This document shows positions 1-64,000 of a stretch of DNA of 64,000 bases, one piece after another. Under the pieces are notes generated by a model that was not told the DNA's origin, ran no database searches, and saw only the letters and a program-made list of their open reading frames with translations. This DNA comes from Eledone cirrhosa (taxonomy: Eukaryota). Within the stretch, counting starts at the first letter, position 1. Each line of letters starts with the position of its first letter. Both the position numbers and the translations under genes were made by a program. The stretch covers positions 146,940,001 through 147,004,000 of the forward strand of contig OZ024741.1 of the NCBI GenBank assembly GCA_964016885.1, in the 5' to 3' direction.

Positions 1-1330
1 CAGAGCCCCACCAAAGCCAGGTTTACACCCTACCCTCTCTATGATGTATCACATAAGGTGGAGGTTGTCATGTACACGTTTGTGCTTTCCTATCAGGTTC
101 TCGACAATAAGCGCCAGCCTCGCTGCTAACACCTTGGCCAAAATCTTTATCTCTGTGTTGAGCAGAGTTATGGGCCTGAAATTGCTTAGTTCGTCCCCCT
201 TGTTCTCATCTTTCCTGATCAGAGTTACTATGCCTCTGCCTACAGAACTGGGAATCCTCCCGTTCTGCTGCCAGTTGCAGTAGACCGCTTTGAGGACGCC
301 AGAGAACAAGTCTGGCATGCCTATGTAAAACTCATAGGGTAGACTATCTAAATCGGGTGATTTGCGTTTCCCACAGCGGCCTAGGGCATCTTCTAGTTTG
401 CCCGCTGTGATCGGCCTTTTGCAGCTCTTTGCATCCATGCTTGAGAGTCATGGTATGCCGTCGAGGTAGGAGCTGAAGTCCATCACCTCCCTTGACGTAC
501 CGCTTTGCCCGAACATTTGTGCAAAATGCTGCTGGAAGACCGTGCACATCTGCTTGGATTCAAGTAGAATGCGTCCATCTTTGTCTTGCAAAGACCGAAT
601 TATGGATTTGCGTCCATCTTTGTCTTGCAAGGACCGAATTATGGATTTGTTGCCACATTTCGCCTCTGCCACTCAGGCCCAGCTAACAGCTTTGGCTCCC
701 TCATTTCTTAGAGCACGTGTTCTACTTCTGTTTAGCTTCCTGTATCTGGGTCCCTGTCTATGTGTTCTATCAAGGTTGACTACGCAAGTGACTAATTTGT
801 GGTCTGAATAGGCAACCATGTGTATTTGTGAACAGCTTAATGTTTCCTTATCATTCTGTCTAATTAAAAATCTATCTAAATACGATCTAGAAGACCCAGT
901 GCGGTTTCTCCACGTCCACAGTGGTACACTTGGGAAGTCTAGTCGATATCTATCAGCCAGTTGGAATTGGCTGACGAGATTTTTTTTAGGATATTACACC
1001 CTCCTCTATTATCACAAGCTCCTACATAGTCCCAACGTGCATCTAAGATACCATTCAAGTCCCCCACTAACACTAAGGAGCAAGACGTTCCCAGGAACGG
1101 CTCCAGATGATTGAAGAACTCTGGTCGCGATGTCCCAGTTGGGGCATATACAGCCACCAGTCTGAAAGTTCCACCTTCACTACCATTCATGTCCAGGACC
1201 ACCAAGCTGCCCTCCGGGTCCAAGTGAATCCTTTGTGCTTTGAGATCCAAGTTTTTTCGAAACAGAACAGCAACTCCCCCGCCACCTCCTGGCTGACAGA
1301 GAGATGCGTAGATCTCAACATGGGGGTTAG
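1..1330 (-). mobile_element. Tx1/L1-clade non-LTR retrotransposon ORF2 fragment (APE endonuclease and RT N-terminus), decayed, internally deleted
   Basis: ORF 939..1391 has GGVAVLF, LVAVYAP, LVGDLN. The minus strand continues with SYLDR and SDHKLV. ORF 49..438 has KSPDLDSLPYEFY and NFRPITLLNTEIKILAKVLA. In-frame 39-bp tandem duplication at 570-647. Confidence 0.9.
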
Positions 1331-1479
1331 CTGCTGCTTGTTGTGAATCCTGGACAGATATATAGATAGGCAGATAGATAGACAAACACACAGATAGATA
1401 GAAAAACAGAAAGATAGACAGCTAGACAAATAGATATACAGTTTCATAGCTAGAGAGCTATATAGGTATACAGAACAAC

Positions 1480-1885
1480 ATCTGGAGCCAGCATACCTGA
1501 ACTGTGGAGATGGTAAGCGGCCCAATGAAATTACCCACTTCCCATTCGAAGGAAGTAAGTCCCTCACCTAGAATGCTACATACTGTGACACATCTTCTGC
1601 CTCCAGCTTAGTAGCTTCAGTACAAACCCCAGTACCATAGCCTGCAGTGCAGAGGACAGGGTGACAAGCAAATACCAGGGCTTGTCTAGCTGCTTCCTCT
1701 TTGCACCAGTCACCATCGAGACTTTAGGCATCCTCGAACCCTGTACAGCTGACCTCCTCTATAAGATCAGAATGACACCAGCCTATCTGAGAAAAGAGCC
1801 CCATGGTGGGGAGTGGCTGTTGCAGTGGGTGTCACTGGCCATTGTCTGCAGAAATGCCTTTGCCATTTTTGGAGTAGAGTCTATA
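1480..1885 (+). mobile_element. CRE-clade non-LTR retrotransposon 3' fragment (restriction-like endonuclease)
   Basis: GDGKRPNEITHFPF...CDT, then SKYQGL...FAPVTIETLG...WLLQWVSLAIVCRNA. Homologous to the copies at 38.7k, 51.1k and 63.1k. Confidence 0.8.
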
Positions 1886-2375
1886 ACCCTCTCCTTCTTT
1901 CTTTCATTGCCTAATAATCCTTGCTCTTTCCCTCCTTTTCCTCTCATTCGATAAATAGACTGACAGCTAGATAGATAGTTAGGTAGATACATACACATAT
2001 GGTCAACCCCAGCTTTGTAAGTAAAATTCGAAAAAAGGAAACTGGAAGGAAGCTGAACTGTACTTGTAATTCAAAGATCTAGCTTTGTCACATAATGTCA
2101 AGCTGATTCCTCTTGAAAATTACATTTAAGCATACATAAGTCTGAAATACTCAACCACTTGCATGTTAATTTATAAGCTGAGCACTGAATTGATGAAACC
2201 ACCGAGTGAGTGCTCATCATCAAAACAGGCAGAGGATTCTTCATATGGGAATACCATCATATAGGAATACCATCATATTCAGAAATGCAATGTTTTATAT
2301 TTTCTCTCTCACAATTCAAACCTAATCTCCCTTGAGAAATAAAATAATACTAAACAGAAAAATGTATTTCCCCTT

Positions 2376-2887
2376 ACTATATACTCGTTATAAACCAAGA
2401 AATATGTGATAAAAGCTCAATGGGGATATGGAGTGGGATCAGCTTATATTCAAGGTAATATTTTACCAATTTTTACCAACTTCAAAACTCTACATAAATG
2501 AGGTACTAAAATATTTTTCACTTTGGAGGTGAATATTACACTGGTTTCACTTTCGATGTGAAATTTGTATTTCCTATTTTGTTTTTTTTATATGTTTTGA
2601 ATAAATATGCTCTTCAAAAAGGTTGGAAATTGGTAAAAAATCCTTACATAATGGAGTTATGAAACAAAAACTTTACTCTAAATGATACTTAAAACATTTT
2701 AAATATCAAAATATTAAAACTTCATAAATATATTCTTCACTCATGAGAATTTCAAAACTGCACTGTCTAAACATAATGTGTTGATTACCTACCTCAATTC
2801 ATAAATGGGATTTGGACTTTTGCCAATTCTTCATATATAAGAGGTTGGTGTATATTTGGATTGGCTTATATTCGAGTAGATATGGTT
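2376..2887. mobile_element. Degenerate pogo/Tigger-like (Tc1-mariner superfamily) non-autonomous DNA element
   Basis: Left end TACTATATACTCGTTATAAACC and right end GGCTTATATTCGAGTAGATATGGT are decayed inverted repeats of the TACCGTATATACTCGAGTATAAGCC type. Confidence 0.5.
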
Positions 2888-3069
2888 CTTTTTCTTTGAA
2901 TTCTATTATTCAGAAGAAACAAAGTTTTAAATAATCAGAAATTTGATTATTAAGAGAAAAAAGATTCTTTCAGGTTTCTATGGCAACAAAGCCAATATTT
3001 GTAGTAGAGGAGAACTCAAGTGAATTAAGTTAAATTTATTAATCCTTATTTTATTAACAGTCAAGATGA

Positions 3070-3392
3070 ATAGTCTAGTGGTTTGAGTGTTGGCCTCATG
3101 CTTGTAAATTTGAGGGTTCAATACTTGGACAAGTCAACACATTGTTTCCTTAAGCAAGACACTTTATTTCATGCTGCTCCAGTCCAATCAGCTGGAAAAA
3201 TTAACTGTACTTGTAATTCAAAGGGCCAGTCTTAGCACACACTATATCATGCTGAATCTCCCTGAGAATTACATAAAGTATATACGTGTTTGTAGAACAT
3301 TCAATAATATGCACATTCATTTTTTTAGCATGCTGACCCATTGATTGAACAACTGGAACTCTCATCATCATAATTGATGGAGGCCCAACTAC
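3070..3392 (+). mobile_element. tRNA-derived CORE-like SINE, family 1
   Basis: A box TAGTGGTT, B box GGTTCAATAC, body CCTTAAGCAAGACACTTTATTTCA, tail TGTAATTCAAAGGGCCAG...GCTGAATCTCCCTGAGAATTAC. Related copies or tails near 2000-2230, 14305-14755, 15200-15545(-), 30495-30790, 53840-54070, 57730-58070(-), 60055-60390, 62180-62480. Confidence 0.8.
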
Positions 3393-4684
3393 AACGGTTG
3401 AGAGATGTGTGGTAATGTCACTCTTTGGAAAATATGGCCTCACAAGCTATTGAAAAAACAATGCAATAGTGGAGGAAAAAAATACCTAAATACTAATCCT
3501 AAACACAATTATTTCTGCTGATTCATGAAAATCAACATTTTCTTTAACTTGTAAAGGGGCTTGTATCAGAGAAAGGACAGTTTTTATTGTTTGCAAAATT
3601 TACATTTTGATAATCCTTTTTGAGAAACTAACATTTTTTTTTATTCTATTCAAAACGTGAGCATTTCAAGAAAACTCAAACTGAAATAGATTTTGGAACA
3701 TGATAAAGGAGATTAGATTGCAATTGTCACAGAGAAAATACTACACAATTCATTTTAGAATTGATTTAATATGACCTATTCAATGAAGGAACACCTGCTC
3801 GGTCATTCAACTTACTGCAGAAACTAGACAAATTTCCATCACAGCACAGTTTAAACAATTCTGTACATATTTGATAATATAATCCTAGATATGTGCAGTG
3901 AATTGGCAAAGTTATTTGAACGTCAGATAGAATGTTTTGCAATATCCATTCCAGCTCTCTGCACAGCCTATCCTTTCAAGGTGAATTTTATCTTTCATCT
4001 TTTTGAAGGTAATAAAAAAAAGTACCAGTCCATTACTGGAGTTGATTCTTCTTCTATTTCTCTTTCTCATATCTTCTTTCTCACACACTCTCTCCCTAAA
4101 CTTCTGTGGAAGAAATCAGCAGCATCCAGAACTGCTGAGGGGATGGGCTGCACCAGGTTTAAATTTCTCAAGACATAATGGTGCCCCTAGATTTCCATCA
4201 GGAGTTACAGGTCCATACATACAATCTTAGATACTTTATGACTGAATATGACAAAATGGTCATGGCTGGAATACAAAAGGTTTGCTCAATAAAAGTAATG
4301 TAATGCTAAATACATTATGACTATAAAAACAGGATTGTCATGGCTGGAATACCAAAAGTGTGTTCTACAAGATCAACGTTATACCATTATTCAACTTATT
4401 ACAAATAGCAGACAAATTTGTATCACATCATATATAGTCTGATTTCCTTACTCTGGCCAGCTTAGCTGCAGTTAACAGATTCAAGACTTGTGACCGATAA
4501 AGTCAACAACAACAAAAATAACACCCCTCATCACAGATACATAGAAGGCACACTTATGCTTGGTCACAAAACAGGGGCAGGTAGCACTTTCTTCTGGGAT
4601 TGGGTGGAGTGAGGCAAATAAAAGCAAGTACATGCATGAACATAGACTCACACACACACACACTAATATATATATATATATATA

Positions 4685-4870
4685 ACAAAGAAAGTGTGGT
4701 AAGGAACCAGGTGGACCATAACGCACCAGAGTACTCAATACTTAGGGTAGTAGAGTGAGTAATAAGAAAAGAGTCAGGACCCCAATGGCTGTGCTCTGGC
4801 TGTTTCAACAGCTAGATCTAGCTGTCAAAATTGCTGGAGCTCAGCCTTCGGGGTCCTTACTATTTTCCTA
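4685..4870. repeat. TA-embedded repeat ending in a ~100-nt imperfect fold-back
   Basis: First ~80 bp shared with 12201-12290. Perfect core palindrome ACAGCTAGATCTAGCTGT (4808-4825), extended by GGCTG/CAGCC and AGGACCC/GGGTCCT. Flanked by (TA)n. Confidence 0.75.
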
Positions 4871-4888
4871 TATATATATATATATAAA

Positions 4889-5202
4889 TAGGGAGACACA
4901 AAGCTGGCTTTGTTTACAAATAGCTAGCGAATTTGAAAATTATGTAGTAACATGTGTTTACACCGTATTTGATTAAATAGAATTAGTCTGTTAGTTGGGA
5001 TGGTAACACAATAGTCCAGAAAACCAAAGATGTAGGTTCATGTCCCATGTACGTCAATACTCATCCTTTTTACCATTAAGAGGGGTTTTTTTAAATCCCA
5101 ACTAACACACTAATTCTATTTAATCAAATGCAGCAGAAGCACATGTTACTACAAAATTTTCAAATTTGCTAGACGTTTGTAAACAAAGCCTGCTTTGTGT
5201 CT

Positions 5203-5207
<5 letters not shown>
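4889..5207. mobile_element. Fold-back/MITE-like element with ~113-bp inverted arms around a partial tRNA-like sequence
   Basis: Arms 4889-5001 and 5095-5207 (TAGGGAGACACAAAGC.../...GCTTTGTGTCTCCCTA). (TA)n on both sides. The spacer matches 6651-6745. Confidence 0.85.
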
Positions 5208-5241
<34 letters not shown>

Positions 5242-5246
<5 letters not shown>

Positions 5247-6577
5247 CTTGAGAAAGCCTTTGACAGAGTTCCACGTGCTGTAATCTGGTGGGCTCTTAGA
5301 AAACTAGGAGTAGATGAATGGCTTGTGAAAGCTGTACAAGCCATGTATAGGGGAGCAGTCAGCAAAGTTAGGATTAGCAATGAGTATAGCGAGGAATTTA
5401 GCGTACAGGTTGGAGTCCACCAGGGCTCTGTTCTTAGACCCCTCCTGTTCATCATAGTCCTGCAGGCAATAACGGAGGAGTTTAAGACCGGATGCCCATG
5501 GGAACTCCTGTATGCTGAAAACCTTGCACTTATAGCTGAATCTATGGTAGAACTAGAGAATAAATTCCAAACTTGGAAGCAGGACTAGAAAGAAAGGGTC
5601 TCAAAGTCAACATGACAAAGACTAAGGTCCTTGTAAGTAGACAAGAAGACAGAACCCAGATCCCCCAATCTCTGGGAGGGCTCTGTAGAAACAGTAGACA
5701 TTTTTCTGCTACCTAGGTGACCGAATTAGCAGCGGAGGTGGGTGTTCAGAAAGTACAATAACTAGGGTAAGAACGGGATGGAAGAAGTTTAGGGAACTAC
5801 TACCACTGCTAGCTGCAAAAGGCTTCTCCCTCAAAATGAAAGGCAGACTGTATGATGCGTGTATCCGAACAGCGATGTTGCATGGCAGTGAGACCTGGGC
5901 GCTGAAGGTGGAAGACTTACGTAGATTAGAGAGAAATGAAGCCTGCATGCTCCGATGGATGTGTAATAGTAATATACGCGAACGACAAAGCATAAATGAA
6001 TTGAGAGAAAGACTGAGCATAAGAGGAAACAAATGCTGTGTGCAGGAGAGGCGGTTGCGTTGGTATGGACATGTGATGCGTATGAAGGATGACAGCTGCA
6101 TAAAAAGGTGCAGAGCACTAGAAGTCGATGGAAACCGCGGAGTGGGGAGACCCAAGATAACTTGGGATGAGGTGATAAAAGCCGACCATACCCAATTACA
6201 CCTCTCAAAGGCGATGACACACGACCGTGACCTCTGGCGTTACGCAGTAATACAGAGTACCCGACCTCCCATGGGTACAAGCTGAAGCATATACACAATA
6301 TGCCCCACCCACCCACCGCAAGGTTGTCGTGGAGGTGCCACGGCAAAAAAGCACCCAGCCCACACTGTAAAGTGGACGTGTAGGCGCCACGAAAAAGCAC
6401 CCAGCACTCACTGTAAATGAGGTTGGTGTTAGGAAGGGCATCCAGCTGTAGAAATCAAGCCAAATCAGTTCCTGTATGAGCAAGGCATGGCCAGCCGACC
6501 AGACACTGCCCACAACAGGACAACTGGTCTAACCCATGCTAGCGTGGAAGAACGGACGTAAAACGGTGATGTTGATA
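5242..6577 (+). mobile_element. 5'-truncated RTE LINE, family A (RT C-half and 3' UTR)
   Basis: DLEKAFDRVP, VGVHQGSVL, YAEN (decayed YADD), MLHGSETW, RLRWYGHV. 3' UTR has AAAAGCACCCAGC repeats and a GAT tail. Confidence 0.95.
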
Positions 6578-6636
6578 TATATATATATACCTGATATGGT
6601 TATATAGCTTATAATTAAATGGAAGGAAGCATGCGT

Positions 6637-6707
6637 GGCCTGTTGGTGCAATGGTAACACATTGGTCCAGCAAACCAAAGATAAGGGTTTGTGTCCCATG
6701 TACGTCA
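6637..6707 (+). tRNA. tRNA-like pseudogene inside a TA-flanked repeat (loop CCAGCAA, anticodon position AGC)
   Basis: 71 nt with cloverleaf spacing. D arm GTG/CAC with TGGTGCAATGG A box; anticodon stem TTGGT/ACCAA; T arm GGG-TTTGTGT-CCC; imperfect acceptor stem; T-run at 6718-6723. C instead of U33. Confidence 0.6.
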
Positions 6708-6817
6708 ATACTCATCCTTTTTTCAATTCAGAGGGTTTTTTTAAATCCCAACTAACACACTAATTCTATTTAGTCAAATACGGCATTAGCACATGTTACT
6801 ACCTAATATATATATAT

Positions 6818-7640
6818 GGCCATGTTCGATATGTAGGAAAGGAACTGGCATAAATTCCATAAAATGTACGTAATGCAGATCTTGGGTACACAAGAGATGT
6901 AGTGGGATAGCAGGCAAACTAACAGGTAGATGTACAGGGACAGTTGGCAGTAGTAATTGCAGTGATAGACACATTTTTCCAATGCAGGTGTGTTCTATAG
7001 AAGTGGTTGATAGCTTCTGATACCTAGGTGATCAGATTAGCATGGGAGGGGGTGTTCTGAGGCCATAGTGTCTAGAATAAGGGTGGGTTGGAAGAAGTTT
7101 AGGGAGCTGCTTCCTTTGTTGACAAACAAGGGTTTCTCCCTGCGTATGAAAGGATGGTTATATGATGCCTGTATGAGATGCACGATGATGCATGGTAGTG
7201 AGACATGGGCAGCAACTGCAGAGGATATGCTACGGCTGGAGAGAAATGAAGCAAGCATGCTCCGTTGGATGTGCAATGTCAATGTGCGTGAATGACCAAG
7301 CATAGACGAGTTGAGAAAGAAACTGGGTATAAGAGGGATAAGTTGTGGTATGCAGGAGAGAAGTCTGAGATGGTATGGACATGTGATGTTCATGGAGGAT
7401 GACCGCTGGGTAAAGAAGTGCCAAGAAATACCAGTGGAGGGAAGACGCAGTAGAAGTAGACCATGAAAAACATGGGCGCAGGTGGTGAGAGTAGACCTCA
7501 GATCACTGAAACTCACCGAGATGACGAAGGACCGTGACAAATGGAGAGATGTTGTGCTGAATAGGACCCATCCAACCCTTGCAAGCAGGGAAAAGCAGAT
7601 GTAAAATGATGATGACGATGATGATGATGATGATGATGAT
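6818..7640 (+). mobile_element. 5'-truncated RTE LINE, family B
   Basis: WPCSICRKGTGINSIKC, GWKKFRELLPLL, HGSETW. Short 3' UTR and (GAT)n tail. Begins in (TA)n. Confidence 0.9.
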
Positions 7641-8023
7641 ATATATAATATAGGAATGGCTTTCCTGATTTCTCCCGAATGAAACAGTTCCAGTCCTGTA
7701 GAAGCCATTTCTATATTAAATATTTATTCTTTGCTATGTATTGAGCACCTTACTTACTGTGGTTACTCCTGAGTGAACCCGGGAAAGATATTTTACATTT
7801 ATTAATATTATTGATATTAATTATACACCAGAAAATATTGTTGAGGGCTTCTATCTATTATAAAATAACTCATTGCTTATATATATATATAAATTTGTCA
7901 GTAATATACTTTACATCTCAATAAATAAGATTGCTTTGAATCTAATTTAGAGAAGCTTATAAATATAAATATAGAAATATCTGTGGTTAGTCTGCACCTT
8001 ATTTAAGATATATATATATATAT

Positions 8024-8311
8024 TACAGTTTTAGGAAGCCATAGCTATGCAAACACTGGGGGAGGGGGGGAGCATCTGCTGGACATCACCCTCTGGTGAT
8101 GTCCAGCAGAAGCAAGGGGGACAACCGTCTATGCATTTCAGGCTTAACTGGCCTTCGTCAGGACGGTCCCTCCCACCGCTTGCGACTGCTGGACTTGAAG
8201 ACAGCTGAGAATATATACTTTTCTCGTCTGTGTAAATGAGGTGATTAATCTCATTTGCATATGAAGCTGCATAAGTTGGTGTTTGCATAGCTATGGCTTC
8301 CTAAATCTGTA
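8024..8311. mobile_element. Small element with 33-bp terminal inverted repeats (TA-CAG...CTG-TA), an internal perfect hairpin and a hammerhead ribozyme
   Basis: TACAGTTTTAGGAAGCCATAGCTATGCAAACAC (8024-8056) vs GTGTTTGCATAGCTATGGCTTCCTAAATCTGTA (8279-8311), one mismatch. Hairpin TCTGCTGGACATCACC-CTCT-GGTGATGTCCAGCAGA at 8075-8110. Confidence 0.85.
8124..8167 (-). ncRNA. Minimal type I hammerhead ribozyme
   Basis: Minus strand reads ACCGUC-CUGACGA-AGGC(CAGUUAA)GCCU-GAAA-UGCA-UA-GACGGU: all core nucleotides, 6-bp stem I, 4-bp stem II, palindromic AUGCAU stem III. Confidence 0.9.
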
Positions 8312-8449
8312 TTTCTTTGGAGATACGAAATATTTATACATATTGTATAAAGCTATGCTTGAAGAGAAATTCTATCTTTTTTTTTATATATATATAAGGG
8401 ATAACAAAATATTGTTATAAGTAATCCAGTTAGAGGTTGTGAATACTTC

Positions 8450-8680
8450 TTATTATGGATAGTTTTAGGCATTGTTTGACTAAACATGAGGTTTACGTAG
8501 ATGACGAGTTTATGATTTCACTTGTATTCTTATGTAAGTTTATCTTGGAGTAATAAAATTGAAAAAGTTTCCGAAGATCTGATCGAGCTAACATCATATT
8601 TAAAATTGAGTGGCACTGCTTCTAGTGTTCAGCAATTTTTAGACATCTTTATCAGTGAAACAATTGTTAGACTGTAAATA
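8450..8680 (+). pseudogene. Possible heavily deleted Penelope-like ORF remnant (RT motifs and GIY-YIG)
   Basis: IMDS.LG-like motif, YVDDEF starting at 8494, then DRANIIFKIE...C...FISETIVRL resembling GIY-YIG (NVVYK...YIGET). Needs frameshifts and contains stops. Confidence 0.35.
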
Positions 8681-8827
8681 AATCCCCTTTTTTGTACTGT
8701 TGACCATGTTATTTTCCACTTTTTCAATTATATATATATATATATATATACATAGTGCAAATTTGGACGGGAACAAAACAGAGAGGCAGACAAATATATA
8801 TGTACATACATATATATATGTATATAT

Positions 8828-12400
<3,573 letters not shown>

Positions 12401-15400
12401 GGTGATTTTTTTACCCCAGTGTCAGAAATGTCAGATTCTGCATTTGGTAATCAGGAGAATTGGGGTAGATGTAAAAGCCAAACTCACTATCTTCAATTCA
12501 GAATTCATGCCAGCTCTTGCCTTTGGTCATGAATCTTGGGTAATGACCAAAAGAATATGATCGCAAATACAAGCAGCCAAAATTGGTGTTTTACAAATAC
12601 AAAGATGAAGAAGAAAAAGAACTGAACGGAATCATGGAAAGGAACAGAGAAAATCCAGAGCTACCTATGCATTGACAAAAAATAATAGTTGTCAGCCACC
12701 CTGGGATACATCTATGATTTATGTCACAGTTATTATTGCTATGGATGGAGAAACAAGTGTAGCATCATGATTTTTACATCAATATTTCCATATTGGTATA
12801 TGTTGCACAGGATGCTTTGAGACAATGTTTTATAGTCAGATGCCCTTCTGACACCATTCCTTTTAGACATCTCTTAAGACCTGCAAGGATATGATGTATC
12901 TTCTCTAAAAACTGGGATACACATAGTGATATTTGCAAGCAAGTGTATATTACTAGTATATATTCAAACCTGTTTATTAAATTTCTTTCCAAGATGTGCT
13001 TCACTAAATACTACTATCCATATATGATATATTATTTAATATTGATGGTAGTGAAAGTTTGAACAGCGATAAATCAAAATCTAACAAGCAATCCTGTTTG
13101 TTACATTTGGGGTTTTTAACTCAAATTTCAATGTAGTAATCTATAAAGCATCTTCACATATGATATTTATTCATTCACTGTAAAATATTCCCCATAATTA
13201 TAAAGCTTACTAGAGTGTTATTATCTCTGATGTATTTCATTTATATAATGGCATGTTTTATAATACAACACTGTAACTTTAGCTCTGACTAATGTTCCCA
13301 ATACTTCAGAAATTCTTACAAAATATATAAACACACGTAACAACTATAATTTGTTAAACTAGTTGAAATTGAAGTACCGTTTTCAACTATAAATTACTGA
13401 TGCTTTAACTTTTGTCACTGAATAGACTTCTGTGTTTAAATATAAATCACAGTAAATTACTAGAATTAACAAACACAACAGTTGTTCTATGTCAGCAAGA
13501 CTCAATTCATTAAATCCTTATTCTTCTCTGATGAAGAACCCCATGACATATTTCTTCTTTACAAACTTCTCCAATATGTCTCATTATTTTTTATAATATA
13601 TTCTCTTTTTTTTTACTTTTGAATTATATATACATTTACCTAGCAATCCTTCGTAGTTAGAGACACTTTCTCACAATAGTCACTATACTTACTCTAATGT
13701 AAATGGCTGCTCTGTAAAAATAAGATTCACTGTCAAAACAAGTTTATATTTAGTAAGACTCCTTTATAGTGGCAGTGAGTTTTCAGCATTTGGAGTCTAT
13801 ATGTAAGCAAGGTATAGACTCCAATCTGTCTGGGAGGAGAGTAGCTCTGATAAGTATTGACTTTGGCTGTGATGACACATCCAGCATATGTCAGCATGGA
13901 AAAATGGATGTTAAATGATGATGAAGATGATGTAGAATCAATTTTGGGCTGTTATTTCATTTCTTTTGTTACACCTGAAATCTTGAGCAGTAGTCAGGGA
14001 GATCCAGTGTGACATGTGACATTTTGTGTGATAAGGCTGGCCTTTTGAATTACAGGTACACACCATCCAATGCACTTCAAAAAAGTTTCTGTCTGACCAA
14101 CTTGAGGCTATGGTAAATAGCACTCGCACAAGATGGCACACACTAGGATTGGATTTAACAAAAAAGAGGAGATATTAATCTATTTGTGTCAAGGTGGTTT
14201 TGTAAATTTCCTAGGGAAAATACTAATGAGAACTTCTAATAAGCTATTTCCTCTGCATATGAAATGGACTTTTCTGCATTCTAATAAATACATTTATTGC
14301 AGATGCAGTATTGCCAAATGGTTAAGAAGTTTGCCTTACAATCATTATGTCCTGGGTTCAATTTCATTTTGTGACATCATGGACACTTGTACTAGATTGC
14401 CTTAGATTGCTCCAAGCTTTGAGAGTGAAATTGGGTAGATACAAGCAGTTTATAAGTCCATCAGATGGACTGTACCTGTAATTCAAAAAGGCCAGCTATG
14501 TCTCATATTGTGTCATGCTGAATCTCCCTGAGAATTATGTTAAAGTTTACATGTGTCTCAGGAATGATCAACCACTTGCACGTTAATTTCAAGAGCAGGC
14601 TGTTTTGCTGTTTGAACAATTGAAAACCTCATCATACACATTGTTTAATGCTGAATCTCCTTGGGGATTACATTAAAGGCTACACGTGTCTGTGTAATGT
14701 TCAGCCACTTGCAACACCAGTTGGAACACTCATTGTAGAAACCAATAGAGGTCCATAATAACAAATAACTTCCATGATATTTTTGTATTGCTATAAACTA
14801 TTCACAGAAAGACAGTAATGAATTAGTTGATTTGATTTGTACATTTTCAGGTTTCATTGTAGATAATTTCGATAATACGTTCATTCATCTGTATACGACC
14901 ATTATACAATCATTCAGCTGAATACAATCATTACACAAGCATTCAGGTGTATACAATAAATTCTGATTAGCTGATAAACTTACAATTTGACTGTAATAAC
15001 AAGCATTCATATATGAGTAATGGTTTTATCTAAATTTTCTTTTTAAATCTTTTAGTTCATCTTCATGTATATGTATAAATAGGCACACATAAATGTAAAC
15101 ACATACACATAAACATATGCATTTACACACAAATATATTATATACAAATATGAACACAGAAATATATAGATACATGTACACACATGTATTCATACATATG
15201 CTAAATGAACCTTCACTGGTTCCAATTTCAGTTGTTTGACCAATTGAACAGACTGCTTGGAGAATTAATGTGCAAATAGCTGAACATTCCACAGATGTGT
15301 GTAACCTTAATGTAATTCTCAGAAAGATTTAGCATGACAGTGTGTGACAATGCTAGTCCATTGAATTGCATGTACAGTCTATCCAATGAGCTTCTGAGCA

Positions 15401-16429
15401 GTTTCCATCATCCCAATTTCACTAACAAGGTTTGGATTGACTTGAGGCTGTGATAAATGACACTTGCCCAAGATTCCAAACAATGGAATTAAACCCAGAA
15501 CCTTATGATTACGAAAAAAACTTCTTAACCATTCTGCCATGTTGTTTCCACATATATACAAGCATATATTGCTGTATAGATATAGCTACAACTGAAATGC
15601 TTGTAGTTGGGGTCAAATTTTTATTTTTGTTTTAAATGTTAAACACAAAATATGGTTATAATCTATTTTCCAGATGACAACATCCTAATATTTTCCTTTT
15701 GTTTTTAAACTAAGAATTAAAATTCCTCTACAAAAATCTAAACTATAGCTTTTAAAACTACCAAATTATGATAAGAAGTGTTTATTTAGCCACATAATTA
15801 AAGCTGTTATCTTTCCAAAATAGGAATATTTATGCCTGAAAATCAAACAGAAGCCAAGTTCGACTGTTGTTTCTATTTAAAAAAATATAAATACAATTTT
15901 TATTTGCATATTCAATTTACATTCAATATTAAAATGTCGATAGTTATGTTGAGAATATTTTATTTTATGCAAGGGATATAATTTATTTTCAAAATGCAAA
16001 TATAAATTCACTTTCAAGCAGGTTTTTAAAATGACATAGAAATGAGGAAAAATTTGAAGAAAATTCCTTCAGGATTTTTAAATAATTGGTTATCTGAATT
16101 AAGTATAGAAGAACATAATTCATATAAATATGGTATTCTTATACAGGTTTATGCAGTCATCAAACTACAACCTTCCTGGAGCATCAATCTTAAAAGGATT
16201 TCAATCTATCATACAGACACCAGTACTTATTTAATCAATCACTGTTTTTATGAACTGCTAAGTTATGGGACATGGACATTGACACACACACACATATTTG
16301 TATACAATATATGCAGTTTCTGACTACCAAATTAAACTCAAAATGTAGTGGTCAACAAGACTATAGTAGAATAAATATACTTGCTTGTCAGTTCACCAGT
16401 TCCCAGATACTCCTACAAAAGTCAATGGG

Positions 16430-18600
16430 AAGAATCTCAAGTATGTGAAATCATTCACATATCTTTGCAATAAGGTGAACTCGAATGCATCTCCCAAGAT
16501 GAAGAGAATACTTTGCTGATCTCCTAATCTTAATTACAATGACATCTTATGTACATGAGGTGCAATTGGGAGCGGTGACTAATCTCTCAGAGGCTGAGTC
16601 ACAGGAGCACTTAAAGAGATCAAATATAGCAAAGCTGCTGGAGAGGTTGAAATTTAGCCTGAGATGTTAAAAGCCTTAAATAGAGAATGTATTCTCTGGC
16701 TGACTAGTGTATGCAGGGTAGCCTATATTTTTGGAAATACAACTAAACAATGGCAATCAAGAGTGATAATCCCAATTTTCAAAAAAGAGACAAGAGGGAT
16801 TGTTTCAATTATAAGAGGGATCTCCTTGTTAACCCTGTCACAGGAATAGCCTGGATGTAATCTCTACCAGATTCCTGTTAAAGCTGTAATGAATAACACA
16901 CAGAAAAATATGATAAAATACTAAAAATAGACAACATGATAGCATTGTGGTTACATGTGTTTATAATTCATTCTTAATGGAGTCCCCTTCAGCTGTTGTT
17001 TACTTTTGTTTTTAATTAAAAAAAAATGGATTTTTTTTTTTTGGTGATGAAACAGGTGTGTGAGGAATCCAGCACTTCATCTGGTAAACAAGCTTTGAGT
17101 AAATTATGAAGGATATATACTCTATGGACGAAGGTGTGCAAGAATTTCAACAAGTTTACCTTTACGCAGAGAGCAAGAGTGATTCAGACAATGAAATTGG
17201 TGAAAATGGTGAGGAAAGTCGGGATTTAGATGAACGAATTTGATGTGACCCTTGCACAACTGATGCTGACAAGGGTGGTGGTGATTATGTAAATTTAGAT
17301 GAAGGGGCCCACGTCTGATAGGGTTAAGTCCCCCCCCCCCCCCCCAGTAAAGTTTATTCTAAGTGTCTCACAAAGAGATGTAGGGATATTGTTTAGTCCA
17401 AGCTAGCTGACGAACAGTGTGGTTTTCACCACAGAAGCAGCAGAGCCAACCAAATATTCACACTATGGCAGGTCTTCAAGAAATCATGGGAGTATTGTCA
17501 AGAAGTGAATTCTTGATTTGTAGACCTCAAAATGGCATATGACCATGTTCCACAGGACCTGTGGTGAAAGGTTCTGCAGGAGTATGAGATCGATGGACAG
17601 CCTCTTGTTACCTTGATGTCTATACAAATGCTTCAGTATTTGTGTTTGGATAAATGGTAAAAACCATTCAAAATGAGTGTTAGACACCACCAAAAGTCCA
17701 TATTCTCACCTCTTCTGTTCATAAACCTCGTGGACAGGATTGACAGGCACAGCTGGGTTGGAAGTGGTATCATGTCTATTAGGTGTAGGATCAGTTGGTT
17801 AAAATTGGTGGACGACATGTTACTACTTAACTCACTAGAAGATGATCTCCGATAGACACTTGATAAGTTTGGTGCTGAGTGTTTCATGGCTAGAATGAAA
17901 ATCAGTGCTGTGAAGACAGAAACACTTGTCCTCACAAGGAAGCCTGTGCAGTGTACTCAATGTATGATGGGAGTTTCACTCACATGAAGCAGGTGAAGAA
18001 GTTCAAGTATCTTAGGGTCATGTTCAGGAGTGATGGAAGGCAGGCGGCTGAATTAAGTGCAAGAATTTCAGAAGCTGGTGCATTACTGCTCCAGCTTCAA
18101 TCTTTGTAATCAGAAGAATGGAGGTAGATATAAAAACCAAACTCACTATCTTGAATTTGGTATTCATGCTAATCCTTGGGTAATGACCAAAAGAATACAA
18201 TCGCAAATAGAAGCAGCCGAAATGAGGTTCCTCTGAAATGTCTCCATAGTAATGTTACTTGATAGTGTGTGAAGCTTGCAGATCAGGGAGTTACTTCAGG
18301 TAGAGCCACCACTTCTCTGAATTGAGAGATCACATCTCTGGTATTATGGACATGCGATTAGAATGACTCAGGGAAAAAATCACTGGAGAGATTTTATGGG
18401 TAAAACCTACTGGCAGGAGATCCAAGTGTAGCCCCCAAGCAAGATGTTTGGATGACATCCATGCGTTGGGCTGGTCACACTTGGGGATCTAACTGGATCA
18501 ATTGGAGACAGTTACTTCTTACAGGACCCGCTGGAAGGGGTGCTTGAGGAATCTGCCTGTAGGACCCTTTCAGCAACAAGTAGGAGAAGGAGAAGTTAAA
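16430..18600 (+). mobile_element. Old RTE LINE, family C, interrupted by a piggyBac element
   Basis: IIPIFKK, RGISLL|S..KVYSKCL, DEQCGF, VDLKMAYDHVP, SPLLFINLVD, VDDMLLL, FKYLRV, WYYGHA. A related fragment lies at about 12410-12600. Confidence 0.85.
16833..17323 (+). mobile_element. Non-autonomous piggyBac element with TTAA target-site duplication
   Basis: TTAA|CCCTGTCA...TGATAGGG|TTAA. Removing it restores the RTE reading RGISLLS. An internal acidic stretch resembles a piggyBac transposase N-terminus. Confidence 0.85.
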
Positions 18601-19455
18601 GAAGAAGATATCAGTAAAGCGATACAACCTGACTTTAACATACATTTTGTCTTTCTATAAAATAGCTTTCTTCTTCTTTCTATAGAATAGCTATTGAGAT
18701 CAATATAGGCTTGGCATATCTATAAACCAACTAATGACATCAATATATACTTCGTCTATCTACAGAATAGCTATTGACTTCAGTATAGGCTTGGTATATC
18801 CATAAACCTTGGAAGTTTGAAAGGCAAAGTTTACTCCCATGCTGCTTGAACTCAGAACATAAAATACCTGTAATATGCTCAGGTTGATTTTATTGTTTAT
18901 ATCCTCTCTCCTGTAAAATAGGCTTCATGCTTTGCCACAACAAATAGGCATTAATATATTCAAAATGAAAAAGTAAAATGCTTTTCAATATGTATTCAGT
19001 TTCTGTTTAATTTTAGAATATATCTACTTACAAATTTCCACCTCAATAGGATTGAACAAATAAGGTTAATGAAATTGCACCAGCCAAAGATTCCTAATGA
19101 GGTAATTATTGGTTGTTTTCGATATGAACCCACAAATAATACTGAAGACTTTAAATTACAAATGTTGCAACATCTGCAGCTTATCTGTGAATCTTTAATA
19201 TTACTATATTGATTCAATATATCAATAAGTGGATATTATATGAATAGAGTGAAAGCCTTCTCAAAGAGCTTGCTGAAAGCGTACAGCATAAATTATCTAT
19301 CAATATATGTGTGAATGTGTGTGGAGGGTGTATAAATATGTATACATATATATATATATATATATATCATTTTACGTCCGCTTCTCCCTGCTTGCAAGGG
19401 TGGGACGGGAACTGATTCTGGCTTGATTTCTACAGCTGGATGATATAATATATAT

Positions 19456-19592
19456 ATATTTATTAAAATAACAGATTAAAGTTTAAGCAAAGAATCGCAG
19501 CTTTCACCCTTAACGGGATTTTCAGAAGATCCCATTAAGGGTGAAAGCAGCGATTCTTTGCTTAAACTTTAATCTGTTATTTTAATAAATAT
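19456..19592. repeat. Near-perfect palindrome (64-bp arms, 9-nt loop) with a degenerate hammerhead-like motif at its centre
   Basis: Arms 19456-19519 and 19529-19592 with 2 mismatches. Centre reads CAGAAGA (plus) or CTGAAAA (minus), then TCCC-RTTAA-GGGT-GAAA. An unpaired tail runs to about 19680, then (TA)n. Confidence 0.85.
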
Positions 19593-19989
19593 TTGCTCTA
19601 CAGTTCTTATATATTTGATATATATTTATCCTTATCGAGCCCTCTTTGGATTTTAGTCTTCAAATTTATTATTATTACTATATATATATGTATATGTATG
19701 TATATATATATATGAATATATTTACATATATATAGGTGTATATGTCATCATCATCATCATTTAATGTCTATCTTCCATGCTAGCATATGTTAGATGGGTT
19801 TGCCCCATTTGAGGCAAGTTTTGTCGGGTGACCATGTCTTGCTCGTATAGGACTGTTTTTGGCTGGTTTTCTACGGCTAGATGCCCTTCGTAACACTAAC
19901 CATATTTACAGTATGTCCTGGGTACTTTTTGCTGTATATATGTATATATGTATAAATATATATACATATATGTATTTGTATGTATGTAT

Positions 19990-21266
19990 ATCATCATCGT
20001 CATCATTTTTACATCCGTTTTTCCATGCTCACATGGGTTGGACGGGTTCTTTTCAGCACAGCATTTCTCCACACATCGCATTCCTTCATCATCTCCTCTG
20101 CGAGTCTCAGTGATTTGAGATCAGCTTTCACCTCTGTCCAGGTTTGCTTGGTCTACCTCTACTGTAGTTTCCTTATACTGGAATTTCCTAGCTCTTCTTC
20201 ACTCAGTGATCATCAACCATGATCATCACATGCCCACGTCTGTGTAGTTTTCTCACTTGCACACCACTTTAGATTCCTCTTAAACCCAGTTTATCCCTCA
20301 GTTCATCCAAGCTCTGCCATTCCCTCACATTTACATTGCCCATCCAATGAAGCATAGCCACTTCATTTTTCTCCAGCCTATACATGTCCTTTACAGTCAC
20401 TCCCCCATGTTTCTCTACCATGCAGCATCAGACTTCACACACAGTCATTATACAGCCATCATTTTGTAGAGAAGTCTTTTGTTACCAACAGTGGAAGTAC
20501 TGTAGCTCTCTTAACTTCTTCCTTTTTATCCTTATTATAGCTCTCAGAGCACCCTCCTCCGCTACTAATTAGGTCACCTAGATAGCAGAACCTATTAACC
20601 ACTTCTATGGATCCTTCATGTGGTTGGAAAAGGTTTATATCACTGACACTCTTCCTGTTGATTACCCATGTGCATCTTCTATATACAAAGTCTTCCCTTC
20701 CTCTCAATCTGCCTGCAATCTCACTACATCTCTTGTGTACACAAGATTTACATTGTGTTCATCTTATAGAGTTTAGAATTTATGCCTAATCTTTTACTAC
20801 ATATTGAGCAGGGCCACATCCCTAAAAGAATCACGTTCCTATTTTCTTTCCTACTTGCATTTTGTTTTGGCTAAGTTTACTCTCAAGGATTTTGATTCCA
20901 AATTCTGTTTTCCAAATCAGAACTTATTCTTTAGTTTTTTATGGATTCAGCTATAAGGACAAGATCATCTGCATGTCTTAAACTCCTCTGATATAGCCTG
21001 GAAAACTATAATGAACAGCAGGGATCTAAGAATTGAGCCCCAATGAACTCCTACCAGCACCTTCAATTCCTCACTAAACTCACTTTCTACTTTCACTTTT
21101 ACTGACAGCTCCTCTGTACAGGGCTTGCATTGCTCTCACAAGCCATTCTTCTACACATAATTTCCTTAAGGACCACCAGATAACAGAATGAGGTACTCCA
21201 TCAAAGGCCTTTTCTAAATCAGCAAAAGCTAAATACAGTGGTTTATTCTTGGCTAGGAACTTTTCT

Positions 21267-21270
<4 letters not shown>
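19990..21270 (-). mobile_element. Old RTE LINE fragment
   Basis: LAFADLEKAFDGVP, GVHWGSILRSLLFIIV, ADDL, FCYLGDLISSGGG. (CAT)n tail; 5' end in (TA)n. Confidence 0.85.
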
Positions 21271-21319
<49 letters not shown>

Positions 21320-21659
21320 AGATATAAGCATGTATGTATTTATAGATAGATAGATTTAATTAGAAGTAGCACTTACATAGCGTGGTTCATAATAAGAGTG
21401 TATATGAAAGCATGCTTCCCAAAATTTGCCAAAAATTTCCTGATGTTCTGCCTCCGTGCACACGCATGCATATATCTGTGTGTATGCCGTGACTCATGCA
21501 CTCTTCACTTTCCTGACATTTGCACATTGATCTATGTACATTTGCACATTGATCATGCACCTTTGATGAGTTGTAGTGCACCTGAACACTGTTGACAATG
21601 GTTTCGTTATTATTATATACAATAGGTTTATGTATAATAAACATCTACATATCCATTAC

Positions 21660-22085
21660 CAGTGACATAATGAAATTCCTACTCCAGCTCCCTCTGTCCA
21701 GCATTATCATCTGAAGTTCCCTTGCCTCCAGCCTTATGTAACCTTCAAGAACATCATTCAGTGTAATGCTTGGTTTCTCAACTTGTCTGCATAAATCTGG
21801 TTTCCAGCTGGTTCATTGTGTCACTTCACATGTCCAGCTAATGCAAGTGTCCACATCATGTTCTGTGTTCATGGAATTGCCAAGGTATAAGAAGTCATCT
21901 ACTTCTTCAATCTCTGAACCATCTAGCACATGTATTTGGTCATTTAATATTGCATTGAGATGCATGAATTCTGTTTTGTCAGTATTCAAGAAAAGACCAG
22001 TAGACTGCACTATAGCCTCCACTCTGAATAACACCTCCTTAGCTTCTTTGATGGTGTTTTCCAGGAGAATAATGTCATCTACCTA
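21660..22085 (-). mobile_element. RTE/RTE-X-like RT C-terminal fragment
   Basis: DDIILLENTIKEAKEVLFRVE...GLFLNTDKTE...VDDFLYLG. Confidence 0.7.
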
Positions 22086-22265
22086 AGCTTTATGTGTAAT
22101 AAATATATGAGAGTCCCACTGTTTTGTTTTCTTTTTAAGCTGTGATCTAATGATGAGAATGCCAGACAGCTGTTTCTGAAGTTTTATCCATACTCAGTGA
22201 CATTTACTCACTCGGTATAGAGACAAGAATAGGCTAAAGCCTATACATGATTATATATGTATATA

Positions 22266-23376
22266 TCATCATCATCATCATCATCAACGTTTAACGTCCG
22301 TGTTCCATGCTTGCATGGGTTTGGACGGGGGGTTTTCCCACTTGAGGCAAGAGTGATTGTCTTGCTCGCATAGGACTTTCTGGCAGGTTTTCTACAGTTA
22401 GATACCCTTCCTAACACCAACCACATTTACAGTGTCGGGCTGGGAGGTTTTTACCGTGTTGCCTACACGGCCACATTACAGCGTGGACTGTGTGTTTTTT
22501 TGTCGTGACACCTACACGATCTCATTTGTTTCGGCCTGGATGGTGTGGCACCAACATAACTTTACATAGAAGGGGGCGGTGTGGATGGGGTGGGGGTTGT
22601 TGGGACGGGGTGTATTTTGTTAGAGATGCCTACTGGCTGTAGTAGATTTTACTATGTATTTAGGTAAGGCGGGTCTTCTCTATTACTGAGTACCGCCAAA
22701 GGTCTCGGTCCAGTGACATTGTCTTGGAGAGGTGTAAGTGTGTGAGGTCGGAGTTTATCAGTTCGTCCCAGGTTTTTCTGGGTCTGCCTATTCCGTAGCT
22801 ACCGTCTATCTTTATTGCCCTGCACTTTGTTATACAGCTATCGGCTTTCATGCGCATCATGTGTCCATACCAATGTAGCCTTCTCTCGAGTAAACAACAT
22901 CTGATCCCTCTTATTTCTAATTTTTTCCTTAGTTCGTTTATGCTTTGCCGTTCACGTATATTACTGTTACACATCCAGCGGGGCATGCAAGCTTCGTTCC
23001 TCTCTAGTCTGCGTATATCCTCTGCACACAATGCCCAGGTCTCACTGCCATGCAACATTGCTGTTCATATGCAGGCATCGTACAACCTGCCTTTCATTTT
23101 TAGGGAGAACCTTTTAGCGGCTAATAGCGGTATAAGCTCTCTGAACTTTTTACATCCAGTTCTGACTCTAGCTACTGTACTTTCAGAGCACCCTCCCCCA
23201 CTGCTGATTTTGTCACCCAGGTAACGGGAGCTGTCCACTATTTCTATAGAGCCCTCTGCGCAGTTGAAAGAGCTAGTATTTTTGTGGGCACTTGCTGCTA
23301 CTTATTGCACCAGTACACCGGCCACATGTGAAATCTATGTTCTTAGTTAGCTTACCTGTGATCACACTACATCTTA
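22266..23376 (-). mobile_element. 5'-truncated RTE LINE, family D, copy 1
   Basis: ORF 22660..23058, 3' UTR and (CAT)n tail; very similar to 24069-25351. Confidence 0.95.
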
Positions 23377-23504
23377 ATATATATATATATATATATACAA
23401 TATATATATATATACAATATATATATATATACATATATATATATACAATATATATATATATATATATACAATATATATATATATACAATATATATATATA
23501 TACA

Positions 23505-23539
<35 letters not shown>

Positions 23540-23541
23540 CA

Positions 23542-23621
<80 letters not shown>

Positions 23622-23810
23622 CAATATATATATATATATACAATATATATATATATATATACAATATATATATATATATACAATATATATATATATATAC
23701 AATATATATATATATATATACAATATATATATATATATATATACTATATATATATATATATATATATACAATATATATATATATATATATACAATATATA
23801 TATATATATA

Positions 23811-23884
<74 letters not shown>

Positions 23885-24068
23885 ATATATATATATATAC
23901 AATATATACAATATATATGTATATATACTATATATATATATATATATACAATATATATATGTATATATACAATATATATATATATATATATATACAATAT
24001 ATATATATATATATACAATATATATATATATATATATACAATATATATATATACAATATATATATATA
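23377..24068. repeat. ~690-bp (TA)n array punctuated by CA/CAA
   Basis: Repeated (TA)nCAA units; source of the IY/YI pseudo-ORFs. Confidence 0.98.
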
Positions 24069-25351
24069 TCATCATCATCATCATCATCATCGTTTAACGT
24101 CCGTGTTTCACGCTTGCATGGGTTTGGACGGAGGGTTTTCCCACTTGAGGCAAGAGTGGTTATCTTGCTCGCATAGGACTATCTGGCGGGTTTTCTACAG
24201 CTGGATGCCCTTCCTAACACCAACCACATTTACAGTGTTGGGCTGCGAGGTTTTTACCGTGTTGCCTACACGGCCACATTACAGCGTGAACTGTGTGTTT
24301 TTTGACGTGACACCTACACGATCTCATTTGTTTCGGCCTGGATGTTGTGGCACCAACATAACTTTACATTGTAAGGCCGGTGTGGATGGGGGGTGGGTGT
24401 ATTTTGTTAGAGATGCCTACTGACTGTAGTAGGTTTAACTTTGTATTTAGGTAAGGCGGGTCTTCTCTATTACTGAGTACCGCCAAATGTCTCGGTCCAG
24501 TGACATTGTCTTGGTGAGGTGTAAGTGTGTGAGGTCGGAGTTTATCAGCTCGTCCCAGGTTTTTCTGGGTCTGCCTATTCCGTGGCTACCGTCTATCTTT
24601 ATTGCCCTGCACTTTGTTATACAGCTATCGTCCTTCATGCGCATCACGTGACCATACCAACGTAGCCTTCTCTCGAGTAAACAACATCTGATCCCTCTTA
24701 TTTCTAATTTTTTCCTTAGTTCGTTTATGCTTTGCCGTTCACGTATATTACTATTACACATCCAGCGGAGCATGCAAGCTTCGTTTCTCTCTAGTCTGCG
24801 TATATCCTCTGCACACAATGCCCAGGTCTCACTGCCATGCAACATTGCTGTTCGTATGCAGGCATCGTACAACCTGCCTTTCATTTTTAGGGAGAACCTT
24901 TTAGTGGCTAATAGCGGTATAAGCTCTCTGAACTTTTTACATCCAGTTCTGACTCTAGCTACTGTACTTTCAGAGCACCCTCCCCCACTGCTGATTTTGT
25001 TACCCAGGTAACGGAAGCTGTCCACTATTTCTATAGAACCCTCTGCGCAGTTGAAAGAGCTAGTATTTTGGGGGCACTTGCTGCTACTTATTGCCCGAGA
25101 ACACCGGCCACATGTAAAATCTATGTTCTTAGTTAGCTTACCTGTGATCCCACTACATCTTTTATGCACCCATACTTTGCATTTGGGACACAAAATGGAG
25201 TTTCTACCTACGCCTTTCCTACACACTGAGCATGGCCACTTCCCGGAGGGGACCGCCGCCTTATTTTCTTTCTTACAAACTAGAACTTTAGTCTTAGCCA
25301 GGTTAATGTTAAGGCCTTTTGATTCTAGGCCGTGCTTCCATGTTTGGAATT
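24069..25351 (-). mobile_element. 5'-truncated RTE LINE, family D, copy 2
   Basis: ORF 24447..25226 with a C4HC3 finger, YLG, HGSETW, RLRWYGHV. Confidence 0.95.
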
Positions 25352-25367
25352 TATATATATATATGTA

Positions 25368-28300
25368 TCATCATCATCATCATCATCATCACCGTTTTAC
25401 GTCCATTCTTCCACGCTAGCATGGGTTAGACAGGTTGTCCTGTTGTGGGCAGTGTCTGCTCGGCTGACCATGCCTTGCTCATACAGGAACTGATTTGGCT
25501 TGATTTCTACAGCTGGATGCCCTTCCTAACACCAACCTCATTTACAGTGAGTGCTGGGTGCTTTTTTGTGGCGCCTACACGTCCAATTTACAGTGTGGGC
25601 TGGGTGCTTTTTTGCCGTGGCACCTCCACGACCACCTTGCGGTGGGGGGTGTGGGAGCATATTGTCTATATGCTTCAGCTTGTACCCATGGGAGGTTGGG
25701 TACTCTGTATTACTGCGTGACGCCAGAGGTCATGGTCATGTGTCATCGCCTTTGAGAGGTGTAATTGGGTAAGGTCGGCTTTTATCACCTCATCCCAGGT
25801 CTTCTTGGGTCTCCCCACTCCGCGGTCTGCATTGACTTCTAGTGCTCTGCACATTTTTATGTAGTTGTCATCCTTCATACGCATCACATGTCCATACCAA
25901 TGCAACCACCTCTCCTGCACACAGCATTTGATTCCTCTTATGTTCAGTCTCTCTCTCATTTCATTTATGCTTTGTCGTTTCTCTCTAATCTACGTAAGTC
26001 TTCACCTTCAGCGCCCAGGTCTCACTACCATGTAACATTGCTGTTCGAATACACGCATCATATAGTCTGCCTTTCATTTTGAATGAGAAGCCTTTTGCTG
26101 CTAGCAGTGGCAGTAGTTCCCTGAACTTCTTCCATCCAGTTCTTACCCTAGATATTGTACTTTCTGAACACCCACCTCCGCTGCTAATTCGGTCACCTAG
26201 GTAGCAGAAGCTGTCTACTGTCTCTACAGAGCCCTCCCAGAGATTGGTGGTACTTGTTTCCTGTGGCTGTTTGCTGCTTGCTGTCCCAGCACAGCTGCTG
26301 CATGTGAAGCCTACATTCTTAATTAAGCTTCCTGAGATCGCACTACATCTCTTGTGTACCCATTGTTTGCATTTGGGGCAAAGAATTGAGTTCCTACCTA
26401 CACCTTTCCTACATACTGAGCAAGGCCATTTCCCTGAGGGGATCTGGGTTCTGTTTTCTCATCTACTTACAAGGACCTTAGTCTCTGTCATGTTGACTTT
26501 GTGACCCATTCTTTCTAGTCCCTGCTTCCAAGTTTGGAATTTCTTCTCTAGTTTTACCATAGATTCAGCTATAAGTGCGAGGTCATCAGCACACAGGAGT
26601 TCCCATGGGCATCCAGTCTTAAACTCCTCCGTTATTGCCTGCAGGACTATGATGAACAGGAGAGGGCTAAGAACAGAGCCCTGGTGGACCCCAACCTGTA
26701 CGCTAAATTCCTCGCTATACTCATTGCTAATCCTAACTTTGCTGACTGCTCCCCTATACATGGCTTGTACAGCTTTCACAAGCCAATCATCTACTCCTAG
26801 TTTTCTAAGAGCCCACCAGATTACAGCACGTGGAACTCTGTCAAAGGCTTTCTCGAGATCGACGAATGCCAGGTAGAGTGGCTTACTTTTAGCTAGGTAC
26901 TTTTCCTGTAACTGCCTCACAAGGAAGAGGGCATCAGTGGTGCCTCTTCCTGGTACAAACCCAAATTGCATCTCATCTAGTTTCACCCGGTCCCTAATCA
27001 ACTGTGCTATTACTCTTTCTGTTACTTTCATGACCTGGTCCATCAGCTTTATACCTCTATAGTTTCCTCTATCGAGTGCATCACCTTTACCTTTGTAGCA
27101 GTTGACAATGATGCTACTGAACCAATCTTTTTGTATGACACCTTCAAGTATTACTTGGTTAACAATACGTGTGGTTATAGTGAGACCTACAGACCCAGAT
27201 GCCTTCCGCATCTTCATATCTTTGATTGCCTGACAGCTGCTGCTGACTTGTACTGCTGGCTCCTCAATAGGGTTTACTTGACGTAGGGTCTCTTCTTCCC
27301 ATGCATTCTCCTCATTTAGTAATCTATCATAATGACTCTTCCATGCATCTTTCTTCTCAGCACTTGTGAGGGCAAGCTCACCTTTATCATTCCGGATACA
27401 CTTCTCTCCAATGACATCACAAATCTCTCTGACACACTGTCTCGCAATCTTGAACACCTCCTCTTTCAGGTCGTCACGTTGCAAAACATGCTTGAATTTT
27501 CTATCCTCTACTTCCCTCCTAGCTAAGTATACTTGTTGCCTAGCTTCCCTCTTGGTCTGTATGTAATGTACCCTGCTCCCCCCGTTATTCCATTCTTTCC
27601 ATGCCTGTCTCTTGGCCTTAACTGCCTCATCTACCTTATTGTTCCACCACCAAGTCACTCTCCTCCTGCTTGTGGTTTTACTCCAGCCACTGACCTCATC
27701 TCTCGCCTCTAGTAAGTTATTTTTTAGGAACTTCCACTGCTCTTCTACATTGAATGTCTGTATCTGTTCTTCTTTACTGTCATAGGCGTTGAGTAAAATA
27801 TCTTTAAATCTGTTACTGGCTGAGGGGTCTTTCAGCTTCCAGATCTTTCTTCTCCAGGTTGGCCTCTGTTTCCAGGTTTGTCTAGTTCTGAATGTGAGGT
27901 CGCTGACAACTAAGCTATGTTGGGAGGTACATACCTCACTAGGGAAGGCTTTTGTGTTTACGACTGTCCTTCTATCACGTCCTCTGATGAGGATAAAATC
28001 TATCTGACTAGAATGCTCCCCTGATCTATAGGTGATCAGGTGGTTGTCGGGTTTTTTGAAGTTTCTGTTACATATCAACATGTCATTGGCGTCGCAGAAT
28101 TCTAGAAGTCTGAATCCTTCTTCATTTCTTGTGCCAACCCCATGGCCTCCATGGACTCTATTGAAGCCGTCACAGTGTTTACATATGTGTCCGTTAAAAT
28201 CTCCTGCGATGATTAGGAAGTCATTGTCGTTTGTTAGGGCAGTAGTGTGCATTAGGGACTCGTAAAATCTATCCTTAAGTTCGTCTGGCAACCCCGATTG

Positions 28301-29220
28301 GGGTGCATAAGCTGATATTATTGTGGTAATTGTTTTATTCAGGACTAGTCTGAGTTTAATGATTCTTGCATTTACCCTGTTCACTGAGATTACCTTATCT
28401 ACCCACTTGTCAACTAGTAGTATACCTACACCACCCATCCCATCGTCATTTCCCACCCAGAAAAATTTGTAACACCGACTTTTTCCTACAAGGACTCTAG
28501 CAGACTCTCCTCTCCATCTAGTCTCTTGCACACAGCATACATCAATTTCCTTTCGCTCTAGCATCTCTACGATTTCTCCTGCTCTTCCATTCATCGTGCT
28601 TACATTGATGGTACCAACTCGGAGTTTTGGACATTTGTCGACACTCGTAGGGAAGGGTCGAATTTTGCAGGGGTGCGTGTGTGTGCTTCCTCTCTCTGGA
28701 TTGGCGCTTCACATGGGTGCTTGGTAGCTTGCGGATTCATATTCATTTCATCTATTAATTCAGAGTTGCTCCAATTTATTCTCAGCTCATCCATCCATAC
28801 CAGTAGGAAAAATTCAGGGCTAGAACAGTGGTGGTGGTAATAATGGCAGGGTGTGTTGGGCTGGGATGGGGTAGGAGAGAGTTAGGTAGTAGTAGTAGTA
28901 GTAGTAGTAGAAGAAATGGCATGCTGAAGTTTGATTGGTCGAATAGGCTATTGTGGGTGGGAGGGAAATTGTGAGGTAGAGAGAGGATAGAATACAGCAT
29001 GGCAAAGTAGCCGATAGAATACAGCAACAATAATATTAATAATAGCCAGTCATGGCCTGTAGCCTTAGATGGAAAAATAGTCAGAGACAGAGTCAGCATG
29101 GTAGGGACAAAATGAGGATAACAAAATAGATGTGTTGTGGTGGCTGAAAAACCTGGCCAGATTTGTATGGATGGATGACTGGAACGTAGCTAAATCAACT
29201 CTAGTGATTCATTTTAGCCT
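25368..29220 (-). mobile_element. Near full-length RTE LINE, family A
   Basis: Upstream region with (TAC)n, APE-RT ORF, PHD-like finger, 3' UTR matching 6290-6575, (CAT)n tail. The 5' boundary is uncertain. Confidence 0.9.
26459..28594 (-). pseudogene. RTE APE endonuclease-reverse transcriptase ORF, 711 aa, inactivated
   Basis: CCVQETRW, ISAYAPQ, GDFNGH, NYRGIKL, QFGFVPGRGTTDA, HQGSVLSPLLF. YADD reads CADD; deletion near 27210; premature TGA where the paralogue at 10151 has CGA. Confidence 0.93.
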
Positions 29221-31059
29221 TGTATGTATATATACATATTTGAACATTTCTATTTTATGACACATGATTACATTATATTTTATATATTACAACTATACTT
29301 ATGGAAATCACACTAGAGTAAGAGATAGGTTGCTTATGAACCAAGATTATAATCTTGTTTTGATTATTGATTAAAGCAAATAAACTTAACATTATGATGT
29401 TAATGTCTTTTTCACTGTTCTCTTCAAATATAAGACCTTTTTGTATCACCATTATAAATCAATATTACAAATGTATCTTTGGTGTCAATTATGTTTGTTT
29501 TAGAGGTGTATCTTGTAAATGACAGTGTATGTGTTTGCTACAATAGTAGCTATTTAAATGAATTGTACCAATAAAAATGCAGAGTAGTGAGGAAAATAAC
29601 AAATTGGAAATCAATCCAAGAACCAATGTTGATATAGATATGAAATATTTATAGAAATCTGTTTTGCAACAGTGAAAGTAACCAAAAATTATACATAGTG
29701 TTTCACATTACTAAGATGGATGGCAGGATAGAAAATACGGTAGTAAAATATATGAGAAATTAGAAGTGAATGCAAAGAAATAAGAATACATTTGAAATAT
29801 AAATTTAACACCTGGGAATTGGACAAAATGTGCCATGATGTGGGTGAGAAATGTATATTTAAAATGGTTGTCTTAAATTATTAAATAAAATCATATAGTA
29901 ATCAATCATTGACATTCTTGAAAGTGACTGATTTACAATAAGTAATATTTTAGATAGATTTTAGTAACAAAACTAAAAGTACAGTAATTTAGAAGAATCA
30001 GGAAACTGTCAGAGAAAACTCTTTACAGTATTTAGTTGGGTCCCTTAAAATCTGACTTTCAGTCCTATGAAGGTCAACTTTGCTTTTCAGTATTCCAGGT
30101 TTTATAAAGTATGTACTAGTTAGCTACATGGAGGGGGGGGTTAAGACAGTCAGGCTGTGTATATATGGTTTAGAATAGGTGCACTGTATCCCTTCATCCT
30201 CATCATCTTCATTTGATGTCTGTTTTTTCTACTAGCAGGGGTGGGAAATATCATTGTCATAAAAAGCAACTAAAAGAGATAGCACCAACAAGGGCATCTG
30301 CTCAAAAAACATCGTTTAAAAAAGGACTCTATGATGAGCAGATTTTCGTGGAACCTACAAAGCTAATTTCTGCTTTAACAGAGAAACATAGCTTTAAAAT
30401 GCTTACTACTACTTAGGTATATAGATCAATATAATAAATTGTTCTCTTCCTAAAATTGTGTGGCTGTGTTCCTAATTTAGAAATTAATGTGAAAGCACAT
30501 GGCTTATTTGTTAGGGTGTTTGGCTTACAATTGTAAAGTCATGTGTTCAATTCCTTGTTGTGCATTGTATCCTTCAGCAAGACACTTCATTTCATATTTA
30601 GATGACAAAAACAAGCAGTGCCTTTAATTCAAAGGTCCAGCTTTTGCCACACTCTGTGTCATGCAAAATCTCCTTTAAACTATATTAAGGATATACATGT
30701 CAATGGAATGTTCAGCCACTTTCACATTAATTTCATGAGCAGGCTGTTCTGGAACACTTACTACTGGAACCGTTGACGGGTCTGACAACAACAAAAATTA
30801 ATACAAAACCTCAAGACAGGGCTATGATTTGACATAGAGGACTAAGAACTAGTCTAAATACCATGTTTTCCTATAATCTTGATTTGAATTTTGCTCAAGC
30901 TGATTTTGCTTTTCTCTTCTAAATGGCTTATAAAATAATTTCCAAAAGATAAAATAGGAGACAACCCGGCTTGCTGTGCATCCACAGCTAAAACTCACAG
31001 CTTTCACTAGTTCACAGGATGATATAGTTCACCACTATATGCAGTAGTATTGTAGATTG

Positions 31060-31262
31060 GAAGAATTGGTAGTGTGTCAGACAATATGCTTTGTGGCATA
31101 GAGTTATGACTCTTTGCATTCTGAGTCCAAATGCTGCTGAGGTTAGCTTTGCCTTTCATTCTTACGAGAACAATAAAATAAAGCACCAGTAATGCACTGA
31201 GGTCAATTTAATTAACTTTCCCTTCCCCAAAATTGCTGGCCTTGTGCCTAAAGTAGAAATCA
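31060..31262 (+). mobile_element. tRNA-derived SINE, family 2 (Meta/MESC-like central domain)
   Basis: CTGAGT.CAAAT...GAGGT..ACTTTGCCTTTCATCCT...ATAAAATAAAGTACCAGT. Other copies near 40020-40235(-), 40310-40512(-), 43496-43692(-), 45340-45480(+), 59860-60010(-), 60880-61070(-). Confidence 0.75.
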
Positions 31263-33479
31263 CTATATGCAGTAATAGCAGAATCAAAATTAACGAGTGA
31301 ATTGTTTACATGTAACATTTATGACAACTCCTCATATGGAGCAGTTAAATGTGACAAATTGGAGGAAATTTGTCTTACATCCACTTTACATAGCAGTGTA
31401 GTAACAGTCCTCCCCAACATTTAACCCATGAGATGTGTGGAAGGATTTATTTGATCTTAGCAATAAACTGGGGTTGAATCGACCAACTGTATCCCTCTAA
31501 CTGTTTGAAAATAGTCTTGTGTGACTGGTCAGAGAAGATCAATATAAACACTAAACAAAGTAAATATAAATAGTTTTAATGGCAATGGCTTCCATTAAGA
31601 ATCTTTAGAAATAATTAGTGAAGGTTTCATAGTCATGTAGTGAATCACAGTTACACATCATCAGTTGTGCATATCATCGAATATATTAATGCTTTACTGT
31701 CTCTCTTCCTATACCCTTAGCAATATGTATGTATGCATGTATGTATGCATGCATGTATGTATGCATGTATGTATGTTCTCTCTTTCTCTTAATTTCAAGT
31801 TTAGTTTTGACCGGCCACCTTACTGGTGGCAAGGCTGTAAAGAAAGGAAATTGTCATCATCCCTTGTGTAGGTGTGGCGTTCATCTCTTGAATTGTAAGA
31901 ATGTTTACAAATTCTGAAGGTTCCAGATAAAGCAACCATTTGTAGCTTATGCATTAAGGAGTGATTTCTTTCTCCTCAAATCCAAGCTCAGTTTGGTCCA
32001 GGTAGGTTGGTATATAGCCTGTACCTCCAATAAGGATGACTATGAAGCTGAATGTGTATCTTGGATACTGGATCTGCAAAATCCTTGTCAATGGTCCATA
32101 GATATCTTCCTTCTCTTACATTTTTCTAATCACATTGACGTCAAGTGAGCAGCTGACTTCTACAACCAACAGAACATGTGTTTAATGTATGATCACAAAT
32201 AACAATATCAAGCTAGTTGTGCTTTAATTTGGTGGCTGTTTTTATTTATAGGTTCCACCAGTATTCCTCTGAGCCCTCTGTCTTAACATATTCTTTCCTA
32301 TTTGATTTGATTTTCATCTTCTAGAATGCATTCCAGATCATCCTAGTTATCACATCATGCCTTTTTTGTGTAGTAGGTACATAGGGATTTCTTGTTCCTG
32401 AATTACATGAAGATATCCTTCAAAGTTGGATGCTGTGAACTTGTCAGAACTCCATGTCAAGCTTTTAGTATGTTTTATTCCCTCTATGTTTTGTGCTTGT
32501 CATTTCAAGTCTCCATGTACAACCTTCACAGTGAATTGGACATTTTTTTCATTTTGTTCAAGCATTGAGTAGTCTTCCAAAGTTCCTGAAAAAGAGATTT
32601 GTATCAGGCTATATTTCATGTTTCTCTTATCAATCAGTGGTTATCCTAACAATATTTTTATATTCATAAATCTGGGCAAGATGGCTGCTGACATTTTTCT
32701 TCTATTGAAAATGTTGCTTTAATATTATAAGTATATATGTATACACACACATATATACCTATATACACATATATATCATCATCCTACATTATGGCTCTCC
32801 AACCACTCACTCCTGGACCAAGCAGAACTTGACTTTCAACATTAAAAACCACCTTCAAGAATTGCCTTAACTCTCCCTTGCAGTTTCTAATATATCCATT
32901 TATCCATGCCCACATACAAACACATACCTATCTGACTCCAGCCATCATCCCAATACACAGCTACTCACACAATACTCTTATATGCCACCCAACACACATA
33001 TATACCTCTACACATATAACCCTCACACACATGTATAACCACCCTATCTGATCTATCGATCTATCGATCTCACCACATACACACTGTTGCAATATACTTG
33101 CATACATCTCCCCACAGTCACTCTAAATATCATCTACCTTAACTGCCTCCTGGCTTTTAGGTTCATGCACGCTTATGTGCATACACATATGCATAAACAC
33201 ATGCACATGTATGTGCATCACACACTCCTGACACCCAATAACAGGTGGCAGTCACTTGTGTACTTGTGCCTCTTGTATGTGATACTTGTACGCATCAATT
33301 GTAAATGCTTCCCAACATTTATTCTGGGTCCCTACCATATCCTGGCTCTAGCCCCACCCCAGGCGTACAGTTCAGTAGTCTGTGATTGCACTGCCGTTGT
33401 GCCATACACAATAATAAGCACTATCCCTTTTGGCCACACACATGACATGGGACAGAGCAACTCACATGGATGTGCCATG

Positions 33480-33810
33480 GTCTTCCTTGTTCTGCAACAC
33501 CTTCAGATCACGTCTACTTGAGTGCCTGTGTTTGGTCACAAATGATCATGGGCTTTGCACCTAATGATTTTCCATCTGAGGCACAAGTGCAGGCAAGGTT
33601 GTTTGAGGAAAACCAACAGTCACCCATACATACCTGTCTTCCCTCTCCACTCTACAGATGTTGTGCAATGACTAATACAACTTGGCATCAGTGACATCAC
33701 ACTTCATACCTACAGCTGAGTAAACTGGAATAATGTAAAATAAAGTATCATGCTCAAGGACTCAACGCATCACCCTGTCTGGGAATTGAACTCACAACCT
33801 CACGATTGTC
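33480..33810 (-). mobile_element. CORE-like SINE with a third tail type
   Basis: Minus strand has the B box GAGTTCAATTCCC and TTGAGCATGATACTTTATTTTACATTATTCCAGTTTACTCAGCTGTAG, matching the head of 34928-35260. Confidence 0.6.
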
Positions 33811-34334
33811 TGTGTATGTAGGCATATATAGTGCACCTGAGCACTTTACACAATAATTTCATTATTATTAGTATTATTATTATATAAAGGAACTGCACTC
33901 AAACGTATGCATGTGAACACTTACACACCTACGCAACTAGTCACCCAATTTTGTTCCCTGCCTTAGTCACCTAATGTGTGTGAGTGCACACCCTCATGAC
34001 TATACACTTCCAAAAGCAATGCTAGCTTTGTCACTGTCTGACGTACATAAGACATTCATACCCTCAAAGCTTTGCACATACACACACACATTCACTCAAA
34101 ATATACAAGAACTATCTCCCTTTTAAAAACACTCATATCTAAGATACATTTTCTGTTTCTTCTTACTCTCAACTCTCTTTCTATTTCTTGTTCTATCTCT
34201 CATTTTATCTTCTGGTGGATGATTAACATCTGAAACCTTAAAACTCATACTATATTATCAATATATATGTTCATTGTTCTGTATCATTCCCCTGTGTTAT
34301 TTTTCCTCATTGATTTATCACATACATATGTATC

Positions 34335-34905
34335 ATTAACCTCATCATTTTATCTTGGTTTTTCCATGCTTGCATCAGTCAGATGTCTTTTCCAGCACAA
34401 CATTCCTCCATTTGTTGTGGTTCTTTGTCATCTCTTCTGTGAAGTTCAGTAGTTTGGTATCAGCTTTCAGAACTTCCACCCAGGTCTTCCTTTGTGTCTT
34501 TCTACAGCAGCTTCCTTCCACTGGGATTTTTTGGCACTTCTTTATCCAACATTAATCAACCATAAGCATCACATGTCCCTACCAGTGCAGTCTTCTCTCC
34601 TGCACACTGAACTTAGTTCATTTTATACCCAAATTTCTCTCAGCACATCCATGTCATTCATGCATATTAACATAGCACATTCATCAAAGCATGTTTGCTT
34701 CATTACTCACCAGCCTTCACATTTCTTCTAAATTCACTATCCTAGTAAGATCGCATATTGGACACAGGTATTATGCAACCAGCCTTTGATTTGTAGAACG
34801 AAACCTTTTGTTGTCAACAGAAGTAGTAGCTCTTTGAACTTTTTCCATCCTGTTCTTATTCTCACTACTATACTCTCAAAACAACTTTCTCCACTGCTAA
34901 TTAAC
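34335..34905 (-). mobile_element. Old RTE 3' fragment
   Basis: RIRTGWKKFKELLLLL and a WxGHV-like segment. Confidence 0.8.
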
Positions 34906-34927
34906 CATGTGTATACATACACGCATA

Positions 34928-35260
34928 TTAGTGGTTAGAGCATTGGCCTTGCAATCGAAAGGTTGTGAGTTCAATTCTCAGACCGGGTGATGTGTTGTTT
35001 CCTTTAGCAAGACACTTTATTTCACATTGCTCCAGTTTACTCAGCTGTAGAAATGAGATAGGGACTAGGGTCCATATCATTCCACTGCAAAGTGGTCGTG
35101 GAGGTGCCACGACAAAAAAGCACCCAGCACTCACTGTAAATGAGGTTGGTGTTAGGAAGGGCATCCAGCTGTAGAAATCAAGCCAGAATCTGTTCCCGTC
35201 CCATCCTTGCAAGCAGGGAAAAGTGGACGTAAAAGGAAATGATGATCAAATGATGATGAT
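34928..35260 (+). mobile_element. CORE-like SINE with RTE-derived 3' tail
   Basis: TAGTGGTTAGAGC A box, GAGTTCAATTC B box. Tail AAAAGCACCCAGCACTCACTGTAAATGAGGTTGGTGTTAGGAAGGGCATCCAGC matches the RTE 3' UTR at 6393-6447; (GAT)n end. Confidence 0.9.
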
Positions 35261-35267
35261 ATATATA

Positions 35268-35650
35268 TCATCATCATCATTTCACATCCGCTTTTTCCAT
35301 GCTTGCAAGGGTGGGACAGCAACTGATTCTGGCTTCATTTCTACATCTGGATACCCTTCCTAACACCAACCTCATTTACATTGAGTGCTGGGTGCTTTTT
35401 TTCCATGGCGCCTACACATCCAGTTTACAGTGTGGGCTGGGTGCTTTTTTGCCGTGACACCTCCACGACCACTTTGCAGTGGAATGATAGGGACCCCAGT
35501 CCCTATCATCTCATTTCTACAGCTTAGTAAACTGTAGCAATGTGAAATAAAGTGTCTTGCTCAAGGAAACAACACATCACCCGGTCTGAGAATTGCGCTC
35601 ACAACATTTTGATTGCAAGGCCAATGCTCTAACCATTAAGCCATGTACCT
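35268..35650 (-). mobile_element. Same SINE family in the opposite orientation (tail-to-tail)
   Basis: Reverse complement of 34928-35260 with one extra tail repeat unit. Confidence 0.9.
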
Positions 35651-35652
35651 CC

Positions 35653-35697
<45 letters not shown>

Positions 35698-35848
35698 ATA
35701 CTTTGGGAGGGTCATGTTGCCAATAAGAAACACACGCTCCAGTTGCTTTCACTTCAATTTAATTTATTATATATTTATAAATTTACAAATTTATAAATTT
35801 CTGGTTGGTTGGTTGGTTCCACAACCAGATGGTTGTTTATATATATAT

Positions 35849-35893
35849 AGTCATAGTTCTTTCGTCACACACTCTGTGACCTCTTCAGTGACT
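35849..35893 (-). ncRNA. Minimal type I hammerhead ribozyme (left arm)
   Basis: Exact reverse complement of 36026-36070. Confidence 0.8.
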
Positions 35894-36025
35894 GGGGATT
35901 TCTTTCTTCGTTTCTGTGCCTTTCCTTTCTTCTATCCTACGCCATTTTGTTTTGTTTGTGACACACAAACAAAATGGCGTAGGATAGAAGAAAGGAAAGG
36001 CACAGAAACGAAGAAAGAAATCCCC

Positions 36026-36070
36026 AGTCACTGAAGAGGTCACAGAGTGTGTGACGAAAGAACTATGACT
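36026..36070 (+). ncRNA. Minimal type I hammerhead ribozyme (right arm)
   Basis: AGUCA-CUGAAGA-GGUCACA(GAGUG)UGUGAC-GAAA-GAAC-UA-UGACU: intact core, 5-bp stem I, 6-bp stem II with one extra G, minimal stem III. Confidence 0.8.
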
Positions 36071-36283
36071 ATATATATATAAACAACTATCTGGTTGTGG
36101 AACCAACCAACCAACCAGAAATTTATAAATTTGTAAATTTATAAATATATAATAAATTAAATTGAAGTGAAAGCAACTGGTGCGTGTGTTTCTTATTGGC
36201 AACATGACCCTCCCAAAGTATAACAATATCGGTTTCAACACACGATTTCAGATAAAGAATCTTGCTAAACAAATTCAGAAACG

Positions 36284-36335
<52 letters not shown>

Positions 36336-36418
36336 GTATGAATATATATATGTATATATGTATGTATGTATGTATGTATGTGTATATATATATATATGTA
36401 TGTATGTATGTGTATATA

Positions 36419-36454
<36 letters not shown>

Positions 36455-36475
36455 TGTATGTATGTATGTATGTAT

Positions 36476-36971
36476 GGGTGACTTTGGACATCCTGCAGGA
36501 CTAAAAACAAAACCTGTCAAAGGGCAAAGGAGCTCTTAAGAGTCAATGGCCATCCAATATCACCGGCAGAGATGACCCCTTAGCCTTTGTCAAGGCAGAA
36601 TTCTAGGAGAAGGAAAACTCTGATATAACACCTGCAACCCTGATGGTATCCAATGATTTGACTTGTTCTTCTTTTTGGTACATATCATCTTGGTTAAGAG
36701 AGTGGGACTGGCTTTGTGCAGTGCCTTTGCTCACTATAAAAGCTTCACGGCACAGGCATTGCTTTATATCTGGAGATCTCTCTGCACTTGTCGTCACATG
36801 GTACCATAGTTCCAGCACTATGTGTCAATAATTGTCACAAGTGTAGTGTTTGTACCAGAGTTTTCAAGTCGCTGGCTGGACTAAAAAGTCACACTCGTAG
36901 GGGTTTGGTAGGGGTTCTCCTACATGGATATAAAGTAGTGGCCGTACTCGAAAACGAGTTGGCAGCCACCA
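36476..36971 (+). mobile_element. Short bipartite non-autonomous RTE derivative (5' end joined to 3' end)
   Basis: RTE 5'-region motif CTAGGAGAAGGAAAACTCTGA, then a terminal C2H2 finger HKCSVCTRVFKSLAGLKSHTRR and a 3' hairpin (ACTCG-AAAA-CGAGT within GTGGC/GCCAC). Flanked by (TATG)n. Confidence 0.6.
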
Positions 36972-38356
36972 TGTATGTATATATATATATATATATATAT
37001 TCCACTGGCTAAACTAGAATAATCTACTTAGTTCTAAATTAAAAAATGTGAAAATATAATAGAAACAATGTGCAAGTGTTGAATATCATTAACTTGTTAA
37101 CTTAATAAGTTGGTACCACTAGTCACAGTACAGCAAGTTGTGAAATGTGTTAGACATTGGGTTAATTCCAATGAGTGTTCCAGTTGGAACAGACATGTAA
37201 TTGTCAGTATGTGAACAAGAGTGAATTACAAGAGCAACCAATTTTTATTAGCTGAGTGGAACTGGTTAACTTGAAATAAAGAGTTTTACCCACGGACACA
37301 ATGCACCACTATGAATCAAACTTATAACCTTACAATCTTGAACTGAAGACCTTAACCACTCAGCCACATACCTTCACGACTTTTGAAATAGACTCTGACA
37401 AGAGTGACATATACATATGATAATATTATTAAAAACCCCAAATCTCATACAATCTGATAGGTTAAGAACACATTGTCAACATATTCAAACCATTTATTTT
37501 ATCTATCATTTATATTCTGAGATATATGCTGCTCTCATAATAAATAAGAACCTTCTTAGCAATTTGTTTGTTCCCTTGAGCAATATATGTTATAATTTCC
37601 AAGACAATTCATTTCAAACTCAAAATGGTCAATAATATGAAAATATGTGCCAGAAAAATTTATTCGATTGCTATCTGAATTAGATTCAAGCAAATACAGC
37701 AGCTCGTTTTATAATTGGGTAGCATTATGTCAAATAATATGGCTTCTCATTATTTTGTAGCTGCAAGTTTTGATATTTAAAGTAGCTAAGAGTTGTGAGC
37801 TAGAGAATTGGTGAAGCTCCTGGCTATTTGGTTTCATGTCTTTATATGTATAATATATGCTGATGAGAACCACTTTGATTTCTATCCATATAAGATTGGT
37901 AAAACAAGTAACTGTGATATACTGGGGTATCTGTGATTTTTAAATATTTTTTTTAATTATAAAAATGTTGAGGGATTTAGCATTAGCAATATAACTTTCT
38001 TATTAAGTTGGGGTTTTTTTGTAACATAACAAATGTCCTTACATATAATTATGATAGAAGGTTTTTAGATAAATATAAACACTTTAATATAAACAGTTTT
38101 AGAGAGTAGCACTGAAGGCAGTTTCAGGTGATGTCTCAAAAGGGTTAACTCAAGTTTGCCTAACTGGCTAAAAAAAAATGCTTCACTCCTATTTCGTAGT
38201 TTAGTGGTTAATAGAAAAAAGGCCATCATCATCATTGTTCGACTGCAGTAGCAGATGGTTTAAACCCCTTCTCTCCACTCACTGCAACTTTCATAATCAC
38301 ATATCCAAAAAAATGTAGCTAGCACAATTTGAAGACTCCAATACTTAACTGGTACA

Positions 38357-39368
38357 TCTATAATATTATAAAGCTGAGTGTCATGTGTATTATGTATGTA
38401 TGTATGTATGTATGTATCCTACATACCTCCCTATAGTTTTTTAGCTTTACTCTCTCCGTCGCTCTTCCCTCTCTCTATAATAGATCATTCCCCTCTCTAT
38501 AATTTAACTGCTTTACTCTCTCTGTCGCTCTTCACTCTCAAATATTATAAAGCTGAGCGTCGTCCCTTTTTCACCCTCTCTATAATTTAACTGCTTTACT
38601 CTCTGTCTCTCTTCACTCTCTATATGACAACACTCTTTTACTTTCCATATCTACCTTCAATATATCAATATATACCCAGGTTCTGTTGCATGTCGGGCTG
38701 AGGGGGACAAACTCCTCAAATACCGGTCGCTCTCCGACAGGTTTGCGGTCGTATCCCTGGCAGTGGAAACTTCTAGTGTCCTCGGCCCCGGGGCTACCTC
38801 CTTACTCACCACCATAGGCGCTGAGCTGGCCAACCACAGGTGTGAGCCCGCGAGTTGGAGTGGCTTTTCCAGCGCATCTCCCTTGCTGTCCTCCGGGGAA
38901 AGGCCTTCTCCATTCTGTCTGCCGGGCTGTGGGTGGGCCCCATCATGTACGGTTGTAGTTGTTGTATACAGATATTAACTCATCAATCCCATTATTTATA
39001 TCATATATCAACATAGAGATGAGCGTCGTATGTATGTTTATTTCAAAAGGATAACCTCCTTCAAATTCGGTCAACACACAAGCAGGTAATACATACATCA
39101 AAAGGCAACCCTCTTAGAGAGACAGAGAGTGAAAGAGACAGATTAGGAAAACTACACACACACACACACATCTAAAGAGAGAGAGAGAGGAGAGAGAGAG
39201 ACAGGGAAAGAGAAACAGAGGGACGGGCAAGCAGGTAATACATACATCTAAAATCATTTGGATACAAATATCATAATATAATGGTTGCAGAACGAAAATA
39301 CAGACAAATATAATAATGTATGTATCCCACACACATTTTCTGTCGTCACTCGCATAAGTAACACACAC

Positions 39369-39399
<31 letters not shown>

Positions 39400-39939
39400 A
39401 ATACACATACTTTCACACCTGATTTTGCCAATTGCAGGATAACATCAAATCAAAACACAGACACACACATGCACATACACACATACACAAACACACATAC
39501 ACATACACTAACACACACACACGTATCTATAATTTATATGTATGTATGTAAGATCATTCCCCCTCTCTATAATTTAACTGCTTTACTCTCTCTGTCGCTC
39601 TTCACTCTCTATATGACAACACTGTTTTAGTTTCCGTATCTCCCTTCAATATATACACATAGAGAGAGAGAGCGGGAGAGAGAGAGGGAGAGAGAGAGGG
39701 AGAGAGAGAGAAAGAGAGAGAGAGAGAGAAAGATTAGGAAAACTACACACACACACATCTACTGAGAGAGACAGAAAAACAAAGGGAGAGGAAAAGAGAA
39801 AGATCGGCCGTTAGACCGAGAAAGATACAATTAAAGTGTTAGTTATTCAGAGAGGGAGAGAGAGGGTGTGTGGTATCTTTGCAGTGGAGTGGTGGGGGCA
39901 GGTATACCTAGCGAGGCGCCAGCCGGACGGGCCAGATAG
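38357..39939 (+). mobile_element. Non-autonomous Helitron
   Basis: 5' A|TCTATAATATTATAAAGCTGA followed by (TATG)n. 3' GC-rich decayed hairpin CCTAGC...GCCGG, then CAGATAG|T (CTAG variant). Internal duplications 38482-38676 vs 39551-39656. Confidence 0.7.
38669..39002 (+). mobile_element. 5'-truncated CRE-clade copy inserted in the Helitron
   Basis: KLLKYRSLSDRFAVVSLAVETSSVLGPGATSLL. Flanked by ATATATCAA at 38660-38668 and 39003-39011 (candidate 9-bp TSD). Confidence 0.75.
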
Positions 39940-40544
39940 TATTCTATTAATCTTAAATGAATGAATAATAAATTTGATATTGGCAAAATTTGATCATTGG
40001 CTGTAAAGTGATATGTTTAATAATTGTTTCTACTTTAGGCACAAGACCAGCAATTTGAAGGGAAGGAGAAAGTCGATTAAATTACCTCCAGTGTTTACTT
40101 TATTTTATCAAACCTGTAAGGATGAAAGGCAAAGTTAACCTTGGCAGGATATGAACACACAACGTAAAGAGCCGTAACTCTAAGCTACGAAGCATGGTGT
40201 CCAACGCTCTACCAGTACTGCTAATCCACTCCCCTCTGACATGTTTAATAATGCAAGTCATATTGTCCAGTGCTGTTTACAGTTCTCTTGATAATAATAA
40301 TAATGGATTATAATTTAGACACAAGGCCAACAAGTGGGGATGAAGTTGATTAAACTGACCACAGTACTTGACTGGACCATCATTTCATTGATCCCAGGGG
40401 GATGAAATACATAGTTGACCTTCGTAGAATTTGAACTTAGAAAATATAGAGTCAGAGCTAAATACCACAAAGCATTTTAACCAATGCTCTAATGATTCTC
40501 CCAATCCAGCACCATAATAATAATAATAATAATAATAATAATGC

Positions 40545-41484
40545 TTTCTTTATTAACCACAAGGGTTTACACAAAGTAAGACATTAAGGATGGTACATTC
40601 AATACAGGATGGTACAAATGGGCCTTACTGCGTGTAAAAAAAAAAAGAACAGAGGATGTAACAAAAAAGGAACAATGAAAAATTCCCCAATAGGGGGGAG
40701 ACTTCCAAGGGCCATCGTGGAGAAAGCCCATTAAAAAAAGCCACGGTGACCCTGGCCATCAGGGCAAGTGCCCTCTTCCAGTTTTCCACCTTTAATTTAC
40801 AGGCACATACTCAGAGTAGGCCCATTCACTCAGGCCATTCTTGCCTCTCTCACCCATCTTTCAACAAAATGCTGGGAAGAGAGCACTTCCCTCTCTACCT
40901 TGATTTTTCTTTTCAAATGAAATTTGAAAAAGTTAATCAGGGCATCACCGAAGAGGTAAGTGCTCGTCTTCAGCCCTTTCAGACGCGTCCACCATACTAT
41001 CTCTTTCGCCATGGCCACCAAACAGATAAAAACTGCCTGCCCTTCCCGGCTAAAGGAAGAGGGCGGGGCAATCCTCACGATGGCCTCAGCTGATAGCCAG
41101 ATTCTTTCTACATGCGACAACAGGTGTTCGACATAAATCCACAAGTCAGCAATGCTCGGACACTGGACGAGTGCGTGCAGGACGGTTTCGTTGCCCTGCG
41201 CGCATCTCCGATATGCCCGGCTGATGGCAATTTCATGCCTGTAGAGTTTATCCAGAACTGGCAAAAGCCCCTCGGTAGCACTGCCCGGCCAGGGATTTCT
41301 GGAAATTGTCCATAGGCCCCAGCCTGAAAGTTCTTCTGAAGAGATTGGCTAGTTGATTTTCGTCAATGCCTAGAGTTTCCCCAAGTACGTCGTCGCTCTT
41401 CCCCTCCACTAATCCTCTATAGAACACCAAGGTGGAGTTTCCACCGATCACATTGCCCGACTGGTCGAGGGCTGTGAGCGCCTG
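40545..41484 (-). mobile_element. Tx1-clade LINE 3' fragment
   Basis: FQKSLAGQCYRGA, LDKLYRH, RRCAQGNETVLHALVQC zinc knuckle. Ends in (AAT)n. A second 3' UTR stub lies at 41485-41595. Confidence 0.85.
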
Positions 41485-41599
41485 AAAAGGGTTTACACAA
41501 AGTAAGATATTAAGGACAGTACAGGACAATACAGGACAATACAGGACGGTACGAATGGACATTTCTGCGTGTAAGAAAAACAAAAACAGAGGATAATAA

Positions 41600-41862
41600 T
41601 AAGGCGCACTAGGTACTATCTCAAAGTGTTTCCAAGGATGGTTAAAGAAGTTAAAATGATGAAGTTAAAAAGTTAAAAGTTAAAAAGTTAAGATGGTTAA
41701 AAGTCCAGCCCCGCTTTTTGGAACACTTCCAAAGGCATGCTTGCTGAGAACAGTAAGAAACCTCCGATACGCCCTGAATATCTGAGGCTGAAGGTAGCGG
41801 CTTGATATTCATTTCAACAAACTTTCCAGTTAAATAACATCAATGACTGAGACTCAAAGAAC

Positions 41863-41865
<3 letters not shown>
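41600..41865 (+). mobile_element. R4/Dong-like RLE retrotransposon 3' end
   Basis: GALGTISKCFQGWLK...TVRNLRYALNI* (frameshifted), short 3' UTR, (AAT)n on both sides. Confidence 0.6.
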
Positions 41866-41892
<27 letters not shown>

Positions 41893-41894
<2 letters not shown>

Positions 41895-43495
41895 TTTCTT
41901 TATTGGCCACAAGGGCTGACATCAAGAAAAACATTACAGACGGCACAGGACGGTACGATGTGGGTTTTGTTCGTGTAAAGATTTTATTATTTATATAAGA
42001 AAAGAAAAAGAAAAAGACATAGAAACATATATATATATAAACAATAAAAATGAAAATTGAAACAATGAAAAATTTCCCAATAGGCGGGAAACCTCTGAGG
42101 GTTACTCGTGGCGAAAACCACACAAAAGACCATGGCCACCCTGACCACCAGGGCAAGCGCCCTCTCTCAAATTTTACATTTCTCAAACTACAGGCGTATA
42201 TTCAGAGCAGTCCCGTTCAGTCAGACCATTCTCACTACATTCGCCCACCTTTCAACAAACTTGCTAGAAGGCAGCACTTGCCTCTCCACCCTGATTTTCC
42301 TCTTCAAGTGAAACTTGAAAAAGTTAATTAGGGATTCGCCAAAGAGGAAAGTGTCTGTCTTTAACCCTTTTAACCTTGTCCATCACACAATCTCTTTCGC
42401 CATGGCCACCAGGCAAATGAAAACCGCCTGCCCTTCCTCCTCAAAGGAAGACGGCGAGACCATCTGCACAATGGACTCAGTCGATAACCAGATCAGTCCT
42501 ACACGCGACAGCAATTGTTCGACATAGCTCCACAAGTCAGCAATGCTCGGTCACTGAACGAGTGCATGCACAACGGTTTCGTCGCTCTGCGCACATCTCT
42601 GACAGGCTCAGCTGACGGCACTTCCGTGCCTGTAGAGCTTATCTCGAACCGGCAATGCTCCCTGGTAGCACTGCCAGGCCAGGGATTTTTGGAATTTATC
42701 CATAGACCCTGGGCTGAAAGTTCTCCGGAAGAGAGCAAACAGCTGATCTTCTTCGATGCCCAGGATCTCTCCAAAAACGTTGCCACTCTTCCCCTCCACT
42801 AGTCCTCTATAGAACGTCAAGGTGGATGTTCCACCGATACTGGTGCCCAGCTGGCAGAGGGCAGTGAGCGCCTGGTGGAGACATTCCAGTTTCCAACCGC
42901 TATCCCTCGGTCTTTTCCTGACCCAGGACTGCAGCTCCGTCAAGGAGACGAACTGTGGGAAAACGTGCCTGGTGAACGGCGACCACACCTGTTCACCGTC
43001 AAGGAAGCAACAGAGATGTCGCAGCCTCAGCACATGTTTGCGCATCATCAGCCATGGCATGTCCAGTCCTCCACACAATGGGTGTTGACAGCAGATGGAT
43101 CGTCTGACCATGGGAGCACGTCCCTTCCACAAAAAGCGGAAGAGGAGGCGCTCCATTTTGGTGAGAGTTGGGCCAGGGCAAGGGACGATGGTGAGACGGT
43201 TATAGATGACGGATGCAATGTACGCATTCGCCACCTCCACCCGGCCTTTCAGGGACAGCTTCCTCTCGGCCCATTTCTGGGTGAGGGAGTCCACCCTGCT
43301 CATCACCTCACTCCAGTTTTTCTCCATCTGGAGGTCCGGTCCGAACCAGACTCCAAGCAATTTAACCGGTCCGTTCAGCCAACGCCCCATGATGCTGTCA
43401 GACGACATGTACTTGCCTCTCCAGGTGCCGAGCTGCAAGCCCACCGACTTTTCCTGGTTTATCTTTGCTCCTGTCACCACTTCGTATTCCTTGTA
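41893..43495 (-). mobile_element. Tx1-clade LINE 3' fragment (RT thumb to zinc knuckle)
   Basis: ORF 42608..43504: TGAKINQEKS, KLLGVWF, LSLKGRV, GGLDMP, ALPVRDKL. (AAT)n tail. Confidence 0.92.
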
Positions 43496-45769
43496 TAGGC
43501 ACAAGGCCAGTAATTTATGGGGAGGGGAAAGTCAATTAAATCTACCACAGTGCATGACTGGTACTTTATTTTATTGACCCCGTAAGGTTGAAAGGCAAAG
43601 TTAACCCCAGCAGGATTTGAAATCAAAGCATAAAGGGCCACAATTCTATGCTGCGAAGCACATTGGCTGATGCTCTGATGACACTGCCAATCTTAATAAT
43701 AATAATAATGAAAAGGGAAAAAGGGATGTACTACAGTAATATAGATTTTACTTTACAATATGATAATAGTGTGAACGCTAAAGAAACAGATAAGATTAAA
43801 AGTATCCGTTCTCTTTTGTTAAACAACTGAGAACACTTTTGAGATATGTGAGTGGAAGTTATCGATGTTGTCAGAGAAGTAAAGAAAACAATGCCAAAAC
43901 AGCTGTTCAAGAGATGCAGAAATATTGGAAACAGCTAAATTGTAAAAAATATTGTCATCTCCTATTCTTCATGATATCATTGTGAGTTGACAAGAATTCA
44001 TCATCACCACCACAGTTGTTTAATGCCCTTCATATCTACTAAATCACATGACATAATTCCAGTGACAGAATTAATGCAAAACTTTGTTGTAATGATCATA
44101 GTATTATCATCATAACAATCATCACAATCATCATGATAATTTTATGCTTGCTTTTCATGCTAGCAAGGGTTAGACAGGTTGTCGTAATTCATGGTTGTTC
44201 TTATTCAGAGTTACTGCCCTCCTAGACAGGTTGCTGGACCATGTCATATTCTTATGCTTCATTTTGGCATGGTTTCTATAACTGAATGACCTTCCTAATA
44301 ACAACTACTGGGTACATTTTATTGTGGTTGCAACACTAGTGAAGTTTTGTTCACTGCTAGGCTAAACAAATAATAATAATAATGATTTATGATTTAAGCA
44401 CAAGACTAACAATTTTGGAAAGGGGAAGTCGATTAAATTGACCTCAGTATGTTATTGATACTTTATTTTATCAACCCTGTAAGAGGTATATGAACTCAGG
44501 TTACAGATTAAAATATTTACTCTAAGACTAAATGTATGTTTATTACATGTAAATATATTGTATATGGGCTTATATATCTGTATAAAATACACTCTATAAA
44601 GTGTTTGGTGTTAGGAATGAGAACTAGCCATAGAAATCATGCCAAAAATGGAATAAATGAGTAAGGCATGAGTTCTTCCTTGATCTGTCTAATCTCAGAC
44701 TATGACAACCTGTCCAACAATGATTATAAGAATAAAACAATGAAATCACAGTTTAATATTAAGAGCTGACTATCCAATCAACAAGACAAAACAATAGTGC
44801 AAATAATTTTAGGTTGTGTAGATCTTATAAAATCAGAATATATTCATGGACATGAACTGTGTTGGCAGCTATACCCACTAGTCAACATGTCAATTCTTTA
44901 ACATGAAAACCAAAAAGAAGTTATAAAAATATGTAGATAACACAATACATGACAACAACAATCTGGCTACAATAATCTGAAGCATACATGTCAGGGAAAA
45001 CCATTTAAATATAATTTTGAAGGTAAGAATGAGAATTTCTGTGCTTTGATAGAGATCTCAATACCTTGCAACAAACATCATCAACATCATCTTCATCAAA
45101 CGTATTTTCCATGTTGTCATGGGTTAGATAGGCTGGCATGGTTGGAAACTAGATAGGTCAAAGGACCAGGCCTTATTCGTATGTTTCCTCTTTGTCTACA
45201 GTTGGATTCCCTTCTTAATGATGACCACATTACAGAGTGTACGGGGTACTTTATTGGGGCAGCAGCTTTACAAAGTACTTAAAACGTAAAATTAACATAA
45301 TCTGGATGTTGAGATGGACATCATTATATTTTACTGCTTTGACGCATAGAATTATGGCCCTTTCCATTCTGAGTTCAAATCTCGCCGAGGTCAACTTTGC
45401 CTTTCATCCTTACGGTCGATAAAATAAAGTACCAGTAATGTACTGGGTAATTGCTGGCCTTGTGCCAAAAGTAGAAACAATTATATTTTACTGCAGTAAC
45501 AGACAGCCACAATCCTCCTCCATCAATTGCAGCTCTTATAATCAGTTGTGGTACCATGTTTGGGTGATTAGCTTTAGTTAACTGTAGGAGGAATTGAACT
45601 CTGAACACAAAGTGCTGGAACAGCTGCCACAAAGTATCCCATTCATAACATTAATATTTAACCCATACTTTAATTTATCAACCCTGGAAGGATAAAAGTC
45701 AATGTTGACTTTGGTGAGATTTGAAATCAAACTATACAGATAATTGTTTGATGTTACCATGCAAAGAAT

Positions 45770-46625
45770 TTATGACCAAATCAAGGGATAAGAAAGGATG
45801 GATGACTTAACAAATGGGAACTTGAAGCAATTAGGGGGAAGATGAGAATAGAAAATGTAATAGTAAATGTTGTGTTGAAAGGTTAAAAACAGTGGACAAC
45901 TCTCAGGTGAATGAACAGCTTGAGTCTGAGATAAAAGTGCAGAGGGAGCGAGAGAAACATATTGTTAAATTACTGTAATGGATTCAATGAAAACCAAGCA
46001 GTGCTGTGAAAAATTGTTCTAATCATGGTAAAAATTTTGGTGGCGAAATTTGTTTAAGAAATCTGATAGAATTACACTGGAGAAGATAACAACAAAATTA
46101 AATAGAATTATCCCTCATGTGAACAAACAATTTAACTAAAATCAACTACTTGCTAAAAGAGCTAATGTATGAGTGGCATGGTGGAGAAGCTAGGCTAGAA
46201 AGGCATCACAAGGGGGATTGGGAGGCAAGAATCATGGTGGAAGAGGGGATTTCAAGAATACAAGGGGATGTACAAGTATTGAAATCTGATGTAAATTTAT
46301 TGAAAAGCTAAAGGAAAGCTCAACTGAAATGGCCAAGGGAAAAGTATTTTGATTTAGAAAGAAAATACAGCATAACAATAACTGTTGTTGTGGAAATTAA
46401 ACAGAGGTTTTTAATCAAATCACCAAAGATTAAAAGATATGAACAAAGAATAAACCAACACATACAAAACAGTATATTCCATATGGACCCAAAACAGATA
46501 TGTATATGAAATAAAATGGCAATATAAGTCAGGAATAGGTGATGGAAGATGAGCAGGAAAGTACAAAGTTCTGGAGAAAAATTGGAGTGTAGATAAAATT
46601 CATGTTACTGAATCTGAATGGTGAA
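45770..46625 (+). mobile_element. R4/Dong-like retrotransposon, pre-RT region, decayed
   Basis: DLERKY...EIKQRFLIKSPKIKRYEQRINQHIQNSIFHMDPKQ...KFWRK...EW. Confidence 0.6.
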
Positions 46626-49590
46626 CTCTTTCACTACCATATTTCCAATGACATACATTAGTATCATCATCATCATCACCACTACCTCCACATCTATTTC
46701 CTATGCTTGTATAGGCTAAATTTGCCATGTTCCATAACAAGACCAGTCAGGAGAACATGTCTTGCTCATATATTCCATTTGGCTTGGTTCTTATGCCTCG
46801 CTGCCCTTCTTAACCCCAACCATTTTTTACTGCCCTTCAATTGGTTAATGAAGAACTTGGAGAGATTTACTAAAACCATTAATTATACCGTTATTTGTAA
46901 CAAATTATTCTTAAATAAAATTATTTTGGAAGATTCTAATTTAAATAGAAACCCTTTAAAATGTGTGGTTTTGTTTCATATAACCAGAGGCAGTTTAGTC
47001 CAAGTTGGTACCAAAATATTTGATTTGATGGAAATTTAGCTGCTATATTTAGCTGGTTGAGTGACCAGCTAGAAGTTTCTCCATTGGCCTCCTTATAAGG
47101 TAGAATGATTTAGATGTCCTTTGAATCCAATTCAATTCAAAAACAATATTAATTTTATAATAATATTTGACAGATCAGAGTGTAGTGTGGAAGGGAAAGT
47201 AAATATAATGAATAAAAGAAAGAGAATGTTTGCTTAGTTGAGCAAGATTCATAGCAGAGGAATGGAATTAATTTGAAGGTCATTATCTATTATTTGCATT
47301 TCAATGAATGGTGAAAATAAAAATGTCAGATTCCATAATTAATTAATTTTAAAATGTTGAATCACTCTTTACGTTTGAGCATAAAATAAAACTAATGTTT
47401 ATTCAAGAATTATGTGTGAACTCACTGCCATCATTCAACTCTAAGCTGGCAAAAAACCAAAGAATCAATAGAAAAAATAAAGTGGCAAACCATTATATTA
47501 ACAGTGTGGCCTTTCTGTAGATCTATTAGGAATAATATAGATATCCTCTACCACACCATGTTTGCTAATTCAACAATTTGAAATTTGGCAATGCAAAAAT
47601 AATTTAAATTGTGGCAGCAAGTTGTGAAGATTAAAGATCGAAAATTCTTAATGTGTTACAATTCATAATTGGATAAATTTCAATGGCATCCATAAAGAAA
47701 ATGAGTTTATAATGTCTACCAGTTGCTATTTTGTGTCATGTTATTCTTCAGTCATGAAAAGTAAAAACAATGGTGATTTAAAACAATGAGAAATTAATAA
47801 ACAATAAATATTTTGATTGATGGCTTTTCAAATATATTCGTTTTTTGTTTTATTTTTTTTTTTGTAATGGGTTGGTGAACAGAGGAAAGAGTAGATTAGT
47901 AATACTGCATTGTCATTATTATATTAAATGTGTTTCATTGAGAAATTTATATTTGGGAACTGTAAATGGAACGAGATTGAAATATGTGTGCAAGTTCACT
48001 TTAAATATTTTGCTTTAATATTGACATATGGTTTAGAATGGAAAAACTATTTACCTCAATGTAATCACATCGAGAATTTGTAGCTTTGGGAATGTAGTTT
48101 AGAAGCTTGTGTACTGCCAGCTGTATTAGGTTTTTACTCATAACAAAAATACTTTAGAAAGAGTTAAAAACAAAGTCTATCCTAAACCAAGAGATTCAAA
48201 AAGTCAGAGTTTATCCCGGTTTTCATCATCATCATCATTGTTTAACGTCCATTTTCCACACTAACATGGGTTAGACGGGTTGTCTCATTTGAGGCAAGTT
48301 GGGTCAGGTGACCATGTCTTACTCATATAGAACTGTTTCTGGCTAGGTTTTTATGGCTCATGACTCCTACATGACCACATTACAGTGAGTGATGGGTGCT
48401 TTTTATCATGACTCCTACCCAACCACATTACAGTGTGTGCTTGGTGCTTTTCATCGTGACTCCTACACAACAACTTTACAGTGTGGGCTGGGTGCTTTTT
48501 GTTGTGACATGGGATAGTCATGTCTGGATTTCTTTTTGATCATGTGTGCTTATTCAGTGTTTGAATTCAGGGACAGTTTAACCATTAAGCAAAATAAGAT
48601 ATGTATTGGGCATCAAAATGACTTAATCAGGCCCAGGATGACTTGAACATAAAACAACAACAACAACAACCATATAGGAATCACAAATAGTTGAGTTAAT
48701 AGGGTGTTGGACTGTTAACCAAAAAGTGATCAATTCATGTTCACTCACCAGCATTACATTGGGCTCATTGCAAAGATGCTTGTCTTTTAATACTCCAAAC
48801 CACATTGGTGTCAATAATTACCACCTTATAAAACAGCTCATTGCTCAAAGCAAGAAATGGAATGTCGTAATTATTAATATTTCTGTGACATTAAAAGTAA
48901 ATGTAGTGAGAAACTGAACACTACTATGTTTGGCATTTAAACAGAGACAATGCAGAGTCTAAGAGGCCTCTTCAGTCTGGATGATCACGTGACAACTTCT
49001 AGTGCAGGTACCATGATAAAACGCACCCACTCCATGTTTGTAAAGTAGTATTGCTGGTGCCATGTTAAAATGCACCCAGACCACTCAGTAAAGTAGTATT
49101 GCTGGTGTCATGAAAAAACACATCCAGTACACCCTGTAAGATGATAGGTGTTAGGTAGAGCATTCAGCCATAGAAACCATGCCAAATACGAAGCTACCTG
49201 AATGATCACGCCTCAGAAAATCACAACCTGTCCAACTAATGCCAGTGAGGTAAGTGGACATAAAAACGTTAATGATGATGAGAAGGAGTATGATAGTGTG
49301 TAGTACTGAGTCTAAGAATTTTCTATTTGTATTTAATATTGAAAACAAAGAAATTATAACTATCAGCAGGCTGACTTACTCTTGTTACACTACATGAAGT
49401 GGTCTTCCAATCACTTAATATATTATAGAAAAAACATCCCTAATATCAGACATTCATAAAGTTCTAAATGTTGTTTAACTCTTTCATTACTATATTTCTA
49501 ATGAAAGATAGTCTTTCGCTTTTAAATAAACCTGCAAATAATCAAGAATTTGGAGGGGTTTTGTGAAATAACTAACATTTTCATTATTAA

Positions 49591-49747
49591 CTCTTTTGAT
49601 AACAACCCACCCAAAACTGCCTCTCGTCCTTTGACATTTTAATGGGTTCCTATTTAAATTAAAATCCTCCAAGGCTGTTTTTACATAAAATAAACTGTTT
49701 TGTATCATAGAACCAGGGTAATTTCAAGCAGTTTAGTATCAAAAGAG
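49591..49747. mobile_element. piggyBac-type MITE, 157 bp
   Basis: TTAA|CTCTTTTGATA...TATCAAAAGAG|TTAA. Related ends near 47010, 50380, 54945 and 62705-62900. Confidence 0.8.
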
Positions 49748-51104
49748 TTAACTACATAAAGGACACTAACAGAGGTGTTTTACCGAAATAAATTTGGGAA
49801 TCAGATTTTGCATTGTTTTCTAGCTGACAGATAAACTTTTATTTTCTTTAATGTGTCATAGATAATATTGAAACTTGTGTGATGGAACCGAAAACCTACT
49901 AGAGTACTGTACTAACAGAATTGTTCCTAACTCTTTCATTACCATATTTCTAATGAATATCACTGCCTGTGAGTTTCAAATCATTTTCGAAATAATCCAA
50001 ACTTTGAAAGGATTTAATAATATAACTAACTTTTTCATTATTTACTCAGAAAAACAACAGAAAATATCTAAAAATAGGCTTGTTAATTCAAATACTTATA
50101 TCTTTGCTAATGAACAGATTTATGTGAAAATTTGCAGTAAACTAGACTTTAATTTTTAATGTGATATAGACTCAGTACTGTTTGTACTTTTCAAGAATAT
50201 TTTGTAAATCAGTTTTATGTGGTACAGGATGTGAAGCATTAACCAGATGTTGGCAACAAAACGAAGGTTTTTAAATTAAATTATAATGAAATGTTTCTAG
50301 ATAAACATGAACATTACAAATCAAACAGTTTTGTATAGTAGAACCAGGAAAAATCTAAGCATTTTGGTATCAAAAGGGTTAAGAGTTCAAATTATGCTAA
50401 AGTAGGGTCAATAAAAAATATAAAGCAGTTACATACTAAATTGATTCAATTGAATCTTCTATAGAAATGTGTAGCCTTGTGCCAATATCAAGAATCAATA
50501 CTGAAACTCTTGCCAAAATATCAGAGAAATTATAAAGAATTATTTTTAGATCAAATGACACTTCAAACTGGTTTTTGAAAATATTTAAGATAAGAATATC
50601 TTTTGCCAAATCAATGAAATCATTGATGGATTGGTGCCATTACAAGAGAGAATTTACAATTTTCTAGATATAAGTAGATGATGAGCCAGTCTAAAAACAA
50701 TTCAGCAGTAATAGCTGTCTTAGGAATTTAAATTATGGGTTGAGGTAAATCATTGTGTTACCAATTTATAGAAGTGAGCATTGTAACTTTCTGAGTCATA
50801 AAACTATCACTTAATATGAGAAATCATTCTCTAAATTGCTATCTTTATAGAATTTGAACTGAGAAATTCAAACTAAAACAAAACATTTGTTGATAATACT
50901 GCTACTGCTGCTGTCTTACAGAAGGAGGTTGTGTTCTTCTGTGGTACTAATTTACAGCCATGTGGATTTTGATATTTGAAACTTAATCCTTTTATTACCA
51001 TATTTCTAATGAAAAACCATGTATGATTTTCAAATTGTTTTGAATTTCTAATGATCAGATATAGAGTTAGATTGCAAGCTGTTGAAACATTAGTCACTTT
51101 CCAA

Positions 51105-51262
51105 TAGGTTTGTCTGGCATTCTCTGTCCCTGAATCACCTTCCTACTCACTTCTATCAGGACAGAGTTGACCACCCACAGAAGTGAGGCCTATGAGCTTG
51201 AATGGCTATTTCAATGCATCTCCCTTATTATCCTCGGGGGTAACACTCTCTATTCTGTCTGC
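51105..51262 (+). mobile_element. CRE-clade RLE fragment
   Basis: LTTHRSEAYELEWLFQCISLIILGGN, homologous to 63470-63560. Confidence 0.7.
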
Positions 51263-53019
51263 TGGAACCATGAGCTTGCACTGTGGATTCTGCACACCAG
51301 AGAAAACTCTCCCACACTGTCTAGGCAGGTATCATTAGATGATATAGGTTGCTACATTCTATAGCATCTGTCATCACACACACAAGGGTTTTACATATCT
51401 ATGACATTTAATTTCTCCACCAACAGCCTATTCTTGAATTTTATCCCATTTATACTATAAATGCTCAAGAAGCAAGGAATAAGGAACACTCTATTTTCTA
51501 TAACCTACTATAAATTTTAGTTCATTTGCCAAATCAAAACAAAATGTCATTCCTTTGTTTCAAGTATTTAAATTGTCTTATAATCTCTGTAAAATTTCTC
51601 TTGTATTCTCAGAATATGAATTTCATGTTATTTTCTGTTTGAATAATTTCATAAGATTAGAAGTTGTGGCTTCTGCGCATCTTTTGAAAACATAAGTATC
51701 CTAAGTAAATAGTCTTCATGAAATATTGAAACTGCTTGAAGATTCATTTCTTCAGAATCTTATTTATAACTATGAAATGTTCACCACCTGATATTTGGTA
51801 AAAAGAAAAAATATATATATATTTTCTGATAAATTCAAATATTTTAATAAATTAGTTTTCCTGAAAAAAGTTTGAATTTTGTATAACAGGGTATGAATCA
51901 ATATTCTAATTTTTGTAATAAATAGTCTAGGTGGTTCAACTTAAAAGAATTAGATGTAGAATTGCTTTTATCATTCTTGCACGGGTTATAAAAGGCCTGG
52001 AGGTTATTCAGATTTCATAACTCTCTCTAGACATAATGCCAGTCTGCCACAGAGCTTGACTCCAACAGCTGCTACTGATGATGATACAAGTGAACTTGGA
52101 GTAGCATGAAATGTTATGTTTTGTTCAGTAACACCATGTGTCACCTACTCTGGAAATCAAACCCAAAACATTATGTAAGCTCAACACCCTAACCATTAAC
52201 CCACCCATCTTCACAGTTTCGAAGACACTGGTAAAAAGGAAGACTCCAATAATGATTTGAAGTGGAAGAGCAGACAATAAGGTCAATCCAAAAGCATTTA
52301 TTATAATTGAATCTTTCCAGCCTGTCTAGCCTAAAATGTTGTAGGAAATAAATATTTGCAGCTTTAACACTCAACTTGAATTCACTGCTAACATAAAAAC
52401 ATATACGAAACAACAAAATCATACAAAAAATTATCCTAAAAGCAAACAGAAAAAAAATTATCACTGATTTTAACAAACATTACTATTATCATCTATAATG
52501 ATTCTATTTTCAAGGAAGTACTAGACCATAAATGCAATCTTTGATTAATGTCTCTGGAAAATGATGCATATTTTGGGGTAATTTGAGGATGCAACCAAAA
52601 ATCAGTAATTGCAAAAATTTTTGATTTTATAAAACACCAGCTATGTGTTATAAATAAATGTTAGTTCACATAACTCTACATTACTATCATGACTTATATA
52701 ACTGTACATAGAATGTTCTCTCTTCTCTGTGTTAACAAACAGCACAAGCCCAAAATAACAATAAAGTTACCTTTATATTAAATTCATTAATTTCATATTC
52801 TTCACACATCCATGGATGTACTCCACATTTTCTTGGGGATACTTGTTGCTGATACAGATTCACACCAGATTAATCCAATATGGGGATTTTACTATATTCT
52901 GCCCATTGAATTTGTTGTGTGCAAGTTTTGTAACTACTTACTTGTCTCTAATAAATCAGAATATTTTATTATATGAAATGTGTCAGAAAAGAAACAGGAC
53001 TAGGATTGCAAATGTAATA

Positions 53020-53760
53020 TTTCAAAACTAAACTACAAATTCGAGTATAACACACTTTACCATCCTTCTTCACCATGCATCCATGACTCCAGGAATTTTC
53101 TGCAGCTCTAGCATCACAGCCCTTTTGATGGCTTCCGCATCCAGAAAACAGGGCCTTCTGATGGCCCATTTGATCTTGGGAAAAAAGTAAAAATCATGCT
53201 GAGCCAGGCCAGGTGAATACAGAGGTTGCTTCAGCAAGGTGATGTTCTTCTCAGCCAGGAATTGCCGGATGCTTAGAGTGTTGTGGGCTACTATATTGTC
53301 ATGGGGAAGCAGCCACAAATTATCCTGCTACAACTCTTCAAAATGCTGTCATGGTTCATGCCAAGCTCATTGGCAATCAGTCAATGATTGCCATGCACCA
53401 CTTGCTTCACACACTCAACATTAGCCCAATCCTGCTTTATGAAGGCCTTCCTCATTTGAGTTTGTCTTTCATGTCCTTACATTCCTCTTTGAAACTTTTG
53501 TGCCACTGAAAAGTCCATGAGCATGACAATGCTTCATCTCCATACACTTGCTACAGTATTCTGAGTGCTTCTGACAGAGATTTCCCCAGCCAGACCAGAA
53601 AATACAGGTGGGTTCGTTGCTCTGGGCCCATTGCTTGACTGCCCAAAATTGAGAAGCTCTTAACAAAAGCACATGAAAAAACATACAATGGCTTCAGAAA
53701 GCTGACATCGCAGTTATATACTCCTCGGATGTTATGTCACATGGTGACGCAACCCACTAA
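53020..53760 (-). mobile_element. mariner transposase remnant, internally deleted
   Basis: WLLPHDNIVAH...RQFLAEKNI...PLYSPGLAQHDFYFFPKIK (HDNA and YSPDLAP motifs); N-terminal HTH remnant at 53470-53630. Confidence 0.85.
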
Positions 53761-55400
53761 TCCATACCCCAGTCAAAGCTCACACAGCATACTACGTCCT
53801 GTTACTTAACCACCAGAAACAAATTAAAGACGCACATCTAATTTTAGAGAAAGTCATGAGTTCAATTCCTGGCAATATATGGTATTCTTGAACAAAACAC
53901 TTTATTTCACATTGCTCCAGATCTCACAGCTGGAAAAAATGAGTTGTATTTGTAATTGAAAGCAGCAGCCTTGTCACATGCTGTGTCACATTGAATCGTC
54001 CTGAGAATTATGTTAAGAGTACACCTCTGTGGAATGCTCCGTATATTAATTTCAGAAATGCTATTCCATTTATCAGAAATGATTCTAGTGAGATATTATT
54101 TTTAACATTCTTTTTGAGAATACAATAGTTTTTATATTATGTGAAATGCTGTATTATAAACCTTGTGTCACTATATTTACAATGTCAACAATTTTCACAG
54201 GAAATTTAATGGAGCATAAATCTTCAAATAACCCTGACTTTTGATGAAATTTGGTTTTAGTTGATATAGAAAAATCAGGTGCCACATTTAAAATGTTTTT
54301 ATAAGAAATCAAATATGAGCTAGGAACAAAAATATAAGACATAATTAAATAACTAAAACTCAAAACCGAATTATGTGAAAGACAGCTACAAAGATAAAAT
54401 TATGACACTTTACTATTTGAAGTTGAGATTAAAGATTTTTTTGCAAAACTTATACAAGACTTGCTTGATGGTTGGTAAGTTACTGTTAACTCTAAACATC
54501 TTAAAATGATTTAGCAGAAACTATCTAAAAGAAACAAGTATATTAATTCAAATGATTATAATATCTTTACTAGTGGACAGATTGTTGTGAAAATTTTCAG
54601 TAAATTAAAGACTTAAATTCTCAATGTGATGCAGCCATAGTTATGGTTTGAACTTTTCAAGAATGTTTTGCTAATATAGTTTCACGTGGTACAGGACGTT
54701 AAAAGTTACCAATCCACCTAAAAATCCACCTAAAAATGCCTCTGGTTCTATGAAATAAAAACATTCATGTTAAATGGTCACTATTTTAATTAACATCCTA
54801 GAACATAATTCGCTCTAAGAAATTTTTCTCAAGTTATGTTACAAATGACATCTTAATAATGAGATAATTCATAATTTTAGTAAATTCCTTCATCAACTAC
54901 CTCTTCATCAACTATTTCATTAGAAATATGGTAATGAAAAGGTTAATGTATGTTATCAAACCACTTGAAGCTGTTTTACAATACAAAACTGCTTTAAAAC
55001 TCTTATATTTATTTAAGGACCCTTCCATCATAATTTTATATATGAACCTTTAAGTTATGTTTCAAATTCCAGTTTAATAATGAAAAAGTTACAAATACCT
55101 TCAAATTCTTAATTATTTTAAAGCTGATTTTAAAATCATCAGCAAGGACTTTCATTAGAATTATAGTAAAGAAAAGGATAATGAATTATTTATCTACGAA
55201 AGCAAGAAGGATAGATGTAAATGCTACCAAAATAATTTGACTGTTTTCCTTAGAATCATACCACGTATGAATAGTTGATGCACTCAGTTTATAATATCAC
55301 CTGTGTAAAATATTTAATTTTAAAGATTATATTTTTAGAGCAAAAATGTACTTTTTCCAAACTTGGAAAAGAAGTTATTATTGAAGATAGTGTAGAAGAT

Positions 55401-55460
55401 CACGCCATCTAGCGTCGACTGTGAAGGCAGTCGATTAACTGCCCTTAGTTCTGACGTCAG
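55401..55460. promoter_or_regulatory. CTCF-like motif plus CRE palindrome in a CpG-retaining patch
   Basis: CACGCCATCTAGCGTC (reverse GACGCTAGATGGCGTG) at 55401-55416 and CTGACGTCAG at 55451-55460, in otherwise AT-rich, CpG-poor DNA. Confidence 0.5.
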
Positions 55461-58400
55461 TAGCTGAGACAATAGCTCTTGGACGATGAGAACTCGGAGA
55501 CAATAGACGTGCTATCTCTATGCAGTGATCCAAAGGATGATATCACACCATGCGGCAGTATATGACGACTTAAATATATCCCAACCTAGGAGCACTAATG
55601 TATTTGAATATATTCTGTAATTGCTCCTATTAAAAAATGTTTCTATAACATAAAATTGAGGTATGTTCCTTATTCCTTGTTTGACTATGTGCCAGTAAAC
55701 AATATCCAATTAGACGGGATGACTGACGACCAACCCGCCTAAAATAGCTAGTATATAATTTGAATATATTTTGCTATAATAAAGAATCTAAAAAGCTAAC
55801 AAAACAAATAACAAAAAGAAAAAAATAATAATTTAAGCTGTAATTGAAATATTGATGATATTTAAAGCATTCTGTATATAATAATTTTTATCAATTTTTG
55901 TAATTCTTATCTTAAACATCGCTGAGAAAACCTATCTTTTGTGAAATTCTATGAATCCATTATATTGTCCTTATATGCTAAACAACCCTGTGACCTTATA
56001 TAGTTTCCCATTAAATAACATCTCTATATTATTTGGTTTTTTATTTTGTTTGTTTATTTATTTTTTTCTTTTGGTTTAGATACCCATTTCTAATAAACCT
56101 ATTTTCATTTCTTATGATATTTTAAGTCTAATTAAAATTAAGATGGTTTCATTTCAAATGTCGCTAATTCCCAGTATTTTAATCTTACTCATATCTTATT
56201 TCAAAATAATTTTCTCTCAAAAATTTACAATATATTAAAAGTAGATAATTTTTTATATATCCAAAATATTTTTAATATTTTCTTTCCGATTTTCAATATA
56301 TCTTTTGTTAGAGATATCAATATTCTAATTAAATAGTAAAATAGCAGACACAGAGGAATTGACTTCTGTCAACTCGCTGCTTTTTAAATTTGAATTCTAC
56401 TTGAATTTATTTTGACAGTGTTTGTTCCTCTTTCATGGTCAAATTTCTAATGAAATACACTGTATTTCAATTCATTAATAAATAATTTCGAGGGGTTTAC
56501 TAATATTATTAATTATTTTATTATTAAGAAGAAATTTGTAATATATCTGAAGAAAAGACTCTTATATCAAATTATGTTGGAAGATTTTTATTTAAATGGG
56601 AATGCTTTAAAATGGGTTGTTTTATTTCATTCAGACGCATGGAAGAGGTAGACATAGAAAGACATGGGATAAAGTAGAGGAAACCGACCTTAGGAAGCTG
56701 AATCTTGTGATAGAAATGACAAAGAATCATGAGTATTGGTGACATGCAGTACTGGGGAAGACTTGTTGCCAGCATAATGTGACCTGATCCATTCATAAAC
56801 CTCTCCACAATTGCTCCTTAGTAATTATTCACACCAACACTGCATACCCACCCCTTTTAAATCCTATCACATCAGTCATAACACTTTAGTAACTGTTGTT
56901 CTAACCAGTGTTCCACACTATTCAAGATCATCCACACAACACCCTGTCAAATTCCATCACATTTGTCATAAACCAATGCCCCCCCCCCCCCACACACACA
57001 TCACTTCTTTGAATCCCACCACACCTGTCAAACACCCATGACATTACACTTGCCATCCTCTCATCTCATCTATTGTTCCTTACCCAGGGCATACTTATGA
57101 CTCTTCTTACCTACATGCATCTTCTCCTCCACATAGGGTATAGAGAGCTCTTCAGTCAAATCAAGTCAAATAACCCAATAACCTCTCTAGTGATGGTCCC
57201 ATGATGTAGTGCACCTAACACACTTCATAACATAGTTGTTGTAGGAAGAGCATGTAGCTGTAGAAATCATGGCAAAATGGGTTAAGAGGCCCTCCTGTTA
57301 TGACACAGCACCCTCTCTTGTGCTGGTGCCATGAAAAATGTACCCAGTACATCCTGTAAAGTGGTTGGTGATGAAACTATGTCCAAAAGTGTTGAGAGTG
57401 CTCTTCAGTTATGTCAAGGGCATTAGTGTTGGTGACAATAAAATCATTCTGTAAAGTGGTTGGTAATAAGGAGGGCATTCAGCCATAGAAAACCTGCAAA
57501 CAGAGGATAGAGAGGACTCTTTGACTGTATTGAAGACATGACAACCTTCCTATTGCTGCTGCAAAAAATGAAATACAACTAGTCCACATTGTAGAATGCA
57601 AGAACACAAGTTACATGCAACACTCGACCAGTAACTTCAATTAAGTACAAACTTTGTCTATGATTTGTCAAACCCATGCTAGAAAGGAAAACTAATTAAA
57701 TAATATGAGAATGATATATGGAATGGGCCTCAGTCAGTTTCGATAACGAGTAATCCAATAATTTGATCAATGGTACAGCCTGCTTATAAAATTAACATGT
57801 AGATGGCCGAGCATTCCTCTTACATATGAACACCCTAACATAATTCTAATAGAAATTCAGCATGATACAGTATGAAACTAAACTGGCCCTTTGAATTATA
57901 AGTACTGTCCATCAGAAAGGCTTCCAAACAGTTTTTGCTTATCCCAATTTAACTCATAAAGCACAGGACAACGTGAGGCTATGGTATATGACATTTGCCC
58001 AAGATGTGACAGAATAGGCTCGAACCCAGGTCCTTATGATTGTGAAGAAAATATATTAACCATTTAGCCACACACACACATATTTTTATTTATGTATATA
58101 TATATATATGTGCCTACAAATACACACACATATATATTTGTGTCTGTATATATATAGATATATATTTGTTGCATATCTATATACATACATACATATATTC
58201 ATATATATATATATATATACACAAACACATACATATACACACACAATTATACATACACACATATACATACACATACACACACATATATATACACCCACAT
58301 ATATACATACACACACATATGTATACATATATTTACACACACACACAAATATATATATGTGTCCATGTGTTGTCTTCAGTGCTTCTCCACTTCATTTTAT

Positions 58401-58759
58401 TCATTTTTTATAATGTTGTTCACTTTAGAAGAGGACATTATTGTTTTTATGATAATTACTTTTCTGGGAATATGTTCTTAAACATAGGTACAGAACAGAC
58501 TATAAATTAAACTTTGTCTTATGTTATAATGAGTGCACATACAGACATATATATATAAAGGTATTTTTTTCTTTCTCTCTCTCACATATATACATAAATA
58601 TATATGTGAAATATATAGTTGTCTGTCATACAAAACCTAACAGAAAAACACTTGCCAAAACATAATGTTTGTCCAATATATAGCAGAGAACAATATGATA
58701 TAAATATTTTGTATTAAAATGATAATACCGCTCATGTAACTTACTGTATGTACTATGTA

Positions 58760-59660
58760 CGAGGATAGACTGAGAAGTTCATAGGCTGACTATGAGGGAG
58801 TGATACTAGGGTTGTGAAATCTTGCATGCATTAATTTCAACTCTTCCTATTAATAACTGCATTGTTTCTTTCCAGGTCAGCTAACACCTGACTGTTCAAA
58901 GACAACTTCAACAGTAACTAGTAGTGTCTTCTCTTGAAAATGGACACAATTTGGCATCGTGGTGTTATCAAGTGCCTGCAGTAAAATAGTTTAGTTCCCA
59001 AGGACATTCATGCTGACATGGTTGCTACATTAGGGGATGGTGTTCCAGATTTATCAAAAGTGAAAATGTGGGCAGCTGAATTTAGGAGGGGAAGGGAGAG
59101 TCTTGAACATGACCCAGGGTCTAGATGTCCTGCAACTGTCACCACTGAAGAAAACGTTGATCATGTTCACCACGTAGTGATGGATGACAGGCAATTGACT
59201 ATAAATCAAATAGCCAATACTATTAGCATATCCCATGAGAGAGTTAAGAATATTCTGCACAATTAACTTGGCGCGACGAAGGTTTCTGATCAAAAACACA
59301 CCAGGTTGATCACCATGGGAAAATCAGACAATGTTTGAGGCAGATCCAGCTGGTTTCTTTGAAGAGTTCCTAACGCAGGATAAGTGTTGGGTTCATCACT
59401 TTTAGCCATAGAGAAAGAGACAATCCATGCAGTGGAAACACCTCGTATCACCTGCTCCAAAGAAGGCCAAGGTCATTTCATCTGCAGGGAAGGTGATGAC
59501 TTGAGTTTAAGGGATGCAAAAGGCATTGTCTTCAAAAGGGCCACAACATAAATAGAAAGTACTATACCAGTACTATAAATAGAAAGTAAATAGAAAGTAC
59601 CATAAATAGAAAGTACTATATCTTATGAAGTCAGCGTATGAACTTTTCAGCTGATCCTCA
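58760..59660 (+). mobile_element. mariner element with both TIRs, internally deleted
   Basis: TA|CGAGGATAGACTGAGAAGTTCATAGGCTGAC vs GTCAGCGTATGAACTTTTCAGCTGATCCTCA. ORF has VKMWAAEFRRGRESLEHDP and DDRQLTI; later TQDKCWVHHF, QSMQWKH, SAGKVM. Confidence 0.92.
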
Positions 59661-62600
59661 TGTGTGTGTGTGTAAATGTGTGTATGTATGTATGTATGGA
59701 CCTGTAATTTCTGGTGGAGTCATAGAGATGCTGTAGTGATATTCAGTGAGTCTTGGGCATGTTAAACTTGGCAGAGCCCATCCTATCTTCAGGTCTTAAC
59801 ACAGCCAATTTCTACCAATGAAGACAAGAGGGAGGATGTAAGAAAGATTTATAGAGAAAGAATCAACCTGAGTACTGGACTGGTACTTTGTTATTGAGCT
59901 CAAAAGGATGAAAATCATAATTGACCTCAACAGGTTTTCTACTCAAAATGCAGAGAGCCAAAACAAATACTTTAAGATATTACATTTAATGTTCTAATGA
60001 CTGCTAATTTGCTGGCTGTAACTTGATAGGGAGATGTAATTCTAAACTGTAGATATAGGCATAGCTAAAAGGTTAAGATTTTTTTTTCACAATCATGAGG
60101 TCCCACTGTATGAAAATTTAGGCAAGTTTTTTTTTTAACATAGCTTTGTGTTAACACAAAGATTGTGAGTGAAATTGTGGTAGACAGTAACTGTATGAAA
60201 GCTTGTTGGTTAAATTGTCTCTCTATTTCAGAGGTCTAACCATGTTGTATATTGTGCTATGCTTATTCAGCTTTGAAATTACATGAAGTGTACATGTGTC
60301 TGTGGAACACTCCACTATTTATGTGTTAATTCACAAATTGGACATTCAGTTGACTGAATAACTAAATGCTCATTGGTGAAACCAAGTGAGGATACATCAT
60401 TCTAAACTTAATTTTCTTTCTATAACACCCACATACATCATCTTCACCTTAATAAAGCCCTGTCCACAGTGTGGTTCACCTTGAGGTAAAATTAAATTTC
60501 AAGTCTCTCTCTCACACATTGAGGTTCATTAAACCAGAGCTTTGGGCTACATTGGTATTAAATGACTGTGAGTACAAGACTACTCCTCAAACAGGGTTAC
60601 TATCCATTGCAGTTTAATTCTAAGCTGCTGGTTACTAATGATTTTTTTAAATTTCAGCTGAGTGGATTAGAACATGAAATGAAGTGTTTTGTGATGTCTA
60701 GTCCAGGATTTGAACTCACATCCTAATAACCATGAGGCCAACACCCTAACCTCTAGGCTATGTACCTTCCTCTTTGAGGTAACAGTATGGCATATATGGA
60801 ACACTGAATTTCTGGAACTTCTTTCACTAAACCCCTATGTATCATATCAGGCTGCTCTCTCTACAGACATGGCTATAAACAATTGTTTCTACTTTTGCAA
60901 CAAGGCCAGCAAATACCCAGTGTATTACTGGTACTTTATTTTATCGACCCCGTAAGGATGAAAGGCAAAGTTAACCTCGGCGGGATTTGAACTCAGAATG
61001 GCAAGGGCCGTAACTCTATGTGTCAAAGCATGACGTCCGACCCTCTGCCGATACTGCCAATCCATGGCTATAAACAATGATTACTATCAACAAACACAAA
61101 AGCCCTCACTTCTGCTTGGCTAATACCAAGACAGATCTAGCTTTAGGTCATGTCTAATACTACTGTCTCTAGTTCTGTTTCTTCTAAAACTACTACTACT
61201 ACCACCACCACCACCACTACTACTACTACCACCACCACCACCATGACAGCTACCACTAAAACCAATACCACTTCTACTACTGCTATTACAGTCTTGGTAA
61301 TGACCATTTCTGGTACTGTTTCTTCTAAAGCTACTACTAGTCATTAGAAAGGGACAAACTTTAACTCCAATAGTGAAACCCCTTCATTCACTTATAAAAG
61401 TAATCTTTTTGATATAAGCATCAGCTTCGCACTTGTATTTCCTTTCTTAATATTATAGGACCCCTGTGTCTAGACAAAATAAAACATTATTATTCAGATA
61501 GACTACATTGATTTTCTAACCACATGACTAAAACATAGTCAGATAGTTGCGATTTTTAGAAAACTTTACTTTTTGCTTTACTTTATCTTTTCCACTATAA
61601 ATTCTTCTTTTGACATAATTCTTAATTTTTTTTATATCCTCTTTTCAAGATGAATTTATAAGAAATAAAAATAGATATGAAATATATTTTTTTGCTTTAT
61701 TTGTTGGTTAGTTATATATGTGGAATGAGAATAAGATGTATATGAATGTATTATCAGAGCTCCAGTACCTGAGGTTATGGAATCATCTTCTATGGATGAC
61801 TGGTCAAATTTTATGATTTCTATGATAGAAATATGAATAAACAATGAGATAGGCCAATATATTTATTTTAAAAAAAAACATTTTTTCCTGATACTGTAGC
61901 AAAGATTTTAGTTTTTTTCTTGTTTTTTCCCTGTATAACAATTTCATGAGCCAGGAAATAATTCAACACAAAAATATATAGAAAATTCTTTTAAATTATA
62001 AGTAATTTATAATATTAAAACAAAATAAGAAGAAAAGCACTGCAAAGAAAACAAATGGAATTAAGATAAACTATTTTCATTTAAGTGGTTTGAAATTGTT
62101 ATTTTAGAATAATGTGAGAGTTTGATTTCAGCAGACCCATAATATGATTCATTTGACATTTTAGCTGCCATCACAAAAGTCATGTGACTTTGAGGTTATA
62201 AGTTCAATTCCCAGTGGCATATTATGTCCTTGAGCAAGACCCTTTATTTCATGTTGCTTTAATACACTCTGATGGAAAAAATGAGTTGTAACTATAATTG
62301 AAAGGGACAGCTTTGTCACACACTGTGGCACACTGAATTTCCTTCAGAATTACATTAACGGTGTTAGATATATTTGGAGAATCCTCAGTTATTTGTTCAT
62401 TAATTTCATGAGCAGATTGTTCCATTAATCAAACAATTGGGAAACTCAACATCAGAACCAATAGAGGTCCAACAACAATTGTTGCATGGCTTACATTGGG
62501 AAATGTTTCTCCAAGATTTAACATCTTAAGTACCAAACTGTCTGAAACCCTCATTGTTAAAGTGTTCATATTTAAATTCAAATTTTGGACTGAAATCCTA

Positions 62601-63037
62601 CAAGGAAAATAATGTTAGATTTCAATAGTTTATATTTGTCTTTTATTATGTTAGATATTAATTATTGCATTTAACTGTTCATAATAATTGATTATTTTGA
62701 TGATTAACCTTTTCAATGCCAACCACATGAGACTGCTGAGGATTCTATGATATATAATTTCTCATTTTACATTGATTATATTTAAATATAAAATTTCCTT
62801 CATAATTTTATGTGAGATCATTTTGTTGTGTTTCAAACACAGTTTTGGAATGCAATGGCAGTATACATTTTTGTTGAAAAGCTGGTAATAAAAGGGTGAA
62901 TTAATAAAATATGCAGCTGTTATGTGAAAGATTATATAGAGTTTGATTAGGGAGATTTAGTTGTTGCACTGTACAGAGTGAACAACTCAGTAGAACCTCC
63001 CTCATTGGTTCATATAGTTTATGTTCAGACATAATCA

Positions 63038-63575
63038 CTGCAGATCAACCATAGACTCTTTCGGCCTCCACCTGCTTTCCTGCCACTACAGTGCCGGTTG
63101 CCTTCTATAGCATGCTGCTCTCAACAAAGTCATAAAGCATGGATTGGATGCTGCAGGCTTACCCTCCCAGCTCAAGTCAGTGGGGCTGAACCAATGGGAT
63201 GGCAAAAGGACAGATGGCATGACCATCTTCTCATTCCGCAGTGGTAAACACCTCATCTGGGATGCTACATGAAGCGACACATTCTCCAGTGGCAACCTGG
63301 TGCAGTCTGCAACTAACTTAGACTCTGCTGCACTTCGGGTTAAGGAGGGTAAACTCTCCAAATATCAGTCACTCTCTGAGAGGTTTGCAGTCGAGCCCGT
63401 ACCAATGGAGACTTCTGATGTCCCTGGCCCTAGGGCCACCTCCCTACTCACCACCATCAACGCAGAGCTTGCTAGCTGCAGATGTGAGCCTCACAAGCTG
63501 GAATGGCTCTTCCAGTGCATCTCCCTCACTATCCAGCAGGGAAATGCCTTCTTTATTCTGTCAGCCGGGGCCGTG
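63038..63575 (+). mobile_element. CRE-clade retrotransposon 3' fragment (zinc knuckle and RLE)
   Basis: DSFGLHLLSC...HAALNKVI...DGKRTDGMTIF...LIWDAT...KLSKYQSL...PVPMETS...WLFQCISLTIQQGNA. Confidence 0.85.
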
Positions 63576-63734
63576 GGGCAGTCAGCACATGGGACCCCAT
63601 TTGCTCATAATAGTGAGAGATGGGGAGGGCAGGAGGGATCGAAGCAATGACAATGGGAGTTTTGTTCCTCTGTATTCAGAGATGGTGTACATGTGGTGTG
63701 TGTAATAAATAAAATTATGTATATTTATATGACT

Positions 63735-64000
63735 AAACTGGAGAAATGTGAAATAAAAGCAGTTTGGATTTGTGCCAGGTAAAAGCACCACAGATGCTCT
63801 CTTTCTTGTGAAGCAGATACCGGAGAAGTACCTAACTAAAAGTAAGCCACACTACCTGGCATTTGTTGATCTGGAGAAAGCCTTCATAGAAAACTAGGAA
63901 TAGATGAGTGGCTTGTGAATCCTGTACAAACCATGTATAGGGGAACAGTCAACAAAGTTAGGATTAACAGCAACTATTGTGAAGAATTTAGCATGCATGT
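63735..64000 (+). mobile_element. RTE RT fragment running off the window
   Basis: KQFGFVPGKSTTDALFLVKQIPEKYLTKSKPHYLAFVDLEKAF. Confidence 0.92.

Follow-up and report, generated by a model that had tools for sequence, protein, structure and literature searches.

Newt satellite 2, the subject of work by Coats, Zhang and Epstein in 1994, reportedly has a unit of ~330 bp containing an octamer and a PSE, a picture that draws partly on the axolotl repeats of PMC7229834. The schistosome Sm-alpha repeats possess a Pol III promoter composed of tRNA-type A and B boxes. A third group, the metazoan non-LTR retrozymes, is described in excerpts of Cervera and de la Pena 2020 (PMC7229834) and of a 2026 preprint as having a non-coding unit of ~300 bp with a canonical type I hammerhead. 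Penelope-like elements, which coexist with these retrozymes, leave a distinctive pattern on insertion that, according to the excerpted text of PMC8557442, includes partial tandems, an inverted 5' copy, a tail of 30-40 bp that is often one-ended and a bias towards microsatellites. This tail has been tied to two internal reverse-transcription start sites in a stem-loop, as set out in part of PMC11167929.

Here, a locus in the cephalopod Eledone cirrhosa is compared with these systems. It lies in a window of 64,000 nt, this term denoting the whole stretch of DNA analysed (assembly GCA_964016885.1, contig OZ024741.1, positions 146,940,001 to 147,004,000, forward strand). On balance, the locus is probably a partly inverted copy of a type I hammerhead retrozyme, likely inserted in the manner of Penelope-like elements and likely transcribed from an snRNA-like promoter of its own.

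Layout of the locus

By sequence comparison with its relatives, the window locus belongs to a non-coding repeat family with a unit of ~325 bp; it is a shortened copy, inverted in part, and extends over ~360 bp as against the 288 bp first proposed. The main copy (8024..8279, minus strand) corresponds to reference positions 14-256 of 329, its 3' end falling ~32 nt short of the family's usual short end, and it abuts an inverted 5' arm (8278..~8385, plus strand) corresponding to reference positions 223-329. The preliminary description had taken 8024 and 8311 as the ends of an element bounded by 33-nt terminal inverted repeats (TIRs). These arms (8024-8056 and 8279-8311) are real and 97% complementary; however, family sequence continues unbroken from 8312 to ~8385, 74 bp beyond the supposed right end, and the right-hand TA (8310-8311) is no target duplication but leads on into it. 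The apparent TIR, produced by the first 33 nt of the inverted arm, exists because the 3'-shortened main copy and this arm overlap.

The outer end of the inverted arm is a Penelope-type tail of ~40 bp (8344..8385, plus strand), a concept taken from excerpts of PMC8557442 and PMC11167929, which is present on this end alone and terminates in a T-run (8377-8385). An 8-bp stem-loop (8333..8351, plus strand), drawn from the circular fold of another copy (L005), holds in its loop the commoner 3' end of the family, and this loop may mark a start of reverse transcription. Runs of (TA)n lie beside the 3' ends of both the main copy (8008..8023) and the inverted arm (8386..8397). No coding frame of at least 120 aa is present across 8024-8385, and none of the contigs from four runs, whose kind is unknown, spans the locus. 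Because it has a single hammerhead, the window copy cannot free unit-length RNA alone; it is a dead-end copy, of little interest by itself.

The immediate flanks (7660-7840 and 8390-8620) are themselves high-copy repeats, the left of which recurs at many loci, often as inverted pairs, and contains a decayed hammerhead-like core. Further out, the locus is flanked by two oppositely oriented LINE 3' fragments ending in (ATG)n (6926-7647 and 8821-9545), which we take to be RTE-like and which make a long inverted repeat of 81-90% identity. A weak Rfam tRNA match at 6637-6707 (plus strand, 34 bits) is probably the head of a tRNA-derived SINE. Elsewhere in the window, at 35660-36290, a head-to-head inverted pair of another hammerhead repeat sits between (TA)n runs, with cores at 35888-35854 on the minus strand and 36031-36065 on the plus strand; this motif type also occurs beside Penelope-like frames at two other loci (L101, L102) and lacks the octamer described below.

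The repeat family and its copies

A search of the species' own genome (3.0 Gb) for the family of the window copy, termed family A, returned 2,395 first-look candidates, of which 40 were scored, with most copies 89-92% identical. The unit was deduced from copies joined head to tail; it carries a type I hammerhead and, at ~325 bp, lies within the 150-450 bp size range of retrozymes. Family A is accordingly classed, from its sequence features, as a non-LTR retrozyme of thousands of copies, found as singles, partial tandems and one array of 11 units with a period of mostly ~320 bp. Arrays are the minority, most copies being single or inverted. An exact-pattern genome search identified 46 direct hammerhead pairs, together with 38 octamer pairs that comprise 17 genuine cases and 21 from one minisatellite. 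The latter, a 26-bp repetition of the family A octamer segment in at least 30 units, is located at G000:C459:4189-5063 (L175-L177).

For analysis of insertion ends, 109 loci were mapped and 10 duplicates removed, leaving 99 distinct loci that had been picked in four biased ways: by similarity to the window, by paired hammerheads, by paired promoters and by the promoter pattern on one chromosome. Among the 29 best other loci, 28 align to the query only from position 32 or beyond, the exception, L004, doing so from position 7.

The hammerhead motif and a private hairpin

The hammerhead motif occupies 8124..8167 on the minus strand, with predicted cleavage between 8130 and 8129. Stem I is formed by 8167-8162 paired with 8129-8124 (6 bp), and is followed by the core sequence CUGACGA (8161-8155), a 4-bp stem II with a 7-nt loop, GAAA and the palindromic AUGCAU of stem III. 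The earlier claim of a minus-strand hammerhead with every core base and a palindromic stem III is thus borne out, whilst the label 'minimal' is not, since a helix I of 6 bp and a helix II of 4 bp match the canonical metazoan type I form, for which helix sizes are given in excerpts of PMC4209133. In the predicted fold of the window copy, stems I and II pair with probabilities of 0.89-1.0, and the 71-nt hammerhead region has a z-score of -2.1. A circular fold is predicted with a z-score of -4.3. Neither at the gathering threshold nor at E<=10 does Rfam report a hammerhead match at the window copy, and the same is true of related copies.

The preliminary description had proposed conservation among other copies as a check. 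The stems differ in sequence yet still pair across families A, B, E and G (the other families are described below). Counting against the ribozyme within family A, variation is greater in the stems (0.11-0.13) than in the core (0.05), and all 11 core bases are kept in only 49 of 78 copies. Cleavage, if it takes place, would probably be dimeric, through the palindrome of stem III (PMC6765202, in excerpt). In the excerpted 2026 preprint (Li, Clavereau and Pollet, bioRxiv 10.64898/2026.07.22.740005), one of nine retrozyme dimers cleaved, and part of PMC11167929 states that Penelope insertion in vitro did not need ribozyme cleavage.

A second perfect hairpin, of 16 bp, had also been noted at 8075..8110. 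It is indeed present; it is not, however, part of the element's design, having one exact match in the 3.0-Gb genome and standing in place of the family's GCGTTAG segment, and other family copies differ in sequence at this site. Because a C-to-T change in a few copies gives a 4-bp quasi-palindrome there, this private hairpin was likely created by local template switching at that short motif. It is predicted to abolish the family's 9-bp outer helix, which extends stem I and whose 5' arm (8186..8194, minus strand) is unpaired in the fold of the window copy (pair probability 0, versus ~1.0 in L005), whilst stems I and II remain intact. Read coverage of the hairpin arm, with a depth of 12-16 in one run and none in two, is weak evidence.

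A promoter module shared with host genes

The octamer and TATA box, noted earlier without explanation, proved the most informative feature of the locus. An extended octamer, ATGCAAATGAG (8250..8260, minus strand), recurs without change ahead of RNase MRP and of one host U6 gene; in the predicted RNA fold it also supplies the 5' strand of a hairpin. Downstream on the same strand are TCACC (8240..8244), a PSE-like motif at the place where host U1/U2 promoters carry TCAGT and matching it in 3 of 5 letters, and a TATA-like box, GTATATA (8212..8218), within which the TATATA of the preliminary description (8217-8212) is confirmed. By analogy with U6 and MRP, transcription is predicted to start near 8187.

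Host genes of the snRNA class were fetched by Rfam family; 12 dispersed U6 matches and two others without a promoter, all retrocopy-like, and six insertion-displaced array copies were left out of the promoter count. In three distinct U6 promoters, as in that of RNase MRP, GTATA(T/A)A lies at -31 and ATGC(A/T)AAT(G/T)AG at -76 to -78. The octamer is found in 4 of 5 Pol III-class host promoters and in none of 7 distinct U1/U2 promoters, the proximal position being without it at RNase P, a canonical Pol III gene. TCAGT, in turn, occupies -56 to -58 in 7 of 7 U1/U2 promoters and lies at -66 from the model start in RNase P. The motif at the equivalent U1/U2 position, with TATA set at -30, is TCACC in family A and TCAGC in families B, E and F, and the octamer-TATA spacer of family A measures 31 bp as against 34-36 bp in host genes.

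Two observations on the host genes may be recorded separately. The RNase P RNA gene (L233, G000:C24:12936134) combines TCAGT and the lack of a proximal octamer with, nevertheless, a long T-run at its end. In the U6 array on C19, an insertion of ~200 bp separates the module from U6 in 6 of 11 fetched copies (L038, L039, L041-L044).

The module arises in none of 3,000 shuffled monomers and has 1,117 matches in the genome, compared with 3 for a reversed control. Thirty matches were fetched among 100 listed of the 1,117 (two pairs of them being the same insertion), and 21 of these 30 have an exact hammerhead core 35-110 nt past the TATA box, against a background of 2.5%. Two seemingly single-copy matches, L106 (G000:C1:136503603) and L107 (105561285), have spacers of 36 and 38 and no Rfam match downstream of their modules; they are candidates for unannotated small RNA genes.

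The fetched matches group into family A and families B, C and D, which have different spacers and bodies, and a further 12 places in the match list yielded families E and F, the latter without a clear hammerhead core. Because B-F were found by the promoter pattern, only family G, which has an octamer, a TATA-like box and a hammerhead of its own and came to light beside a Penelope copy, is an independent find. Altogether, no fewer than five divergent hammerhead families (A, B, D, E and G) contain the module, the cores of family C being decayed. Outside (TA)n, the likeness of family A to B, E and F (72%, 73% and 84%) is essentially confined to the promoter. At one locus (L095), a family A copy has family B sequence fused to its 5' end with nothing between, a join that suggests template switching between families with a common enzyme.

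In families A, B, D, F and G the octamer lies inside a predicted RNA hairpin (z -2.1 to -4.3) whose partner strand differs from family to family. The prediction is weak in C, E and a second D copy (z -0.4 to -1.0), and no such hairpin is predicted for host promoters (z +0.3 to +1.0). This contrast would fit a promoter that needs to travel inside RNA. Among the other-type hammerheads seen beside Penelope-like frames, none has an octamer upstream.

Host promoters possess, in addition, a distal element, TTA(C/T)(C/T)TCCCTT, at about -257 to -288 in 10 of 12 snRNA-class cases (L032-L034, L059, L061, L115-L120, L233), which should be useful in building expression cassettes for Eledone cirrhosa. The repeat unit has a weak match to it (8112..8125, minus strand), which in a tandem would lie ~-261 from the predicted start of the next unit. 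The score, which 4% of shuffles reach, is 10, as against 17-24 in host genes; the match overlaps the stem I extension and is absent from families B and G. That an upstream tandem unit supplies a distal element at ~-261 is speculative.

Transcription and the choice of polymerase

On the analogy with host genes, the motif pair of family A matches snRNA promoters and likely drives transcription of the element itself. Between the two polymerases that serve such promoters, we lean slightly towards Pol II of the snRNA type. In insects, small PSE differences decide the polymerase (PMC1761439, in excerpt), so sequence alone cannot settle this choice.

The closest competitor, which we hold to be less probable but which deserves serious weight, is that the module works as a genuine Pol III promoter of the U6 type, in which case most transcripts would stop at the T6 of the unit end and rare read-through would give unit-length RNA. 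The proximal octamer is limited to U6 and MRP among the host genes examined, family C shows the U6 octamer-TATA spacing of 35 bp, one of the two peaks of 3' ends (see below) falls at the T-run, and RNase P, with both TCAGT and a long downstream T-run, indicates that TCAGT need not mean Pol II. Against this, six T's are kept in 43 of 69 internal junctions, so that the RNA template would have passed a strong terminator; terminal T-runs before (AT)n, judged by eye, usually have 4 or 2 residues and seldom an odd number, as expected of priming in register more than of ragged termination. Furthermore, families A, B, E and F place TCA(G/C)C as far from TATA as U1/U2 genes do their TCAGT, families A, B, D, E and F have a spacer 4-5 bp shorter than that of U6, and newt satellite 2 offers a Pol II precedent. 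On inspection by eye, no obvious 3' box of the U1/U2 type is seen past the RNA end.

It appears unlikely that the element is an ordinary retrozyme that owes its transcription to read-through out of flanking DNA and keeps the octamer and TATA box as relics or for the sake of RNA structure. Such a view accords with the excerpted statement in a 2020 review (PMC7761336) that retrozymes do not seem to harbour promoters, with the location of both motifs in or on predicted hairpins, and with a spacing unlike that of host genes and a base preceding TATA that is C in 50 of 166 aligned segments. It accounts poorly for the promoter being the main region common to divergent families, for the retention of the octamer whilst its hairpin partners change between them, and for an exact 11-mer shared by host promoter and element within a module that shuffling never yields. 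Self-transcription from an snRNA-type promoter is preferred for these reasons.

Insertion pattern and Penelope-like enzymes

Mobilisation by Penelope-like enzymes, one of two alternatives raised in the preliminary description, is supported by inversions, one-sided tails and (TA)n targets. Inverted arms with the tail outwards are found in 58 of the 99 loci, and in 14 of 28 in the least biased set. Of the 38 inversions that could be classified, after leaving out 20 of the 58 with one or both ends elsewhere, 34 have a tail on exactly one end, one on both and three on neither (p ~3e-7). Outward 3' ends cluster at two sites ~40 nt apart, with 69 at 280-299 and 55 at 320-329, and the commoner of these sits in the loop of an 8-bp hairpin in the predicted fold. 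A (TA)3 occurs within 16 nt of 101 of 130 classed ends, compared with 9% in flanks. Family A was likely reverse-transcribed and inserted by Penelope-like enzymes: a one-sided 40-bp tail together with 5' inversions constitutes a Penelope footprint on a non-coding element, which is more direct than co-occurrence.

The ~325-bp unit itself contains no RT plus GIY-YIG frame. Elsewhere in the genome, an uninterrupted frame of 1,148 aa combines RVT_1 and GIY-YIG domains and belongs to a family with 7,070 candidates, which its cysteine motif places as Neptune/Nematis-like and which is a candidate driver. The Penelope family searched has no sequence in common with the family A unit. As a source of the promoter, the Penelope family with intact frames was rejected, having no common sequence, no octamer and no coding-strand hammerhead that passes the filter. 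Nine short Penelope-like fragments, whose frames were picked by eye, were not recognised by Pfam.

A quite improbable reading makes the unit the pseudo-LTR, solo or in tandem, of an autonomous Penelope-like element. In its favour, a 5'-truncated Penelope-like frame is found shortly downstream of one family copy (L002/L099); the two parts are separated, however, by ~30 nt belonging to another repeat, and this join was also discarded as a pointer to any particular driver. Moreover, units are joined head to tail with each other, no recurrent coding sequence was seen beside the unit when the frames of 98 loci were inspected by eye, and octamer matches near the one Penelope family searched, confined to 2 of 30 loci, all come from adjacent A or B copies. 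The other original alternative, a Tc1/mariner-type MITE with 33-bp TIRs and a TA duplication that carries a ribozyme, can be dismissed: the TA-CAG...CTG-TA ends with 97% complementary arms and a similarly short inverted junction in one other copy (L004) suit it, whereas family sequence runs 74 bp past its right end, MITEs are not characterised by tandem arrays or one-sided tails, and genome-wide comparison finds arms from tens of bases to a full unit with junctions that are not fixed.

Proposed cycle

The preferred reading, a self-transcribing retrozyme inserted by Penelope-like enzymes, can be expressed as a cycle in which promoter activity, start site, cleavage, circularisation and the Penelope enzyme are all inferred. 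The octamer/PSE-like/TATA module of one tandem unit would initiate RNA around unit position 106, with the cut site ~58 nt downstream. This RNA would traverse the next unit together with its promoter, and two hammerheads would cut it, probably as a dimer, to release unit-length RNA. On circularisation, a promoter that is upstream in DNA would be carried within the RNA, folded as a hairpin. A Penelope-like RT/GIY-YIG protein would then nick (TA)n and begin copying at two sites ~40 nt apart, generating the partial tandems, 5' inversions and one-ended tail, an end pattern that is directly observed. A variant in which linear templates never reach upstream of the predicted start was ruled out by the 17 promoter-promoter tandems and the 11-unit array.

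A bolder and more tentative proposal is that several retrozyme families captured a host U6/MRP-type Pol III promoter and carry it as RNA hairpin cargo through cutting and circularisation, as self-promoting circular-RNA retroelements riding Penelope enzymes. If this were true, most genomic copies of the host type 3 promoter signature would be retrozymes, the upstream promoter that is lost when ordinary SINEs move would become RNA cargo, and the upstream tandem unit might provide a distal enhancer at ~-261. Were it active, the 325-bp unit would offer a small natural cassette of promoter and ribozyme with which circular RNA could be made in this animal group.

Comparison with known systems

In common with metazoan non-LTR retrozymes, family A has a small non-coding unit and a canonical type I hammerhead, ranges from monomers to multimers and coexists with Penelope-like elements, as far as the excerpts of those papers describe. 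It differs in its host-matched snRNA-type promoter module, retrozymes appearing promoterless in the excerpted text of PMC7761336. The evidence for mobilisation by Penelope also differs, as the published case in these excerpts rests on co-occurrence and phylogeny and that for family A on the tail and inversion pattern of insertion ends. No published report of a retrozyme with such a host-type promoter, or of one in cephalopod hammerheads, was found in a search that lay largely outside subscription papers, and supplements could contain such sequences.

Newt satellite 2 resembles family A as a hammerhead tandem repeat with an internal snRNA-type promoter (PMC2220036, in excerpt). The newt repeat is amphibian and reportedly transcribed by Pol II, whereas the family A module consists of TATA and a proximal octamer that match host U6/MRP and recurs in several divergent families. 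The schistosome Sm-alpha repeats (excerpts of PMC6765202 and PMC2220036) parallel the proposal for family A in being hammerhead repeats with a promoter of their own, one unit transcribing the next; their promoter, however, is an internal Pol III promoter and that of family A an upstream-type snRNA module.

With the Penelope-like EN+ clades (Craig et al. 2021, PMC8557442; Frangieh et al. 2024, PMC11167929; both in excerpt), family A shares partial tandems, inverted 5' copies and a one-ended 30-40-bp tail, as well as AT-rich or (TA)n targets, a hammerhead with a palindromic stem III and two starts, one of them in a stem-loop. It is distinguished from them by the absence of an RT or GIY-YIG frame and by its octamer, which neither the Penelope family examined nor the Penelope-associated hammerheads seen possess. 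What transcribes animal retrozymes thereby becomes testable through a host-matched module in at least five divergent hammerhead families, and what moves them through Penelope footprints. Non-LTR retrozymes and internal promoters are each already known; it is the host-matched snRNA-type promoter together with the Penelope footprints that merits follow-up.
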